Shown: positions 1 to 64,000 of the stretch, piece by piece
Numbering within the stretch: the stretch's first letter is position 1
How the letters are laid out: each line of letters begins with the position of its first letter
Source of the DNA: Bdellovibrio sp. qaytius
Lineage (GTDB): Bacteria; Bdellovibrionota; Bdellovibrionia; Bdellovibrionales; Bdellovibrionaceae
Reading direction: 5' to 3'
Length of the DNA: 64,000 bases
Assembly (NCBI GenBank): GCA_004011035.1
Contig: CP025734.1
Span: forward strand, 637,106 to 701,105
Made by a program: the position numbers and the translations under genes
The notes under the pieces: generated by a model
Told to the model about the DNA's origin: nothing
Seen by the model: only the letters and a program-made list of their open reading frames with translations
The model's database searches: none

Positions 1-1
1 G

Positions 2-931
2 GGATATCAGTTAAAATTAATCCAAAGCGGAAAACTTAATATCAAAGGCCAACCCTTAGCAAAGCTTCAAACTTTGCTAAAAGTTTCTTTTGGTATCTTG
101 CAATCATTCTGGATTATTTTAACGTACAGACCACAATTTGTTTTAGGCGTTGGTGGCTATGCCTCGGCACCGATGTTACTTGCAGCCATACTTTGCGGCC
201 GCAAAACAGCCTTGTGGGAAGGTAACGCTCACCCCGGAATGGCTAATCGTGTTCTTTCAAAATTTATTTCTAAAGCTTACTTAGTTTTTAACGAAGCTAA
301 AAAAGCAATGTCTTCAAAACAAAAAAACGTCTGGGGAATGCCCTTGCGTTCTGAAATTGAAAGAATTTGTGAAACAAGTTCGATCAATGCTCATCCCGTA
401 TTTACAATTATTTGTACTGGCGGAAGCCAAGGCAGCCAGTTTCTGAATGATCGTTTAAGCGATTTGATTCTGCAAAATCCACAATGGCATAATCAAATTA
501 AAGTCTTTCATCAAACAGGTGTTTTAGATTTTAATCGTATTAAAAATAAATATGCAGGCTTAGCTTGTGTTGAAGTGATGGATTACATTTACGATATGCC
601 AAGCTATTACCAACAAGCTGACATGCATTTCTGTCGTGGTGGCGTCGGTTCAATTATTGAAACAGCGGCCTTTGGTGTTGTGCCTGTGGTTGTTCCATTG
701 CCAGCGGCTGATAATCACCAACAGCATAATGCGGAAGCGATCGTGCATGCTGACGCTGGTTATATGTTGTTGCAAAAAGAATTTGATCAAGCGCAATTTA
801 AAAAAATCGTTACTGAATTAATGCAAAATTCATTACTCAAAAGCAAAATGTCGAAAAATTTAAAGCAATTGGTTCCATTAAAAGCCTCTCACAAAATTGC
901 CAATGATATTTTAGAAAGTATTCAATCATGA
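2..931 (+). CDS. murG: UDP-GlcNAc:lipid I GlcNAc transferase MurG, 5'-truncated by the window
   Basis: GGYAS, GGSQGS and the C-terminal GT-B motifs are present; the frame is open back to position 2; it overlaps murC by 4 bp. Confidence 0.95.
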   Translation, partial: GYQLKLIQSGKLNIKGQPLAKLQTLLKVSFGILQSFWIILTYRPQFVLGVGGYASAPMLLAAILCGRKTALWEGNAHPGMANRVLSKFISKAYLVFNEAKKAMSSKQKNVWGMPLRSEIERICETSSINAHPVFTIICTGGSQGSQFLNDRLSDLILQNPQWHNQIKVFHQTGVLDFNRIKNKYAGLACVEVMDYIYDMPSYYQQADMHFCRGGVGSIIETAAFGVVPVVVPLPAADNHQQHNAEAIVHADAGYMLLQKEFDQAQFKKIVTELMQNSLLKSKMSKNLKQLVPLKASHKIANDILESIQS

Positions 932-2277
932 AAATAGAAAAAGCCAAGTTTCACTTTATCGGTATCGGCGGAATCGGCATGTGCGGTTTAGCAGAATTAC
1001 TTCACAATTCAGGTTCTGTGGTTACAGGTTCTGATGCCAGTGAAAATGCAAACACTGAACGTTTAAAAAACTTAGGTGTTAAAGTTTATAAAGGGCATCA
1101 AGCCGAAAATATCGTTGATGTGGATGTGGTTGTTTATTCAAGCGCTATTCCATTTACGAATCCTGAAATTCGCGAAGCTAAAGCGAGATCAATTCCGTTA
1201 ATTCCACGCGCTGAAGCTTTAGCTGAAATTATGCGTATTCGCCGTGGTATCGCGGTGGCTGGTACACACGGCAAAACAACAACAACTTCGATGATCTCAT
1301 CTATTTTTCTTGAAGCTGGTCAAAGCCCAACAATCGTCGTGGGTGGTCGTTTTGAAAGAATCAAATCAACGGCTATTCTAGGTAAAGGCGATTGGCTGAT
1401 TGCCGAAGCTGATGAATCAGACGGAAGTTTTAATAAATTATCTCCAGAGATTTCAATCATTACAAATATTGATTCAGACCACATGGATCACTACAAAACT
1501 TTTGAAAATTTAAAAAAAGCATTTTTAGATTTTGCTTACCGTGTACCTTTTTACGGAACGGTCGTGGTTTTTGGTGATGACCCGATCACGCGCCAACTTT
1601 TTGATAATTTTAATAAACGTATTTTGTATTATGGCTTCAATGAAAATAACGATTACGTTTTAAAAGGCGAAAAAGGTAATTACAGCTTATCAAAAAGCGG
1701 CAAACTTTTAGGAAGCTTTAAAATTCAATTGCCTGGGTTGCATAACGCTTTAAATGCAACGGCTTCAATTGTTGCGGCTATGGCTGCAGGAATTGATTTC
1801 GAATTTTGTGCTCAGGGGATTCAGCATTTTGAAGGCGTTGATCGTCGTTTTCATTTTAAAGGCGAAGCTCATGGCATCAAAGTTTATGATGACTACGGTC
1901 ATCACCCGACAGAAGTACGCGCTACCTTGCAGGCCTTCAAAGAAAAATTTGATAAAAATAGATTGGTTGTTTATTTTCAGCCACATCGTTATTCACGCAC
2001 ACAGCATTGCTGGCAAGATTTTAAAACCTGCTTCATGCAAACTGATGTTTTATACTTAGGTGATGTCTACGCAGCTGGTGAAGCACCAATTCCAGGTATT
2101 AATTCAGAAAAACTCATCGAAGAAATGAATCAAAAAAATACTTTTCACGCGCCCAAAGCCGATCAATTGCAAATGATCTTAAAAGATTTGCGCGAAGGTG
2201 ATGTGTTTTTAACTCTTGGTGCTGGCGATGGCTGGAAATTAGGTTTAGATGTCCTTGAAAATATCACAAAACGTTAA
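928..2277 (+). CDS. murC: UDP-N-acetylmuramate--L-alanine ligase
   Basis: HFIGIGGIGMCGLA, GTHGKTTT, EADESD and DDYGHHPTE motifs. Confidence 0.98.
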   Translation: MKIEKAKFHFIGIGGIGMCGLAELLHNSGSVVTGSDASENANTERLKNLGVKVYKGHQAENIVDVDVVVYSSAIPFTNPEIREAKARSIPLIPRAEALAEIMRIRRGIAVAGTHGKTTTTSMISSIFLEAGQSPTIVVGGRFERIKSTAILGKGDWLIAEADESDGSFNKLSPEISIITNIDSDHMDHYKTFENLKKAFLDFAYRVPFYGTVVVFGDDPITRQLFDNFNKRILYYGFNENNDYVLKGEKGNYSLSKSGKLLGSFKIQLPGLHNALNATASIVAAMAAGIDFEFCAQGIQHFEGVDRRFHFKGEAHGIKVYDDYGHHPTEVRATLQAFKEKFDKNRLVVYFQPHRYSRTQHCWQDFKTCFMQTDVLYLGDVYAAGEAPIPGINSEKLIEEMNQKNTFHAPKADQLQMILKDLREGDVFLTLGAGDGWKLGLDVLENITKR

Positions 2278-3142
2278 TCTTGCTGAATACACATCTTGGT
2301 TAGTTGGTGGCAATGCAGATCATTTCTGTTTGCCAGAAACTCTTGAAGATTTAAAAGAGGCCATCACTTTTGCGAAAGCGAATAACTTCGCGATCACGAT
2401 CTTAGGTGGTGGAACTAATGTGTTGGTTTCTGACGAGGGCATTGCGGGGCTTACAATTTGTCTGCGCCGACTTTCAAAAATTGCTACCTTTGAAAAAGAC
2501 GGCAAGCTTCATATCGAAGCGTTAACAGGCACGGCCAAATCAGAATTATTAAAAACATTTTTAAAACAAAAGTTAGCTCCCGCTTTATTTTTGGCAGGTT
2601 TGCCAGGTGATGTGGGTGGCGGCGTAGTTATGAATGCCGGCGTTGCCGAAGCATTTGTACCGCGCGAATTTATGGATTTCGTAGATTGGATCGAAGTGAT
2701 GACGCTTGATCTAGAAATCATCCGCTTACAAAAAAACCAATTAAATATTAAGTATCGTCACACCGATGGCTGGCAGCCGCATATCATCGTCAATGTGGGT
2801 ATGAGTTGGCCACTCGAAATAGACACGACGATTTTAGATCGAGTGCGCGAAGCCAATAAAATTCGTCTGACAAAACAACCGCTGGATATGCCCAGTTGTG
2901 GATCTGTTTTTAAAAATCCCGAAGGTCACAAGGCCGCTCAGTTGATTGATAGCACGGGCCTTAAAGGCTATCGTGTGGGTGATGCGCAAGTCTCATTGAA
3001 GCATGCTAATTTTATCGTAAATTTAGATAAGGCCACGGCGAAAAACATCTCAGATGTGATCGCGCATGTGCAAAAGACCGTGGAAAAAGAAAAAGGCGTA
3101 AAGCTTACGACTGAAGTCGTTCGTTTAGGGCGTTGGATTTAA
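2249..3142 (+). CDS. murB: UDP-N-acetylenolpyruvoylglucosamine reductase
   Basis: GGGTNVLVSD, PGDVGGGVVMNAG, SCGSVFKNP and KHANFIVN motifs. Confidence 0.97.
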   Translation: MSLKISQNVNLAEYTSWLVGGNADHFCLPETLEDLKEAITFAKANNFAITILGGGTNVLVSDEGIAGLTICLRRLSKIATFEKDGKLHIEALTGTAKSELLKTFLKQKLAPALFLAGLPGDVGGGVVMNAGVAEAFVPREFMDFVDWIEVMTLDLEIIRLQKNQLNIKYRHTDGWQPHIIVNVGMSWPLEIDTTILDRVREANKIRLTKQPLDMPSCGSVFKNPEGHKAAQLIDSTGLKGYRVGDAQVSLKHANFIVNLDKATAKNISDVIAHVQKTVEKEKGVKLTTEVVRLGRWI

Positions 3143-3240
3143 ACTGCATCATTGTTTATAGAGAATTTGCTCTATAGGTTTTTCGTTTCACTGTGAGACA
3201 AAACTAGAAATAATTTTTTACAATTTGAACGTTTCTTAAC

Positions 3241-3268
3241 TCAACGTTGGTCCAGTTAAGGCCGATAA
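3241..3268 (+). promoter_or_regulatory. sigma28 (FliA)-like promoter upstream of hpf
   Basis: TCAAC-N15-GCCGATAA, with a perfect -10 element, 26 nt upstream of the ATG at 3295. Confidence 0.6.
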
Positions 3269-3294
3269 ATAGAGTAAGTCAAAGGAGACGCTCT

Positions 3295-3666
3295 ATGAAA
3301 TCGAATTACACGTTCAAACACCTCGATTATTCTGAATCACTGGTAAGTTACACAAACGAGAAGTTGGACGAAATCGGTAAATTCCTTCTTAAAGAAGGCC
3401 GCTGTACAGTTTATTATTGGAAGGATCATCACGAGTTTCATTGTGAAGTATCAATCAACTCTAAAGAAAAATTTTTCAAAGCTCATGGAACAGCCACAGA
3501 CGTTTATGTCGCGGTTGATTTAATGATCGATAAAATGGAAAGACAATTCTTAAAAGTAAAAGAGATCTATCAAGATCATAAGAAATTTGATCTTTCAAAA
3601 GAAGGTCGTATCCAAGAGATCAATGATCAAATGGAGTATTTGCCTAAAGGCCGTAAAGTGGCGTAG
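3295..3666 (+). CDS. hpf: ribosome hibernation factor (HPF/RaiA family)
   Basis: TFKHLDYSESLVSYTNEKL and DVYVAVDLMIDKMERQ pattern; AAGGAG RBS before the ATG at 3295 (the ORF track start at 3247 is too long). Confidence 0.85.
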   Translation: MKSNYTFKHLDYSESLVSYTNEKLDEIGKFLLKEGRCTVYYWKDHHEFHCEVSINSKEKFFKAHGTATDVYVAVDLMIDKMERQFLKVKEIYQDHKKFDLSKEGRIQEINDQMEYLPKGRKVA

Positions 3667-3710
3667 ACAAATACGGCTTTATTTACAATTGAAAACCAAA
3701 ACCCAAGCCC

Positions 3711-3747
3711 AAGCCCCCGTCGGTTCTATTCGATTGGGGCTTTTTTT
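3711..3747 (+). terminator. intrinsic terminator after hpf
   Basis: AAGCCCC...GGGGCTT stem followed by a T-run. Confidence 0.75.
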
Positions 3748-3912
3748 CGTTTCACTCTGAGATATTAGGTGATTTAAAGCACACAACATAATTATTGATA
3801 TGAAACGTCGTCAGCTAATATAACGCCGAGACTAAAGACTAATGTAATCTGTATTCAAGTTGCAGACTGATCTGTAGCAGTTAAGAATTAAGTAATCACG
3901 AAGGAGTGTTAC

Positions 3913-4443
3913 ATGAAAAATTTAATTATGATTTGCGCTTTAGTATTAGGTTCTCAAGTTGCAAAAGCTGGCGGCTTTATTGAGCCGTATCTTGGTTATC
4001 AAACAGGTAAAGTTGAAATCAGCGGCGGATCTACGCTAAAAGATAAAGGTACTGCGCTAGGTTTGCGCGCGGGCTATCAAATGGTGATTCCTTGGTTTGC
4101 CTTAGATGCGAAGATGTATAAAGGAAAAGATGATGCTTCACCGCAGGACGATGTTTCGTTTACTGACGTCGGCGTAACTGTTGGAGCGAGCGTTCCATTT
4201 TTACGTCCATTCATTGGATATATTCCAAGTGCAAAAATTAAAAGTGAAGGCACTGGTTTTGACATGACAATTAAAGGTACAGGCTTAAAGCTTGGTTTAG
4301 GAATTAAAATCTTACCTTTAATCGACATCAATATTGAGCACACGACTTATTCATTAAAAGATCCAGAAGTGAATGGCGTTACTTTCACAGGAACAAAGGC
4401 TGACTACACAACTACAATGATCGGTTTAGGAATGACGTTCTAA
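3913..4443 (+). CDS. secreted outer-membrane beta-barrel protein
   Basis: Signal peptide ending AKA, alternating amphipathic strands, C-terminal Phe (GLGMTF), AAGGAG RBS. Confidence 0.75.
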   Translation: MKNLIMICALVLGSQVAKAGGFIEPYLGYQTGKVEISGGSTLKDKGTALGLRAGYQMVIPWFALDAKMYKGKDDASPQDDVSFTDVGVTVGASVPFLRPFIGYIPSAKIKSEGTGFDMTIKGTGLKLGLGIKILPLIDINIEHTTYSLKDPEVNGVTFTGTKADYTTTMIGLGMTF

Positions 4444-4470
4444 TTTAGAACTGATCTAAAGTTAAAAATA

Positions 4471-4500
4471 AAAAGCCAGGCGATAAGCCTGGCTTTTTTT
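4471..4500. terminator. bidirectional intrinsic terminator
   Basis: AAAAGCCAGG-cgataag-CCTGGCTTTTTTT between convergent genes. Confidence 0.85.
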
Positions 4501-4524
4501 ATTTCTGAATTTGAAATTTAAAAA

Positions 4525-4995
4525 CTATTTAAAAATACAAGTTAACTTACGGTCGTCTTCGCCAGCACCTTTTTGTTCGAACATTACGCTCACTTCATCG
4601 CTTGAAGTTTTTGAGATTGTGACTTCTTCTGTGGAGTCTGAAAGATCTTGAAAGATACTAGTACTGCTTTTTAGTTCACTAACTTCATAAGCGTCATCGA
4701 CTGCAGAATCGTTAAAAATTAAACGTTGGTCCCACTCATCAACTGACGATTGCATTGATAACATTTCTTGGCCGACTTTAGTGCTAATTGTTAATTCACA
4801 GGCATTACCTTCAGTAGACAGTCCCTTTTGGGTGCCTTCTGGAAGTCCGCCATCGCGTAAAATCTCCATCAATTGAGATGTACTAACAATTTTGCCACCA
4901 CGTGTAGCATCTGCTGCAAAAGAAACAGAATTTACTCCATAAACTAAAGTTAAGCTTAAGGTAAGCGTTTTAAGGGTTTGAGCTATAGTGTTCAT
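4525..4995 (-). CDS. hypothetical secreted protein
   Basis: Signal peptide ending SFA; AAAGGAG RBS on the minus strand. Confidence 0.75.
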   Translation of the reverse strand: MNTIAQTLKTLTLSLTLVYGVNSVSFAADATRGGKIVSTSQLMEILRDGGLPEGTQKGLSTEGNACELTISTKVGQEMLSMQSSVDEWDQRLIFNDSAVDDAYEVSELKSSTSIFQDLSDSTEEVTISKTSSDEVSVMFEQKGAGEDDRKLTCIFK

Positions 4996-5177
4996 TCAGA
5001 GAACTCCTTTGGGTTTTGGGGGACGAAATGCTGCCAACATACTATGCAAAACGCGATTTTGGGGATAATACTAAGCACCTTGAAGAAAAGTTAGAAGTGT
5101 CGAAAGCTTAGACATTGATTCTGCTCTGAAAATGCAGTAATTTTTCAGAGCTTTAACATAGCTAAAACCAGTTGAAA

Positions 5178-5197
5178 AGTCGTGTCGTTTACACGCA
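5178..5197 (+). repeat. copy 1 of a 20-bp palindromic intergenic element (AGTCGTGTCGTTTACACGCA)
   Basis: 17/20 identical to the reverse complement of the copies at 13099 and 49900; abuts the metK SD. Confidence 0.8.
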
Positions 5198-5206
5198 GGG
5201 AATATC

Positions 5207-6373
5207 ATGAAAAATTATATTTTTACAAGCGAGTCAGTTTCTGAAGGTCACCCAGATAAAATGGCGGATCAAATCAGTGATTCAATTCTTGATGCTATCT
5301 TAGCGCAAGACTCTAAAGGCCGCGTTGCCTGTGAAACATTATTAACAACAGGCTTAGTTGTTGTTGGTGGTGAGATCTCTACTTCTGCAAAAATTAATTT
5401 TACTGATGTTGTTCGCGATGCTGTTAAACGCATTGGTTACGATCACTCTGATAAAGGTTTCGATTACAAAACTTGCGCCGTGATGATCGCTGTTGGCCAA
5501 CAATCTCCAGACATCGCTCAAGGTGTTAAAGAGACTGGTGCTGATGAGCAAGGTGCTGGCGATCAAGGTTTAATGTTTGGTTATGCAACTAACGAAACTC
5601 CTGAGTTCATGCCTTTATCACTTTCATTATCTCACAAGTTAGTTAAAGACTTAGCGACTTTACGTAAATCTGGTGTTGTAAACTGGTTACGTCCTGATGC
5701 TAAATCTCAAATTTCAGTTCAGTACGAAAATGGTTTAGCTAAACGTATCGATACAATCGTGTTATCAACTCAACATGCTGATGATGTTAAGAACGCTGAC
5801 ATTCAAGCTTTCATCATGGATGAATTAATTAAAAAATCTATTCCTTCTAAATGGATCGACAGCAAAACTAAATTTCACATCAATCCAACTGGCCGTTTCG
5901 TAACGGGTGGTCCAATGGGTGATGCGGGTTTAACTGGTCGTAAAATCATCGTTGATACTTACGGTGGTCACGGTGCTCACGGTGGTGGTGCATTCTCTGG
6001 TAAAGATCCTTCTAAAGTAGATCGTTCTGCGGCGTACGCTGCTCGTCACGTAGCTAAAAATATCGTAGCTGCAGGCTTAGCCGAGAAATGTTTAGTTCAA
6101 GTTTCTTACGCTATCGGTGTTGCTGAACCAGTTTCTATCGCGGTAAATGATTACGGAACTTCAAAAATCGGTTCTGAAAAATTAGCTGAAGCGGTAAGAA
6201 AAGTTTGGGATCTACGCCCAGCTCGTATCGTAAAAGAATTTGATTTATTAAAACCAATTTACACTCCGACAGCGGCTTACGGTCACTTCGGTCGCGAAGA
6301 AAACTTAGATAAAGGTTTCTTCTCTTGGGAAAAAGTAAACAAAATCGAACAATTAAAAGAAGCGGTTAAGTAG
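5207..6373 (+). CDS. metK: S-adenosylmethionine synthetase
   Basis: [30 protein letters not shown] and GGAFSGKD motifs. Confidence 0.99.
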
Positions 6374-8182
6374 TTGAGTACAGATCCTAAATACATTCGA
6401 AATTTCTCGATCATCGCCCACATCGACCACGGTAAATCTACTTTGGCCGATGCGCTATTGTCGTACACGGGTTCATTATCTGATCGTGAACAGAAAGATC
6501 AATTTCTAGATAACATGGATTTAGAGCGCGAGCGTGGTATCACGATCAAAGCTCAAACAGTTTGTCTTAATTACCGTTCAACAGTCGACAATCAGATGTA
6601 TCAATTAAATTTAATCGATACACCGGGGCACGTGGATTTCTCTTACGAAGTTTCTCGTTCTTTAGCAGCTTGTGAAGGCGCAATCTTAGTTGTTGATGCC
6701 GCTCAAGGTGTTGAAGCGCAAACATTAGCTAACGTTTATTTAGCGTTAGAAAATAACTTAGAAATTATTCCTGTATTAAATAAAGTCGATCTTCCAACCG
6801 CTGATCCAGAAGGCGTAGCTAAGCAAATCGAAGACACTGTTGGTCTTGATTGCACGGGCATCGTTCATGCGTCTGCAAAAGAAAAAATTGGTATTAAAGA
6901 AATTCTTGAAGCGGTGATTGCGAAAGTTCCACCACCAAAAGAAATGCGTTCTTCAATTCTACGTGGCTTAATTTTCGATTCATGGTTTGATGCTTATCAA
7001 GGCGTTGTTATCCTTGTGCGCGTAATGGAAGGCATGATCAAAAAAGGCGATAAAATTAAATTTATGGCCACTGATCGTGACTATGAAGTTTTACGTATGG
7101 GTAAGTACACGCCATTTCCAGATTTCGTTGATAATTTAGATTCAGGTGAAGTGGGCTTTATCATTTGCGGTATTAAAGATATTCGCGATGTTAAAGTAGG
7201 CGATACAGTAACGACGGCTAAACACGGCGCGACTGAACAGTTACCTGGTTTTCAAAAAGTTAAACCGATGGTTTTCGCAGGTATCTTTCCTGTCGTAGCC
7301 AGCGAATATCAAAACTTAAAAGATGCTTTAGATAAATTATGTCTAAACGATTCTTCTTTATCTTTCGAGGTCGAGAAATCATTAGCATTAGGTTTTGGAT
7401 ACCGTTGCGGTTTCTTAGGTCTTCTTCATATGGAGATCGTGCAAGAGCGTTTAGAGCGCGAATTTAATTTAAACTTAATCACTACGGCTCCAACAGTTGT
7501 TTATCGTATTACGAAAAATGACGGCACAGTGTTGATGTTAGAAAACCCATCAGGAATGCCTGACGAAACACAAATTGCGTTAATGGAAGAGCCTTACGTA
7601 AAAGTAACTCTACATACACCGACTGATTATATCGGAAGTTTGATCAAACTTTGTGAAGACAAACGTGGTATTCAGCAAAAAATGGAATACGTAAACGAGA
7701 AAAAAGTAATCATTGAATATCATTTACCAATGAATGAAATGGTTATGGATTTCTATGATCGTTTAAAATCGATCACTAAAGGTTATGCGTCACTTGAGTA
7801 TGAATTCTTAGACTTCCGTGAAGCTGACTTAGTTAAAATGGATATCTTAATTAACAGTGAGCCTGTTGATGCCTTATCTATTATTATTCACCGTTCTAAA
7901 GCTGTAACGCGTGGGCGTCAGTTGGCTGAAAAGATGAAAGAACTAATTCCTCGTCAGCAATATCAAGTTAATATTCAAGCTTCTTTAGGGGCTAAAATCA
8001 TCGCCCGCGAGACATTAGGAGCCATCAGAAAAGACGTGACGGCGAAATGTTATGGTGGTGACATATCTAGGAAGCGTAAATTATTAGAAAAACAAAAAGA
8101 GGGTAAAAAACGCATGAAGCAAATCGGCTCAGTCGATGTGCCTCAAGAAGCCTTCTTAGCGATTCTAAAAATTGAAGACTAG
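6374..8182 (+). CDS. lepA: elongation factor 4
   Basis: [27 protein letters not shown] and [25 protein letters not shown]; TTG start directly after the metK stop. Confidence 0.99.
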
Positions 8183-8189
8183 GAATTAT

Positions 8190-9014
8190 ATGTCTGACAA
8201 AGTTAAAGCAGCTGATAAAAGTAAAACCGAAAAATACAACGGTTGGGATATTACTAATAAACTTTTTTGGACTGAAGGTTGGGGCTCGATGGCCCTGGCC
8301 ATCTTGGCCGCTCTAACAATTCGTTGGTTATTATTAGAAGCTTACGTGATTCCATCAGGTTCAATGCTTCCAACTCTATTAGTTAATGATCATATTTTCG
8401 TAAATAAAATCACTTACGGTATTCGTGCTCCTTTCAGCGAAAACTGGTTAGTTAAATTTCGTGAACCAGAGCGTGGCGAAATCGTAGTTTTCAAATACCC
8501 AGTTGATCCAAGCACGTTTTTTATTAAACGTATCATTGGTCTTCCGGGCGATCGTATTAAATTTGATAACGGTGCTTTATATATCAATGGCGAGATGCAA
8601 GAAAAAGTCGTTCCAAAAACGAATTGGAATTTTGACTGGCTTCGTGAAGAAGATTTCGCCAATGGCGAAGGTATGTATAAAGATTCAAAATCAAACTACA
8701 TTCACTTTTTTGAAGAATTAAAAGATTCTAAAGGTGAAATGATCGAACACAGTATCTTGATGAAAAAATCGCAAGTGATGGGTTTTTCAGGAGACGGTGA
8801 ATGGGTTGTTCCTGAAGACAGTTTATTTGTTATGGGTGATAACCGTTACAACTCGCATGATTCTCGTTTCTGGGGTTACATGCCTAAGAAAAACATCTTA
8901 GGTCGCGCTAGTTTTGTTTGGTTAAGCTGTGATGAAATGGTGCCGTTTATTCCGGTGGTTTGTAATCCATTAACAATTCGTTGGGGCAGATTCTTTCATA
9001 ATGTCACTCATTAA
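8190..9014 (+). CDS. lepB: signal peptidase I (paralog 1)
   Basis: IPSGSM (Ser nucleophile), FIKRIIG (Lys) and GDNRYNSHDSRFWG; ATG at 8190 follows AGGA. Confidence 0.95.
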   Translation: MSDKVKAADKSKTEKYNGWDITNKLFWTEGWGSMALAILAALTIRWLLLEAYVIPSGSMLPTLLVNDHIFVNKITYGIRAPFSENWLVKFREPERGEIVVFKYPVDPSTFFIKRIIGLPGDRIKFDNGALYINGEMQEKVVPKTNWNFDWLREEDFANGEGMYKDSKSNYIHFFEELKDSKGEMIEHSILMKKSQVMGFSGDGEWVVPEDSLFVMGDNRYNSHDSRFWGYMPKKNILGRASFVWLSCDEMVPFIPVVCNPLTIRWGRFFHNVTH

Positions 9015-9738
9015 GCCTAAAAAAGGCCAGCAAGGTCGCTGGCCCAATGCGCTTTCACTGTTCTTTGTTCCACTGATTTTATTTTTTTCGTTTCGTTGGC
9101 TAGTGCTTGAAACGTTTGTGATTCCGTCTGAAAGCATGGTTCCGAATTTATTAATTCACGACCATATCTTAGTTCAAAAGTATATCTATGGCATAAAACC
9201 ATTAATGGGTGATGGCTGGTTGGTGAACTGGTCAGAGCCAAAACGTGGTGATGTCGTGGTTTTTCGTTATCCAGAAAATCGTGACGTGTATTTTATCAAA
9301 CGTGTCGTGGGTTTGCCTGGCGATAAAATCGAAGTTAACGGCATGAGCGTTAAAATCAATGGCGAGCTATTAGATCTTAAATCAGTTGAAAAACCAGAAA
9401 CTGATATTAGCTTTCGTATGGCTTTTCAATTGCCCGCAGAATATTACAACGAAACTCTAGGTGATATTACACATTTTGTGCGTTTTGAAGGTGAAGCGGC
9501 CGGTGCGGTTGAATTACAGCCAAAAACATTTGAAGTCGGTAAGGATAGTTATTTTGTGATGGGTGATAACCGTTACAACTCCCAAGATTCTCGCTTTTGG
9601 GGCAATTTACCAAAAGACTTACTGGTCGGACGAGCTCGCTACATCTGGTTCAGTTGCGAAAAAATGTTAGAAGCCGCTCCTTATATTTGTGATCCGTTAA
9701 GCTTGCGTCTTGAACGATTATTCAAGACAATAAAATAA
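9001..9738 (+). CDS. lepB: signal peptidase I (paralog 2)
   Basis: IPSESM, FIKRVVG and GDNRYNSQDSRFWG. Confidence 0.93.
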   Translation: MSLIKPKKGQQGRWPNALSLFFVPLILFFSFRWLVLETFVIPSESMVPNLLIHDHILVQKYIYGIKPLMGDGWLVNWSEPKRGDVVVFRYPENRDVYFIKRVVGLPGDKIEVNGMSVKINGELLDLKSVEKPETDISFRMAFQLPAEYYNETLGDITHFVRFEGEAAGAVELQPKTFEVGKDSYFVMGDNRYNSQDSRFWGNLPKDLLVGRARYIWFSCEKMLEAAPYICDPLSLRLERLFKTIK

Positions 9739-10371
9739 ATGAATAAAAAAATGTCGACTTTTTCTTGGATTATCGGGGCTGTTATATTAGCTATCTTTTT
9801 ACGGGTAGTCTTTATCGGTGTTTTTAAAGTTCCAACAATCACAATGGCGCCGACACTGTTAGCCGGTGATTTTATTATTTCAAACAAATTAGCTTACGGA
9901 ATTAAAGAAAAAAATCCAGCACGTGGTGATGTGATTGTTTTTGTTCGCTCAGAAAAGCTTGGACAGTATTTTATTAAACGTGTTGTTGCTGTTCCGGGTG
10001 ATGTGCTTGAGATCTCTGCCGGAGAACTTAAGATTAATGGCGAAAAATGTGTTTATGTCTCTGAACAAAAAATCGAAAACTTCGAAATTTTCACTGAGAC
10101 CTGTTTAAATTCAAAGCGCCACATTTTACGTGCTCTGACAGGCCAACTTAAAACTCCAGATTTAGCACCAAAGACTCTTAAAGAGGGCGAATTTTTCGTT
10201 TTGGGAGACAATCGCGACGCGAGCGAAGACTCTAGAGATTGGGGTCCGATCGCCGCTGATCAAGTTTCTGGCAAGGCACAACTGATCTGGCTTTCAGTGG
10301 GTTCAACGCAAGACTCCATTTCTCAAGAAAAAGGGCTTAGACTCAGTCGTTTTTTGACAACGATTCAATAA
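9739..10371 (+). CDS. lepB: signal peptidase I-like protein (paralog 3, nucleophile Ser replaced by Thr)
   Basis: FIKRVVA and GDNRDASEDSRDWG are present, but box B reads VPTITM instead of IPSGSM. Confidence 0.85.
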   Translation: MNKKMSTFSWIIGAVILAIFLRVVFIGVFKVPTITMAPTLLAGDFIISNKLAYGIKEKNPARGDVIVFVRSEKLGQYFIKRVVAVPGDVLEISAGELKINGEKCVYVSEQKIENFEIFTETCLNSKRHILRALTGQLKTPDLAPKTLKEGEFFVLGDNRDASEDSRDWGPIAADQVSGKAQLIWLSVGSTQDSISQEKGLRLSRFLTTIQ

Positions 10372-10391
10372 GATTGCTATCGTAAATTTCA

Positions 10392-11339
10392 ATGTCTACG
10401 AGCTATCCAAATAACATTTTACGCTCTGTCATTGACCTCAAGTCAGCAACAGCTACCGAAATCTATTCTCTTTTTGAAGCTGCTTTAAAACTTAAAAAAG
10501 ATTTTTCTGCGCATAAAGATATTCCACAAAAAGGAATTGCCGCACTTTTGTTTTTTGAACCAAGCACTCGCACAAGGTTTAGCTTCGAAGCAGCATGCGC
10601 AAGATCAGGCGTTCATCCGTTGGTCTTAAGCGGATCTGCGGGAACCAGTCTTGAAAAAGACGAAACATTAGAAGACACAATATTAAATATTGAGGCTATG
10701 AAGCCTCTTTTTTTTGTAATCCGATCTCCTGATACTTTAGACATGCGTCAGATGGCTGAATCAATTCACACTCCTATTATCAATGCAGGTTGGGGTAAGC
10801 AAGGTCATCCAACACAAGCCTTATTAGACATGTTAACGGTCTTTGAAAAATTTAACGGTGTTGAAGGCAAAAAAATTCTTTTTGTTGGCGATATCAAACA
10901 TTCTCGCGTGGTGAGCTCACATTTAGAACTTGCGAAAGTTTTAGGATACAAAATCGGTTACGCTTGCCCGGCCAACTTTTTACCAAGCACAGTCGGTCGC
11001 GATGTGATGTATTTCAGTCAGCTGAAAGAAGGTCTTCAATGGGCCGATGCCGTCGTTGCGTTACGTGTACAAAAAGAACGTCATATTAAATCTGGCAGCG
11101 GAGCTGATGGTACAGCTTTTTCTGTTGATAATTACAAAAAACAATTCAGCATAAACAACACAACTCTTGAAGATTTTCGATCTGACGGTTTGTTACTGCA
11201 CCCGGGGCCCATCAATTATGGTGTAGAGCTTGAAAAAGAAGTTTTACAAGATTCACGTTCGCAAATTTTAAAATTAGTTGAAAATGGAGCCTTCGTTCGC
11301 GAAGCGCTTATTCGTCAAGTTTTACAGGGGATTTCATAA
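10392..11339 (+). CDS. pyrB: aspartate carbamoyltransferase catalytic subunit
   Basis: FFEPSTRTRFSFE, HPTQALLD and LHPGP motifs. Confidence 0.97.
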   Translation: MSTSYPNNILRSVIDLKSATATEIYSLFEAALKLKKDFSAHKDIPQKGIAALLFFEPSTRTRFSFEAACARSGVHPLVLSGSAGTSLEKDETLEDTILNIEAMKPLFFVIRSPDTLDMRQMAESIHTPIINAGWGKQGHPTQALLDMLTVFEKFNGVEGKKILFVGDIKHSRVVSSHLELAKVLGYKIGYACPANFLPSTVGRDVMYFSQLKEGLQWADAVVALRVQKERHIKSGSGADGTAFSVDNYKKQFSINNTTLEDFRSDGLLLHPGPINYGVELEKEVLQDSRSQILKLVENGAFVREALIRQVLQGIS

Positions 11340-12451
11340 TGCTAAACAGATATTTAGTTTTAGAAGACGGGCAAGTTTTCACAGGCGAAGCCTTAGCTGC
11401 ACAAACAGAATTCCCTGAAATGGCCGGCGAAGTAGTTTTTAATACAACTCACTCAGGTTACGAAGAAATTGCAACTGATCCCTCGTACATGAATCAAATC
11501 ATCGTGATGACGGCTCCTATGCAAGGTAACTACGGTGTAGATGATACAGTTTGGGAATCTAAAAAAATCTGGATCAAAGGTTTTATCTGCTTACAAATGC
11601 AATTCAGTAAAAACAATTCATCTTGGGCTCAACGTTTGATGGATCATAAAGTTCCAATCTTAACTGATGTTGATACAAGAAAATTAGTGATCCAGTTACG
11701 TCAACAAGGCACTCCGTGGGGAGCACTTGTTCAAGCAGCTAATGAATCTGCCGCCAAAGAGCGCGCCAAAACAATGATCGAAAAAGCCAAACAAGTTGAT
11801 GGTGACTGGGTTTGGGAGGCTTCTCGCAAAGAAGCTCTAGAAATTATCGGTGATAATCCAAACGGACCACGCGTTGCTGTTTTAGACTTCGGCGCTAAAG
11901 AAAATATTATTCGTGAATTAAAAACTCGCTGCAGCCACTTAAAAATTTTTCCATCTCGTGCTGATGCAAAAACCATCGAAGCTTATGATCCAGATGGTAT
12001 CATGTTAACTAACGGCCCAGGCGATCCAGCTGAAGTTAAAAATGCTCCACAGACAATTCGCCATTTCTTAGGCCGCAAGCCTATATTTGGTATTTGCATG
12101 GGGCACCAAGTTTTATCCATCGCTCTTGGTGCAAAAACTTACAAACTTAAATTCGGTCATCGCGGAGCAAATCATCCGATTCAAGACCGCATTTTAGATA
12201 TGATCTATATGTCGAGCCAAAATCATGGTTACGCGGTAGATTCGCAAACACTTCCAGAACATGTTTTAGTTACGCATAAAAATTTAAATGATCAAACGGT
12301 GGCAGGGTTTTTCTCTGAAAAACAAAACTGTCTTGGTATTCAATACCATCCTGAAAGTCATCCAGGTCCACATGATGCAGTTAAATTATTTGATTTCTTT
12401 ATTAATAAAATGATCGCCAAAAAGGAAAAATCCAACCATGCTCACCATTGA
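11339..12451 (+). CDS. carA: carbamoyl-phosphate synthase small subunit
   Basis: GEVVFNT, NGPGDP, GICMGHQ and QYHPE motifs. Confidence 0.98.
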   Translation: MLNRYLVLEDGQVFTGEALAAQTEFPEMAGEVVFNTTHSGYEEIATDPSYMNQIIVMTAPMQGNYGVDDTVWESKKIWIKGFICLQMQFSKNNSSWAQRLMDHKVPILTDVDTRKLVIQLRQQGTPWGALVQAANESAAKERAKTMIEKAKQVDGDWVWEASRKEALEIIGDNPNGPRVAVLDFGAKENIIRELKTRCSHLKIFPSRADAKTIEAYDPDGIMLTNGPGDPAEVKNAPQTIRHFLGRKPIFGICMGHQVLSIALGAKTYKLKFGHRGANHPIQDRILDMIYMSSQNHGYAVDSQTLPEHVLVTHKNLNDQTVAGFFSEKQNCLGIQYHPESHPGPHDAVKLFDFFINKMIAKKEKSNHAHH

Positions 12452-13094
12452 ACAATTTGAAAGCTCATATATTAAATTAGTTGGGCACTTTGCTTCGGCT
12501 AAATTCCAAGACGAGCTTAATATGGCTCGTAAAGAGTTTTTTGAAAATGCCGGAACATTGGATGAAAATAAGCCGAACTACACTTTAAGAATGAATCAGT
12601 TTTATGACTGGTATTTTTTAACTCGTCCGTTAAAGGGCCACATGCAAACTCCATTAATGGTTTGCAGTATTCAACGTGAATTAAGATTAACCGAAGAAGA
12701 CGAACAAACGATCGAGATTCTTAAAAAAGCTCGTCATTCATTGTTTGAATTAATCAAAGTTAAAAAAGATGAAATTCAATTAAAAGATTTATTTAAAAAC
12801 GAAAAAATCATCGTCAACGGCGAACAGCATATTTTCGAATTTGATGAAAAAGAATTTTTTGAAGTCCGTATTGTAGAATTAGACGGAAAAAAATATTTCT
12901 TAAAAGGATTTTGTTTTCACCCAGAGTCAGCGCAAAAATTTATTTTGGCTGAAGTTAAAGTGTATCAAAAAAATCCAGATTTAAACCCAGCAGATTTTAT
13001 GCTTCGTTTGGTTAAAATGCGTTACAAGTTTGAACAGTACCGCCATGTAAAACCAGACATGATTTACACGAACGAAAACAAACTGGGGTTATAA
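12438..13094 (+). CDS. hypothetical cytoplasmic protein between carA and carB
   Basis: 218-aa ORF overlapping the carA stop; protein-like composition; no motif recognised with confidence. Confidence 0.8.
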   Translation: MLTIEQFESSYIKLVGHFASAKFQDELNMARKEFFENAGTLDENKPNYTLRMNQFYDWYFLTRPLKGHMQTPLMVCSIQRELRLTEEDEQTIEILKKARHSLFELIKVKKDEIQLKDLFKNEKIIVNGEQHIFEFDEKEFFEVRIVELDGKKYFLKGFCFHPESAQKFILAEVKVYQKNPDLNPADFMLRLVKMRYKFEQYRHVKPDMIYTNENKLGL

Positions 13095-13098
13095 TATT

Positions 13099-13118
13099 TG
13101 CGTGTCTGCGACACGACT
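13099..13118. repeat. copy 2 of the 20-bp palindromic element (TGCGTGTCTGCGACACGACT)
   Basis: Identical to 49900-49919; core CGTGTC-N3-GACACG is self-complementary. Confidence 0.85.
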
Positions 13119-13151
13119 ATTTACGAATCTTAACAAGGCTAGGAGACAAAA

Positions 13152-16100
13152 ATGCCACGTTTAGAAAAGTTTAAAAGAGTTTTGATCATCGGAAGCGGCC
13201 CTATTAAAATTGGCCAAGCCTGTGAGTTCGATTATTCAGGCACCCAAGCTTGTAAGGCCTTAATGGCTGAAGGCTTAGAAGTTATTCTAGTTAATTCTAA
13301 TCCAGCAACAATCATGACTGATCCAGATATCGCGACTCGCACTTACGTAGAACCTCTTGAAGTTGAATTCTTAGAAAAAATCCTAGCCAAAGAAAAACCA
13401 GATGCAGTTATTCCTACATTAGGCGGGCAAACGGCACTGAACTTAGCTTTAGAATTAGATAAACGTGGAATTTTAAAAAAGCACAATGTTCAGCTTCTAG
13501 GAGCAACTCCTGAAGTGATCGAAGCTGCTGAAGATCGCGAAAAATTTCGTGCGATCCTTGACGAAGTTGGAGCAAAGTATCCGCGTTCAGAAATGGTTAG
13601 AAATTTCGAACAAGGTTTAACTGCTGCAGAAGTTTTAGGTTACCCCATCATCTTACGCCCAAACTACACATTAGGTGGTGGCGGTGGCGGAGTTGCTTAT
13701 TCACCTGAAGAATATAAACAGATGCTGGTGCAAGCTTTACACGAAAGCCCCACATCAGAAGTTTTAGTCGAAGAATCAATTTTAGGTTGGAAAGAATTCG
13801 AACTTGAAGTGATGCGCGATTCAAACGGCACTTTCGTTGTTGTTTGTTCGATTGAAAACTTTGATCCTTGCGGAGTTCATACCGGTGATTCAATTACGGT
13901 AGCTCCTCAACAAACTCTATCTGATCGCGAATACCAAGCGATGCGCGATGAAGCTTGCAAAATTATTAACCGAGTCGGTATTCAAACAGGCGGAGCCAAC
14001 GTTCAGTTCGCCACTCATCCAAAAACGGGTGAACGTGTTGTTATCGAGATGAATCCACGTGTGTCTCGCTCTTCAGCCTTAGCTAGTAAAGCCACAGGCT
14101 TTCCGATTGCTAAAATCGCAGCGTTATTAGCGATTGGTTACCAATTGCATGAATTAAAAAATGATATCACGCAAGTAACACCAACATGTTACGAGCCAGC
14201 TCTTGATTACGTCGTTACAAAAATTCCACGCTTTGCTTTCGAAAAATTTCCTGGTTCAAAAGATATTTTAACTACGCAAATGAAAAGCGTTGGTGAGGTT
14301 ATGGCCATTGGCCGTACCTTCCAAGAATCGTTTATGAAGGCTCTGGCCGCATTAGAAAAACATACTGAAGGTGTTCCAGACGTAGCTTTTGATTTACAAA
14401 AAGTTTCTTACCCGAACTCGCAGCGTGTATGGCATATCTTTCAGGCTTTTCGTCATAATTTAGGCCTGAACATGATTTGGGAACTCACTCAAATTACGCC
14501 ATGGTTCTTAGAGCAAATCGAAACAATCGTGCGCTTTGAATCAACATTTAAAAAAGAAGAGTTGTCGACAGAACTTTTATTAAAGGCCAAACGTTTAGGC
14601 TTTACTGATGCAAGACTTGCGAAGTTAAAAGATTTTTCGACAACAAATTTGAAAAACATTCGTCACAAGTTTGGAATTCGTCCCGCATTTTTCCAAGTAG
14701 ATACTTGTGCCGGAGAATTTGCTTCTTCAACTCCATATTATTACTCAACGTACTGGAGTAAACCAGAAGGCTCAATCGCTTTACCGAAAACAGTAGCAGT
14801 TATTGGTAGCGGACCAAATCGTATCGGGCAAGGTATCGAGTTTGATTACTCATGTGTTCGTGGGGTGAAAGCCTTGCAAAAACTGGGTTACAAAGTAGCG
14901 ATGTTAAACTCAAATCCTGAAACTGTATCAACTGATTATGACACTTCAGATATATTGTTTTTTGAGCCACTCACTCTAGAGCATCTTACAGAAGTGTTTA
15001 ATGCGATTAAACCAGAAGGTTTTATCGCCCAATTAGGCGGACAGACTCCAATTAACTTAGCAAGAAGTCTGACTGAAGAAGGTTTTAAATTATTAGGTTC
15101 ATCTTTAAACTCGATCGATCTCGCCGAAGACCGTAAAAAATTCGCTGAGCTTTGCCGCGAATTAAATTTATCAATTCCAAACTCAGCAATGGCTGGCAAT
15201 ATCGGTGAAGCTATTCAAAAAGAATCTGAAGTTGGTTATCCAATGATCTGCCGTCCAAGTTATGTCATTGGTGGCCGTCGTATGGAAGTTATCGAAAACC
15301 GTTCTGAACTAGAAACATATTTCGAACGCCATAAAGATTTTATCGGTGGAAAAAACCCATGTCTAATGGATCAATTTCTATCTGGAGCTCTTGAAGTCGA
15401 TGTAGATTTAGTGCGCGGTAAAAATTGGATTTTAAGTGGCGGCATTATTGAACATATCGAGGCCGCTGGCGTTCACTCTGGTGACAGTATGGGCGTTGTG
15501 CCTCCGCAGCGTTTAAAAGAAGACACTTTAGAAAAAATTGAAAAAATGAGTTTTCAATTGGCTCACAAGTTAAATGTCGAAGGCCATTTAAATTTACAGT
15601 TAGCGATTAAAAACGACGAGATTTTTGTCTTAGAAGCCAACCCAAGAAGTTCACGCTCGGTTCCATTCTTAGCTAAAGCCACGGGTATTCCACTCGTCGA
15701 TCTGGGTATGAAGGGTCAACTTGGTTTAGATTTAACTCCTGAAGAGCAAGCTTATGATTGGAAAAAGATCAAACAAGTTTGCGTAAAAGGTGTTGTGTTT
15801 CCATTCAAAAAATTTCAAGATTCAGATTCTGTTCTGGGCCCTGAAATGAAATCAACAGGCGAATCAATGGGTCGTGCAGACACTTATTCTGAAGCTTTAG
15901 TTAAAGCTTTCGTTTCAAGTTCTTTAGCCTTACCTAAATCGGGCGAAGTGTTCTTGTCTTTACGTGATAAAGATAAAGCCCCCATGCTCCCGCTTTTAAG
16001 CACATTGCAAAAATTGGGTTTTACTTTTTCAGGCACTCGCGGAACTTCAGACTTTTTAAAAGAACACGGTGTTAACTGTTTAAGTTTAAATAAAGTTCAC

Positions 16101-16325
16101 GAAGGTCGTCCGCACTGTGTGGATCGCATTCGTTCTGGCCAAGTGCATTTTGTTATTAACACTACGGCGGGTCGTCATGCCTTAGAGGCAAGTTTCGCAA
16201 TTCGTCGTGCTTGTACTGACTACAGTATCCCCTGTTTGACTGAAAGCGATGCGGCTGAGGCATTTGTCCTAGCCTTAGAAAAAGCAAAGACTGGACGATT
16301 CGAGGTTAGTCATCTAAGCTTTTAA
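13152..16325 (+). CDS. carB: carbamoyl-phosphate synthase large subunit
   Basis: [17 protein letters not shown], duplicated ATP-grasp domains and a C-terminal MGS domain. Confidence 0.99.
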
Positions 16326-16330
16326 GCTAG

Positions 16331-17200
16331 ATGACTAACTTAAAACGTTTACTAGTAGCTTCAATTTTATTTCTTACAGCTTCGGCGTTTGCTGAAGCTA
16401 CTCCTAAATCGATTACATTGGGATTAATTCCTGGTGGTCATCCTGAATCTATCAAGGCCGAATCAAAGATTATCGCTGAACAACTGCAAAAGAAGTTCAA
16501 TGTTCCGGTTAATATTTATATTTCTAAAAATTATGCGGGGCTTACAACAGCTTTAAAAAATAAAAAAGTGGATTACGCTTTTTTAACAGCTTTAAGCTTA
16601 GTCGAAGCTGAAAAAGAAGTGCCTGTTAAAGTGTTACTTAAAAAAACATACAACGGCCCCTATTATTTTTCAGGTTTAGTTGTTCGAGCTGATAGTAAAA
16701 TCAAATCAGTCAAAGATCTTAAAGGTAAATCGATTGTGTTTGTCGACCCGCAATCAACTTCAGGTTATTTGTACCCTCAGGTTTATTTACGTAAAAATAA
16801 TTTTACAGATCAAAGTTTCAAATCAGTTAGCTTTTCAGGAAGCCACGCCGCCTCTGTTGAAAAGTTAGAAAATAAAGAAGTCGATGTGGCCGCTGTTTTC
16901 GTTGATGACGAAAAAACTAACGACGGCGCTTGGGAGCGATTTAAAAAAGATCCTAAGTCGAAGTTTCGTTTGTTATGGGTCAGTGATCCTATTCCCAATG
17001 ATCCCATCGTCGTTCGCCAAGATTTTTATGACCAGTATCCAAAGTTAACTCATGAATTAATGTATGAGCTGATTGAAATGCAAAGCGATGCAGGCACTAA
17101 AAAATTAATCTCTGAGATTATGGGTAAGGGCGAATTAATGCCAGCAACATCAAAGCAATATGACCCAGTTCGTGAAGTAAATAAGGTGTTTAATAAATAG
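16331..17200 (+). CDS. PhnD-like phosphate/phosphonate periplasmic binding protein
   Basis: Signal peptide; FVDPQSTSGYLYP, FSGSHAAS and SDPIPNDP are PhnD-family motifs. Confidence 0.85.
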   Translation: MTNLKRLLVASILFLTASAFAEATPKSITLGLIPGGHPESIKAESKIIAEQLQKKFNVPVNIYISKNYAGLTTALKNKKVDYAFLTALSLVEAEKEVPVKVLLKKTYNGPYYFSGLVVRADSKIKSVKDLKGKSIVFVDPQSTSGYLYPQVYLRKNNFTDQSFKSVSFSGSHAASVEKLENKEVDVAAVFVDDEKTNDGAWERFKKDPKSKFRLLWVSDPIPNDPIVVRQDFYDQYPKLTHELMYELIEMQSDAGTKKLISEIMGKGELMPATSKQYDPVREVNKVFNK

Positions 17201-17201
17201 T

Positions 17202-17948
17202 ATGGATATTATTAAAGTCAGCGGAATTCAAAAGTCGTTTCAGCCAGATTTTTATAAAAAACCTACAAAGGTTTTAAAAAACATTTCTTTCAATATCCAA
17301 AAAGGTAAATTCGTAGGTCTTATCGGGCCAAATGGGGCTGGTAAAACGACAACGATTAAATGTTTATTGCAGTTTATTTTTCCTGATACGGGAACAATTC
17401 AATTCGGCGATAACCAAGATTTTTTAGAATTTAAAAAACAAATTGGTTATTTGCCTGAGCGTCCATTTTTTCAAGAATTTTTATCAGGTTTAGAATTTCT
17501 AAAACTTCACTGGGATTTATCGGGCATAAAAAAAGACAATTTCGAACGCCGTGCGAACGAGGTCTTAGAGCTCGTAAAACTTGTTCATGCAAAAGATAAA
17601 AAATTAAAAGATTACTCTAAAGGAATGTTACAACGTATCGGCATTGCTCAGTCGTTAATTGCCTATCCTGATTTTTTAATTCTTGATGAGCCAATGTCGG
17701 GTTTAGATCCAGACGGTCGTATCTTGATTAAAGATATTCTAAAAGACCTTAAAAAAACGAATATTACAGTTTTAATGAGCAGTCATCTTTTAGAAGATAT
17801 TGATGAGTTGTGCGAAGAGCTTATCGTTATTCACGAAGGTGAATGTTTTTATAATGCTTCGACGACAGAATTTAAAAAGAACTTTAGTACCTTGCAAGAA
17901 GCTTACAAGGCTTTCAAAGGTCAATTTCAGGTGAATTATAACGTATGA
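17202..17948 (+). CDS. ABC transporter ATP-binding protein (PilH-like by position)
   Basis: GPNGAGKTT, YSKGMLQR and LDEPMSGLDP; sits upstream of pilD as in myxobacterial pilHID. Confidence 0.9.
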   Translation: MDIIKVSGIQKSFQPDFYKKPTKVLKNISFNIQKGKFVGLIGPNGAGKTTTIKCLLQFIFPDTGTIQFGDNQDFLEFKKQIGYLPERPFFQEFLSGLEFLKLHWDLSGIKKDNFERRANEVLELVKLVHAKDKKLKDYSKGMLQRIGIAQSLIAYPDFLILDEPMSGLDPDGRILIKDILKDLKKTNITVLMSSHLLEDIDELCEELIVIHEGECFYNASTTEFKKNFSTLQEAYKAFKGQFQVNYNV

Positions 17949-18703
17949 TTAGTTTAATATGGGTTAACACTCAAGAATGGTTTCGTCTTAAGTTTTTTCA
18001 AATCGTTTTATTTATATCTTTTTTATTCGTTTGTTTCAGTCAACTTTTAGGATCTTTAAGCTTCACAGAACAACAACGCCTGGTTGTTGATTTCGGTTTA
18101 GCCGGCATTGAAATCGCCTTAATTTTTATTGCCTGTTTTTTTTCAACACACTCTTTAGCCAAAGAAATTGAACGCAAAACTATTCTAGTTGTTCTTTCAA
18201 GACCAATCCCAAGATGGAAAATTCTTATAGGTTTTTTCGGAAGCCTTGCTATTTTAAATTTGGTCGCAGTGATTGTTCTGGGTGCGACTTTAGATGTTTT
18301 TGTTACAAGTGCAGGTGAATTTTTTAATTTAAATTTCATTTTAGCTTTGGCCATTATTTATTTAAAATCGTTAGTTATTGGATCAATCGGGTTGTGTATT
18401 AGTGTAATTGCTCGCCCGATGTTTGCTTTCGTGCTTACGATCACAATGTGGTTGATGAGTTACTCGATCGTTGAATTGCAGTTTTTTATGGAAAAAGCGC
18501 AAATTGAAAACAGTAAAGAAATTTATGCTGTGATCAGTATGGTGTTTCCTCAATTTTATAAATTTAATTGGAAAAGTTATGGTTTTTTAAAAGCTATTCC
18601 TAATCCCTACGATATTTCATGGGCCTTATTACATAGTGTTGGGTGGATTTGCCTAAGTTTGTATATAGCTGCAATGCTATTTAGAAAGAAAGAAATTGTC
18701 TGA
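17945..18703 (+). CDS. ABC-2 type permease (PilI-like by position)
   Basis: About 6 TM segments, EIERKTILVVLSRPIPR motif, 4-bp overlap with the ATPase. Confidence 0.85.
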   Translation: MISLIWVNTQEWFRLKFFQIVLFISFLFVCFSQLLGSLSFTEQQRLVVDFGLAGIEIALIFIACFFSTHSLAKEIERKTILVVLSRPIPRWKILIGFFGSLAILNLVAVIVLGATLDVFVTSAGEFFNLNFILALAIIYLKSLVIGSIGLCISVIARPMFAFVLTITMWLMSYSIVELQFFMEKAQIENSKEIYAVISMVFPQFYKFNWKSYGFLKAIPNPYDISWALLHSVGWICLSLYIAAMLFRKKEIV

Positions 18704-19481
18704 TTTAATGCCGTTTTTTTATTTCGTGGTGTTTTTATTCGGGGCTTGTTTTGGCAGCTTCGGTAACGTTTTAATTTATCGTATGCCTAAGGGCGAAAAA
18801 ATCACAGGGCGCAGTCATTGTAAAGAGTGCGGCCAAACAGTGGCTTGGTATCATAATATTCCGATGATCTCTTATTTTTTACTTAAAGGTCAGTGTGCGA
18901 ATTGCAAAGCTAAGTTTTCAATTCGCTATCCATTCGTTGAATTTCTAATGGGTGCTCTTTGGCTTGTCGTTTTTCATTTATACGGCGTGAGCTGGTTAAC
19001 TTTAGAATACTTTATCTTAGTGTTCGGTTTAGTGGTCGGAAGTTTTATCGATCTAGATCATATGATTTTACCCGATGAAATCACATTAGGCGGATGTGCT
19101 TTAGCCCTTATTGGAGCAGCGATAAATCCAGAACGTGCATTTATGGACGGATTTTTAGGATTTTTATTCGGCGGTGGCGTCTTGTGGTTAGTCGCTTATG
19201 TTTATTATGTCTTCACAGGCCGCGAAGGTTTAGGCGGCGGAGACATTAAACTCCTGGCATGGATTGGTGCGCTCTTAGGTTGGAGAGCCATTCCATTTGT
19301 TATTTTATCTTCTTCGATCACGGGCAGTATTATTGGACTTTATGTTTCACGCCACAGCGAAGACAAACTAAAAGCTGTTATTCCGTTTGGTCCTTTCATC
19401 GCCTTAGGGGCGGTAATGTATATTTTAGGACTTAAGTCTGTAGGTAATTGGTATATAGATTTGTTTTTCCCACAGTTTTGA
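18696..19481 (+). CDS. pilD: prepilin peptidase/N-methyltransferase
   Basis: FGSFGNVLIYRMP, two CxxC motifs, DLDHMILPD and GLGGGDIKL. Confidence 0.96.
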   Translation: MSDLMPFFYFVVFLFGACFGSFGNVLIYRMPKGEKITGRSHCKECGQTVAWYHNIPMISYFLLKGQCANCKAKFSIRYPFVEFLMGALWLVVFHLYGVSWLTLEYFILVFGLVVGSFIDLDHMILPDEITLGGCALALIGAAINPERAFMDGFLGFLFGGGVLWLVAYVYYVFTGREGLGGGDIKLLAWIGALLGWRAIPFVILSSSITGSIIGLYVSRHSEDKLKAVIPFGPFIALGAVMYILGLKSVGNWYIDLFFPQF

Positions 19482-19599
19482 TCTCGACTAGCCTTTAGTG
19501 AATCAATAAAAATCTGCCTAGACCCGACCACTTTTACATGTGCAAACTTTGACAAGACTCAACCATCGATCAGATAATTTAGGTTGGGAGTCTGGCAGC

Positions 19600-20652
19600 A
19601 TGATATTTTCATCAAAAAAGGTGATTGGATTAGATCTTGGATCGAGTTCAATCAAAATGGCCGAATTAAAACTTAGTGGTAACACCGCTGAGCTTGAAAA
19701 CTTTGCATCGGTGCAAACACCGCCGCAAGCCATGACCAATGGAGAAATCACAGATTCTTTCTTGCTTGGTGAGGCGATTAAATCTCTACATAAAGAACAA
19801 CGTTTCAATCGTAATGTTGTTAACGTAGGTATGTGGGGCAACTCTGCGATCGTCAAAAAAATATCACTCCCTAAACGTGATCCGAAAGAATTGCGCGAAC
19901 AGATTAAGTTCGAAGCGCAACAATACTTACCATTCGATATTTCACAAGTAACACTTGAGCATCATATTTTACCTTTCTCAACGACTCCAGATATGATGGA
20001 TGTTTTAATCATCGCAGCTCAAAATGATTTCATCGGTAAGTACGTCGAAGTCACAACATTCTCTGGCTTAAAATGTAAAATCATCGATGTGGCCAGTTTA
20101 GCTTTAGCGAATGTTTTTGAATTCAATTACGGTCGCTTCAATGAGCCCGTAGCTTTATTTAATTTCGGTGCAAATTCGACACAGTTCCTTGTGATTCTTC
20201 AAGGTGAAGTTTTATTCGTGCGTGATATTCCAGTCGGCGGGTTTCACTTTACGAATGAAATCAGTAAAAACATGGGTATTACTCTTGAAGAAGCCGAAGT
20301 TTTAAAACTAACTCAGCAAGATCAATCAACCGAGCAACCTGAAAACACAAAAACGTTCATGAATATCGCGCTTGATTACGTGACTGAAGAAATCAGAAAC
20401 AGTATTGATTTCTATTCAGCATCAGGTGGCGATTTACAAATTACAAAAGCTTACTTCACGGGCGGCGCAAGTTTAACTGAAGGAATGATTGATCATTTAC
20501 AAGATGTTTTAAAAATTCCATTCGAACAGTTAAACCCGCTTCTTCGTATTAAACCTGCGAATAAAAAATTAACTCCAGCTTACTTAAACCAAATCACTCC
20601 GTTTTTATCGACGACGTTAGGTTTAGCTCTGCGCCAGGTGGGTGATTCGTGA
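19600..20652 (+). CDS. pilM: type IV pilus assembly protein PilM
   Basis: IGLDLGSSSIK actin-like motif, FEAQQYLPF and TTLGLALR; probable start at ATG 19600 after GGGAG. Confidence 0.95.
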   Translation: MIFSSKKVIGLDLGSSSIKMAELKLSGNTAELENFASVQTPPQAMTNGEITDSFLLGEAIKSLHKEQRFNRNVVNVGMWGNSAIVKKISLPKRDPKELREQIKFEAQQYLPFDISQVTLEHHILPFSTTPDMMDVLIIAAQNDFIGKYVEVTTFSGLKCKIIDVASLALANVFEFNYGRFNEPVALFNFGANSTQFLVILQGEVLFVRDIPVGGFHFTNEISKNMGITLEEAEVLKLTQQDQSTEQPENTKTFMNIALDYVTEEIRNSIDFYSASGGDLQITKAYFTGGASLTEGMIDHLQDVLKIPFEQLNPLLRIKPANKKLTPAYLNQITPFLSTTLGLALRQVGDS

Positions 20653-21266
20653 TTAAGGTAAATCTCCTTAAATCATATTCAAGCGTTGAAGCTGAGTTTT
20701 CTTCTGATTTTGGTGAAGAAGCAAAACAGGTCAGAGCCGATTTTTTTAAACGGGTGTTCGTCTTTTTAATTGGGCCATTAGGTTTAATTGGCTATGAAAT
20801 GTATAATATTCCTCAGCTTGATCGCCAGAAGATGGCATTAACTTCAGATTTAGCTACTTTAGTTGAGTTCAATCAGCGTAAAGAAGCTATTGCTGCCGAA
20901 ATTTCTAAATATGAAGAAGATAAAAAACGTTTAAATCGTCAAACGCAATTCTTAGAGCGTATTTCGCGTGAACGTTTGTATCCATTAGAACTTATGAATC
21001 GCCTGAAAGAAGCTATTCCTGCAGGTGTTTGGTTAACTGGTTTTAATACATTAGGTAATCGCTTAGAATTCACAGGCGGCGGAGACACTGAAAAAGCCAT
21101 TTCTGACTTCGAAGGAAAACTAACAAGCACTCAAATTTTAAAAAATGTAAAATTACAAACTATCGATGTTATGCCTGTGAACGATGCGCTTAAGTCTGAT
21201 TTAAGGATTCGCTCATTTATGATCACGGCTGAATACGCAACTAGCGAAGGAGCCAAAAATGAATGA
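20649..21266 (+). CDS. pilN: type IV pilus assembly protein PilN
   Basis: N-terminal IKVNLL motif, TM segment, coiled coil, IPAGVWLT. Confidence 0.9.
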   Translation: MIKVNLLKSYSSVEAEFSSDFGEEAKQVRADFFKRVFVFLIGPLGLIGYEMYNIPQLDRQKMALTSDLATLVEFNQRKEAIAAEISKYEEDKKRLNRQTQFLERISRERLYPLELMNRLKEAIPAGVWLTGFNTLGNRLEFTGGGDTEKAISDFEGKLTSTQILKNVKLQTIDVMPVNDALKSDLRIRSFMITAEYATSEGAKNE

Positions 21267-21909
21267 TTTAATGGCCAAAGTCTCCACGCTATCGGTAAAT
21301 CGTATTGCACTTTTCGGTTTGTTGCTGACGGTGTTTTACTTTTTTATGATTTATAATAACGGCGATTCTATTTTAGCTGAGATCCAAGGTTTAAATGCGC
21401 AAATAGCAGAAGAGACAACAAAAAAAGTTGAAACTGAAAGAATCTTGAAAAAAGAAGAAGAAATGCGCGCTGACGTGGCGTCTTTAGCTAAAACTTATGA
21501 AGCGGTTAAATCAAAAATTCCAATTGATTTCGAAACTTCAGAGCTACGTATTATTGTTGAACAAATTAGTGCTGCGACTGATTTAAAAATCACGAAGCTG
21601 AGTAATTCAGACTTACAGCAAGCAAGTAGCCAAGATGCGACTGAAAAAGCCGAAGAAGCGAATCTGGTGCAAAAAGTAGGGATTAACTACATTTTTCAGG
21701 GTAGTTTCGCACAAATCCAAGCTTTTATGACTCAAATAGCAGGTATCGAAAAAGTTATTAAAGTTTCTGAGTTAAAAATTAAATCTGAAGATGGCACCAA
21801 CGGACCGAATAAAAACCTTACGGTAGAAGCTATATTGGTGGGTTATCGCCAGGCCGCCGTTGCTGCAGCTAAACCCCCAGCTCTGCCTGGTAAAGATAGT
21901 GTGAAATAA
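21259..21909 (+). CDS. pilO: type IV pilus assembly protein PilO
   Basis: TM segment plus coiled coil, GSFAQIQAF motif, gene order. Confidence 0.85.
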   Translation: MNDLMAKVSTLSVNRIALFGLLLTVFYFFMIYNNGDSILAEIQGLNAQIAEETTKKVETERILKKEEEMRADVASLAKTYEAVKSKIPIDFETSELRIIVEQISAATDLKITKLSNSDLQQASSQDATEKAEEANLVQKVGINYIFQGSFAQIQAFMTQIAGIEKVIKVSELKIKSEDGTNGPNKNLTVEAILVGYRQAAVAAAKPPALPGKDSVK

Positions 21910-22670
21910 TGAAGAACATTATCGCCATTATTAAAAAATCATCTTTATATTTAGCTGCAATGGTGACGGCCCTTGCGGCCACTTATTATTTAGGTTTGGC
22001 TCCGCTATTACATGCTCAAGCTGAATTTCCTGAAATGCCTGATTTTCCAGATGCTAAAGTTTCTTCAGGGTCAGCAAAGGCAGCAAATAAAACTCCGCCA
22101 CCTGCAGATAAAAATACCGAGAAAAATGCAGAGAAAAGCCCAGAAAAAAACGTAGATAAAAATGTGGGTGTTCCTGATTTACCAGCGGCCAGTGATGCGT
22201 CAGCAACTCTGGCGGCACCTTCGGCAGCGGCAAAATTACCGGCTCCACCGGTACAGGTCAGTCGTCCTAATATTTCTCCTGCAACTGGAATCTTATTTAA
22301 AAATACAAGATCATACGTGGGCGAACTCAGCAACCCAGATCGCGATCCATTTCGTAAGCCGTTGTATATTCTAGAACTTGAAGAAAAAAGTTTAAAACCA
22401 CAAAAGACTGAGACTGTTCGTATTGATGAAAAAATCGAAGCGATTCGTCGTTGGCCTATTCGCGATTACCGTTTAGTTGGTGTTATTTGGGATGTTCGCA
22501 ATCCTAAGGCGATGATCGTAGACCCTTCAAATACAATGCATTTATTAAAAAGAAATTATCGAATCGGTGATAAAGATGGAATTATATCAGCGATTTCAGA
22601 GGGAACAATCACTGTCCTACAAGACAACATTCCGGTAGTGATTGATATCTCTGGCAGTAATAATAATTAG
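21909..22670 (+). CDS. pilP: type IV pilus assembly protein PilP
   Basis: RDPF motif, DYRLVGVIWD...AMIVDP and YRIG C-terminal domain; between pilO and pilQ. Confidence 0.85.
   Translation: MKNIIAIIKKSSLYLAAMVTALAATYYLGLAPLLHAQAEFPEMPDFPDAKVSSGSAKAANKTPPPADKNTEKNAEKSPEKNVDKNVGVPDLPAASDASATLAAPSAAAKLPAPPVQVSRPNISPATGILFKNTRSYVGELSNPDRDPFRKPLYILELEEKSLKPQKTETVRIDEKIEAIRRWPIRDYRLVGVIWDVRNPKAMIVDPSNTMHLLKRNYRIGDKDGIISAISEGTITVLQDNIPVVIDISGSNNN
22107..22166 (+). repeat. 12-bp tandem repeat x5 in pilP encoding (D/E)K(N/S)x
   Basis: DKNT EKNA EKSP EKNV DKNV in the disordered linker. Confidence 0.7.
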
Positions 22671-22688
22671 TTCGATTAGGAGGATTGA

Positions 22689-24767
22689 ATGATTAAAAAA
22701 GGACTAACCTCATTGGTTTTAGTATTGAGTCTTGTCTCTTTTTCTTGTTCTACAAAGAAAAAAGTCGTTGATGATGATTTTGGTGTCGAAGATGAAACAG
22801 GCACTGAACTTTCACTTGATGACACAGCTGAAGCACCAGCTGCAGATCCTAATTCAAAAGATGAATTTGCAGACTTTGATAAGCCGGCACAAGAAGAACA
22901 ACCTGCACAGACACAGGCCGCACCTCCTCCAGCTGAAGAGCTTGTTGATGTTCCTGCGCAACCGCAAGAAGCTGCGGCTGAGCCAGCGCCACAGGTTTCA
23001 AATCAAACAGCTAAGATCAGCGATGTGAAATTTTTAGGTAATAGCAATGGCGGAACATTAGTCATCAATGCTGATTATCCTCTGCAATACAAAACACGTA
23101 TGAATTCAAATACGAATCAACTTGTAGTTGAAGTTCAAAACGCGATTGTTCCAGACCGTTTAAAAAGAGCTTTAAATACAAAAGATATGACTTCAAATAT
23201 TGGTAGCATTGATATTTACCAAAATGCGAATTCAAATGTAGCTCGCTTCGTTGTGCAATTACGCTCAGGCTCGCAAGAACCTTTAGTGCAACCTGAAGGT
23301 AACACGCTGTTGATCGTAGGTAGCCCAAGCGCTAATGGCGGACAAACTCCTGAAGCTATGGCCGCAGCCGAAGGCGGGGAATCTGACGATGCCGCAAACT
23401 TAGGTATTATGAGCTCTGAAAGTATCGAAGATTTCTTAGCGAATAATAATAAATTTTATGGCCGTAAGATCTCGATCGAAACAACAGACATGGATGTTCG
23501 TGATATTTTAAAGTTTATCTCTGAAGAATCAGGAATAAACATGATTTTCGACGATAATATCGCCGGAAAAGTGAGTTTAAAACTACGTAAAGTACCTTGG
23601 GATCAGGCTTTAGTTACTATTTTAAAGTCAAAAAAGTTAGCTTACCGCAGACAAGGCCAAGTTTTACGTATCGGCCCGGTAGAAACATTAGCTAAAGAAG
23701 AAGAAGATGCAATTCGCCTTAAAGAGGCAAAACTTAAGACTGAATCTTTGGTCGTAAAGAATTTCTCAATCAATTATGCTGATGTGGCCGCTCTAGAAGC
23801 TAAAGTTAAAGACTTTATTTCAGAAGGCGGAGCCGGCGCTGCAGCTCAAGGCCGCGGTAAGGTTACAGTCGATGCAAGAACAAATTCTTTAATCGTGACC
23901 GAGACAAATTCAAAGTTAGCTCAAGTTGAAAAACTAATTAGTCTTTTAGATTCACAACCGCAACAGGTACTTATCGAAGGCCGTGTGGTTGAAGCCTCTG
24001 AAACATACGCCCGCCAAATCGGTGTAAATTTCGGATTCAACTTAGCCCAAAATGGAGACGCCAACTTAGTTATTCCAGGTCGTGATCGCGTTGTGACAGG
24101 AAACGGTGGTTTAAGCCGTTTTTATAGTCCGTCGGCAACATTTAATCCGGCAGCAACAGGCTCATTCACAGGATCAATGTGGTTAGGTCAATTCGGAGCT
24201 TTCGGAGATTTGTCGACAAGACTAGCTTTAGACGAAGTTGAAGAAAAAGTTAAAATTTTATCTTCGCCAAGAATCGCGGTTTTACATAATAGCCAAGCGA
24301 CTATTAAGCAGGGTTCGATCATTCAAGTTCCATCGACTGAAACTACGACGGCAGGAACAACAACGACGACTCAAACTTTCAAAGAGGTTGAAGTCGGGGT
24401 AAATTTAGATGTTAAACCGTTAATTTCAAGCATCGGCACTGTGAATTTAGACCTAAAAATCGAACGTTCTGCAACGACAGCTACAGGCGGAAGAACTCAA
24501 CGTGAGATCAAAACGAATATCATCGTAAAAAGCGGTGAAACTGCGGTGATCGGTGGGGTTTTTACATCTGATGTAACAAATCGTCGCCAAGGAGTTCCAG
24601 GATTAAAAGATATTCCAATCTTAGGAACATTATTTAGAACTGATTCTAACTCGAGCCAAAAGACAGAATTAATGTTCTTTATCTCTCCACGTATTCTTAA
24701 GACGCTTCAAGCACCTTCATTCAAGGCTTCAAGCCAAGATTTAGGTGAAGGCACTTCAGGACAATAA
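22689..24767 (+). CDS. pilQ: type IV pilus secretin PilQ
   Basis: Lipobox-like SFSC, AMIN-like domain, LRKVPWDQAL, QVLIEGRVVE and VPGLKDIPILGTLF. Confidence 0.96.
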   Translation: MIKKGLTSLVLVLSLVSFSCSTKKKVVDDDFGVEDETGTELSLDDTAEAPAADPNSKDEFADFDKPAQEEQPAQTQAAPPPAEELVDVPAQPQEAAAEPAPQVSNQTAKISDVKFLGNSNGGTLVINADYPLQYKTRMNSNTNQLVVEVQNAIVPDRLKRALNTKDMTSNIGSIDIYQNANSNVARFVVQLRSGSQEPLVQPEGNTLLIVGSPSANGGQTPEAMAAAEGGESDDAANLGIMSSESIEDFLANNNKFYGRKISIETTDMDVRDILKFISEESGINMIFDDNIAGKVSLKLRKVPWDQALVTILKSKKLAYRRQGQVLRIGPVETLAKEEEDAIRLKEAKLKTESLVVKNFSINYADVAALEAKVKDFISEGGAGAAAQGRGKVTVDARTNSLIVTETNSKLAQVEKLISLLDSQPQQVLIEGRVVEASETYARQIGVNFGFNLAQNGDANLVIPGRDRVVTGNGGLSRFYSPSATFNPAATGSFTGSMWLGQFGAFGDLSTRLALDEVEEKVKILSSPRIAVLHNSQATIKQGSIIQVPSTETTTAGTTTTTQTFKEVEVGVNLDVKPLISSIGTVNLDLKIERSATTATGGRTQREIKTNIIVKSGETAVIGGVFTSDVTNRRQGVPGLKDIPILGTLFRTDSNSSQKTELMFFISPRILKTLQAPSFKASSQDLGEGTSGQ

Positions 24768-24820
24768 GAGAGAGCTATTCTAAAAAGTAGATCCATAAGT
24801 AGATTAGAGTTAAATAAAAT

Positions 24821-24852
24821 AAAAAAACCCGCTGTATTAAGCGGGTTTTTTT
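24821..24852. terminator. bidirectional intrinsic terminator after pilQ
   Basis: AAAAAAACCCGC-tgtattaa-GCGGGTTTTTTT (stem extends by T-A). Confidence 0.88.
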
Positions 24853-24885
24853 ATTATAAATATAGAAATAAGTGGGGATTTAAAC

Positions 24886-25188
24886 CTAGATTTTTTGGGC
24901 CGAGAACATAATGCTCTCTTCGTTCTTAATATTACTAAAAGAATAGGCCGTATTCGCCGGCATTTCTAATTTATCGCCTGGGCGTAATACGAATTGGGTA
25001 CCTGAAAGATTAAAAATAAGTTCACCTTCAGCTATTTGAATAATTTCAGTTAAGTGGGTTCTTTGGTTTGCTAAGCGAGAACCAGACTTGATTTGAAAAG
25101 GTCTTGGTTCAAGCCCTTCAGCCTCAAAAAGCTTAACAATGATGTCTTTGTTTACCGGAATTTCTGCAGTCCAACGAGTTATTTTCAT
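24886..25188 (-). CDS. cupin-domain protein
   Basis: HLTEIIQIAEGEL...LRPGDKLEMPANTAYSF cupin pattern. Confidence 0.75.
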   Translation of the reverse strand: MKITRWTAEIPVNKDIIVKLFEAEGLEPRPFQIKSGSRLANQRTHLTEIIQIAEGELIFNLSGTQFVLRPGDKLEMPANTAYSFSNIKNEESIMFSAQKI

Positions 25189-25237
25189 AATAAACCTAAT
25201 ATTTCATACGGATTCTTAATTTGATACAAAAATATTT

Positions 25238-25265
25238 TAAAGACTCACTCTCAACACGTCGATAA
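25238..25265 (+). promoter_or_regulatory. sigma28-like promoter
   Basis: TAAAG-N15-GTCGATAA upstream of the GGAGG RBS of the 25304 gene. Confidence 0.6.
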
Positions 25266-25303
25266 AAAAATTGATATAACACGGCAATATTGCGGAGGCC
25301 ACT

Positions 25304-25822
25304 TTGAAGAAGCCAAATGAGAACGTAAGTTCTAACAACATGAATGAGATCGTAAATTTTTTAGAGAACACTCGCTATGTGAAATTCGATTTCGATCACA
25401 CTTCTTTACGCGTAACTCAAAACGAAGATCAAAAAGCGATTAGCTTTAGATTCGCTGATGTAGAAAAAGTATTAGCACGTACTGACTTTGACGGTTCGCA
25501 ATTCATTCAAATTAACTTTCACAATAAAACTAAAATTTTAATTACGAAAAATTTAATCGGCTTTAAACCACTAGAGTTAGTGGGCTTTGATGCGGGCAAA
25601 ATTCCTAAAGTTGTTACTACGGTAGACTTAAATAGCGTGTTTAAAGCTATTGAAGACCTTACGGATGGTGAAGATACGTACCAAACAGCCACAGAATTGG
25701 AAGTTTTGAAAAAAGTATATCAAAGTATTATGATGGGGGCCGAACAAGTCGGCTTCGAAATGAAGGCCGAGAAGCAATGGTTTTCAGCATTCCTGCTGAA
25801 TCCTCTCGCAGCTACTGCTTAA
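25304..25822 (+). CDS. hypothetical protein
   Basis: 172-aa ORF, TTG start 6 nt after GGAGG, followed by a terminator. Confidence 0.8.
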   Translation: MKKPNENVSSNNMNEIVNFLENTRYVKFDFDHTSLRVTQNEDQKAISFRFADVEKVLARTDFDGSQFIQINFHNKTKILITKNLIGFKPLELVGFDAGKIPKVVTTVDLNSVFKAIEDLTDGEDTYQTATELEVLKKVYQSIMMGAEQVGFEMKAEKQWFSAFLLNPLAATA

Positions 25823-25852
25823 ACTCAAATCACTCACGCCTAAAAAAAACAC

Positions 25853-25878
25853 AACCTGGTATAAAAACCAGGTTTTTT
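25853..25878 (+). terminator. intrinsic terminator
   Basis: AACCTGGT-ataaaa-ACCAGGTT followed by TTTT. Confidence 0.7.
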
Positions 25879-25949
25879 ACGTTTTTCTAAAAAAAAGTAT
25901 TGCAAAGAAGTTTGGGATAAGCGACAAACGTCGAACAGCAAAAGACGTC

Positions 25950-26025
<76 letters not shown>

Positions 26026-26049
26026 AATCGACACACTTTTTAAATTTTA

Positions 26050-26102
26050 TTTAAAAATAAAATAAAAAAGATGTTGACGAGGTAATTCAGCTGAATTACA
26101 AC
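26050..26102 (+). promoter_or_regulatory. rrn sigma70-type promoter with AT-rich UP element
   Basis: TTGACG (26074)-N17-TACAAC preceded by an A/T tract; boxA-like GTTCTTTGAAAA near 26159. Confidence 0.65.
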
Positions 26103-26380
26103 TGACGTCCTTGTAGAAATGAAAACGCCGAGCGAAAGCAAAGCGAGTTAATGATCGGGTTCTTTGAAAACTGAATAGCTAAAAGATTTTGGAACTAATA
26201 GAACAGCTACTTTAATGTAGCGAGCTAATGTAACTTCGGTTGCTTAGTGTGATATTATAAATTTCTAGGTTTCTTTATATTAATAGAAATCATTTAAAAA
26301 CTAACGTTTTTATCTCAATGGTTGTCATCTTCGGATGACAATACAAAAATGAACAGATTTTTAAACTTTTTAGTTTTTTT

Positions 26381-27891
<1,511 letters not shown>

Positions 27892-27996
27892 TTCGTGATC
27901 AGCGCTTTGAGCTTGTCTCAAAGAGAGCAATCACTTCTCTTAGGTCAAACCAAAATCTTTTAATAGCTATTCAGTTTTGAACGAACTACTGGTCAT

Positions 27997-28073
<77 letters not shown>

Positions 28074-28287
28074 ACTCAAAATTTTATGTTGAAAGCGCAA
28101 GCTAACAACACTGTTCTTTGACAATTGAATATGTAAACTAAGAAGTTTCGAACAAATATTTTCGGGAATTAAACCTTGAATATCGAAATGAAGAATAGAG
28201 TTTTTATTTGTATTAATTTTTTACTAAATATGATCGCAAGATATATTTGAGTAAGACAATTATTAATTTACTGATCTAATTCAGTAG

Positions 28288-28321
28288 ATTGTATTAATTG
28301 ATTTTTAGCGAGGTTAGATTC
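28288..28321 (+). other. 5' arm of the 23S processing stalk
   Basis: 28288-28311 is the exact 24-bp reverse complement of 31306-31329, with further pairing to 31294-31302. Confidence 0.85.
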
Positions 28322-28332
28322 ATATATATAAT

Positions 28333-31260
<2,928 letters not shown>

Positions 31261-31331
31261 AAATAATTCTCGGTCATTAATGACCAAAATTTCGAATCTA
31301 ACATATCGCTAAAAATCAATTAATACAATTT

Positions 31332-31447
31332 GCTGGTGTCTATAGCAGAGAGGTCACACCTGATCCCATTCCGAACTCAGAAGTTAAGCTCTCTTGCGGC
31401 GATGGTATTGCACGGGTAACTGTGTGAGAGAGTAGCACGATGCCAGC
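31332..31447 (+). rRNA. rrf: 5S rRNA
   Basis: GCTGGTG...CCGAACTCAGAAGTTAAGC...GATGGTA...TGCCAGC with terminal stem. Confidence 0.97.
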
Positions 31448-31459
31448 TCTATTTTTCTT

Positions 31460-31491
31460 AAAACCCTAGGCAACCCCTAGGGTTTTTTTTT
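31460..31491 (+). terminator. rrn terminator
   Basis: AAAACCCTAGG-caac-CCTAGGGTTTT plus a long T-run. Confidence 0.9.
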
Positions 31492-31644
31492 GCTCAAAAT
31501 TCGTAGAAAGACATTTCTCGGTTTGCTCTTTTTGAGCCTATGTCAAATTGTTGGACACCACTATTTGAGCTATCCCATTTATATTTCATTTTAATAAGTC
31601 TTTGATGGGCACCCTAATTGTAACAAGACATGTAGAGGTGTTCT

Positions 31645-32829
31645 ATGAAACTAAAACAACTTTACTATGCTCATGTTTTTTTATTGTCCGCTTTGGGCTC
31701 AGTTATAGCTTGTTCTCCGACCAAGTTTACTCCGGCAGTTGCTGTAAATGCTGACTGTACTACTGGTTGCGTGGTTAATCCTGATGGAACTAAAAAATGG
31801 GATGAAGTTCACAAAATCGGAACGGGTAAAGTTGATATCTTATTTGTTAATGATAATTCGGCTTCAATGTCTGTTATTCAGCAACGTATGGCTCAAGCTT
31901 TTGGTGGTTTTATCGAAAGACTTGATGCTCGTGAAATAGATTACAAAATTGCGATGACAACAACTGATGTAACTAAGCTTTCAGCTGCTCCACTATTATC
32001 TTTTGGTAACGGTTCTACATTTTTAACTAAAGGTGATTCTAATCGTGTTGCTCTTTTTAATGGTGCAATTGTTAGAACTGAAACTACAAAGTGCGAAGAA
32101 GTAATTAAATCTTACTACAATACTTATGGTCCAAGCTTTCAATCTAACAGTAACTATGCAGCTGCCTATAATAATGCCTGTGCTTCAAGTGATGAGCGTG
32201 GAATTTTAGCAGCTAACTATATTTTACAAAATAATACTGGAAGTTTTGTTCGTACGGATGCGCATTTAAATATTATTGTGATCTCGAATGAAGATGTTCG
32301 TAGTGGAGAGACTGGAACATTTACAACCGAAGACCGTGCGTCAAATTTAATTTCAACAGTAAACTCTAAATTCACAGACAAATACTGGGAATTTAACTCG
32401 GTTATTACTAAAGATGCTGCATGTGCTCAGTCACAAAAATCACAATTCAGATCAAATGGCCAAGAAATTAAAGATCAAAATGGTAATTACGTGATTGGTG
32501 CTAACCCTGGAGTTGAGTACGCAGCTGTATCTGCATCTTCTTCTAAGGATATTAATGGAAATGCTCAACCGCGCGGTCAAATTATTGATATCTGCCAAAC
32601 GAACTATTCAAGTTACTTTATCAATATGGCAACGAAAGTTGCGGATGCAGCTTTAAGATTCGATCTTAAATGTACTCCTGCAACAGCTCCAGTTGTTGAA
32701 GTTGCAAATAATCCAGCGGCAACAATTCCTCACACTTGGAATGGTAACAACATTGTTTTCACAGCGAGTTACCAAGGTACTCAAGTTCGTGTGAAATACA
32801 GCTGTCCACAAACTGGTGGAGTTCAGTAA
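31645..32829 (+). CDS. lipoprotein with a vWA-like (MIDAS) domain
   Basis: Lipobox VIAC; KVDILFVNDNSASMS (DxSxS); several Cys. Confidence 0.75.
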   Translation: MKLKQLYYAHVFLLSALGSVIACSPTKFTPAVAVNADCTTGCVVNPDGTKKWDEVHKIGTGKVDILFVNDNSASMSVIQQRMAQAFGGFIERLDAREIDYKIAMTTTDVTKLSAAPLLSFGNGSTFLTKGDSNRVALFNGAIVRTETTKCEEVIKSYYNTYGPSFQSNSNYAAAYNNACASSDERGILAANYILQNNTGSFVRTDAHLNIIVISNEDVRSGETGTFTTEDRASNLISTVNSKFTDKYWEFNSVITKDAACAQSQKSQFRSNGQEIKDQNGNYVIGANPGVEYAAVSASSSKDINGNAQPRGQIIDICQTNYSSYFINMATKVADAALRFDLKCTPATAPVVEVANNPAATIPHTWNGNNIVFTASYQGTQVRVKYSCPQTGGVQ

Positions 32830-32865
32830 GAACTTTTAGCTACGTATAAATTCATTAATCTATCG

Positions 32866-32896
32866 AGAGCGTCTTATGTTGAGACGCTCTTTTTTT
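32866..32896 (+). terminator. intrinsic terminator
   Basis: AGAGCGTCTTA-tgt-TGAGACGCTCT followed by a T-run. Confidence 0.8.
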
Positions 32897-32932
32897 ATTT
32901 TTATCTCTCGCTCGTAAAATTGCTAAATAAAT

Positions 32933-32960
32933 TCAATTTTATGATTTCAACAACCGATCA
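32933..32960 (+). promoter_or_regulatory. sigma28-like promoter
   Basis: TCAAT-N15-ACCGATCA with the same spacing as the other three; weaker match. Confidence 0.4.
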
Positions 32961-32969
32961 TTTGTTCAT

Positions 32970-33653
32970 ATGGCAATGGTAGACAGATACAAAAAATCAG
33001 GTGGCTTTATTCAATTACTGCAAGTTATCGAAACTTGTGGTCCTAAAAAACGTGAACAGTTTATGAAAATCATAAACGAAGAAACGCCACGTTGGGGAGA
33101 AGCGATTCAAGCTAAGATGCTTAGTTTTGAAAAAATTCTTTCTTGGAAGCCAGAAGCAATTATGGAAATCACGGCACAAATGAATCCATTAGCTTTCGGT
33201 ACAGCTTTAAAATCTTTACCTCAAGATAAGTTTGATGAATTTGCAGCTAAGCTTGGTCCACAAGAAAGACGTAAGTTCGAACAACTTTATAAAGAAGGCT
33301 CACCAGCACCGAATGAAATTTCTGCGTGTTTGATGAAAGTTATTAACGAAACTCGTTTGTTATTTGCAGCGGGCACCTTAAAATTTGATAAGATCGATCC
33401 TGATCTTACGATTCCTGATGAAATCGAAAGTAAATTAGAAAGAGGCGGAGCAGGCCCATCATCTGGTGGTAATCGCACGGCTGATGACGTTGTAAAAGAA
33501 GCTTCAGCTTCTTCGGGTATTCAATTAGGTAACCCTAACGAAGTCGATTCATTACGTCGTAAAATTGTTGAGTTAAATAATGTCGTGACGGCTCTTAAGA
33601 GAGACAACATCTCTATGAAAGATAAACTCGATAAAATTAAAAAGATCGCCTAG
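32970..33653 (+). CDS. hypothetical protein with weak FliG-C-like helical domain and C-terminal coiled coil
   Basis: Helical ARM-like segment (EAIMEI...ALKSLPQDKFDEFAAKLGPQERRKF) and a C-terminal heptad repeat; the family call is tentative. Confidence 0.6.
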   Translation: MAMVDRYKKSGGFIQLLQVIETCGPKKREQFMKIINEETPRWGEAIQAKMLSFEKILSWKPEAIMEITAQMNPLAFGTALKSLPQDKFDEFAAKLGPQERRKFEQLYKEGSPAPNEISACLMKVINETRLLFAAGTLKFDKIDPDLTIPDEIESKLERGGAGPSSGGNRTADDVVKEASASSGIQLGNPNEVDSLRRKIVELNNVVTALKRDNISMKDKLDKIKKIA

Positions 33654-33711
33654 TCAGATCCATTTTTTGAAAGTGGTCGGCTTAGAATAGCTCTATTTTA
33701 CAGCAAAACAG

Positions 33712-33737
33712 AAAGAGAGGTTGTGTACCTCTCTTTT
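33712..33737 (+). terminator. intrinsic terminator
   Basis: AAAGAGAGG-ttgtgta-CCTCTCTTTT. Confidence 0.7.
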
Positions 33738-33941
33738 GCTTTTAAAGGGCAGGATGATCGGTTTACGGCCCTACAATCACTTAATTTAGCCCTATTATGA
33801 TCACAAAATAGTCTCAAAGCTTAGTGAAGTAGCTAAGTCTGTATTTTCAAATTAAATATTGGCTGGAATCTTAGCTTTTGCTGCGAATTATTTGACAATA
33901 CAAGCCTGTCAGGATTAATTTGTTTCTTCTTACGAAGTCGT

Positions 33942-34018
<77 letters not shown>

Positions 34019-34060
34019 ATTAATAAAGTTAAAGATAACTTTTAATTATCTTTTAATTAT

Positions 34061-34093
34061 AAAGCTGCTTGAAATCCAAGTAGCTTTTTTTTT
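34061..34093. terminator. terminator between tRNA-Pro and the Kef gene
   Basis: AAAGCTGCTTG-aaatc-CAAGTAGCTTT plus a T-run. Confidence 0.7.
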
Positions 34094-34133
34094 ACCTAAA
34101 ACAAATCAACTGATCATGACGAGCAATTTACTT

Positions 34134-35951
34134 TTAGTCTGCGGAAAGATTTTGTCCTTCGGCATTTAATATTCGTGTCTGTCTTTTTGGTTCAACCAAG
34201 GGCACGGGTTTTGGAATATTGAAGTGAACTAAATCTTTTGCAGACTGTGTTGTACTGCTGTTCGTATCAGTTTCAATTGCAAAACGTTCAGCATCTCGGC
34301 GGCGAATGTCTTCAGTGATCGAGATAATATCATCTTCTGGAACTTCTGCTGATCGCAAAGCTTCTTGTCCGAACTTAATTGCAGACTCGAAAGTTTCGCG
34401 AATTTGGTAATCTACTCCGGCAATCACTAATTCACGGGCGTGAACGCGGTCATAGGCTCTTACTAAAACTTTGGCTTGAGGAAATTCTGCCCTGACTAAT
34501 TCAGCAACTTTGTTAGCTAACTTTTTATTATCAATACAAACAGCAATGAAACAAACTTTTTCGGCCCCCGAAGCGCGAAGTACATCTAATCTTGAACCGT
34601 CTCCGTAATAAATTTTAAAACCAAAATTTCCTGCATTGCGAATTCTTTCAGGATTACTATCAATAATCGTAATATCCATGTCTCGTGCTAATAACAATTG
34701 TGAAACCACTTGTCCGAAGCGACCAAACCCAATCACTAATCCACAGCTTGATAGATCGCGAGCTTCTTCAACTCCTTCAAGAGAAGGTTTTGCAGTAGAT
34801 AATATTTTTTTAACGATGATGACAGCCAGTGGAGTTAGAGCCATCGATAACACGACGATCGCAGTCATATTGGCATTTACTTCTACAGAAATAACGCGGG
34901 CTTGAGTTGCTGCAGCGTAAAGGACAACGGCGAATTCTCCTCCTTGGGCCATGATAGCAGCGCGATCAAGAGCTTCTGGGTGTGTCGAACCCATAAAACG
35001 AGCAACTAGATAAATGCAAAATCCTTTTCCTAGCATGAGCACTAAAACACCAGTGATAACAAATAGAGCATTGTCTAAAACTAACTTTAGATCTAACGAC
35101 ATGCCAACGCCGATGAAAAATAATCCGAGTAAGATTCCGCGAAATGGTTCGATGTCGGCTTCAATTTGATGACGAAATGTTGATTCGGCTAAAAGCACTC
35201 CGGCTAAAAATGCGCCCAGAGCCATTGATAATCCTGTAAGTTGCATTAATAAAGATGTGCCAAGAACAACTAGCAATGCAGCCGCAGTGAGGACTTCTCG
35301 TGCACGAGCATTAGCTAAGATGTGAAAAAAGGGATTTAACAACCAGCGACCCGCAGCGATAACGGCAATCAAAGATCCGAGCGCGATGGCAATGGTTGTC
35401 CAATTGATTCCTTGCGAATGGCCAATCGGCGAAAGTAGCGCGACTAAGGCTAATAGGGGAACGATCAATAAATCTTCGAAGAGTAAAATTGAAACTGTTT
35501 TTTGGCCCTGTGGCAGGCCGATGTCGCCACGTTCGCCAAGAATCTGCATAACGATCGCTGTTGATGTTAACACGAAGCCTGCGGCACTTATGAATGAAAT
35601 AGTGGGCGAATAACCAACGGCTATTCCGATACCTGTTAGTGCCACTGAACAAACGGCAATTTGTAATGAACCTAAACCAAAAATCTGGCCGCGCAAATCC
35701 CAAAGATGAGACGGTCTCATCTCGAGTCCAATGACAAACAAGAACATCACGACGCCAAGCTCAGCGATGTGCAATATTGAGTTAGGATCAGTGAAGAGTC
35801 CTAATCCGAAGGGGCCGATGATTAAGCCAGCAAATAAATATCCTAGAACTGAGCCCAAGCCCAGTTTTCGAAAAATAGGAACCGCGACTACGGCAGCTCC
35901 TAAAAGAGTAACAACTTGTATGAGATCATTTGAGTTTTGTTCTACAGCCAT
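34134..35951 (-). CDS. KefB/KefC-type CPA2 potassium efflux antiporter
   Basis: LGLGSVLGY, AELGVVMFLFVIGLE, IEPFRGILLGLFF, QGGEF and KTN domain GFGRFGQ. Confidence 0.93.
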   Translation of the reverse strand: MAVEQNSNDLIQVVTLLGAAVVAVPIFRKLGLGSVLGYLFAGLIIGPFGLGLFTDPNSILHIAELGVVMFLFVIGLEMRPSHLWDLRGQIFGLGSLQIAVCSVALTGIGIAVGYSPTISFISAAGFVLTSTAIVMQILGERGDIGLPQGQKTVSILLFEDLLIVPLLALVALLSPIGHSQGINWTTIAIALGSLIAVIAAGRWLLNPFFHILANARAREVLTAAALLVVLGTSLLMQLTGLSMALGAFLAGVLLAESTFRHQIEADIEPFRGILLGLFFIGVGMSLDLKLVLDNALFVITGVLVLMLGKGFCIYLVARFMGSTHPEALDRAAIMAQGGEFAVVLYAAATQARVISVEVNANMTAIVVLSMALTPLAVIIVKKILSTAKPSLEGVEEARDLSSCGLVIGFGRFGQVVSQLLLARDMDITIIDSNPERIRNAGNFGFKIYYGDGSRLDVLRASGAEKVCFIAVCIDNKKLANKVAELVRAEFPQAKVLVRAYDRVHARELVIAGVDYQIRETFESAIKFGQEALRSAEVPEDDIISITEDIRRRDAERFAIETDTNSSTTQSAKDLVHFNIPKPVPLVEPKRQTRILNAEGQNLSAD

Positions 35952-35965
35952 TCATCGATGATGGA

Positions 35966-36943
35966 CTATAACAAATTATTATTCAAGATCTGCCACATTG
36001 GCTTAGATGAGGGCACCATGTCTTGGACGAAGTACCACCAAAAATAGCCTCCGACAAATCGATCTTGCGAAATATTCATTCGATAATAACGCTGAATCAT
36101 ATCTGTTTTTGCAGCTTGTGACTTGGTCGTGCCCATTTCACCAAAACCGATTTTAGAATTTGGAAACATCTGCGCAAGTTTTGCAAAGACTTGTTGCCAA
36201 TTTGGTCGCAGACCGTTGCAATCATCTTCATAATAACTAACAAGAACGTAATCTAATCCTGACTTCATTCTTGCAGGAACATTGGCATTAGCCCACGTGA
36301 ACATTTCTTCGCTAGGGTATTTCCAGCAATCTTCATTATAGTATAGTGTTAATGCCGTAGTTTTGCCTTTTGATTTAATAAAATCATAAGCGCTTGTCAT
36401 TTTAGTTGCGACGTCAGAAGTGTTACCCAGCCACTCGCCGTTGATTTCGTTACCGATCTCCCAAATGTCAACAGAAGAGCTGAGGGCATTGTAATACTCT
36501 TGTGTGCGCGCCAGGTATTGAGCGGCAGTCACATTTTTTACATAAAAAGAATCAAGGATCTCGCCCATCACATAGCTGACGTTATGGATTTTTTGTATAG
36601 GTGTTGCGTAATAAGATGCAGCCATTCCTTCATCAAAGACAATTCGGGCAGTCGCTTTTTGTGAAAGAGAATTTAGCGAATTTACCACATCATTAATATT
36701 TGCGACTGAATCTACAGTGACCCCGTACATTTTAGCAGTTGGCGTAGGAACTGGATTTGGTGGAGGTGTGGGAGTTGGCTCTGGGGGTTGTGTTGGATCG
36801 TCTGGTGTTGAGCTTGGTGCTTGAGTTCCACTTTCTGTACTTATCGAAGAACCTTTAGAACAAGAAAAAGAAGTGAAAGTTAGAATTAAAATTAATGAAG
36901 CAATTATATTTTTATTTGTTTTAGTTCTGTTTTGCATATTCAT
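35966..36943 (-). CDS. lipoprotein with Pro/Thr linker and putative clan GH-A glycoside hydrolase domain
   Basis: Lipobox SFSC, PTP-rich linker, WEIGNEIN and IGFGEMG, aromatic FWWYF; start trimmed to ATG 36943. Confidence 0.6.
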   Translation of the reverse strand: MNMQNRTKTNKNIIASLILILTFTSFSCSKGSSISTESGTQAPSSTPDDPTQPPEPTPTPPPNPVPTPTAKMYGVTVDSVANINDVVNSLNSLSQKATARIVFDEGMAASYYATPIQKIHNVSYVMGEILDSFYVKNVTAAQYLARTQEYYNALSSSVDIWEIGNEINGEWLGNTSDVATKMTSAYDFIKSKGKTTALTLYYNEDCWKYPSEEMFTWANANVPARMKSGLDYVLVSYYEDDCNGLRPNWQQVFAKLAQMFPNSKIGFGEMGTTKSQAAKTDMIQRYYRMNISQDRFVGGYFWWYFVQDMVPSSKPMWQILNNNLL

Positions 36944-37064
36944 GCGAGGATAGAGAACATGAGTAATGATTAAAACCCTGGCTCGCAGAACTGGAGCCAA
37001 AACTAACCGATGGTCTAGAGGAAAAAAACTCAGATAAATTTAATGCGTCTCATTTTAAAACGCT

Positions 37065-37092
37065 TAAAGGTTTGTTTGGAAAACGTCGATGA
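37065..37092 (+). promoter_or_regulatory. sigma28-like promoter
   Basis: TAAAG-N15-GTCGATGA ending 12 nt before the ATG at 37105; no SD in between. Confidence 0.6.
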
Positions 37093-37104
37093 GCAAACTA
37101 TATT

Positions 37105-37803
37105 ATGGCAAATATTCTTGTAGTCGATGATGACAAAGTTTTATTAAAAGTTCTTGAAGCTACGCTGATCAAGGCAGGGCATTCTGTGCTGACTGTTGAA
37201 GACGGCCGCACTGCGCTTGAAAAACTTGAAACTGAAATCTTTGATATGGTTATTACAGATATTAATATGCCAGGTGGTGTATCAGGTTTTAACTTGATTA
37301 CTATGATTCGCAAAACAGAAAAACTAAAAGATCTTCCGGCTATTTTTCTTTCTGGTCGCCGTGATAAAGCAGATATTATTAAAGCTTTAGATGCGGGTAT
37401 TGACGATTACATTGTTAAACCTTTTGATGGCGATATGCTTTTTGCTAAAATTGAATCGCTTTTAGAGAAAAAAGCCGGTCGTTATAGTTTTACGGATTGT
37501 CCGACCAAAGCCAAAGCTATGCTTCCTGTCGAACTAGATGTGACGGGTATTTCTGAACAGGGGATTACTATTGTTTCTCCGGTACCATTTCCTCTTAATT
37601 TCAAACTCAAGGTCGATTGTGAATTATTCGAAGAAGTTGAATTAGAAAAACCGCTCATGCGTGTTGCTCATTGTTCGGTTAATCCGAATAACTCTAAGAC
37701 TTACACTATTAAAGCTAACTTTATTGGTTTGAATGAAAGTGATCTGCAAAAAGTGCGTCGTTGGGTCATGTCTAACAACCCACGTATTCAAAAGGCGTCG
37801 TAA
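37105..37803 (+). CDS. response regulator (REC) with degenerate PilZ-like output domain
   Basis: ILVVDDD, ITDINMP (phospho-Asp), DDYIVKPF; C-terminal GISEQG without RxxxR. Confidence 0.85.
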   Translation: MANILVVDDDKVLLKVLEATLIKAGHSVLTVEDGRTALEKLETEIFDMVITDINMPGGVSGFNLITMIRKTEKLKDLPAIFLSGRRDKADIIKALDAGIDDYIVKPFDGDMLFAKIESLLEKKAGRYSFTDCPTKAKAMLPVELDVTGISEQGITIVSPVPFPLNFKLKVDCELFEEVELEKPLMRVAHCSVNPNNSKTYTIKANFIGLNESDLQKVRRWVMSNNPRIQKAS

Positions 37804-37817
37804 TAACTTATTTGTCG

Positions 37818-38171
37818 CTATTGAGCGGCTACGATTTGTCTGAGCTCTAAACTAACTTGTTTAAATTCGACATCTAATTTTTGGGCTAGATCTTTAGCTT
37901 GTGAAAGATCTTTAGTTTGCCCCATTTTTTCTAACTGCATACAAATTTGTGAAAGTTGCAAAGCACCCATATTGCCTGAGCTTGATTTTAAACTATGGGC
38001 TTTTTCTTGAACGCCAAGAGCATCGCCTGCTGCGAGTGCCTTGTGAAGATCAGCTATTAAAGCTTCGCTTGTTGAAATGAACACTGTGTGAAGTTCTGCT
38101 AGCAACTCCATGCCACCTAAGGATTTAAGGTTTTCAATTACATCTGCATCAACGCTTTTTGCCTGGCTCAT
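37818..38171 (-). CDS. stand-alone Hpt phosphotransfer protein
   Basis: AHSLKSSSGNMGA motif; start trimmed to MSQAK at 38171. Confidence 0.88.
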   Translation of the reverse strand: MSQAKSVDADVIENLKSLGGMELLAELHTVFISTSEALIADLHKALAAGDALGVQEKAHSLKSSSGNMGALQLSQICMQLEKMGQTKDLSQAKDLAQKLDVEFKQVSLELRQIVAAQ

Positions 38172-38284
38172 AAGGATATTAGAGCTTAAGTCTGAATTAG
38201 CGTCATTATTTATTTTGTTTGAAGCCAAAGGTCTAATATGGAGATTTCTTGAAATTATTGAATTTTTCGTCACAATAATTAGAG

Positions 38285-38998
38285 ATGTCAAAACTAGATG
38301 ATGCAATTGCAAATATAATAGCTAAAACCCCAAGACCACTCTTGGTCTTTATCGTATTAGCAGCAGCATTGGGATTTATTATTTCGCAAAATCCTTTATC
38401 TGATGGTTGCGAAGTTGAAATCACTAACTTCGGTCGTGAAGTGCGTGGAGTTTTGACAGGTTATAAAACAGCAAAAAAAACAATTCAGTATGCTCAGTTA
38501 AATTACGCGAGAGAGCTTTGCAAAGACGGCAATAGCCAAGGCAGTTGCGAAGATTACTTCAAGGCAGTTAAGCGTGTTGCTGATGCTACACGCGTTGTAT
38601 CGCCGAAATGTTTTATTAAATTAAAAGAAGAATATAAAGATCTGACAAATGCGCTGGCGACAGGAATTAAAATTATGGCCTTAGCAGCATGGGGCGAAAA
38701 ACCACCAGAGGGCCTTGGCCAAAGAATGGGTTGGCTCAATGAGGGCGAGATTTATGGTTTTTGCCGTGCTAAAAATGGTTTAGTGCAGTTGACCAGCCTT
38801 GAGGAGTATAAGGCTCTGCGAGCGTCTGTCTATCGTGAATTTCCAGATCGTTGGCCTGATAAGCTGCCAATGGAAAAGCGAGCTGAGATGCCACGCCCGA
38901 GGGCTTTGCAGTCGGTAACCAACGTAACAGGATCTTTAAAAGAGAGCGATGTTTACGAACGAAGTTTGTTTTCGCTTCGTTGTGATTTGTATCAGTAA
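38285..38998 (+). CDS. hypothetical membrane-anchored Cys-rich protein
   Basis: One N-terminal TM segment and 6 Cys in the exported part. Confidence 0.75.
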   Translation: MSKLDDAIANIIAKTPRPLLVFIVLAAALGFIISQNPLSDGCEVEITNFGREVRGVLTGYKTAKKTIQYAQLNYARELCKDGNSQGSCEDYFKAVKRVADATRVVSPKCFIKLKEEYKDLTNALATGIKIMALAAWGEKPPEGLGQRMGWLNEGEIYGFCRAKNGLVQLTSLEEYKALRASVYREFPDRWPDKLPMEKRAEMPRPRALQSVTNVTGSLKESDVYERSLFSLRCDLYQ

Positions 38999-39001
38999 TC
39001 A

Positions 39002-39214
39002 TTATAAACCTGCCACTTGAATAAATTGCCATTGATTGTCGTTTGAGTTTTTTACTTCGCCGATAAAATAAAAATCTTCAGAGTTTAAGCTTTGAATGAC
39101 GAAGCGTGATTTTGTTTTTCTAATTACGCGCCAATCAGTTGGCTGAAGACCGAATTCGCTAAGACCCAATTGAAGACTGACTAATTGTTTGTTTGCCGTT
39201 AAAAATTTTAACAT
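39002..39214 (-). CDS. small hypothetical protein
   Basis: AGGGG RBS before the ATG at 39214 (MLKFLTANK). Confidence 0.6.
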   Translation of the reverse strand: MLKFLTANKQLVSLQLGLSEFGLQPTDWRVIRKTKSRFVIQSLNSEDFYFIGEVKNSNDNQWQFIQVAGL

Positions 39215-39310
39215 ATGTTCCCCTTGTTGCTTTAGGTCTATTGCAAGATAAGGTGACAATCTGAAAACGGTGGGCTTACGATATATTGAAGTTGGCCTTA
39301 GGAGGACTCC

Positions 39311-39751
39311 ATGGTTTCGGAAAAGTTCCAGAAAATAGGATTGTTAAAATTATTAAAGCAGATATTTACATTGGAGTTGTTGGTCTTATTGCTGTGGGTT
39401 CCCTGTGTAATTATTATATTTAAGTTTATTCAAGATAGAAAGATTGCAGGGCTTGTAGCAGGAACGGGTTTTCTGTTTATTCCGTTATTTAATATTTTTA
39501 GAGAGCGTTTGAGTCTTGCGAATTCGTCATCGCGTTTAGCTCGCGTTTTTGCGAGTGGCGTATTTTTTCTTTTATCAGCTATGCCGATATTTTTATTTCG
39601 AATTTTTAATTGGGATAAAAGCTTAGAAGAGATTTCTATCTTTGGCATTTTGTCTGGAAGACAATTGCATAGCCTGTCGAATATTTTATTCGTAGGGATG
39701 ATCCTAGTTTATTTGATTACTAATATCGTAGATGCGAAAAAAGCTAAGTGA
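39311..39751 (+). CDS. hypothetical membrane protein (about 4 TM)
   Basis: AGGAGG RBS and hydrophobic segments. Confidence 0.75.
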   Translation: MVSEKFQKIGLLKLLKQIFTLELLVLLLWVPCVIIIFKFIQDRKIAGLVAGTGFLFIPLFNIFRERLSLANSSSRLARVFASGVFFLLSAMPIFLFRIFNWDKSLEEISIFGILSGRQLHSLSNILFVGMILVYLITNIVDAKKAK

Positions 39752-39795
39752 TTGTTAATCTGGATTGCCTACGGCAATACTTAGCTTTTAGGCGC

Positions 39796-39824
39796 AAAAA
39801 AAACGGCGCCGTTTAAAGCGCCGT
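39796..39824 (-). terminator. terminator for rpsR
   Basis: ACGGCGC/GCGCCGT stem with an 8-A tract on the plus strand (U-tail on the minus strand). Confidence 0.75.
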
Positions 39825-39869
39825 AAGGGATCACAACAACAAGTTGTAACGTCTTATTAGTATATCAGA

Positions 39870-40166
39870 TTAGTACTCAAAAGGAACTGCGCTGATAAGT
39901 TCTGGACGTGAACTTGTATCGTAAGCATCAGTACCATTAGGTAATAAGCCTAGTGTACGAGCCTTTTTAACTGCTCCCGCGACTTTCTTTTGTTGAGAAA
40001 GACTTAGCTTAGAGATACGAGCTGGAGTGATCTTACCCGCATCGGCAATAAAGCGGCTTAATGAAGCTGGGTCTTTATAGTCAAAAACGTGATCGCCAGT
40101 GTATTCTGTGCGGTATTTGTTGCGAACTGATTTGCGGTTTTCTTTACCGTTATTTTCTTTTTCCAT
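39870..40166 (-). CDS. rpsR: 30S ribosomal protein S18 (divergent, Cys-free)
   Basis: FDYKD...SRFIADAGKITPARI...QKKVAGAVKKARTLGLLP. Confidence 0.9.
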   Translation of the reverse strand: MEKENNGKENRKSVRNKYRTEYTGDHVFDYKDPASLSRFIADAGKITPARISKLSLSQQKKVAGAVKKARTLGLLPNGTDAYDTSSRPELISAVPFEY

Positions 40167-40266
40167 TTAAACCTCTTGCCAATTGAAGAATATCTGAATA
40201 TACCAGATATCTCGGTTTTGGAAGTACTATTTGTACTTTATTGTTAGAAAAAATTAGGAGTAATAA

Positions 40267-40560
40267 ATGAGCCGTTGTGAATTATCAGGCAAATCGCCAG
40301 TAGTTAAAAATTTAGTGAGCCACTCGAATATCAAAACTAAATCGACGGCAATGCCAAATGTGCAAAGAAAACGCATATTTAGCAAAACTTTAAACCAAAT
40401 GGTGCGCCTTTATATGGCAACTAGCACTATTAGAGATATGGAACACACAGGTGGTTTCGACAAGTTTATCTTAAGTCAAAACGATGCTGTATTATCTCAA
40501 CGCGCTTTAGATGTTAAAGCTCGTATCCGTCGTAAAATGAACAAAGCTAAAAAAGCGTAA
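40267..40560 (+). CDS. rpmB: 50S ribosomal protein L28
   Basis: MSRCELSGK...NLVSHSNIKTK...PNVQRKR motif. Confidence 0.95.
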   Translation: MSRCELSGKSPVVKNLVSHSNIKTKSTAMPNVQRKRIFSKTLNQMVRLYMATSTIRDMEHTGGFDKFILSQNDAVLSQRALDVKARIRRKMNKAKKA

Positions 40561-40573
40561 TTAGGGACTATAT

Positions 40574-40849
40574 ATGTTAAAATTAAAAATCAAAAAAGGC
40601 GACAAAGTACAAGTTATTGCTGGCGCTGATAAAGGTAAAAAAGGTTCTGTATTAGAAGTTAGCCCAACTGCAATGAAAGTTAAAGTTGAAGGCGTGAAAG
40701 TACAAACTCACTATGACAAAAAAGACGGTCTTCTTAAAAAAGAAGGTTTCATCGATTACTCAAATGTTAAGTTAGTTGAAGCGAAAGCTAAAGCTGCTAA
40801 AGCAACTGAGAAAAAAGCGACTAAAAAAGCTTCTGCTAAAGCGAAGTAA
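40574..40849 (+). CDS. rplX: 50S ribosomal protein L24 with Lys/Ala tail
   Basis: KIKKGDKVQVIAGADKGKKG KOW motif, KVKVEGV and IDYSNVKLV. Confidence 0.93.
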   Translation: MLKLKIKKGDKVQVIAGADKGKKGSVLEVSPTAMKVKVEGVKVQTHYDKKDGLLKKEGFIDYSNVKLVEAKAKAAKATEKKATKKASAKAK

Positions 40850-40908
40850 TTTTAGAGTAGCCGAAGACAACTAGTTTTCGGCTCAGAGAGTGAATAGCTC
40901 TTAATATG

Positions 40909-40940
40909 AAAGGCAATTTGTTGATTCAAATTGCCTTTTG
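40909..40940 (+). terminator. terminator after rplX
   Basis: AAAGGCAATTTG-ttgatt-CAAATTGCCTTT plus T. Confidence 0.7.
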
Positions 40941-41062
40941 TCGTTTAAATCGACCCGGTCTGGGAAGCTCCTTCCCAGACTTGATCTGACAAAGTGTCGG
41001 TAAATGTCCAGTCGGACTTCTGTTTAGTGACCAATCATAAATTTAAATCGAAACTAATCCAT

Positions 41063-41365
41063 ATGCGTCATGCAATAATAACTATCATCTTAGGGTTGGC
41101 TTCAGTTCAAGTTTTAGCCGCAGACAAAAACAATATGTTCGTTTTATGCGAACGTCAGCGAGACATCAGATGGATGCGCGTGTATTCATCCAATGATGGA
41201 AAGTGTAAAACTATTTACTCTAAAGAAGGCTATTCGCAGGTAGTTAGCTCGGCGACCTTTTACACTCAGTGTGAAGCCGTTTTGAATAATATCAAAAAAA
41301 ATGTAGAGGGCGGCGGCTTTAAATGTCGCGAGGCTGTTTTAGCAAACTCTATTGAAATTGAATAA
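41063..41365 (+). CDS. small secreted hypothetical protein
   Basis: Signal peptide MRHAIITIILGLASVQVLA and 4 Cys; start trimmed from 40994. Confidence 0.7.
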   Translation: MRHAIITIILGLASVQVLAADKNNMFVLCERQRDIRWMRVYSSNDGKCKTIYSKEGYSQVVSSATFYTQCEAVLNNIKKNVEGGGFKCREAVLANSIEIE

Positions 41366-41386
41366 GCTATACTATAATCGATAACT

Positions 41387-42223
41387 ATGAAAATTACTCT
41401 GCTTCAGTTAAATTCTTCTGACGATATCTCTAAAAATTTAGAGCGGATTGTTGCTCTTGTTGAATCGCATTTAGCTGCGCAAACTCAAAACCCAACGCAG
41501 AAAAAAACTCGTCTATTTATACTTCCTGAAAATAGTCTTTATTTTAGAATTATTGAAGGTGAGCCTTTAAAAGCTTTAACTTTAGATTCGGCTGAGATTC
41601 AGCAGTTGCAAAGACTAGCTGATTTGCACAAGATAGATCTGCATTTTACGACAGCTATTTCTGATGGTGGTAAAGTTTGGAATGCCTCTGTGCTGGTGAG
41701 CCCGGGTGAGCCTGCTAAAATTATTTATAAAAAAATTCATCTTTTTGATATTCAGCTCGAGGGGCAGAAGGCCATTCGTGAATCTGATTTTTTTACTCAC
41801 GGAGATGAAGTCACTGGCTTTGAAATAGATGGCGTTCGTTTTGGATCGTCGATTTGTTATGACCTTCGCTTTTCTGAACTTTATCAGCAATTAGCTAAAA
41901 ATAAAGTGGATGTGATCTTGGTGCCGGCTGCATTTTTGGTAAAAACTGGGCAGGCTCACTGGGAAACCTTACTAAGAGCGCGCGCTATTGAGTCGCAAGC
42001 CTATGTTTTGGCTTCGGCTCAAGTTGGTGAGCATAAAACCACTCAGGCCGGGAAAGCCGCATCTCGCTTTACTTATGGGCATACTATGGCCATTGATCCT
42101 TGGGGTCAGGTTGTAGAAATAAAAGCTGAAGGTGTGGGCTGTTTAGATATAGAAATCAGTTTAGATCTTGTTCGATCAGTGCGTCGTCAAATTCCTATGA
42201 GCGAACACAGACGTCTTAAGTGA
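41387..42223 (+). CDS. carbon-nitrogen hydrolase (Nit1-like)
   Basis: Glu-Lys-Cys triad in LPEN, YKKIHLFD and ICYDLRF; RARAIESQAY. Confidence 0.92.
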   Translation: MKITLLQLNSSDDISKNLERIVALVESHLAAQTQNPTQKKTRLFILPENSLYFRIIEGEPLKALTLDSAEIQQLQRLADLHKIDLHFTTAISDGGKVWNASVLVSPGEPAKIIYKKIHLFDIQLEGQKAIRESDFFTHGDEVTGFEIDGVRFGSSICYDLRFSELYQQLAKNKVDVILVPAAFLVKTGQAHWETLLRARAIESQAYVLASAQVGEHKTTQAGKAASRFTYGHTMAIDPWGQVVEIKAEGVGCLDIEISLDLVRSVRRQIPMSEHRRLK

Positions 42224-42299
42224 TTTTATTATTTCTTTTTCATTTAGAAATATATAAAATCAGATCAGTTAAAAGAAATTAAAAAATTATGGAGTCACT

Positions 42300-42608
42300 G
42301 TGAAAAAATCTTCGTCGATTTCTAAGAAAAAGCCCGTTATGCGAGCTGTATTGATTTTATGTTTATCTTTGTTTGTTTTCGGTTTGGTGATGACAATTCA
42401 TCAAGCGGTGCAAGCCGCAGAGGGTGATGAAGGCTCGTCAATAAGCAGAGATGTAGCTTCAACTGCTGAAAGTTCTGAACTTTTAGAAATGTACCGTGAA
42501 AAAAAATATAAAGGTGCTCAAGACGAAGAAGAATTAAAAGTTTCAGCTGACTTACAAACTTCAAGTTCAGCTAAGAAAAAATCTCAAGAAGCTGAAGAGG
42601 GATTCTAA
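42300..42608 (+). CDS. hypothetical membrane-anchored/secreted protein
   Basis: GGAG RBS with GTG start, hydrophobic N-terminal segment, abuts ETF-QO. Confidence 0.7.
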   Translation: MKKSSSISKKKPVMRAVLILCLSLFVFGLVMTIHQAVQAAEGDEGSSISRDVASTAESSELLEMYREKKYKGAQDEEELKVSADLQTSSSAKKKSQEAEEGF

Positions 42609-44342
42609 ATGGTACACGATCATTTACCTGAAGGCGTAACAAGAGAAACAATGGACGTTGACGTTCTTATCGTTGGTGGCGGTGCTGCCGGTTTATCTTG
42701 TGCTTACAAAATTGCAACTGATATTGAAAAACATAATCAAGCTGTAGCTGATGGCAAAATCAATGCAGAGCCGATTCCTGAACAAATGATTGTTGTTCTT
42801 GAAAAAGCTACCGAAGTTGGTGCGCACAGTTTTTCTGGTGCGGTTTTAAAACCAACAGCTTTAAAAGAATTAATTCCAAATTATTTAGAGTTGGGTTGCC
42901 CGTTAGATTCTGAAGTTAAAAAAGATGCGGTTTATTATTTAGGTAATTCATCAGCGTTTAAATTACCAGTTGTTCCTCCGCCGTTTCATAATACGGGAAA
43001 TTATATTATTTCACTTTCAAAATTTAATCGTTGGTTAGCTCAGCAATGTGAAGCCAAAGGGATTAACATCTTTCCTGGATTTGCGGCTGTAGAAGCGCTT
43101 TATGAAGGGGATCGTATCGTTGGTGTTCGCACGGGTGATAAAGGCCGTGATAAAGAAGGTAATCCTAAAGCTAACTTTGAACCGGGATTAATTTTAAAAG
43201 CCAAAACAACAATCTTTGCTGAAGGAACTCGTGGAAGTTTATTTAAACAAGTTTCTAAAAAATTAGATCTTCGCGCAGGAAAAAATCCTGAAGTGTTTGA
43301 AGAAGGCGTTAAAGAAGTTATTCAAATGCCTGCAGGCACTGTTGAAGCAGGGCATGTTACGCACACAATGGGTTTTCCATTACATAAATCTATCGGTGGA
43401 ACTTTTATTTACACAATTCCTGGAGATAAAATTATCTTAGGGTTAGTGGCGTACTTAGATACGAAAGATCCATTGCTTGATCCACATAAAGAATTACAAA
43501 AATTAAAAACTCATCCATTTATTGCGAACATGATCAAAGGCGGAAAAGTTGTCGCTTACGGTGGTAAGACGCTTCCTGCGGGTGGTTGGTTCTCGATGCC
43601 GAAACTTTACGGTGATGGTTGGATGGTGTGCGGTGACTCTGCTAGCATGGTCGACGTGCAAAAGTTAAAAGGTATTCACTTAGCGATGAAATCAGGAATG
43701 GCTGCTGCTGAAGCTGCGTTTGCTGCGATTCAATTGCAAGATTCTTCACATGAAGTTTTAAAATCTTATGAAGAGAAAGTTCATGCTTCGTATGTAAAAT
43801 CTGAATTATACCGCGTAAGAAACTTTCACCAGACTTTATCTTTAGGTTTTGTGAAGTCATTGCCGTTGATCGCTTTACAAGAGATCACAGGCGGTCGTGG
43901 TTTAGTGGATAATATGAAATCTCACGAAGATTTTGAGACTACGGCTTCAGTTAAAGAAGTTTGGGGTACAGATGAGGCCTTAACTTCGACGCCTGAAAAT
44001 AAGCTTCCGAAAACGGATGGCGTATTGATGTTTGATAAATTAGGAAGCGTTTACTTAACGGGAACAAGCCACGATGAGGATTCTCCGAATCACTTACTTT
44101 TAGGGGATGCGAGCATCTGCCGTAACGTTTGTGAGCCGAAATATAAGTCTCCGTGCGTACAATTCTGCCCAGCTGCTGTATATGAGATGTTACCTTCAAC
44201 GGTTGAGCCCGGTAAGAAGGATTTACAAATCAATTATACCAACTGTATCCACTGTAAGACTTGTGATATTAAATGCCCCACACAGAACATTGATTGGACA
44301 GTTCCCGAAGGCGGGGGCGGTCCTAAATATACAGAGACATAA
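42609..44342 (+). CDS. electron transfer flavoprotein-ubiquinone oxidoreductase
   Basis: DVLIVGGGAAG FAD motif, GAHSFSGA, C-terminal CPAAVYE...NCIHCKTCDIKCP 4Fe-4S cluster. Confidence 0.95.
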   Translation: MVHDHLPEGVTRETMDVDVLIVGGGAAGLSCAYKIATDIEKHNQAVADGKINAEPIPEQMIVVLEKATEVGAHSFSGAVLKPTALKELIPNYLELGCPLDSEVKKDAVYYLGNSSAFKLPVVPPPFHNTGNYIISLSKFNRWLAQQCEAKGINIFPGFAAVEALYEGDRIVGVRTGDKGRDKEGNPKANFEPGLILKAKTTIFAEGTRGSLFKQVSKKLDLRAGKNPEVFEEGVKEVIQMPAGTVEAGHVTHTMGFPLHKSIGGTFIYTIPGDKIILGLVAYLDTKDPLLDPHKELQKLKTHPFIANMIKGGKVVAYGGKTLPAGGWFSMPKLYGDGWMVCGDSASMVDVQKLKGIHLAMKSGMAAAEAAFAAIQLQDSSHEVLKSYEEKVHASYVKSELYRVRNFHQTLSLGFVKSLPLIALQEITGGRGLVDNMKSHEDFETTASVKEVWGTDEALTSTPENKLPKTDGVLMFDKLGSVYLTGTSHDEDSPNHLLLGDASICRNVCEPKYKSPCVQFCPAAVYEMLPSTVEPGKKDLQINYTNCIHCKTCDIKCPTQNIDWTVPEGGGGPKYTET

Positions 44343-44376
44343 ACCTTTATTTGGAATATATCTTCGGTATAGCAAT

Positions 44377-44400
44377 AAGGCGCTAGGATTAGCGCCTTTT
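44377..44400 (+). terminator. terminator after ETF-QO
   Basis: AAGGCGCTA-ggat-TAGCGCCTT followed by TT. Confidence 0.8.
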
Positions 44401-44498
44401 ATTTTAATAACAAAAGCTTTAACAAGGCGGAACGTGACCTAGCTTCTAGGGCGAACCGACAAGGAAGTTAAAGCTTTTAAGGATAAAGGGAGAACCAG

Positions 44499-45701
44499 AT
44501 GGCTCGTTTTTTTGCGTCATGTCCAATCGGCATGGTCGATCTAGTAGAACAAGAATTAAAAGATTTAGGATTAAAAACCGGTGAGAAAACTATCGGTGGC
44601 GTTGTCTTTGAATCAAACTGGGAAGGTTGTTACAAAGCCAATCTTCACTGTCGTTACGCAAGTCGTATTTTAAAACCACTTTTAGATTTTAACGCCTACA
44701 ACGGCGAAGATGTTTACAACAACGTTCGTAAACATGATTTCACTAAATACATTTCAGCAGATGATACGATGACAATCGACGCGGTTGTTAAAGAGTGTTC
44801 GATTCCAGATCAACGCTTTTTAGCTATGAAAACTAAAGATGCGATTGTGGATCAATTTCGCGATAAATTTGGCAAACGCCCAGACGTTGCTAAAGATAAC
44901 CCTTCAATGCGTATCCACATCAAAGGTTACAAAAATAAATATCACATGGCTTTAGACACATCTGGTAACTCGCTGTTTATGCGTGGCTACCGTACGATGA
45001 CTGGTGAAGCTCCATTGAAAGAAAACTTAGCAGCGGGTCTTTTAGGCTTAACTGAGTGGGATCGTAAGTCTCCGTTAGTGGATCTATTTTGTGGATCTGG
45101 AACAATCTTGATTGAAGCTGCAATGATGGCAGCCAACATGGCTCCGGGTATTCACCGTAATCATTTCGGATTTATGAATCTTGCGGATTACAACGAAGAG
45201 ACTTTCTTAAAAGTAGTCAGTGAAGCTGAAGCTCTTGAAAAAGACACTTTAGATTTCAAATTTTACGGTTATGACCATGATAAAAAAGTTCTTCAGTTCG
45301 CTAAAGACAATGCCCGCAATGCAGGTGTTGGTAAATTTATCGAATTTAAAGGAACTTCAATCGCTGTAGCAGCTCCACCAGTTGAAGGTGAAGATAAAGC
45401 TGAGATCAAAGGAACAGTTATTTGTAATCCTCCGTACGGCGCTCGTATCGGTGATGAAGACAACTTAAAAGACGTTTACCGTGACTTAGGTTTCACTTTA
45501 AAAAATCGCTTTCAAGGTTGGGATGCTTGGTTATTATCGGGCAGCAAAGACTTGTTAGGCGAGATGAAATTAAAATCGACGCGTAAGTTTTATTTAATGA
45601 ACGGAAATATCGAATGCCGGTTCTTAAAATATGAAATGTATACGGGTTCTAAACGTAGTCCTAAAGTGACGACAGCTTCTGGGACAACTACGGTTCAGTA
45701 A
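44499..45701 (+). CDS. rlmL: THUMP-domain RNA m2G methyltransferase (RlmL-like)
   Basis: LDTSGNSLFMRGYR, EAPLKENLAAG, DLFCGSGTILIEAA and NPPYG. Confidence 0.85.
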   Translation: MARFFASCPIGMVDLVEQELKDLGLKTGEKTIGGVVFESNWEGCYKANLHCRYASRILKPLLDFNAYNGEDVYNNVRKHDFTKYISADDTMTIDAVVKECSIPDQRFLAMKTKDAIVDQFRDKFGKRPDVAKDNPSMRIHIKGYKNKYHMALDTSGNSLFMRGYRTMTGEAPLKENLAAGLLGLTEWDRKSPLVDLFCGSGTILIEAAMMAANMAPGIHRNHFGFMNLADYNEETFLKVVSEAEALEKDTLDFKFYGYDHDKKVLQFAKDNARNAGVGKFIEFKGTSIAVAAPPVEGEDKAEIKGTVICNPPYGARIGDEDNLKDVYRDLGFTLKNRFQGWDAWLLSGSKDLLGEMKLKSTRKFYLMNGNIECRFLKYEMYTGSKRSPKVTTASGTTTVQ

Positions 45702-45704
45702 TTT

Positions 45705-46079
45705 ATGATTAAAGGTATTGATGTCACTTACATTCATACGCCAAATAAAGAGTTGGCTGATTGGTATGAGAAAACGTTAGGTCTTAAAAAAGGCTACGGG
45801 GACTCGGCTTGGCAGTCATTTGATATGGATAAGGGATCAAAATTCGCCATGGATTTTGTTTCTTATCCAAGTTCAACTGTGCAGAAGCAATCGATCATGA
45901 TTAGCTTCGCTGTTGATGATATTCAGGCTGCTGTTCAAGAGCTAGCGAGCAAAGGCGTTCGTTTTTATCCAGATAACGATATCACTAAAACGATTTTTGA
46001 TGTTGGTCCTTCTTTGGTTGCTACTTTTGAAGATCCAGATGGCAACTTCGTTCAACTTTCACAAACTAAAAAATTTTAA
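45705..46079 (+). CDS. VOC/glyoxalase family protein
   Basis: WYEKTLGL, ISFAVDDIQ and FEDPDGNFVQL. Confidence 0.85.
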   Translation: MIKGIDVTYIHTPNKELADWYEKTLGLKKGYGDSAWQSFDMDKGSKFAMDFVSYPSSTVQKQSIMISFAVDDIQAAVQELASKGVRFYPDNDITKTIFDVGPSLVATFEDPDGNFVQLSQTKKF

Positions 46080-46168
46080 ATTCATATCTTGTGCCGGAAG
46101 TTTACCGTCGTCCGACAGTGTCATGGTTGCGTTTTGACTATGACGTAGTAATTTTCCATAATTAATCC

Positions 46169-47005
46169 ATGCAATTACCAGGTCCATTAGTCAGTGTCAC
46201 GTGGCTCGCAGAAAATCAATTTGATCCAAATTTGATCGTTCTCGATGCGAGTATTAAACCTGTTGGGAACAACTCAAGTAATAAATCAAAAGTTAAAATT
46301 CCGCGAGCGCGTACTTTTGATTTTGATAAAAAAATCTGTGACCAAAAATCGATTCTTCCGCACATGATGCCACCGGCAGATTTATTCGAGCGAGAAGTTT
46401 GTGAGCTGGGAATAAATTCGGATTCTTGCATTGTTGTTTATGATTCTGTTGGGGTTTTCTCAAGCCCGCGCGCGCGTTGGATGTTTAAAGCCATGGGACA
46501 TGATAATGTTGCTGTGCTTGACGGAGGATTGCCTGCCTGGATTTCTGAAGGTCATCCGACTGAAGAGTGTGTATCGCAAGAAATTAATCTCGGAAATTTT
46601 ATTACTAAGCCGCGCGAGCATTTATTTTGTGATATGGATTTTGTAGCTTTAGCTTTAAACAATTCGTCACAAGTGGTGCTTGATGCGCGTTCGGCAGGGC
46701 GTTTTAGTGGTAATGAGCCAGAGCCGCGACCGGGGTTGCGATCAGGTCATATGCCTAACGCTTTAAATATTCCATTCAATGATGTGTTAGTTGACGGTAA
46801 ATTGCGTTCTGTAGATGAATTATCTAAAATTTTTTCTTCTAGAATTAAATTTGATCAGGAGTTGATCGCGACCTGTGGTTCGGGGGTTACAGCCTGCGTG
46901 ATTGCTTTTGCTGCGGAGTTGATAGGCTATAAGGATATCACAATCTATGACGGGTCTTGGTCTGAGTGGGGATTGCCATCGTCACGACCAGTAGTTACGA
47001 AATAA
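46169..47005 (+). CDS. sseA: 3-mercaptopyruvate sulfurtransferase
   Basis: Tandem rhodanese domains, active loop CGSGVTA, YDGSWSEW. Confidence 0.93.
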   Translation: MQLPGPLVSVTWLAENQFDPNLIVLDASIKPVGNNSSNKSKVKIPRARTFDFDKKICDQKSILPHMMPPADLFEREVCELGINSDSCIVVYDSVGVFSSPRARWMFKAMGHDNVAVLDGGLPAWISEGHPTEECVSQEINLGNFITKPREHLFCDMDFVALALNNSSQVVLDARSAGRFSGNEPEPRPGLRSGHMPNALNIPFNDVLVDGKLRSVDELSKIFSSRIKFDQELIATCGSGVTACVIAFAAELIGYKDITIYDGSWSEWGLPSSRPVVTK

Positions 47006-47033
47006 TAAAAAAAGAGCCGCGGGGGCGGCTCTT
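47006..47033 (-). terminator. terminator for the minus-strand gene at 47089
   Basis: AAGAGCCGC-gggg-GCGGCTCTT with an upstream A-tract. Confidence 0.75.
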
Positions 47034-47088
47034 AAAAGGAATCGATTTTGTTGGAAATCGAATCTGCTGGAAGCAGATCAATGCTAAA

Positions 47089-47589
47089 TTACATACGGTC
47101 TTGATCAAGAGCGATGTTAAGTTTTTCTAAACCTAAGTTAACTCCGAAACCTTTTGTAAATTGTAATGATAAGTTAACAGTTAAAGCTGGGATATCAGTG
47201 TGAACTGCAGCTAAAACGCCTACGCCACGGATAACAGAAGCTTGTCCTTGAACTAATAAGTAGTTACCTAATAGATCTTTTGGGTTGTTAGTAAATAATG
47301 CGATGTTAGCTGCAGTACCTACGAATTCTAATTTACCTAAAGCAATTTGTGGCCCGATGAAGTGAGACTTCGCTTTTAAAGTGATTGGGTAAGACTCTTT
47401 AACGCCTGAAGCGCTGATGCAACGTAAGTCGCCTTTTGCGTCTAAGTGGTATTTACCCACGATAACTTTTACGCCAGACGCTTGACCTTTAAAAGTCATG
47501 TTACATGCCCATAAAGGGATGTCTGCGTGAGCTTGAGTTGAAAGACCTAAACCGAACACCATTGCCATTGCTACTAATACTGATTTCAT
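47089..47589 (-). CDS. secreted beta-rich hypothetical protein
   Basis: AGGAGG RBS and a signal peptide ending AHA. Confidence 0.8.
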   Translation of the reverse strand: MKSVLVAMAMVFGLGLSTQAHADIPLWACNMTFKGQASGVKVIVGKYHLDAKGDLRCISASGVKESYPITLKAKSHFIGPQIALGKLEFVGTAANIALFTNNPKDLLGNYLLVQGQASVIRGVGVLAAVHTDIPALTVNLSLQFTKGFGVNLGLEKLNIALDQDRM

Positions 47590-47716
47590 TAAAACCTCCT
47601 AAGGTTTGTTATTTGTTGTTGAAACTAGAGATAGTTTCTTTTTTGTGTGCCGTCTAGAGGGGGTAAGTGCCTTCTTGTTCCGATCTTTTAAGTCGGGACA
47701 CTATGTCCCGATTTGC

Positions 47717-47745
47717 TTGCGTTTTTTACACGGTAGGTCTATAAC
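47717..47745 (+). promoter_or_regulatory. sigma70-type promoter, probably giving a leaderless transcript
   Basis: TTGCGT-N17-TATAAC with predicted +1 at 47752-47753, coinciding with the ATG at 47753. Confidence 0.5.
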
Positions 47746-47752
47746 TCTAGTT

Positions 47753-48526
47753 ATGAAAATGACTATTAAGAGCTTTTTAATGCAAGAGCTAACAAAACGC
47801 CAGACGCGTAACTCGTCCTATTCGTTACGTGCTTTCGCTCGTGATTTAGGTATTGGCGTGACTACATTATCAGATGTAATGGCTGACAAACGCAGTCTAT
47901 CTAAAACGAATTTAGAAAAAGTATCTATTAAATTGATGTTGTCTCCGATGGAGCTTGAACAAGTATGGCAAGAGTACAAACAGAACTATCAAAAAACATT
48001 CGAAGTCGATGAGCATGATATAGTAGATGAAGACACATTTCGTGTAATTGGTGACTGGAAACATCTAGCTATATTAAACCTTGCAAAAATTCCATCTAAT
48101 CAAGCGGGAAAACCTAGCTGGATTGCGAAGCGTCTAGGTATAACGACTGATGAAGCTTTCGCAACACTAGAGCGTTTACTCAGAATGAAACTTGTTAAAA
48201 AAAGTGGAAGTGAGCTGATCAGAACGTCTAAGCCGCTTGCTACGACTAATAATATTCCGTCGATGGCGATACGAAAATATCATGCCGAAAATCTTTGGTT
48301 AGCAGAAACATCTTTACACAACGATGACGTAAATTGTCGTAAATTTATTGCGACCACTCTGGCGATTAACCCTGAAAATATACCACGCGCGACTGAATTA
48401 ATGATTAAAACTCGAAAAAAAATCGAAGAGATGTTAGAAGAAGGGCCAGTCTCTGAAGTCTATACGGTTTCTTTTCAAATGTTTCCGCTAACTAAACTTC
48501 AAACGACTAAAGGAGATAAAAAATGA
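47753..48526 (+). CDS. TIGR02147/DUF4423-type HTH protein
   Basis: RNSSYSLRAFARDLG HTH start, IGDWKHLAIL and YTVSFQMFPLT C-terminus (family recognised from memory); start trimmed to 47753. Confidence 0.8.
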   Translation: MKMTIKSFLMQELTKRQTRNSSYSLRAFARDLGIGVTTLSDVMADKRSLSKTNLEKVSIKLMLSPMELEQVWQEYKQNYQKTFEVDEHDIVDEDTFRVIGDWKHLAILNLAKIPSNQAGKPSWIAKRLGITTDEAFATLERLLRMKLVKKSGSELIRTSKPLATTNNIPSMAIRKYHAENLWLAETSLHNDDVNCRKFIATTLAINPENIPRATELMIKTRKKIEEMLEEGPVSEVYTVSFQMFPLTKLQTTKGDKK

Positions 48527-49521
48527 AAACGACTTTGACTAAACTTGTAGTTCTAATCATGGTTCTTTCGACTCAATCTGTTTTTGCCGGTGGCGACCAT
48601 GTTAATAATGGTGGCGGCTTAGGTGAAAAAAATGTGATGTATGCTTACGAAAAATTGGAAAGCTACATTAAGCTTTGCTTGGCTTCAGAAACTTGTAAGT
48701 TAAATCCAACTCAACAAGCTATCTTGCAAAAAATTTATCTTGGGTTACCGCAAGATAAAAATCCAAATCAACTGACTTTTTCTTCAGAAAAAAATAATCC
48801 TGGAAGTTTTATCATCGACGGCAATGTTCGCGTTGCTAAAACTGGAAGTGCAGTTGGTAGTCAGATCGTGATCAACGCAGACTTACTATATAATAAGAAT
48901 CAAAGCGGGAGTTACGAGGCTATGAGTATTCCTGAAGCTGTAGCTGTGTTGGTACATGAGTTTGGCCATCACTACGGTAATTTTAGCCATGATGTGCTGG
49001 ATTTGATCGGTGTGCGTGTTTCGTTATTGCTACAGTCGAAAGTCATCACAACACCTTTAGTGCCATGGATGACCGATATTTCAATGACGGTTCTGAATCA
49101 AGATTCTACAGGTTCGTTTCCTGAAGTTCTATTATATGTAGGTAATGATATTATTGATATTAGTCGACAATACAAAGCTGAAATTGAATGTGTAGGCTTT
49201 AAGATTCCAATTCCTTTATTGCCAGTACCAGATATTAAAATAAACCCTAAGGCGCCCAAAGGTTCAATTTTGCACAACCTTCACTGGGAAAAAATTAAAG
49301 ACGGTGACACGACATTAGATGTGCAGATTACGGGTAATGTTTCGAATCGCTGCAAGGTAAAAAGCGACACTGAAATTCGTAACAATTCGTCTCAGATGAC
49401 AATTAAGTTTCGCTTGAATAAAAATATAGATACTTGGGTTTATGACCGCTCATCATTAGAGGTGCGCCAGTTTGAAGACCAATGGTGGAAGATCATCAAA
49501 CTGCCGCTACTTCCAAACTAA
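48523..49521 (+). CDS. secreted protein with GG..NGG N-terminus and HExxH motif
   Basis: Signal peptide ending VFA, then GGDHVNNGGG; LVHEFGHHYGNFSH; 4-bp overlap with the regulator. Confidence 0.75.
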   Translation: MKTTLTKLVVLIMVLSTQSVFAGGDHVNNGGGLGEKNVMYAYEKLESYIKLCLASETCKLNPTQQAILQKIYLGLPQDKNPNQLTFSSEKNNPGSFIIDGNVRVAKTGSAVGSQIVINADLLYNKNQSGSYEAMSIPEAVAVLVHEFGHHYGNFSHDVLDLIGVRVSLLLQSKVITTPLVPWMTDISMTVLNQDSTGSFPEVLLYVGNDIIDISRQYKAEIECVGFKIPIPLLPVPDIKINPKAPKGSILHNLHWEKIKDGDTTLDVQITGNVSNRCKVKSDTEIRNNSSQMTIKFRLNKNIDTWVYDRSSLEVRQFEDQWWKIIKLPLLPN

Positions 49522-49889
49522 GTCGGTTTATAAACGCCGACGTAAGCTGCGGTAATAAAAATTGCTAACAATAAGAAATACATAGGCCAGCCGATCTGGC
49601 CTTTTCTTTTAATAAGAGCGATGATTCCGCCCATGATTAACCAGATCGTTAATTTAATGTAAACCCATGTTGGTAAACCTGCATCGTGCATGAAGCCCAT
49701 GCGCGCAAGTAAACCGAAACCGCTGACTAACATAAATAATAGACCCACACCGTGTGTGATGAAGGCGAAAGTTTTTACTTTGCCCGCGATTTGGTGGCCT
49801 GACCATGCTAGCACTAACATTCCTACTACGCCTGACGTAAGTAAGAAAATTCCTGTTAAGTGAAGTATCTTGTAAATTTCGTAGGGCAC
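49518..49889 (-). CDS. small 4-TM membrane protein (SirB-like)
   Basis: YKILHL, HGVGLL and WVYIKL; AGGAG RBS with GTG start. Confidence 0.7.
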   Translation of the reverse strand: MPYEIYKILHLTGIFLLTSGVVGMLVLAWSGHQIAGKVKTFAFITHGVGLLFMLVSGFGLLARMGFMHDAGLPTWVYIKLTIWLIMGGIIALIKRKGQIGWPMYFLLLAIFITAAYVGVYKPT

Positions 49890-49899
49890 TTGTATCTCC

Positions 49900-49919
49900 T
49901 GCGTGTCTGCGACACGACT
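49900..49919. repeat. copy 3 of the 20-bp palindromic element
   Basis: Identical to 13099-13118; sits between the lpxD stop and the SD of the next gene. Confidence 0.85.
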
Positions 49920-51001
49920 TATTCCTCTTCGTTAATTCCTAAGTGTTTTAGGATTTTTGCAACCTGCTTGCGTAATTTTGGCAAACTTTGTTGTGACATT
50001 AAAATTCTTAGGCTCTCTTTGTGATTTAATTGCGGAAAGCCGCCGTAGACGCCAGGTTTGTCGATGCTGCTGACTACGCCTGTGCGGCCGGTAAGTACAA
50101 CATTGTCGGCGATCGTAATGTGACCGACGACGCCTGAGCTTCCGGCAGCGGTGAACTGCTTTCCGATTTTTGTTGAGCCAGCGACGATAAAGCCTGCAGT
50201 GATCAGAGCGTTTTCGCCGATTTCGCAGTTGTGCGCAATGTGAATCATATTATCGAACTTTGAACCTTTGCGGATTCTTGTTTCGGTGATTGTAGCGCGG
50301 TCAATGGCGCAGTAGGCGCCGAATTCACAGTCGTCTTCGATAATCACTTGGCCGATTTGTGCAATCTTGTGATGCGTACCTTGTTTGTCAGTTACAAAAC
50401 CGAAACCATCTGATCCGAAAACATTTTGTGGGCCGATGATACAGTTTTTTCCGATATGGCAATTGAATCCAAGATAAACTTGGGCCGAGATTTTTGTATT
50501 TTCTCCGACTGAAGAATCGTTTTCTAAAACAGTTTGGGCGCCGATAATACAGTTATCGCCGATGCTGACGTTTTTTCCGATCACGGCAAAGGGCTCAACG
50601 GTTACGTTTTTTCCTAATTTTGCAGTGGGGTCGATGGCGGCTTGCGGGTGGATTCCAGAATTTACTGTAGTATAGCCGTTAAATTTTTTTAACACTTCAG
50701 CCATCGACATGTGCACGTTTGTTGTTGTCCAAACAGATTTGCTTTTATCAATTGCGTTTTGAACTTGAGAAAGTAACTTTTCAGGAATGATAAAACCTAA
50801 AGCATTTTGCTTAATTGCTGTCTGTAAAAGCTCATCTGTGTTCGCGAAAACTAAACTAGTTGCATTGGCCTGTTGAGGCGTCGCCACTTGAGTAAATAAA
50901 CTGCTTTGCGATTGAACTAATTTAAGTGATGGGCACGATGCTGTAAGGGTCTCGGCTGAGACTGACGTCATAAGAGGTCTTTGATTCGCCTGTAAATTCA
51001 T
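49919..51001 (-). CDS. lpxD: UDP-3-O-acylglucosamine N-acyltransferase
   Basis: Hexapeptide repeats, GSDGFGF, IDRAT and KFDNMIHIAHNC; the start may be 50971. Confidence 0.95.
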   Translation of the reverse strand: MNLQANQRPLMTSVSAETLTASCPSLKLVQSQSSLFTQVATPQQANATSLVFANTDELLQTAIKQNALGFIIPEKLLSQVQNAIDKSKSVWTTTNVHMSMAEVLKKFNGYTTVNSGIHPQAAIDPTAKLGKNVTVEPFAVIGKNVSIGDNCIIGAQTVLENDSSVGENTKISAQVYLGFNCHIGKNCIIGPQNVFGSDGFGFVTDKQGTHHKIAQIGQVIIEDDCEFGAYCAIDRATITETRIRKGSKFDNMIHIAHNCEIGENALITAGFIVAGSTKIGKQFTAAGSSGVVGHITIADNVVLTGRTGVVSSIDKPGVYGGFPQLNHKESLRILMSQQSLPKLRKQVAKILKHLGINEEE

Positions 51002-51117
51002 GTTCTTAGACTAATGCTTCGCAACAGAAAAGACAGCATTTTACTTGTCCCAGACACGGGGCAGGATATACATAAATAGTTGATTATAGAAATAAGACTT
51101 TATTTCACGGAGATGAA

Positions 51118-51744
51118 ATGGCTAAAAAAGCAACTGCATCTAAAAAAGCCACTAAACCAGTAGCTAAAGCTGCGGCAAAACCTGCGGCAAAAAAACCAGA
51201 AGCAAAAAAAGCGGCTCCAGCTGCTAAGGTTGCTCCTGTTAAAGCAAAAGCTGAACCTAAAGCTAAACCTGCAGCGAATGTTAGATCTACGAATCCACTT
51301 AATAAATTAGCTAGCGCTACAAGTGGAAAATCTGCTCCTAAGCCTAAAGTTGAAGCGGTGAAGCCGGCTTTGATGACTAAAAAAGGCAAAGTTGAAGTTG
51401 AAGAGCCGCAAGACCAAGGCGATTTGTTAATCGAAAAAGCAAAAGAAGAAATGGCAAATATCAATGCCGCTAAAAATGCTGCTGATAAAAACGCTAAAGT
51501 TAAACCAATTAAAATTGAACGTGGAAATGCTGCCGATGAAAAAGCTAAATGGCAGGAACTTTTTAAACGCCACGGAAAAGACAAAGCAGATCCTTACAAA
51601 ATGACTGATAGTTTTGACGCACTAAAGCCTCTTCAGCATAAGGTTTTGGGATGGGGATTTGTTTTAAGCAACGAGAATAATCGTCTTGAAGTTCTGTTTG
51701 AAAACGGAATAAAAATGTTGATTAGTAACTACAAGCCCTCTTAA
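51118..51744 (+). CDS. protein with histone H1-like Lys/Ala/Pro N-terminus and Tudor-like C-terminal domain
   Basis: KKATASKKATKPVAKAAAKPAAKKP...; C-terminal HKVLGWGFV...LEVLFENGIKML. Confidence 0.75.
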   Translation: MAKKATASKKATKPVAKAAAKPAAKKPEAKKAAPAAKVAPVKAKAEPKAKPAANVRSTNPLNKLASATSGKSAPKPKVEAVKPALMTKKGKVEVEEPQDQGDLLIEKAKEEMANINAAKNAADKNAKVKPIKIERGNAADEKAKWQELFKRHGKDKADPYKMTDSFDALKPLQHKVLGWGFVLSNENNRLEVLFENGIKMLISNYKPS

Positions 51745-51755
51745 TATAGTCGTGC

Positions 51756-51977
51756 ATGTCGAAAGATGATTTAGTCACGTTAGATGGAAAAGTAGTGGAT
51801 GCACTTGCTGGCGGCCTTTACAAGGTTGAGCTTGAGACAAATAAAGTTGTCATAACGGCAAAACTTTGCGGAAAAATGCGCCGATTTAATATCCGAATCG
51901 TCGTTGGCGATCGGGTGAGTGTCGGAGTTTCTCCGTACGATCCAACTCATGGTCTTATCATGTACCGTCATAAATAA
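51756..51977 (+). CDS. infA: translation initiation factor IF-1
   Basis: GKMRRFNIRIVVGDRVSVGVSPYD...GLIMYR. Confidence 0.97.
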   Translation: MSKDDLVTLDGKVVDALAGGLYKVELETNKVVITAKLCGKMRRFNIRIVVGDRVSVGVSPYDPTHGLIMYRHK

Positions 51978-52068
51978 TTTAAATAAACAGCTAACCAAAA
52001 TAATTCTCGTCACAGCAAAGTAAACACAGATAAAATAGACAATACATAAAAGAGTCACAGAGGTTTTC

Positions 52069-54468
52069 ATGGATCAAATGTTAGGTCAGTATTTAACTCG
52101 TTTCGTAACTTCAGTTCCGTTAAAATCGGCAGCTGCGGTATTAGAACTAGCAGCAGAAGGCGGTACTGTTCCGTTTATCGCGCGTTACCGTAAAGAAAAA
52201 ACGGGCAATTTAGATGAAGTTCAAATTCGTGCTGTTATCGAAGCGGCTGAAACTTTTGCTGAAGTTGTAAAACGTAAAGCTTTCTTAGTAAAAGAAATTG
52301 GCGAGCAAAAGAATTTAACTCCGGAAATTGAAAAACGTATTAATCTTTCTTGGGATCTAAATGAACTAGAAGAGATCTACAAACCATTCAAGAAAAAGAA
52401 AAAAACCAAAGCTACAGTGGCGCGCGATGCTGGTTTAGAGCCACTAGCGAACTGGATTTGGGATATGGGTCACGGTCTTGCAAAAGATACGGCGACGATG
52501 GAAGTGAAAGCGAAGTCTTTCTTAAATCCAGATCAAAAAATCGTAACTTACGAAGATGCTCTTAAAGGTGCTCAAGATATTATCGTTGAGAAAATTGCCA
52601 ATGAACCATCATTACGTGAAAACGTTGTTCATAATTATTTTGAAAAAGGTAAAGTGGGCGCGAAAGCAGCTAAAGGCTTTAAACCAAATTCAAAATATGA
52701 AATGTACGCTAAAGACTACAGCGATTCAGTTAAAAATTTATTAGAAGAAAAAGCATCGCACAGATACATGGCGATGAAACGTGGTTGGGAAGAAGAAGAG
52801 TTATCAGTAGAGATTTCTGCTGAAGACGACATCTTGTTAATGATGTACGAAAAATTCGCAACAACGACTCCAGAAAATGCTTTTGGAACTTACTTAAAAG
52901 AATCAGCTCGTTTAGCTATGAATGTTTACGTAGTACCTTCAGTTAAAAATGAAGTTCACGCGAAACTTAAAGAAAAATCTGATGAACATGCGATTAAAGT
53001 ATTTGCTGAAAATGTTCGTCGCGTATTATTAGGTTCTCCGTTTGGACCACGTTGTGTGCTTGGAGTAGATCCAGGTTTACGTACGGGTTGTAAGATTGCA
53101 CTTATTGATAAAGGCGGAAACTTTGTTTCTCACACAGTGATGTACACGTTAGGTGACAACGCTGAAAACGCTGCAAAAACATTAGTGAACGAAGTGACTA
53201 AGCAAATTAAAATCGAAGCGATTGCCGTTGGTAACGGAACTGGTGGCCGCGAAACTGAAATCTTCTTGAAAAAAGTTTTAAAAGATATCGGTAAAGCTGA
53301 AATTCCAGTTGTTATGGTGAATGAATCAGGTGCCTCTGTTTACTCGGCTTCTGATGTAGCTCGTACGGAATTTCCAGATTTAGATATCACTGTAAGAGGC
53401 GCGATCTCGATCGCTCGTCGTTTACAAGATCCTTTAGCTGAGCTTGTGAAAATTGATCCAAAATCTATCGGTGTTGGTCAGTACCAACATGACGTGAATC
53501 AAACTCAACTTAAAAAAGGCCTAGAAGGCGTTGTTGAAAGTTGTGTGAATAACGTAGGTGTTGATGTGAACACAGCCTCATCTTCATTGTTATCTCACGT
53601 TTCTGGTATCGGCCCAGGTTTAGCTACAGCTATCGTTGAGCATAGAAAGAAAAACGGTCTATTCACAGAGCGTTCTGAATTATCTAAAGTTCCAAGATTT
53701 ACTCCGAAAGTATTTGAACAAGCTGCGGGTTTCTTAAGAATTTTAAATGGTAAAGTGTTTCTAGATTCTACAGGTATTCATCCTGAGCGTTACAGCGCTG
53801 TTCGTGATATGGCTCAAGATTTAAATGTAAATTTAAATGAATTAGTTGGCGAAGGCGCAAAAAAACTTGTGGCGACAAGAACTAAATGGGCAAAAATCGT
53901 TGGTGAATTTACATTCGATGATATTTACAAAGAATTAGAAAAACCAGGCCGCGATCCGCGTGATCCATATAAAGTATTTCAATTTAAAGATGATATCTTT
54001 GAAGTAAAAGATCTTAAAGAGGGAATGATTTGTCCGGGTATTGTGACAAACGTAACTAATTTCGGAGCTTTCGTTGATATCGGTGTTCACCAAGATGGTT
54101 TAGTGCATATCTCTGAACTTGCACATAAGTTCGTTGAAGATCCACGTAAAGTTGTAAACCCAGGTGATCAAGTAACTATTCGTGTATTAAAAGTTGATTT
54201 AGCAAAAAACCAAATCGCTTTATCAATGAAACTAGAAGCACCAGCTGATCATAAATCTTTCAGAGATATGAAAGAAGGAAATGCAACTGGCGGTGGACAA
54301 CGTCCTCAAGGTGATCGTGGCCCGAATCGTGGTAATGATCGTCCGCAAGGAGATCGTGGTTCTAGACCAAATCAAGGCTCATTTGGTGGTGGAAACCGCG
54401 ACCAACAGCCACGCAATGGTGGATTTTCGAATAATCCATTTGCAGCTTTGTTAACGAATAAGAAATAA
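52069..54468 (+). CDS. tex: Tex transcription accessory protein
   Basis: TVPFIARYRKEKTG, GVDPGLRTGCK, PKSIGVGQYQHD, S1 domain, RG-rich tail ending NNPFAAL. Confidence 0.96.
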   Translation: MDQMLGQYLTRFVTSVPLKSAAAVLELAAEGGTVPFIARYRKEKTGNLDEVQIRAVIEAAETFAEVVKRKAFLVKEIGEQKNLTPEIEKRINLSWDLNELEEIYKPFKKKKKTKATVARDAGLEPLANWIWDMGHGLAKDTATMEVKAKSFLNPDQKIVTYEDALKGAQDIIVEKIANEPSLRENVVHNYFEKGKVGAKAAKGFKPNSKYEMYAKDYSDSVKNLLEEKASHRYMAMKRGWEEEELSVEISAEDDILLMMYEKFATTTPENAFGTYLKESARLAMNVYVVPSVKNEVHAKLKEKSDEHAIKVFAENVRRVLLGSPFGPRCVLGVDPGLRTGCKIALIDKGGNFVSHTVMYTLGDNAENAAKTLVNEVTKQIKIEAIAVGNGTGGRETEIFLKKVLKDIGKAEIPVVMVNESGASVYSASDVARTEFPDLDITVRGAISIARRLQDPLAELVKIDPKSIGVGQYQHDVNQTQLKKGLEGVVESCVNNVGVDVNTASSSLLSHVSGIGPGLATAIVEHRKKNGLFTERSELSKVPRFTPKVFEQAAGFLRILNGKVFLDSTGIHPERYSAVRDMAQDLNVNLNELVGEGAKKLVATRTKWAKIVGEFTFDDIYKELEKPGRDPRDPYKVFQFKDDIFEVKDLKEGMICPGIVTNVTNFGAFVDIGVHQDGLVHISELAHKFVEDPRKVVNPGDQVTIRVLKVDLAKNQIALSMKLEAPADHKSFRDMKEGNATGGGQRPQGDRGPNRGNDRPQGDRGSRPNQGSFGGGNRDQQPRNGGFSNNPFAALLTNKK

Positions 54469-54531
54469 TTAATTTATTAGATATAAAAACGTGGGTTGGG
54501 ATTAACTGACCCCTAGGAAAAGGATAATATC

Positions 54532-54642
54532 ATGGCTTTAAAAGTCGGTGGCAAAAAAAAAGGTACTAAAAACAAATCAGCTCGTCACAAAGCTAAAAGA
54601 ATCACTAAGAAAAAAAGAATGATCAAAGCCAACAAAAAGTAA
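54532..54642 (+). CDS. unannotated 36-aa highly basic protein MALKVGGKKKGTKNKSARHKAKRITKKKRMIKANKK
   Basis: AGGA SD 7 nt before the ATG; codons (gct, ggt, act, cgt, atc, aac) resemble those of the ribosomal protein genes; double TAA stop. Confidence 0.75.
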   Translation: MALKVGGKKKGTKNKSARHKAKRITKKKRMIKANKK

Positions 54643-54705
54643 TAATTTTTGGTCTGACGGCACGACGCCGTCAGAAGCCTTGCCAGGAAGGTAGCTTCGA
54701 ATTTA

Positions 54706-55317
54706 ATGAAAACTAAAAATATTTTTCTTATTCGACATGGTGAAACGGATTGGAATCGTGCTAAACGATTCCAAGGCCGCACCGATATCCCCCTCAATGA
54801 GGAGGGACGTGCTCAAGCACTTGCTCTGAGTCCACGAATCGTAGAACTAAAAATCGATTTAGTTGTATCGAGTTCTTTATCGCGGGCTCATGAAACAGCC
54901 TTAATTGCGATTCAAGACATTAAACTTCCGATTCAAAAAGATGATCGTTTGCAAGAAACCAATATTGGCGAAGCAGAAGGTCTGACTCACGATGAAATCA
55001 CTGAAAAATTTGGAGTAAGCCATATCGAACGTTGGCGCTCTTATGAAGAACGTGATTTGGATTTTAGATATCCTAACGGAGAATCAAAAAGACAGATGAT
55101 GGTCCGTGTTCGCGAAGCAGTTTTAGATATCGCCCAAAACAACTCTCACCAAAATATAGCCGTGTTTGCTCATGGTATGGTTATGAGAGCTTTGACTTTT
55201 GCTTTTCAACAAGGTGTCGAGTGGGATTTGACTCAATTTCACAATGGCTCAATCCATCATTTTGTGTGGGACGACAAAAGGCCAGAACACCTAAAATACA
55301 TTGGTAAAGTGAATTAA
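54706..55317 (+). CDS. histidine phosphatase (phosphoglycerate mutase-like)
   Basis: LIRHGET, SSSLSRAHETA, ETNIG and FAHG. Confidence 0.9.
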   Translation: MKTKNIFLIRHGETDWNRAKRFQGRTDIPLNEEGRAQALALSPRIVELKIDLVVSSSLSRAHETALIAIQDIKLPIQKDDRLQETNIGEAEGLTHDEITEKFGVSHIERWRSYEERDLDFRYPNGESKRQMMVRVREAVLDIAQNNSHQNIAVFAHGMVMRALTFAFQQGVEWDLTQFHNGSIHHFVWDDKRPEHLKYIGKVN

Positions 55318-55370
55318 TAGTTTAAAATATTAGCAGGGTTCCGTCAGTGACGGACAGAAGGACTTTGTCT

Positions 55371-57191
55371 ATGCCTGCATATTTTAAAAAAGTGTTTTTT
55401 AATTCTACTGGTTCATTTTTACCAGGACCAGCAGTTAACAACGACGAAATGGATTCGTACATTGGTTCAATCAATGCACAATCTAGCCGAATCAAACGTC
55501 GTATCTTAGCTGAAAACGGGATTAAATCTCGTCACTACGGCATCGATAAAGAAGGCCAAACTACATTTTCATCTTCAGACATGGCGATCAAAGCGATCGA
55601 AAATACTTTAGAAAATACGGGCGTTAAAATGGACGACGTTAAATTTTTAAGTACAGGCACCGTGGGCGCTGATATGGCGGCTCCGGGTTTTGCGAATTTA
55701 GTACAAGGTCAGTTGCGAGCTGCTCCGATGCAAACAATGAGCTTTCAAGGGATTTGCGCTTCGGGTGTGGCCGCGATGAAAGCCGCAGCTTCAGTTGTTG
55801 AGTTAGGTGAATTTGATAAAGCCGTAGCGGTTGCGACAGAGTTTCCTTCGCGTTTATTTAAAGCTTCTCGTTTTCAACAGATCGAAGAAAATTTAGATTT
55901 CGATTCGCACTTTTTACGTTGGATGTTGTCTGACGGTTCAGGTGCTGTGTTGATGGAAAACAAACCGCGCGAGACGGGTATTTCATTAAAACTAGATTGG
56001 ATTCATTTAAAATCTTTCAGTGGTGACTATCCGACATGTATGCAAATCGGTGCCCCGTGGGGCGTCGGACAAAATAAAAGTTATTTAGATTATTCGTCAT
56101 TAGCTGAAGCTGAAAAAGCAGGTTCATTTTTACTTCGCCAAGATATTCGTTTATTACCAAATTTATTTGATGTGGGTATCAGTGAGTTTATGAATTTAGT
56201 TTTGAATAACGAAATTCAGCCGAATGAAGTGGATCATTTCTTGTGTCATTACTCGTCAGAAAGATTTTCTGGCGTTGTAAAAACATTGATGGAAAAAGCG
56301 GGCGTTTTAATCCCACCAGAGAAATGGTACAGCAATTTAACTAGCAAAGGTAACACGGGAGCTGCTTCAATTTTTATTATGCTTGATGAATTCATGCGTA
56401 CTAAAAAACCTAAAGTTGGCGAAAAAATTCTTTGTTTTATTCCTGAATCGGGCCGCTTTACGGTTTCGTTTATGCTTTTTGAAGTTTTAGAAGATGGAAA
56501 ATCTAAAAAAATTGAACGTCAAAAACCAGAGGGTCAGTTATTTGAAAAATTATTATTAGAACTGGGTGGTGTTTGGCACAATTACCGTTCTAATGTTTTC
56601 AGAACTGAATTTGCGAATAAAATTTTTAATAATAAATTTTCAGTCGAAGAATATCAAAAGTGGATGGAAAACTGGGTTCCACAGGTGCGTGAGGGTAGTA
56701 AATGGATGCGCACAGCTATCGGAAACCTATCGAGTCAGTTTGAAGGTATTCAAGAGCTTATCGAAGAACATGCTGGTGAAGAGCAATTCGACTTTAAGGT
56801 TCTTTATGCCGATTACCAGAATGCGGGCGGTACAAAAGATATCGACGATCTAAAGCGTAATGCTGGTGGTGAAGCTTTAAATAAATACATGTACGAACGT
56901 GCTAATGGCGTTAATCCCTTAGGATTATTGGGTGGTATTTTTATTATCGAAGGTACCGGAAATAAAATTATTCCGACGATGTTACCTTTCTTAAAGAAAA
57001 GTTTAAATTTACAGATGAATGTTTTTAAGTTCTTAGAGTATCACGGTGAAAATGACGTGAAACATTTAGAGCGTTGGGCCAATGCTGTTGAATTAGCTTT
57101 AACAATAGAGCCTAAGGCTTATGACGACATCTTAGCTACAGCAAAAGAAGTGGCAAGGCTTTATCATGCACAATGGGAGCAAGTACTATGA
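55371..57191 (+). CDS. DarB/StlD-like beta-ketoacyl synthase III fused to a heme-oxygenase-like diiron domain
   Basis: KAS III triad in GICASG, LCHYSS and KGNTGAAS; C-terminal about 230 aa helical domain with QVREG, HAGEE, FIIEG and YHGENDVKH; AAGGA RBS before ATG 55371. Confidence 0.85.
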   Translation: MPAYFKKVFFNSTGSFLPGPAVNNDEMDSYIGSINAQSSRIKRRILAENGIKSRHYGIDKEGQTTFSSSDMAIKAIENTLENTGVKMDDVKFLSTGTVGADMAAPGFANLVQGQLRAAPMQTMSFQGICASGVAAMKAAASVVELGEFDKAVAVATEFPSRLFKASRFQQIEENLDFDSHFLRWMLSDGSGAVLMENKPRETGISLKLDWIHLKSFSGDYPTCMQIGAPWGVGQNKSYLDYSSLAEAEKAGSFLLRQDIRLLPNLFDVGISEFMNLVLNNEIQPNEVDHFLCHYSSERFSGVVKTLMEKAGVLIPPEKWYSNLTSKGNTGAASIFIMLDEFMRTKKPKVGEKILCFIPESGRFTVSFMLFEVLEDGKSKKIERQKPEGQLFEKLLLELGGVWHNYRSNVFRTEFANKIFNNKFSVEEYQKWMENWVPQVREGSKWMRTAIGNLSSQFEGIQELIEEHAGEEQFDFKVLYADYQNAGGTKDIDDLKRNAGGEALNKYMYERANGVNPLGLLGGIFIIEGTGNKIIPTMLPFLKKSLNLQMNVFKFLEYHGENDVKHLERWANAVELALTIEPKAYDDILATAKEVARLYHAQWEQVL

Positions 57192-58081
57192 TGAACCCGA
57201 ACGACATGTTTGCAAATATGCAGCATGACCCGGACGATCCAAGTCCATGGCATGCAATGTATTTAGATCAAAGCACTCCGCTTCGCCCATCTACAAAAAC
57301 GATGTGGCTTACGAATTCAAGCTCTGCTTCAAGACAGTTCGTTCTGCCGTTCGCTAGATTTTTTGCTAAAATTTTGATTATCTTTTTTCAAATTATTAAG
57401 GCTTTGTCGCCGATTGACTGGCGCGCGTCTCGTTTATTGCATCAGTTGATTTACTGGGGTTTAAAATACTTTGTAAAAGCTGAAGCTAATTATCTTATTT
57501 TGCGCCACTTCTGGGCGGGTTCAGAAATTTTAGGATTTATCGGCGGCAATGTGCCCGGAACAAATGTGCCGATGAATCCGTTAAAGCCAAAAAATCTTGA
57601 AGCTTTGAAAGATCATTTGTTTTTAACTCATGACCTGAACTTATTTAATTTCGTGATCAATTTAAATCGTGAACTTAAAGAGAAAAACTTAAAAATTAAA
57701 CCGATTGCAGAACCTAATTTTGCCATGGTCACTGAGGGTGAGTTTGATATTGAAATGCCTAAAGACGGCTTGTTTAATTTTATCGATTTAGAAACAGCTA
57801 TTGAGATTTATACTCCGGTGTTTCAGTTTTTCTTAACCGATAATGATTTCTGGCGCGCGACGAATTCGTTGCAGTTAGATGAAACCATCGGAATTTATGC
57901 AGCGACAATTTTAAGTTCGCAGCAGCATTTGGTTTTAGTGAATAATAAACATCCTTTGGTTAATTTAATCACTTTAAGCGCGGGGTTTCGTTTAGTGCTA
58001 CATGGTTTGTCGACAGAGATGGGCCATTGGTTATTAGTGCAAAAGAAACTTGAGCAGCGCGAACGTACAAAAACGGCGTAA
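57188..58081 (+). CDS. conserved unknown protein (DUF6999-like, from memory) coupled to the KS gene
   Basis: ATGA overlap with the KS stop; HDPDDPSPW..YLDQS.P, ANYLILRHF and SLQLDE. Confidence 0.7.
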   Translation: MMNPNDMFANMQHDPDDPSPWHAMYLDQSTPLRPSTKTMWLTNSSSASRQFVLPFARFFAKILIIFFQIIKALSPIDWRASRLLHQLIYWGLKYFVKAEANYLILRHFWAGSEILGFIGGNVPGTNVPMNPLKPKNLEALKDHLFLTHDLNLFNFVINLNRELKEKNLKIKPIAEPNFAMVTEGEFDIEMPKDGLFNFIDLETAIEIYTPVFQFFLTDNDFWRATNSLQLDETIGIYAATILSSQQHLVLVNNKHPLVNLITLSAGFRLVLHGLSTEMGHWLLVQKKLEQRERTKTA

Positions 58082-58086
58082 ACAAC

Positions 58087-58809
58087 ATGAACTTAGAACA
58101 GAATTTACAACAATTAGTTTTGCAATTGAACCACTGGCAATTTTTCTTGGTCAGTTTTGTTGGCTTTTCTGTATTGTATTTTTCATTTTGTACGATTTCT
58201 TATTATTTATTTTGTGTGAAGAGAATTTGGCCGCGTGTTCAAGATAAAGAATTTCGCCCAGGACAAATTAAAACTGAAATCAAAAGATCGTTTCTATCTA
58301 TTTTAATGTTTTCGCTGCTTGCGATTTGGTTATGCGAAGGTTTAAAGCGCGGAATTTATAAATTCGACTTTGAATTTAAGCTTAACACCTTCTTAGTCGA
58401 AGTTGTTGTCTTGTTTTTCTGGAATGAAATTTATTTCTATAGTTTTCATAGATTATTTCATTTGAAATCTTTGTATAAATATCATGTAGATCATCATTAT
58501 TCTTTCGTGCCTTCTCCGTTTTCTGCCTATAGTTTTCATTGGACTGAGGGAGTTATTTTAGGAGCGGTTATGCCCGCTGTGATGTTCTTTCATGACTTTC
58601 AATTTTACTCGATCATGATCTTACCGACGATGAGTATTACGATGAATGTTTTAGGACATTCGAATATTGATTTCTTTCCTAAATCAGGTCAGGGTAGTTT
58701 GTTAAGTTTTTCAAAGCGCCATAGTCTGCACCATAAGATACCGCATTCAAATTTTGGGTTTTTCTTACCCTGGTTTGACCAGCTTTTTAAGACCGTTGCC
58801 AAAGACTAA
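58087..58809 (+). CDS. sterol desaturase/fatty acid hydroxylase family protein 1
   Basis: His boxes HRLFH, HVDHH, (GH) and HSLHH; FSAYSFHW; TM segments. Confidence 0.9.
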   Translation: MNLEQNLQQLVLQLNHWQFFLVSFVGFSVLYFSFCTISYYLFCVKRIWPRVQDKEFRPGQIKTEIKRSFLSILMFSLLAIWLCEGLKRGIYKFDFEFKLNTFLVEVVVLFFWNEIYFYSFHRLFHLKSLYKYHVDHHYSFVPSPFSAYSFHWTEGVILGAVMPAVMFFHDFQFYSIMILPTMSITMNVLGHSNIDFFPKSGQGSLLSFSKRHSLHHKIPHSNFGFFLPWFDQLFKTVAKD

Positions 58810-58885
58810 TGTTTAGCAATTCTGGGCGGGTGTTAAAAACATCGACAGTGCCAGTGTTCCAAAACGTCTAAGTTGAGATTAAACT

Positions 58886-58901
58886 TGGAACGGCTTTGGC
58901 T
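58886..58901 (+). promoter_or_regulatory. possible sigma54 promoter upstream of the PLD gene
   Basis: TGGAACG-GCTT-TGGCT with GG and GC at the correct -24/-12 spacing. Confidence 0.35.
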
Positions 58902-58913
58902 ATGTACTTTAAT

Positions 58914-60734
58914 ATGAAAAAAAATAGCTCATTATCAATCGTATTGGCTGGAACATTAGCTGTCTCATTTTTAGCCCCTATTCAGGGTAAAGCACAGCTT
59001 GGGCAGATACTTCAGCCGCTTCAAGCTGCGGCCACAAATGCCATTACGGGCGAGCTATTAAGCGTTCAGCTGCAAAAGTTTACACAAATTGTGGGTGTAG
59101 ATGTTGGCTTAGTTGAGTCTGTTTTTAAGACCTTACCTTTAGAAACAGTAGTGCAAATAAAGGACATGGTCGCGACCTGGGCTTCGCAAGGTTTATTAGT
59201 AAATCCAAGTGCTCAATTTGGTATAGTTAAAGTGGGCGATAAATCTGAAATCGCTGATGTGGCTGAAAAAGATTTGTCTCAGGTTGAAAATGATATTTTA
59301 GATCTATTAATTTCATTACATGGCCAAGGTAAATTAATTCCGTTCGTTTCATCGTTAATTGAAATGTTAAAACAAGATCCTAAATATGGTCCGGTTGTAA
59401 GTGCAATTACACCTGAGAAACAATTGATGATCTTAGCTATGTTAGATCAAACAATTACTTCAACAGGATCTTTACGTAAGTTTTCAAAACAAACGTGGAC
59501 TCAGCTTTCTGAGCAATTAGAGGCTAAATTAAACCGTTTTGAAACTGACAAAAAATCTCAAACTAAACTTTCTGATGCGAAATTTAATGAAGAATTATTT
59601 GATGCTGCAAACTCGCAATATTTTTCGAGTGAAAATGTAAGATTATTAGTAAATGGACCTGCGTCTTTTGCGTTACGTGATGCAAAGATGAAAGAAGCTA
59701 CGAAATCTATTAATATGATTACTTGGGCCGTGCTTGACGATAAAACGGGAACAGAATTAGCGGATCTATTAATTGCTAAAGTTAAAGAGGGTGTTAAAGT
59801 TCGCCTTGTTGTCGACGGTCAAGTTAGCAATGGACCAGGTTATACATTACAAGTTAAACGTATGGAAGAAAATGGCGTACAAGTTATTCATTGGATTAAT
59901 CCTGCGGCTTCATTTATGGGTCAACACCGTAAGATGTTAGTTATCGATGAAAAATTAGCAATTATGGGTGGTATGAATCCAGGCGATACATATAGTCATA
60001 AAGCCGGTGAAGGCAAAAATTTATGGCGCGATACAGATGTGGCGTTTGAAGGTGCTGCTGCTGAACAAGTTCAGCGACTATTTACTTCAATTTGGAATAA
60101 ACAAATTGTAGACCGCAAGTTAACATTGAAAAAAATCACTCTTGTCGCGAGAGCGGCGGTTGGAACTTCAGATGGTCAAGCGATGATCATTGAACATCAA
60201 CCAATGTCTACGGGCGATCAGCACACGATTTTATTAACAATTATGAAATCGATTCGTGGTGCGGAAAAAACTGTGGATATCGAGAACGCTTACGTTATTA
60301 CGTTTCCGTCATTAACATTAGAAATTAAAGCGGCCATTGCTCGCGGTGTAAAAGTAAGAGTTTTAACAAATTCAACTAACAGCGTAGATGAAGCTGTAGT
60401 AGCCTTACCTATCGTAAGAAGTGCAAAAAAACTATTAGATGCAGGTGCAGAAGTTTACTTAAAAACAGGAAGCACATTACATTCTAAATTTATGATTGTC
60501 GATCAACGCTTGTTTTTAATCGGTAGTTATAACTTACACCCACGTTCTGAAAAAGTAGAAGGTGAGTCGATCGTAGTATTTGATAATACGAAGTTAGCTC
60601 AAGAAGCGACAGCGACTTTTGAAGATGATATTACTGAAGCGAAAGCTATTAAAATGGATTCAGGCGCAGATATTGTGATTCCAGTAAATGGAACGACGCT
60701 TTTACCGTTACGTATGTTTTACGATCAATTATAA
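58914..60734 (+). CDS. secreted phospholipase D / cardiolipin synthase-like protein
   Basis: Signal peptide ending GKA; two HxKxxxxD motifs (HRKMLVID, HSKFMIVD); long helical N-terminal extension. Confidence 0.9.
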   Translation: MKKNSSLSIVLAGTLAVSFLAPIQGKAQLGQILQPLQAAATNAITGELLSVQLQKFTQIVGVDVGLVESVFKTLPLETVVQIKDMVATWASQGLLVNPSAQFGIVKVGDKSEIADVAEKDLSQVENDILDLLISLHGQGKLIPFVSSLIEMLKQDPKYGPVVSAITPEKQLMILAMLDQTITSTGSLRKFSKQTWTQLSEQLEAKLNRFETDKKSQTKLSDAKFNEELFDAANSQYFSSENVRLLVNGPASFALRDAKMKEATKSINMITWAVLDDKTGTELADLLIAKVKEGVKVRLVVDGQVSNGPGYTLQVKRMEENGVQVIHWINPAASFMGQHRKMLVIDEKLAIMGGMNPGDTYSHKAGEGKNLWRDTDVAFEGAAAEQVQRLFTSIWNKQIVDRKLTLKKITLVARAAVGTSDGQAMIIEHQPMSTGDQHTILLTIMKSIRGAEKTVDIENAYVITFPSLTLEIKAAIARGVKVRVLTNSTNSVDEAVVALPIVRSAKKLLDAGAEVYLKTGSTLHSKFMIVDQRLFLIGSYNLHPRSEKVEGESIVVFDNTKLAQEATATFEDDITEAKAIKMDSGADIVIPVNGTTLLPLRMFYDQL

Positions 60735-60749
60735 TAGGAACGAGTTATT

Positions 60750-61487
60750 GTGAATGATGTTTTAGTTTTTTTAGCCATATTAACAATCGGCACAGTAAAG
60801 TACGGAACTCTTATGGGGATTCCGTATTATGTTTTCTGGATGTTAAAGCCATCATGGTTAACTAAATTTAAAAAAATTCAAGTGCAAGAACGCGCAAAAC
60901 CACAAGTTAAATTAGAGATGAAATACTCAAGCTCCACTTTGATTATCCAAGCTTTTTTCTTTTTTGGAATTTACAAACTGAACCAAGCAGGCCTTGTTCA
61001 CATCGTGTCTGAGCAATCTATTTGGAAAGACCTTATTGCGTTAGCGATCTACGTCGTTATTTATGATCCATTCTTTTACGTGCTTCATCACATTATGCAC
61101 AGAAATAAATGGCTGTACCGCAATATTCATGTGGTGCATCACCGCTCGTTAAACCCGACGCCATGGGCGACTTATTCTTTTCATCCTATTGAAGCGGCTT
61201 TGAACTTACTTTATTTTATTCCATTTTTCTTGTTAACAAGTGTGAGTGTTCCGATGTTAGCGTTTATCTTACTTACGACAGATATGGCTAATCTTGCTGG
61301 GCATTTAGGTTATGAAGTGTTTTCTGAGAAAGTGCAAAATAGCTGGTGGGGTAAATGGATTACAACGCCAACACACCACAATATTCATCACCAAGTTTCA
61401 AATTCGAACTTTGGGTTATACTTCAATGGTTGGGACGTTTGGTTTAAGACCTTGAATTCTAAAGATAAGCGTAAGAAGGCTAGTTAA
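60750..61487 (+). CDS. sterol desaturase/fatty acid hydroxylase family protein 2
   Basis: His boxes HHIMH, HVVHH, (GH) and HNIHH; WATYSFHPIE. Confidence 0.9.
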   Translation: MNDVLVFLAILTIGTVKYGTLMGIPYYVFWMLKPSWLTKFKKIQVQERAKPQVKLEMKYSSSTLIIQAFFFFGIYKLNQAGLVHIVSEQSIWKDLIALAIYVVIYDPFFYVLHHIMHRNKWLYRNIHVVHHRSLNPTPWATYSFHPIEAALNLLYFIPFFLLTSVSVPMLAFILLTTDMANLAGHLGYEVFSEKVQNSWWGKWITTPTHHNIHHQVSNSNFGLYFNGWDVWFKTLNSKDKRKKAS

Positions 61488-61626
61488 TAAGAGAGAACAG
61501 TGACTGGAAGCCAGCCGAGGCCTTCGTGATCAATGGGCTTTGCTCTGCAGCAAGGTGCTTTGCTAAATAAATCACCGTGAAAGCGCCAACATAAAATAAG
61601 AATAGTTTTTTTCTAAATTCGACCAT
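61480..61626 (-). CDS. possible 48-aa small membrane protein MVEFRKKLFLFYVGAFTVIYLAKHLAAEQSPLITKASAGFQSLFSLIN
   Basis: Open frame filling the gap between desaturase 2 and the ABC ATPase; basic N-terminus plus hydrophobic helix; weak RBS. Confidence 0.4.
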   Translation of the reverse strand: MVEFRKKLFLFYVGAFTVIYLAKHLAAEQSPLITKASAGFQSLFSLIN

Positions 61627-61728
61627 GGCGCGATAATACTTCACTTTCTACAGTTTGCGTGAATATGTTTCAGTTTTTGAAAACAATAAATGGTTGTCAA
61701 AAATCTTTACAGAGCAGACAATGGTGCA

Positions 61729-62406
61729 ATGTCATCAGTAGTAGAAATTAAGAATATATCAAAAAGTTATAAATTGGGCGAAACACATGTTGAAGCGATT
61801 AAAAACTTATCCTTAGTCGTAACAAAAGGTGAGTTCACAGCACTGATTGGGGCTTCTGGGTCAGGCAAAACAACACTTTTAAACTTAATTGGTTGTTTAG
61901 ATGGTGTTGACCGTGGCGATATCTTTATTGATGGCATGAATGTTAAACAATTAAATGAAAATCAGAAGAGCCAGCTGCGTAATGAAAAAATCGGCTTTAT
62001 CTTTCAATCGTTCAATTTGATTCCTGTGTTAAATATTTATGAAAACGTTGAATTGCCTTTAACAGTTCGTAAAGACATTCAAGCCCCTGAACGTAAAGCT
62101 AAAGTTGAAGCGGCTCTAAAAGATGTAGGCTTAAGTGATTTTATGCATCACCGTCCAGATCAATTATCTGGTGGGCAACGTCAGCGTGTAGCTATTGCCA
62201 GAGCATTAGTGACTTCTCCGGCTTTAATTTTAGCTGATGAACCTACAGCGAACTTAGATTCTAAAACTGCAAATTTAATTATTGATTTGATGTTAGAACT
62301 TAACAAAACGAAGAATGTGACATTTTTCTTTTGTACGCATGATGAAAAATTAATGAGTCGTGTGCAAAAAATTGTAAAAATTAAAGATGGTCAGATCGAA
62401 GCATGA
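61729..62406 (+). CDS. LolD/MacB-type ABC ATP-binding protein
   Basis: GASGSGKT, IGFIFQSFNLIP, LSGGQRQRVAIARAL and ADEPTANLD; the start may be 61690. Confidence 0.93.
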   Translation: MSSVVEIKNISKSYKLGETHVEAIKNLSLVVTKGEFTALIGASGSGKTTLLNLIGCLDGVDRGDIFIDGMNVKQLNENQKSQLRNEKIGFIFQSFNLIPVLNIYENVELPLTVRKDIQAPERKAKVEAALKDVGLSDFMHHRPDQLSGGQRQRVAIARALVTSPALILADEPTANLDSKTANLIIDLMLELNKTKNVTFFFCTHDEKLMSRVQKIVKIKDGQIEA

Positions 62407-63725
62407 TTTGGAAATTCGCTTATAGAAATTTATTACGCAATAAACGCCGTTCGTTATCAACGGGTGTCGCGATTTGTGTTGGTTTCGTAGGTTTAAATCT
62501 TTTAGGTGCGTATATCTATCGATCAAAGATGGCTCTAGATGTGACGTCGGTGTATTCGGCCCAACGTGGTCACGTGAGTATTTATAAAAAAGATTCGATT
62601 CAGCAATATCAAATTAAACCCAAAAAATACGTGTTTAGTCTTGAAGAGCAAAAGCAAGTTGAACAAGTGATCGCTGAATTTAGCGATCGGGTTGATTTTA
62701 CCGGAAAGAAAATCACGGTTCCTGGTTTGTTATCGAATGGAACTAAGTCGCATCCGGTTGTGATTTATGGTTTTGATCCAGTTGCGTATAAAAAATCTTT
62801 AACACAGCCAAGTTTATTAGAATGGGCCAGCGATTGGGTTTTACCTTCACAAAGAACTGATGCTGATTTATTTATAAAAAATCCTGAAACACTTTCGATC
62901 ACACCTAAAATTGCAGAGCTGATGTCATTTAAATACCCATTAATCAGTAATGAAGCTGTGCAAATCGCAGCTCGTACGTTAGACGGAGATTTAAATGCGA
63001 TTAATGCTGATCTGGGTGCCGAGCACACAACGGGCATGCAATTTCTTGAAGACACAGTGGTGTTGATTCCGATTGCGAAGGCGCAAGAGTTATTAGCGAC
63101 TGATGCGGTTGAATCAATTTCAGTTTATTTAAAGCATGACGTTTCGGTAAATCCATTTATTCGTGATCTCAAAGAAAAAATCTCTGGGTTAAGTTTTGCT
63201 ACCGATTTGTATAAGTTTGATGCCGTTGAGATCAATGCCCTTCATCAAGGAACAATGGGATTTTTGTATGTGATGGGCGGATTTTTTGTATTTTTAATTT
63301 GTACAGCGGTGAGCCTTACAATTATTAATTCGCTGACAATGGGTATTATCGAGCGGACTCGCGAAATAGGAACTTTGCGCGCCGTTGGCTTTAAGACAAA
63401 AGACGTTGTGCAATTATTTGTGCGCGAAAGTATTTTATTATCAGCGATGAGTATGGCTGTGGGTATTTTGATTTCATTTTTAGTTTCATCAGCCATTAAT
63501 GCGGCCAATGTTCGGTTTTTTCCACCAGGGGCGAGTCAGAAGATTCAGTTCGTGTTGAAGTGGAACTTATACATTGCTGGCGCTGTTTTTATTTTACTAT
63601 TTGCGATCGCGACTTTTTCATCGTTTTTTGTGATCAAAAGCAAATTACGCACAAAACTGATCGCTTTATTAAACGACACTTCAACTTTCGATGACGACAG
63701 TGAAGAAGAAGAGGAAGCCACATGA
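62403..63725 (+). CDS. LolC/E-type (MacB-PCD/FtsX) ABC permease
   Basis: AYRNLLRNKRRS, large periplasmic domain, ERTREIGTLRAVG; ATGA overlap with the ATPase. Confidence 0.9.
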   Translation: MIWKFAYRNLLRNKRRSLSTGVAICVGFVGLNLLGAYIYRSKMALDVTSVYSAQRGHVSIYKKDSIQQYQIKPKKYVFSLEEQKQVEQVIAEFSDRVDFTGKKITVPGLLSNGTKSHPVVIYGFDPVAYKKSLTQPSLLEWASDWVLPSQRTDADLFIKNPETLSITPKIAELMSFKYPLISNEAVQIAARTLDGDLNAINADLGAEHTTGMQFLEDTVVLIPIAKAQELLATDAVESISVYLKHDVSVNPFIRDLKEKISGLSFATDLYKFDAVEINALHQGTMGFLYVMGGFFVFLICTAVSLTIINSLTMGIIERTREIGTLRAVGFKTKDVVQLFVRESILLSAMSMAVGILISFLVSSAINAANVRFFPPGASQKIQFVLKWNLYIAGAVFILLFAIATFSSFFVIKSKLRTKLIALLNDTSTFDDDSEEEEEAT

Positions 63726-64000
63726 AATTATTAGTTTTACTTTTAGCTATTCCATTTTTTGTCCCGACATTTGCTTTTGCTGATTTAGCGACAGACCTCT
63801 TAAAAGCTTCTGACCGCGCTCGCGGCAGTGTTAAAGACGGTGTTCAATGGAGTGCAGTGATTGAAACTGAAGAAAACGGCGAAAGCAGCACACGTGAATT
63901 TAATATTAAAGCTAAAGGTGATGATGCTTATGTTGAAGCGACAAAGCCGGCAAAAAACAAAAGTGAGATTTATATTTTTAATGACCGCAATATGTGGTTT
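63722..64000 (+). CDS. outer-membrane lipoprotein-sorting (LolA-like) protein, 3'-truncated
   Basis: Frame read by hand: MKLLVLLLAIPFFVPTFAFA-DLATDLLKASDRARG...EATKPAKNKSEIYIFNDRNMWF; signal peptide and ATGA overlap with the permease. Confidence 0.7.
   Translation, partial: MKLLVLLLAIPFFVPTFAFADLATDLLKASDRARGSVKDGVQWSAVIETEENGESSTREFNIKAKGDDAYVEATKPAKNKSEIYIFNDRNMWF

Follow-up and report, generated by a model that had tools for sequence, protein, structure and literature searches.

The stretch of 64,000 nucleotides analysed here (the window; Bdellovibrio sp. qaytius, contig CP025734.1, positions 637,106 to 701,105) carries on its forward strand the infA gene for IF-1 (51756..51977, eIF-1a domain), located 5' of tex (52069..54468), which encodes a protein of 799 aa with Tex_N, Tex_YqgF, HHH_3 and S1 domains (E down to 1.8e-45), and a histidine phosphatase gene (54706..55317; His_Phos_1, E 2.3e-52). 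Between tex and the phosphatase gene lies, likewise on the forward strand, an open reading frame of 36 codons (54532..54642 including the stop), which runs from an ATG to a TAA and encodes MALKVGGKKKGTKNKSARHKAKRITKKKRMIKANKK, a micro-protein of 36 aa and 4092 Da with a calculated pI of about 12. An earlier note on this DNA had claimed a Lys-rich frame of this length, free of acidic residues, after tex; the frame is present exactly as written there and the residue counts were reproduced (14 Lys, 3 Arg, 0 Asp/Glu; K+R 47%). Since an in-frame TAG is found five codons 5' of the ATG, the ATG at 54532 is the sole possible start. The Shine-Dalgarno sequence claimed before the gene (AAGGA, 54520..54524, forward strand) lies 7 nt ahead of the ATG, with the same spacing in the orthologues, and is adequate here and stronger (AGGAG or AAGGAG) in most relatives. 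The frame has been read directly, it is conserved in relatives, and a homologue of it is transcribed.

Two hairpins flank the gene, both of which the earlier note had presented as part of its setting. The 5' stem-loop (54493..54512, forward strand) is located between the tex stop and the Shine-Dalgarno sequence and is formed by the arms GGGTTGG (54493-54499) and CTGACCC (54506-54512), which form 7 pairs, two of them G-U; taken alone, it is no better than shuffled sequences (z -0.78). A hairpin of other sequence occupies this position in the four nearest relatives, with stems such as GACCGG/CCGGTC and GAGCTGAG/CTCGGCTC, and a shared position combined with differing stem sequences points to a structure conserved within that subclade. 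Elsewhere in the genus, tex and the gene are 9-43 nt apart, and the hairpin was not found. The 5' hairpin is thus probably real in the closest subclade only, where it perhaps acts as a partial terminator of tex or as a processing or stabilising element. In one member of the genus, the interval between tex and the micro-protein gene contains a terminator-like hairpin with a T-run behind it. The 3' stem-loop (54653..54675, forward strand) consists of the arms TCTGACGGC (54653-54661) and GCCGTCAGA (54667-54675), which form a perfect 9-bp stem with a loop of 5 nt and a predicted stability of -16 to -22 kcal/mol (z -2.9 against shuffles). No T-run follows the stem, and a terminator scan found nothing at this position. 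When the 3' hairpin was sought at the loci of the relatives, it was present in none of those examined and is specific to this genome. Both stems therefore exist as described, the 3' one with a better score than shuffled sequences, but the notion that the hairpins are conserved parts of the gene was rejected, the 5' hairpin being kept in the subclade only and the 3' hairpin in this genome only.

The gene belongs to a conserved block in the order lpxD-like gene, gene for a K/A/P-rich protein, infA, tex and micro-protein gene, which is found in B. bacteriovorus HD100 as Bd0950-Bd0955. On one metagenome contig the order is lpxD-like gene, gene for an unknown protein, infA, tex, micro-protein gene and His_Phos_1 gene. 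In most genera tex ends 9-84 nt before the micro-protein gene. At all loci of the genus the His_Phos_1 gene starts shortly 3' of the micro-protein gene, the conserved (R)HGET motif of the phosphatase being encoded 28-90 nt beyond the micro-protein stop, and the Tex C-terminus ahead of the genus orthologues reads NNPFAALL..KK before the stop. In other genera the downstream neighbour changes while the adjacency to tex persists. It is probable that tex and the micro-protein gene form one transcript.

Conservation of the frame and codon usage

The earlier note had named lack of frame conservation in relatives as an outcome that would speak against the gene. This outcome did not come about: when 24 further genomes of the genus were searched in six frames, 21 had the frame intact, and those three that gave no match are 64-89% complete. 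All orthologues in the genus start with ATG or GTG and have AGGAG, AAGGAG or GGGAG ahead of the start; at the oriented loci, every one of them lies between the end of tex and the phosphatase gene. Across 26 orthologues the mean pS is 0.68 and the mean pN 0.18 (pN/pS 0.27), with variable sites distributed as 21, 20 and 34 of 37 over the first, second and third codon positions. The invariant Ser16 is written TCA, TCG, TCT, AGT and AGC, and thus with codons of both the TCN and the AGY family, and Arg23 appears as AGA, CGT, CGC and CGA. This substitution pattern points to selection on the protein, and not on an RNA or on the opposite strand. Furthermore, 17 columns are invariant across 18 sequences of the genus, several of them non-basic, and the conserved non-basic positions comprise G6, G7, N14, S16, A17, H19 and A33. 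The ORF at 54532-54642 is a genuine gene under purifying selection, and the claim that a gene for a tiny basic, putatively nucleic-acid-binding protein had been missed here is strongly supported by the conserved frame and by this selection.

The codons of the ORF were further compared with the usage of 29 ribosomal-protein and elongation-factor genes, which gave a log-likelihood ratio of +2.27 over genome usage. This value is reached by 1.9% of simulations at genome-average usage and is typical under the usage of the ribosomal-protein cluster. For a gene of 36 codons this is modest evidence that the codon choice resembles that of ribosomal-protein genes; the similarity asserted before thus holds at p ~0.02, a weakly supported point at such a length.

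Distribution of the family

The micro-protein is encoded in a single copy per genome. With a profile built from the genus sequences, a match was obtained in 18 of 18 Bdellovibrio genomes tested, the neighbouring genus including B. bacteriovorus strain W, HD100 and 109J. The Bdellovibrio homologues have 30-31 aa and follow directly after tex at the loci that were read, as for instance MAAKGKSRKGIRHRKKRILTKKRMYKAKIRK, which stands behind a strong AAGGAG. When one genome was sampled per genus, about 25 of 40 Bdellovibrionaceae genera showed a recognisable copy, many of these copies after tex, usually at a distance of 9-60 nt, and some elsewhere, and in some genera of the family no copy was detectable. 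Two further families of the order contain members as well, such as MAKKKKKKKSNRLHAKRILKKKRMIKAKQRSKK, which adjoins a gene judged corA-like from its N-terminal sequence alone. The family spans 27-41 aa, with a consensus of 31 aa (MAKKKKRNKSARHKAKRILKKKRMIKAKKKK, from an alignment of 31 sequences), and its most constant core among these 31 sequences of the order is KR[IL]xKKK[RK]M.

A true member of the family outside the genus of the window is Bd0955 of HD100 (CAE78894.1, Q6MPA4), a protein of 31 aa without D or E and with K+R of 52%, which shows 57% identity over 30 aligned residues, follows tex (Bd0954) and has the same core. It differs from the product of the window in lacking the MALKVGG-type N-terminal extension of this genus and in having another downstream gene. 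Like BDW_03270 of strain W and Bb109J_c0866 of 109J, it is recorded as 'hypothetical protein'. Hence, the gene is unannotated, as had been stated, with regard to the protein set of this genome, whereas its homologues in B. bacteriovorus are on record; the family has already been deposited as anonymous 'hypothetical' entries and has never been named or studied. An HMM search of 1.84 billion representative proteins gave 4 matches, all plain members of the family, suggesting that the family is either narrow or mostly uncalled. The 36-aa sequence of this genome is not contained in a collection of 15 billion proteins, in which the Bdellovibrio versions are found.

Expression of the HD100 homologue

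Expression data are available for Bd0955 (NC_005363, 901490-901585) from Table S1 of Karunker et al. 2013 (PMC3627812), to which all transcript values given here refer. The small protein gene has 1128 RPKM (107 reads) in the growth-phase sample GP3, against 0 RPKM in attack phase. The corresponding values in attack phase and GP3 are 1.9 and 1097 RPKM for tex (Bd0954), 2.8 and 3185 RPKM for the IF-1 gene (Bd0953), and 0 and 11 RPKM for Bd0956, the next gene downstream. From the values of Bd0953 to Bd0956 it follows that Bd0955 is transcribed and that the transcript ends after Bd0955, which is almost certainly carried on the tex message. Genes of ribosomal proteins range in growth phase from 2861 (S21) to 11494 (L35) RPKM in the same source, and the Bd0955 mRNA lies 2.5-10 times below the canonical ones among them. 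Most genes in the examined stretches of the table are likewise growth-phase specific.

At the protein level, a quantitative HD100 proteome published in 2025 lists Tex and Bd0956 and does not list Q6MPA4. Such an absence is to be expected, since the longest tryptic peptide of the protein of the window comprises 4 aa. In a study of the Borrelia ribosome, the small ribosomal protein bS22 was likewise unseen by mass spectrometry (PMC10618245).

Sequence searches and predicted structure

Neither the protein of the window nor a set of 19 members of the family gave a match in Pfam-A. Similarly, NCBIfam (protein of the window) and Rfam (ORF and surrounding region) yielded nothing, a profile search of the PDB sequences gave no match at E<=10, and a Foldseek search with the predicted model found none. 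The model was obtained with AlphaFold2 using the family alignment and shows a coil at residues 1-14 and a helix at residues 15-35 (pLDDT 91-97; mean pLDDT 80). It predicts a flexible Gly/Lys-rich N-terminus followed by one basic helix of about 21 residues, for a peptide in isolation, in which a fold induced by RNA cannot show. The predicted helix bears a narrow ridge of small and hydrophobic residues (A17, A21, I24 and I31).

With 36 aa, no D or E and K+R of 47% here and 52% in HD100, the micro-protein falls among proteins of the bS22 type in size and charge; the solved bS22 chains of Mycobacterium, Flavobacterium and Borrelia have 30-33 aa, 55-57% K+R and a pI of 12. In the ribosomes of Mycobacterium, Cutibacterium, Flavobacterium, Porphyromonas and Borrelia, bS22 is buried between h2, h27, h44 and h45 of the 16S rRNA (PMC10618245), in a pocket that also touches H68 of the 23S rRNA. 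Its genes are often unannotated and its product is invisible to tryptic mass spectrometry; in Borrelia it remained unannotated until cryo-EM density forced a search. According to the same study, eL41, bS22 and mS38 are analogous occupants of a single rRNA pocket (PMC10618245).

As references for bS22 we used the models PF08213 (COX24_C/DUF1713) and NF047430 (ribo_bS22) together with the structures PDB 5O5J and 7JIL (chain 5) and 8FMW (chain V). In this genome PF08213 gave no match at E<=10 and NF047430 none, and in 41 genomes (40 genera) of the family no match to either model scored above cut-off. As a control of the search, both models score over cut-off in 1 of 14 control genomes, and PF08213 does so on MGSVVKKRRKKMAKHKRRMWRRRNRAKLKR, a textbook bS22 encoded in a different family of this phylum. 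This canonical gene is not located beside tex and hence offers no positional link to the micro-protein gene. A home-made bS22 HMM run against all six-frame ORFs of the genome gave nothing significant, the micro-protein ORF not being near the top, and hhalign against bS22 returned a probability below 1%.

Pairwise, composition-preserving shuffle tests against the solved bS22 chains gave z values from -1 to 2.2, none of them significant. The known pair of Flavobacterium and Mycobacterium bS22 reaches only z 0.9 in this test, which shows it to be powerless for proteins of such length and composition. A column-permutation profile test against bS22 gave p 0.013 with 19 sequences and p 0.06 with 31 sequences, values that would fail correction for about 10 comparisons. 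In this test one His-to-His register holds for all three bS22 subtypes, whereby His19 is aligned with the bS22 histidine, and K10, K20 and R29 with the three columns that are invariant in bS22. For the positive control, Flavobacterium against Mycobacterium bS22, p was 0.04, and for one negative control, bS20, it was 0.03; since the controls do not differ, the test lacks the power to decide homology to bS22. Judged from these alignments, the micro-protein is possibly homologous to bS22, and we do not class it as a bS22. Permutation tests against bL34, bL36 and eL41 gave p 0.10-0.71.

We also considered whether the micro-protein replaces a small ribosomal protein that has been lost. This was rejected, since none of the standard small ribosomal proteins is missing: bL27, bL28, bL31-bL36, bS18, bS20, bS21 and uS14 are all encoded elsewhere in the genome, as found with E. 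coli query sequences, which were validated by their matches. With nothing to replace, this observation counts against a ribosomal role. A ribosome-rescue factor of the ArfA type was rejected as well, as tmRNA/SmpB, ArfB and RqcH are present in the phylum, the peptide is very short, and its gene has no internal hairpin that would give a non-stop mRNA.

A ribosome-bound micro-protein as the favoured reading

We favour the reading that the micro-protein is a lineage-specific rRNA-binding protein, either an analogue of bS22 and eL41 or a diverged bS22, to which we give about an even chance of being correct. This reading is favoured because the gene is single-copy and widespread in the family, is expressed in growth phase and uses codons like those of ribosomal-protein genes. 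In addition, the conserved non-basic positions fit a defined binding site better than a role of bulk charge. From these features we infer both the binding to rRNA and the place of binding, and roughly half of the weight given to a ribosome-bound protein is assigned to occupation of the bS22/eL41 pocket.

According to this proposal, the micro-protein would be made in growth, usually co-transcribed with tex, and its basic helix would insert into a pocket of folded rRNA. There, like bS22, mS38 and eL41 in the vicinity of h44/h45 of the small subunit, it would neutralise phosphate charge. The micro-protein would then represent a supernumerary ribosomal protein of the Bdellovibrionaceae and some other Bdellovibrionales, and it may be a bS22 that has diverged past the reach of the curated models.

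Several further observations touch on the ribosome. The canonical bS22 niche is vacant in the 41 sampled genomes of the family and the anatomy of the micro-protein is that of bS22, eL41, bL34, bL36 and bTHX, both of which speak for a ribosomal protein, as does the growth-phase-specific expression of Bd0955 in step with IF-1 and the ribosomal proteins in the transcriptome table (PMC3627812). The lower level of its mRNA in that table speaks against it, and so do the genera of the family without a detectable copy and the silence of the curated models. The genomic context is uninformative in this respect, the gene being located with tex and outside the ribosomal-protein operons. A search of the literature library used here for a ribosome structure or ribosome mass spectrometry from Bdellovibrionota found none.

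Alternative functions

Of the alternatives, the best surviving one, although unlikely in our estimation, is a nucleoid-associated polycation that binds DNA non-specifically and, like an H1 tail, Hc1/Hc2 or a protamine, helps to compact the very dense chromosome of Bdellovibrio. The extreme positive charge without any acidic residue would suit such a role, and a compacted nucleoid is a known trait of the clade, as are unusual chromatin proteins, among them the histone Bd0055, the RNA of which is also growth-phase specific in the same transcriptome table (PMC3627812). Moreover, a K/A/P-rich H1-like protein is encoded two genes upstream. However, DNA condensers that act by charge only drift in sequence while keeping their composition, whereas the conservation of the micro-protein is position-specific (S16 in both Ser codon families, G6-G7, N14, A17 and the core KR[IL]xKKK[RK]M). 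Its basic residues are mostly Lys and not Arg (14 against 3), and it has no AKKA, SPKK or AT-hook repeats. The earlier description as 'protamine-like' is for this reason a poor one: the sequence is rich in Lys and conserved at many individual positions, and it is not an Arg-rich one of low complexity. Its absence from the list of Bdellovibrio nucleoid-associated proteins in recent chromosome studies adds weak evidence in the same direction.

Somewhat less likely still is a Tex-linked or free RNA-binding cofactor or RNA chaperone that takes part in transcription-coupled RNA handling and is not a stable component of the ribosome. For such a cofactor speaks the position of the gene 9-84 nt after tex in the genus of the window, in all Bdellovibrio examined and in many other genera, an adjacency that persists though the downstream gene changes. 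The equal mRNA levels of Bd0954 and Bd0955 (PMC3627812) and the nucleic-acid-binding S1 and HhH domains of Tex would also agree with it. On the other hand, several genera and families retain the peptide but no longer the adjacency, as seen for the copy beside the corA-like gene (a designation judged from its N-terminus) in another family and for further loci without a nearby tex; Tex is nearly universal in bacteria and the peptide is not. We know of no Tex partner that is a small basic peptide.

It is very improbable that the ORF acts without a functional protein, as a leader or uORF regulating the downstream gene or as part of the tex 3' UTR, possibly by means of the hairpins: the ORF is indeed short, lies between two genes and is flanked by hairpins on both sides in this genome, but the amino acids are conserved and the nucleotides are not, a substitution pattern that largely refutes this explanation, the downstream gene varies between genera, the hairpins are not conserved and there is no Rfam match. 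Just as improbable is a role in predation as a cationic antimicrobial or membrane-active peptide. The predatory organism and the cationic, predicted helical nature of the micro-protein could be put forward for it, but the micro-protein lacks a signal peptide, has only about a quarter of hydrophobic residues, those on the helix being confined to the narrow ridge, and its homologue Bd0955 shows no transcript in attack phase, the time of first contact with prey (PMC3627812).

Implications of a ribosomal role

Returning to the ribosome-bound protein, the more specific proposal that the Bdellovibrionaceae and some other Bdellovibrionales own a ribosomal protein family which is made only in intracellular growth from the tex transcript appears to us somewhat short of an even chance. 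If it is true, the growth-phase ribosomes of the predator would differ in composition from the ribosomes of its prey. A ribosome-bound micro-protein would constitute a clade-specific component of the ribosome in a predator that is under development as a 'living antibiotic', and the mycobacterial bS22 is reported to affect the access of aminoglycosides to the h44 site (bioRxiv 10.1101/2023.03.31.535098). A ribosomal role would also broaden the emerging view in which fast-evolving micro-proteins occupy the h44/h45 pocket in far more phyla than annotations suggest. Should the protein instead bind DNA or be linked to Tex, it would be a bacterial micro-protein of a new kind, within a clade whose chromatin is unusual. 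In either case, a named and testable candidate is useful for a gene that is absent from the protein set of this genome and 'hypothetical' in HD100 (Bd0955).

Comparison with known systems

Compared with known systems, the micro-protein is closest in appearance to bS22 and its counterpart mS38. It shares with them a similar length (30-33 aa there against a consensus of 31 aa here), a pI of about 12, the lack of acidic residues, a helical nature and a central A-x-H-K, and in both cases the gene is single-copy, located outside the ribosomal-protein operons and often unannotated. It differs from bS22 in its lower K+R content (47%), in the preference for Lys over Arg and in the core KR[IL]xKKK[RK]M, which bS22 lacks. 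Furthermore, bS22 adopts a helix-bend-helix structure, whereas AlphaFold2 predicts a single helix after a coil for the micro-protein in isolation. A single basic helix of about 21-24 residues and a KKRM-like motif are also found in eL41 (eukaryotic and archaeal, 25 aa), which belongs, however, to another domain of life and shows no composition-corrected similarity.

The proteins bTHX (Thermus), bL37 (mycobacteria) and bL38 (Bacteroidia, Borrelia) are comparable as small, basic and clade-restricted additions to the ribosome, all of them found only through structures; by Pfam and PDB searches the micro-protein has no sequence relation to them, and bL38 is in addition larger and contains beta structure. 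Hc1/Hc2 of Chlamydia and the KAP-rich tails of the AlgP type resemble the micro-protein as polycations without acidic residues, but they are much longer, repetitive and of low complexity, whereas the micro-protein is free of repeats and conserved position by position. Taken together, the micro-protein is most probably a clade-specific ribosome micro-protein, and thus of a kind that is known, yet its family lies outside every model.

Genomic neighbourhood of the small gene

The gene for initiation factor IF-1, infA (window 51756-51977, forward strand), lies ahead of tex, and the order infA, tex, small gene, the last being the 36-codon ORF directly after tex, is common to the window and to B. 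bacteriovorus HD100 (Bd0953-Bd0955). The spc/alpha ribosomal-protein cluster of the same genome (at about 2.54 Mb) is devoid of infA, which precedes tex instead; in this cluster adk is followed by rpsM, and the gap of about 290 nt between them leaves room for rpmJ only. Ending 11 nt before infA, a gene on the forward strand (window 51118-51744) encodes a protein of 208 amino acids, whose N-terminal stretch of about 90 residues is H1-like, consisting almost entirely of Lys, Ala and Pro; no Pfam match was found for the C-terminal globular part after it. The slot before infA is held in HD100 by Bd0952, annotated as 'hypothetical', with an RPKM of 301 in the growth-phase sample GP3 (PMC3627812 Table S1), and in the metagenome contig L067 by a protein of 176 amino acids without Pfam match.

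Tex itself carries an extra C-terminal tail of about 78 residues beyond the S1 domain (window 54235-54468), which is enriched in Gly, Arg, Gln, Asn and Pro (partial sequence GDRGPNRGNDRPQGDRG...) and ends in the motif NNPFAALL(x)2-8KK, kept throughout the family.

The small gene is separated from the phosphatase gene by a stretch that contains a perfect, GC-rich 9-bp hairpin without a T-run (window 54653-54675). Sought in the relatives, the closest ones included, this hairpin was present in this genome only; it may have been inserted recently or may act as an attenuator specific to the strain. Further downstream (window 55347-58081), a KAS III-like ketosynthase fused to a haem-oxygenase-like domain (Haem_oxygenas_2) is followed by a DUF6999 protein (E 4e-119) that overlaps the end of the fusion. 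Together, the two genes look like the start of a biosynthetic operon.

Other small basic proteins

Outside the window, the same genome contains a second tiny polycationic ORF (G000:C1:3247030-3247113, forward strand), which is preceded by AAGGAG and encodes MAKKKAKKATKKAAKKTTKKATKKKKK (27 amino acids, 59% Lys and Arg). In contrast to the product of the small gene, this peptide is repeat-like (AKK/TKK).

In another family of the same phylum, a canonical bS22 gene is located at positions 1501-1590 of each of the loci L057, L058 and L059, whose host genomes measure 1.6-1.8 Mb. The encoded protein, MGSVVKKRRKKMAKHKRRMWRRRNRAKLKR, is of the Mycobacterium type and bridges the Mycobacterium and Flavobacterium types of this ribosomal protein (permutation z of 8.0 and 5.1, respectively).

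Follow-up and report, generated by a model that had tools for sequence, protein, structure and literature searches.

A candidate accessory envelope-lipid island centred on a conserved KS-HDO and DUF6999 gene pair in Bdellovibrio sp. qaytius

The analysed window (64,000 nucleotides of Bdellovibrio sp. qaytius contig CP025734.1) ends within a block of 11 same-strand (+) genes, which extends from position 55371 to about 66987. The block may well be an accessory envelope-lipid island, in which a conserved biosynthetic core is combined with lineage-specific handling genes, and its product would be an oxidised two-chain lipid of the cyclohexanedione or resorcinol type that is tailored and exported. 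Direct evidence from the genomes compared covers the gene content and family assignments, the obligate pairing of the core genes, the behaviour of the block as an island and its modular add-ons.

Eight genes had been described in the original prediction. All eight are present on the + strand, but the true count is 11 and the block runs past 64000. The sequence beyond the window was read from G000:C1:700000-715000 (= L002), and this check of the boundary revealed a gene for a second FtsX permease (about 64461-65774; FtsX profile match, 63.6 bits) and one for a 406-aa secreted protein (about 65767-66987). The strand changes after the latter, where a convergent HAD gene and then topA follow. The start of the DUF6999 gene (57188..58081) overlaps the stop of the KS-HDO fusion gene (55371..57191) as ATGA, which was read directly at 57188-57191; the ATGA overlaps at 62403 and 63722 follow from the coordinates. 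As originally described, there are also gaps between 58081 and 58087 (5 nt) and between 60734 and 60750 (15 nt). The intergenic sequence upstream of the ABC ATPase gene spans about 200 bp, and judging from this gap the gene may have its own promoter. A domain profile search of the 11 genes detected neither an ACP nor an acyl ligase nor a flavodoxin-type aromatase, in agreement with the earlier statement that ACP, DarA-type aromatase and acyl ligase are missing.

The block is flanked by a histidine-phosphatase gene on one side and the HAD gene on the other. This interval is about 12 kb here and in G156. In two congeneric genomes the site is empty, with gaps of 584 bp (G024) and 783 bp (G168). 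The whole block behaves as a single indel unit, either present or absent at a fixed site. Five further genomes or contigs repeat its gene order, at protein identities of 59-97%. The fact that the order is identical in all of these, together with presence or absence as a unit, indicates that the block is more than a chance assembly. The possibility that the genes never occur together elsewhere was also addressed, and they do co-occur in other genomes.

The KS-HDO gene, which gave KAS III and PF14518 profile matches, starts with ATG at 55371 and encodes 606 aa, compared with 604-606 aa in homologues; residues are numbered here from the GTG at 55347. A StlD/DarB-type KAS III domain (KS, residues ~15-380) is followed by a heme-oxygenase-like dimetal domain (HDO, ~392-614). 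The closest solved structure to the KS domain was StlD (5gk0, E 1.6e-74), whereas FabH structures matched at just ~1e-9. Cys137, His301 and Asn336 align with the conserved C, H and N of StlD, which we take to be its catalytic triad, and are invariant in 33 homologues. These comparisons clearly place the condensing enzyme among chain-joining enzymes of the StlD/DarB type, as had been predicted. It scored under the NCBIfam cut-offs for the StlD/DarB family (NF005293, 367 bits, cut-off 450) and for DarB (316 bits, cut-off 550), and it is therefore a sister clade whose chemistry could differ.

The closest known systems are the DarAB(C)/StlCD(E) pathways for dialkylresorcinols, cyclohexanediones and bacterial stilbenes in Pseudomonas, Chitinophaga, Photorhabdus and Eikenella. 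They share with the island the type of KAS III with its conserved triad positions, the expected head-to-head condensation of two chains derived from fatty acids and substrates from primary lipid metabolism. DarB/StlD enzymes form cyclohexanedione acids, which are converted by a partner aromatase (PMC13748660). The island, in contrast, lacks both the DarA/StlC aromatase and the DarC ACP; its KS falls under the curated cut-offs, is fused to the HDO domain and is always followed by DUF6999, and the island further carries His-box enzymes, a PLD and exporters.

The HDO domain matched PF14518 with 33.5 bits (cut-off 28.9), and its profile matched 3dde at 6.7e-11. Its AF2 model (pLDDT 94) showed the helical fold of the heme-oxygenase-like dimetal oxidases CADD, UndA and the structural-genomics protein 3dde; Foldseek TM values were 0.80-0.83 against 3dde and CADD, and ~0.72 against UndA. 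H475, E479, D482, E535, H566 and H573 were invariant in the homologue alignment and D570 nearly so, and Arg576 beside His573 was likewise invariant. The conserved ligand candidates comprise three His and three to four carboxylates and include the HxxxDxxH helix and further Glu/His residues common to these oxidases. The domain differs from them in its fusion to a ketosynthase and in the order of the first-helix residues, H475...E479, where CADD and UndA have E before H. No paper describing a fusion of a KS to a heme-oxygenase-like dimetal domain was found in the literature.

These features also bear on a different core chemistry, in which the KS forms a beta-keto acid or an alpha-pyrone (PpyS-like) and the HDO acts as a UndA-like oxidative decarboxylase that yields an alkene or ketone, the product being hydrocarbon-like or a keto lipid. 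The sub-cut-off KS scores and the UndA-like aspect of the HDO model are consistent with such a route, and Arg576 could bind a carboxylate. However, the KS domain is 45% identical to StlD over its whole length, which is high for an altered reaction type, the HDO resembles CADD/3dde more closely than UndA, and DUF6999 would be left without an obvious role. We consider this chemistry very unlikely.

The DUF6999 protein matched PF22523 with 397 bits. It has a single hydrophobic helix (residues ~57-75) and is helical in the remainder, and the AF2 model was all-helical (pLDDT 86.7, pTM 0.86). The model had no match among PDB folds at E<=0.001, the sequence had none among PDB sequences, and hhalign showed no relationship to the HDO domain. 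Identity across phyla is 54-60%, with H90, H112, H153, D154, D205, D223, D236, E237, H260, H277 and E282 invariant. The gene lies directly 3' of KS-HDO in 80/80 loci with sequence, with the order unchanged, and these loci cover six phyla. At least 566 relatives are found among species-representative genomes. Carriers of the core include Paenibacillus, Bacteroidota, Variovorax and Cellvibrio. In Paenibacillus the bare pair stands among unrelated neighbours, which indicates that the PLD, the exporter and the His-box enzymes are dispensable for the core function.

Downstream of the pair lie genes for two membrane His-box enzymes of the hydroxylase/desaturase type, FAH1 (58087..58809) and FAH2 (60750..61487), which matched PF04116 with 72.8 and 92.1 bits and are 25% identical to each other. 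FAH1 contains the boxes HRLFH, HVDHH and HSLHH together with hydrophobic segments, and FAH2 the boxes HHIMH, HVVHH and HHNIHH. In Pseudomonadota and Bdellovibrionota a FAH1 homologue adjoins the cassette at most loci, and in Bacteroidota and Paenibacillus at some, while FAH2 is confined to Bdellovibrionota versions of the cluster.

The PLD-superfamily gene (58902..60734) lies between the two. Its product matched PLDc_2 twice (129.7 bits) and TIGR04265 with 151.7 bits (cut-off 290), and carries HKD motifs at residues 344 and 529. It resembles the cardiolipin synthases and PLD transphosphatidylases ClsA/B/C, its best family matches, in the two HKD motifs and the two-domain layout. Unlike them it scores under the curated cut-off (152 vs 290), has a putative Sec signal peptide, as judged by hydropathy, in place of N-terminal membrane helices and an extra N-terminal region of about 230 aa without known function, and is a member of a subfamily of secreted enzymes that is characteristic of Bdellovibrionota. 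The gene is missing from G250 and L022-L027, where FAH1 and FAH2 are contiguous, and the G250 cluster is otherwise identical. The PLD gene is a recent insertion between FAH1 and FAH2.

The five-gene export module begins with an ABC ATPase gene of LolD/MacB-like type (61690..62406; ABC_tran 122 bits; LolD TIGR02211 243.5 bits, cut-off 307.75). It is followed by the gene for FtsX-type permease 1 (62403..63725; PF02687 54.9 bits), whose four TM helices are accompanied by a large loop on the periplasmic side, the LolA_like carrier gene (63722..about 64456, crossing the window end at 64000; 244 aa, PF17131 98.3 bits, signal peptide), and the permease 2 and 406-aa genes. The 406-aa protein, with a signal peptide, a C-terminal Tyr and only a weak DUF6646 match, is a probable outer-membrane barrel. 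Like LolCDE-LolA-LolB and MacB-type ABC systems, the module combines an ATPase resembling LolD with a LolA-fold carrier and two FtsX permeases, each of which has four TM helices and a large loop in the periplasm. However, its permeases scored only 35-55 bits on the lolCE model (TIGR02212, cut-off 362; permease 1 just 34.7 bits), far better LolCE matches exist elsewhere in the genome (255.6 bits at G000:C1:2168557), LolB is lacking, and close relatives differ in whether they carry the module. The predicted LolCDE/LolA-like module is thus a Lol-like accessory system and not the housekeeping one.

Pathway-dedicated LolA-like carriers are known from aryl-polyene and flexirubin clusters (PMC8253772, PMC11885536). 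Those clusters (ApeL/M/N; F. johnsoniae LolA2/LolB2) likewise encode their own inner-membrane transporter and outer-membrane component, but use an RND/MMPL pump instead of an ABC ATPase with two FtsX permeases and a LolB-like protein instead of a probable barrel of ~400 aa, and the island has no polyene synthase genes. Flexirubin contains a resorcinol made by DarAB.

The distribution of the add-ons bears on whether the neighbours form one pathway. It is rather unlikely that they are merely juxtaposed, with only KS-HDO, DUF6999 and FAH1, with or without FAH2, as the functional unit. The PLD would then be an ordinary secreted phospholipase of a predator, the ABC/LolA_like/barrel module a general accessory exporter of other lipids or of lipoproteins, and the genes would lie together merely because the HisPhos-HAD site is a variable hotspot. 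This site does carry inserts of 2.3-15 kb with other content in G277, G176, G180 and G226, and PLD homologues (40-46% identity) are solitary in unrelated contexts of other Bdellovibrionota. G250 lacks the PLD, and L104 lacks FAH2 in an otherwise identical cluster. The module, intact in G156, G250, G064/L026, L104 and G180, occurs in G180 without the cassette; G226, G184 and G090 have the cassette without an adjoining exporter, and the gap upstream of the ABC gene points to a transcript of its own. On the other hand, the stand-alone exporter of G180 has other lipid genes as neighbours, namely genes for a lipid kinase and an AMP ligase and an acyl-reductase-like gene. Within the family the exporter adjoins the cassette in three distinct arrangements, and a close LolA_like orthologue (>=62% identity) is found in 5/5 cassette-carrying genomes and in 1/10 non-carriers. 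The PLD gene sits within the operon with short spacers. Variovorax carries ABC-HlyD-PLD-FAH-desaturase-KS-HDO-DUF6999 on one strand, and in 10/10 Variovorax loci a PLD and an HlyB/HlyD exporter accompany this core. The Variovorax PLD is only 23% identical to that of the island and its N-terminus looks like a lipoprotein signal; Variovorax has joined both functions to the core independently. Because a PLD was recruited there independently, addition of a head group by the PLD is plausible by analogy.

For the envelope-lipid island we infer the following chemical steps, direction of transport and role of the PLD. The KS would join two fatty-acyl thioesters drawn from primary metabolism, as the island encodes no ACP or ligase, into a two-chain scaffold of the cyclohexanedione-carboxylate type. 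The fused HDO would use O2 to oxidise the KS intermediate, most economically by oxidative decarboxylation or aromatisation, in place of the missing DarA/StlC aromatase. DUF6999, membrane-associated and rich in invariant His, Asp and Glu, would perform a further obligatory step, and FAH1 and FAH2 would hydroxylate or desaturate the ring or chains. In this sublineage the ABC ATPase and two FtsX permeases would pull the lipid out of the inner membrane, the LolA_like protein would ferry it through the periplasm and the barrel would be its acceptor in the outer membrane. On the periplasmic side, the lipid or a partner phospholipid may be modified by the secreted PLD.

A product that is instead a diffusible signal or antibiotic, namely a small dialkyl-cyclohexanedione, resorcinol or pyrone secreted by the ABC systems, like the Photorhabdus and Pseudomonas signals and antimicrobials, appears improbable. 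StlD/DarB relatives do make bioactive resorcinols and cyclohexanediones, and unrelated exporter classes adjoin the cassette (MacB/Lol-type here, HlyB/HlyD in Variovorax). However, no receptor or regulator gene was conserved beside the cassette in the loci examined, the LolA_like carrier and barrel fit outer-membrane insertion of a hydrophobic molecule better than release, and the PLD and membrane-bound His-box enzymes suggest bulk-lipid chemistry. A search of the literature gave no assigned product for the cassette, as the original prediction had stated.

In its general outline that prediction stands: a chain-joining KS, three dimetal-type oxidative centres (HDO, FAH1 and FAH2), a PLD whose signal-peptide-like N-terminus supports an extracytoplasmic location, and a Lol-like exporter. 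The analogy to sphingophosphonolipids finds no support here, with no Spt-type gene present, and a prey-directed role is unsupported. The occurrence of the pair across six phyla, including Gram-positives, argues that the core is not specific to predators. The conserved unit is KS-HDO and DUF6999 only, often with one His-box enzyme, and the PLD, FAH2 and the exporter are lineage-specific add-ons.

Each of the eight open frames in the original prediction was found on the + strand between 55347 and the window end. The ATGA overlap at 57188-57191 was read directly in the sequence, the overlaps at 62403 and 63722 are of four bases each, and the gaps of 5 nt and 15 nt are as claimed. The likely start of the KS-HDO gene, a fusion of KAS III and a heme-oxygenase-like dimetal domain, is the ATG at 55371; from this codon the protein has 606 residues and its homologues have 604 to 606. 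The window corresponds to G000:C1:637106-701105 of a complete genome of 3.35 Mb, and the nearest named relatives among the matches listed were Pseudobdellovibrio and Pseudobdellovibrionaceae. It had been advised to obtain the sequence past 64000, and in the next 15 kb the cluster continues, to 11 genes in total. The LolA_like gene (PF17131, 244 aa; + strand) starts at 63722 and is followed on the same strand, past the window end, by a second FtsX permease identified by Pfam and then by the gene of a 406-aa protein with a signal peptide, a C-terminal Tyr and a weak DUF6646 match. Beyond it Pfam identified a convergent HAD hydrolase on the opposite strand, and then topA. Since the strand changes after the 406-aa gene, the cluster is taken to comprise 11 genes from ~55371 to ~66987.

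Between FAH2, the second of two PF04116 His-box genes, and the ABC ATPase gene there are ~200 bp (61488-61689), a position that in genome G250 is occupied by an opposite-strand gene of 348 aa (L018 10477-11523). The export genes may thus be transcribed separately from the biosynthetic ones. Promoter and terminator scans gave nothing above background, and an Rfam search of 54300-64000 gave no match. Two small candidate frames were noted at the borders. The first, a very hydrophobic open frame of 120 aa with no Pfam match, was found between the barrel and HAD genes and has the orientation of the latter (L002 4083-4445, - strand; ~window 66977-67339). In the gap between tex and the histidine-phosphatase gene (HisPhos), an unannotated candidate 36-aa Lys-rich protein is located at window 54492-54675. 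A gene of 36 residues is called at the same position in L104 (3721-3831), so at least one public gene call backs this candidate.

A pattern scan of species-representative genomes gave at least 566 loci, of which the best 80 were examined. In every examined locus with sequence, the KS-HDO gene was directly upstream of the gene for DUF6999. By this count at least 566 species-representative genomes, from six or more phyla, carry the core pair. Among the best 80, the hosts were Pseudobdellovibrionaceae, Bacteroidota, a Chlorobi-related MAG, a Verrucomicrobiota MAG, the Beta- and Gammaproteobacteria Variovorax, Cellvibrio, Achromobacter, Comamonas, Chitinibacter and Parazoarcus, and the Gram-positive genera Paenibacillus, Cohnella and Bacillus. 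Pseudobdellovibrio sp. HCB154 is a named carrier strain with a complete genome; we regard Variovorax and Caulobacter as genetically tractable. The KS-HDO tree contained two deep types, the first formed by Pseudomonadota and Pseudobdellovibrionaceae, each monophyletic and sisters of one another, and the second by Bacillota, Bacteroidota and the rest. A PF04116 gene often adjoins the core. In Proteobacteria an FA_desaturase-type His-box gene is added, and in Paenibacillus the bare KS-HDO and DUF6999 pair stands among unrelated neighbours. A distant member of Bdellovibrionota (L017, G090:C2:1321-19145) has genes for an FA_desaturase, a cytochrome P450, DUF6999, a divergent PF04116 protein and then a KS-HDO protein with just 38% identity to the fusion of the window. 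The neighbours thus vary by lineage, and the conserved unit is KS-HDO plus DUF6999. The cassette is very probably a genuine biosynthetic unit.

In the KS domain (residues 15-380, counted from the GTG at 55347), the closest solved structure is StlD (5gk0, E 1.6e-74, ~45% identity), compared with ~1e-9 only for FabH structures. The conserved C, H and N of StlD correspond to C137, H301 and N336, none of which varies among 33 homologues, and by this alignment the domain is assigned as a thiolase-fold KAS III with a Cys-His-Asn triad. The top NCBIfam match was the StlD/DarB family NF005293 (367.1 bits, below its cut-off of 450), and DarB NF053539 scored 315.8 bits, below its cut-off of 550. DarB and StlD join a beta-ketoacyl and a 2-enoyl thioester to give a cyclohexanedione acid, which the partner aromatase DarA/StlC converts to a resorcinol (PMC13748660). 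The DarABC/StlCDE pathways have this aromatase, and usually an ACP, beside the KS, whereas the cluster here is without both: the original prediction saw neither an ACP nor a DarA-type aromatase, and neither was found among the 11 genes, from all of which flavodoxin/DarA-type and PP-binding domains were absent in Pfam searches. The profile scores place the KS domain in a sister clade of StlD/DarB and not among the curated members; the structure matches and the top NCBIfam family place it closer to StlD/DarB than to FabH-type KAS III. We consider a different core chemistry, leading to a pyrone, alkene or ketone, very unlikely. For a product of the cyclohexanedione/resorcinol type the chances appear even.

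The C-terminal 223 residues of KS-HDO, joined to the KS domain by a short linker, match PF14518 above its cut-off, and their profile matches the heme-oxygenase-like structure 3dde (6.7e-11). An AF2 model of the domain (pLDDT 94) gave Foldseek TM values of 0.80-0.83 to 3dde and CADD and ~0.72 to UndA, so that the modelled fold is the heme-oxygenase-like helical one. In the alignment H475, E479, D482, E535, H566 and H573 do not vary, and D570 is conserved in at least 90% of sequences. We take the HxxxDxxH spacing to agree with the last ligand helix of CADD, and the order of the candidate ligands on the first helix, H then E, to be unusual, the positions being compared by sequence only.

The DUF6999 protein (PF22523, 397 bits) has one hydrophobic helix. 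Across phyla it retains 54-60% identity, and numerous His, Asp and Glu positions are invariant. Its model is all-helical and confident (pLDDT 86.7, pTM 0.86). Neither the model, in a Foldseek search of the PDB at E≤0.001, nor the sequence, searched against the PDB, gave a match, and hhalign showed no relation to the HDO domain. PF22523 was present in just 8 of 301 genomes of the phylum; it also matched in the Caulobacter vibrioides control genome. In G250 the DUF6999 gene (G250:C4:151849-152672; L018 13237-13878) is broken by TAA stops, which reflects either pathway decay or an assembly error; in the same cluster the genes for KS-HDO, the two hydroxylases and the exporter seem undamaged, and there is no PLD. 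A literature search found no paper on DUF6999 or the KS-HDO fusion, no product and no structure.

Absence of the genes together elsewhere had been named as evidence against a common system, and the block was found at the same site in L019, L020, L021, L054 and L104, after tex and HisPhos and before HAD and topA. The HisPhos-HAD interval, which here runs from window 55317 to ~67336, was compared with its equivalents in G024, G168, G277, G176, G180 and G226. In two cassette-less genomes of the same genus the gap is 584 bp (G024, where it holds just a small thioredoxin gene) and 783 bp (G168). Because these empty sites are short, the 11 genes are regarded as one unit of insertion or deletion, with HisPhos as a flank gene. 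HisPhos was ruled out as a pathway member, as it stays beside Tex where the site is empty. Across the genus the interval is empty in two genomes (0.6-0.8 kb), measures 2.3-3.8 kb in three others and ~11-12 kb in three that have the cluster, and reaches ~15 kb with other content in G226; by this comparison it is a variable site. In the G000 genome the interval borders showed neither an integrase nor a tRNA. Composition gave no sign of a recent foreign origin (GC 0.36-0.40 throughout).

FAH1 and FAH2 scored 72.8 and 92.1 bits with PF04116 (cut-off 31), and each has three His boxes and hydrophobic segments, which assigns both to the fatty acid hydroxylase/sterol desaturase family. The PLD gene lies between them. 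Its product begins with a signal-peptide-like N-terminus, followed by ~230 residues without known function and two PLDc_2 stretches with the HKD motifs HRKMLVID (residue 344) and HSKFMIVD (residue 529). The best families were cardiolipin synthases, every score being below the cut-off (TIGR04265, 151.7 bits against 290); cardiolipin synthases have membrane anchors, whereas this PLD has a signal peptide instead. In G250 the PLD is absent and FAH1 adjoins FAH2. The more distant relatives in L022-L027 have KS-HDO, DUF6999, FAH1 and usually FAH2 beside flagellar genes, and no PLD. The PLD was thus a later insertion between FAH1 and FAH2. L104 has the PLD and is missing FAH2. The PLD subfamily also occurs as solitary genes in unrelated contexts in other Bdellovibrionota (40-46% identity), and such stand-alone homologues rule out a cassette-specific family.

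One explanation of these facts is mere juxtaposition, in which a general exporter and a predatory PLD happen to lie beside the cassette at a variable site. The Variovorax loci bear on this point. Variovorax sp. W6 has on one strand an HlyB-type ABC exporter, an HlyD adaptor, a two-HKD PLD with a lipoprotein signal (by reading of the N-terminus), a PF04116 gene, an FA_desaturase gene, KS-HDO and DUF6999. Such a PLD lies within ~4 kb of the cassette in all 10 of 10 Variovorax loci, in two arrangements. The Variovorax and window PLDs share 23% identity and the exporters are of different class; thus an extracytoplasmic PLD and an exporter joined the same core independently in two distant lineages. 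As a PLD-family gene falls in a 20-kb window ~1-2% of the time, by a rough estimate, two independent in-operon recruitments are estimated to be unlikely by chance. We consider mere juxtaposition somewhat unlikely.

The export module consists of the ABC ATPase, two FtsX permeases, the LolA_like protein and the 406-aa probable barrel, whose signal peptide and C-terminal Tyr we take to be marks of an outer-membrane barrel. Against the lolCE model its permeases scored 34.7 and 54.6 bits (cut-off 362), and its ATPase scored 243.5 bits against the LolD model (cut-off 307.75). Much better LolCE candidates occur elsewhere in the G000 genome, and the module is therefore an accessory system; a housekeeping Lol system was ruled out on the same ground. 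LolCDE-LolA-LolB uses a PF03548-type LolA and has LolB, whereas the carrier here matches LolA_like PF17131 and the module is without LolB, the probable barrel standing in its place. The module lies downstream of the cassette in the window, upstream and partly inverted in G064 (L026), and elsewhere in the genome, away from the cassette, in G226. G180 has the module without any cassette. A LolA_like orthologue with at least 62% identity was present in 5 of 5 cassette carriers compared with 1 of 10 non-carriers among the family genomes checked (raw counts, kinship ignored), which is suggestive of a link; it is an even question whether the exporter carries the cassette product.

The stand-alone ABC/FtsX/LolA_like/FtsX/barrel module of G180 (L101, G180:C12:84000-98000) lies between lipid-type genes: on one side the genes of a DAGK-type lipid kinase, an acyl-reductase-like protein (NAD_binding_4) and an unknown protein of 712 aa, and on the other four unknown proteins and an AMP-binding ligase. 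It may serve a second lipid pathway using the same exporter type. A second, stronger LolA_like (PF17131) match of 140 bits was found at G000:C1:3286805-3287353 inside an open frame of 1036 residues, whose product may combine a LolA_like domain and a large membrane protein in one chain.

We infer all of the chemistry proposed here for the cassette. The fusion would hand a ring intermediate from the KS to the HDO domain, which would oxidise it; a UndA-like oxidative decarboxylation would give aromatisation in one step. DUF6999 would perform a further obligatory step at the membrane, possibly metal-dependent, and the His-box enzymes would introduce double bonds or hydroxyl groups. The export module would carry the product to the outer membrane, like the LolA-like proteins of aryl-polyene and flexirubin clusters, for which product transport to the outer membrane has been proposed (PMC8253772, PMC11885536). 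The PLD would act in the periplasm on the product or a phospholipid partner; that it adds a head group is rather doubtful. The original prediction also envisaged delivery to prey, for which there was no support, since the core is tied neither to predation nor to the outer membrane, its hosts including Paenibacillus. We regard a secreted signal or antibiotic in place of a membrane lipid as improbable.

A more specific reading joins four statements and, taken jointly, is also improbable. The dimetal domain would be a new O2-dependent decarboxylative aromatase in the place of DarA. DUF6999 would found a metalloenzyme family of new fold and, with the dimetal domain, make an unseen phenolic or quinol two-chain lipid. 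A recruited PLD-type transphosphatidylase would add a phospho-head-group to this lipid in the periplasm, in Pseudobdellovibrio and independently in Variovorax. A private Lol-like route would place the lipid in the outer membrane. If all four were true, this would be a new class of bacterial envelope phospholipid with its own transport system.

The known kind behind the cluster is that of StlD/DarB-type lipid pathways. New are the island behaviour, the modular variation of PLD, FAH2 and exporter within one genus, the parallel recruitment of a non-homologous PLD and exporter in Variovorax, and the occurrence of the exporter with other lipid genes in G180. No fuller context of the cassette has been seen so far than that of the window, where a single indel block unites it with a periplasmic PLD and an entire export route from the inner to the outer membrane. 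This combination, mirrored in Variovorax, leads to the testable hypothesis that the product is destined for the envelope. Solving the cassette would extend the reactions of heme-oxygenase-like oxidases by a new one, assign a function to a protein without structural relatives, and probably define a new class of lipid or signal.
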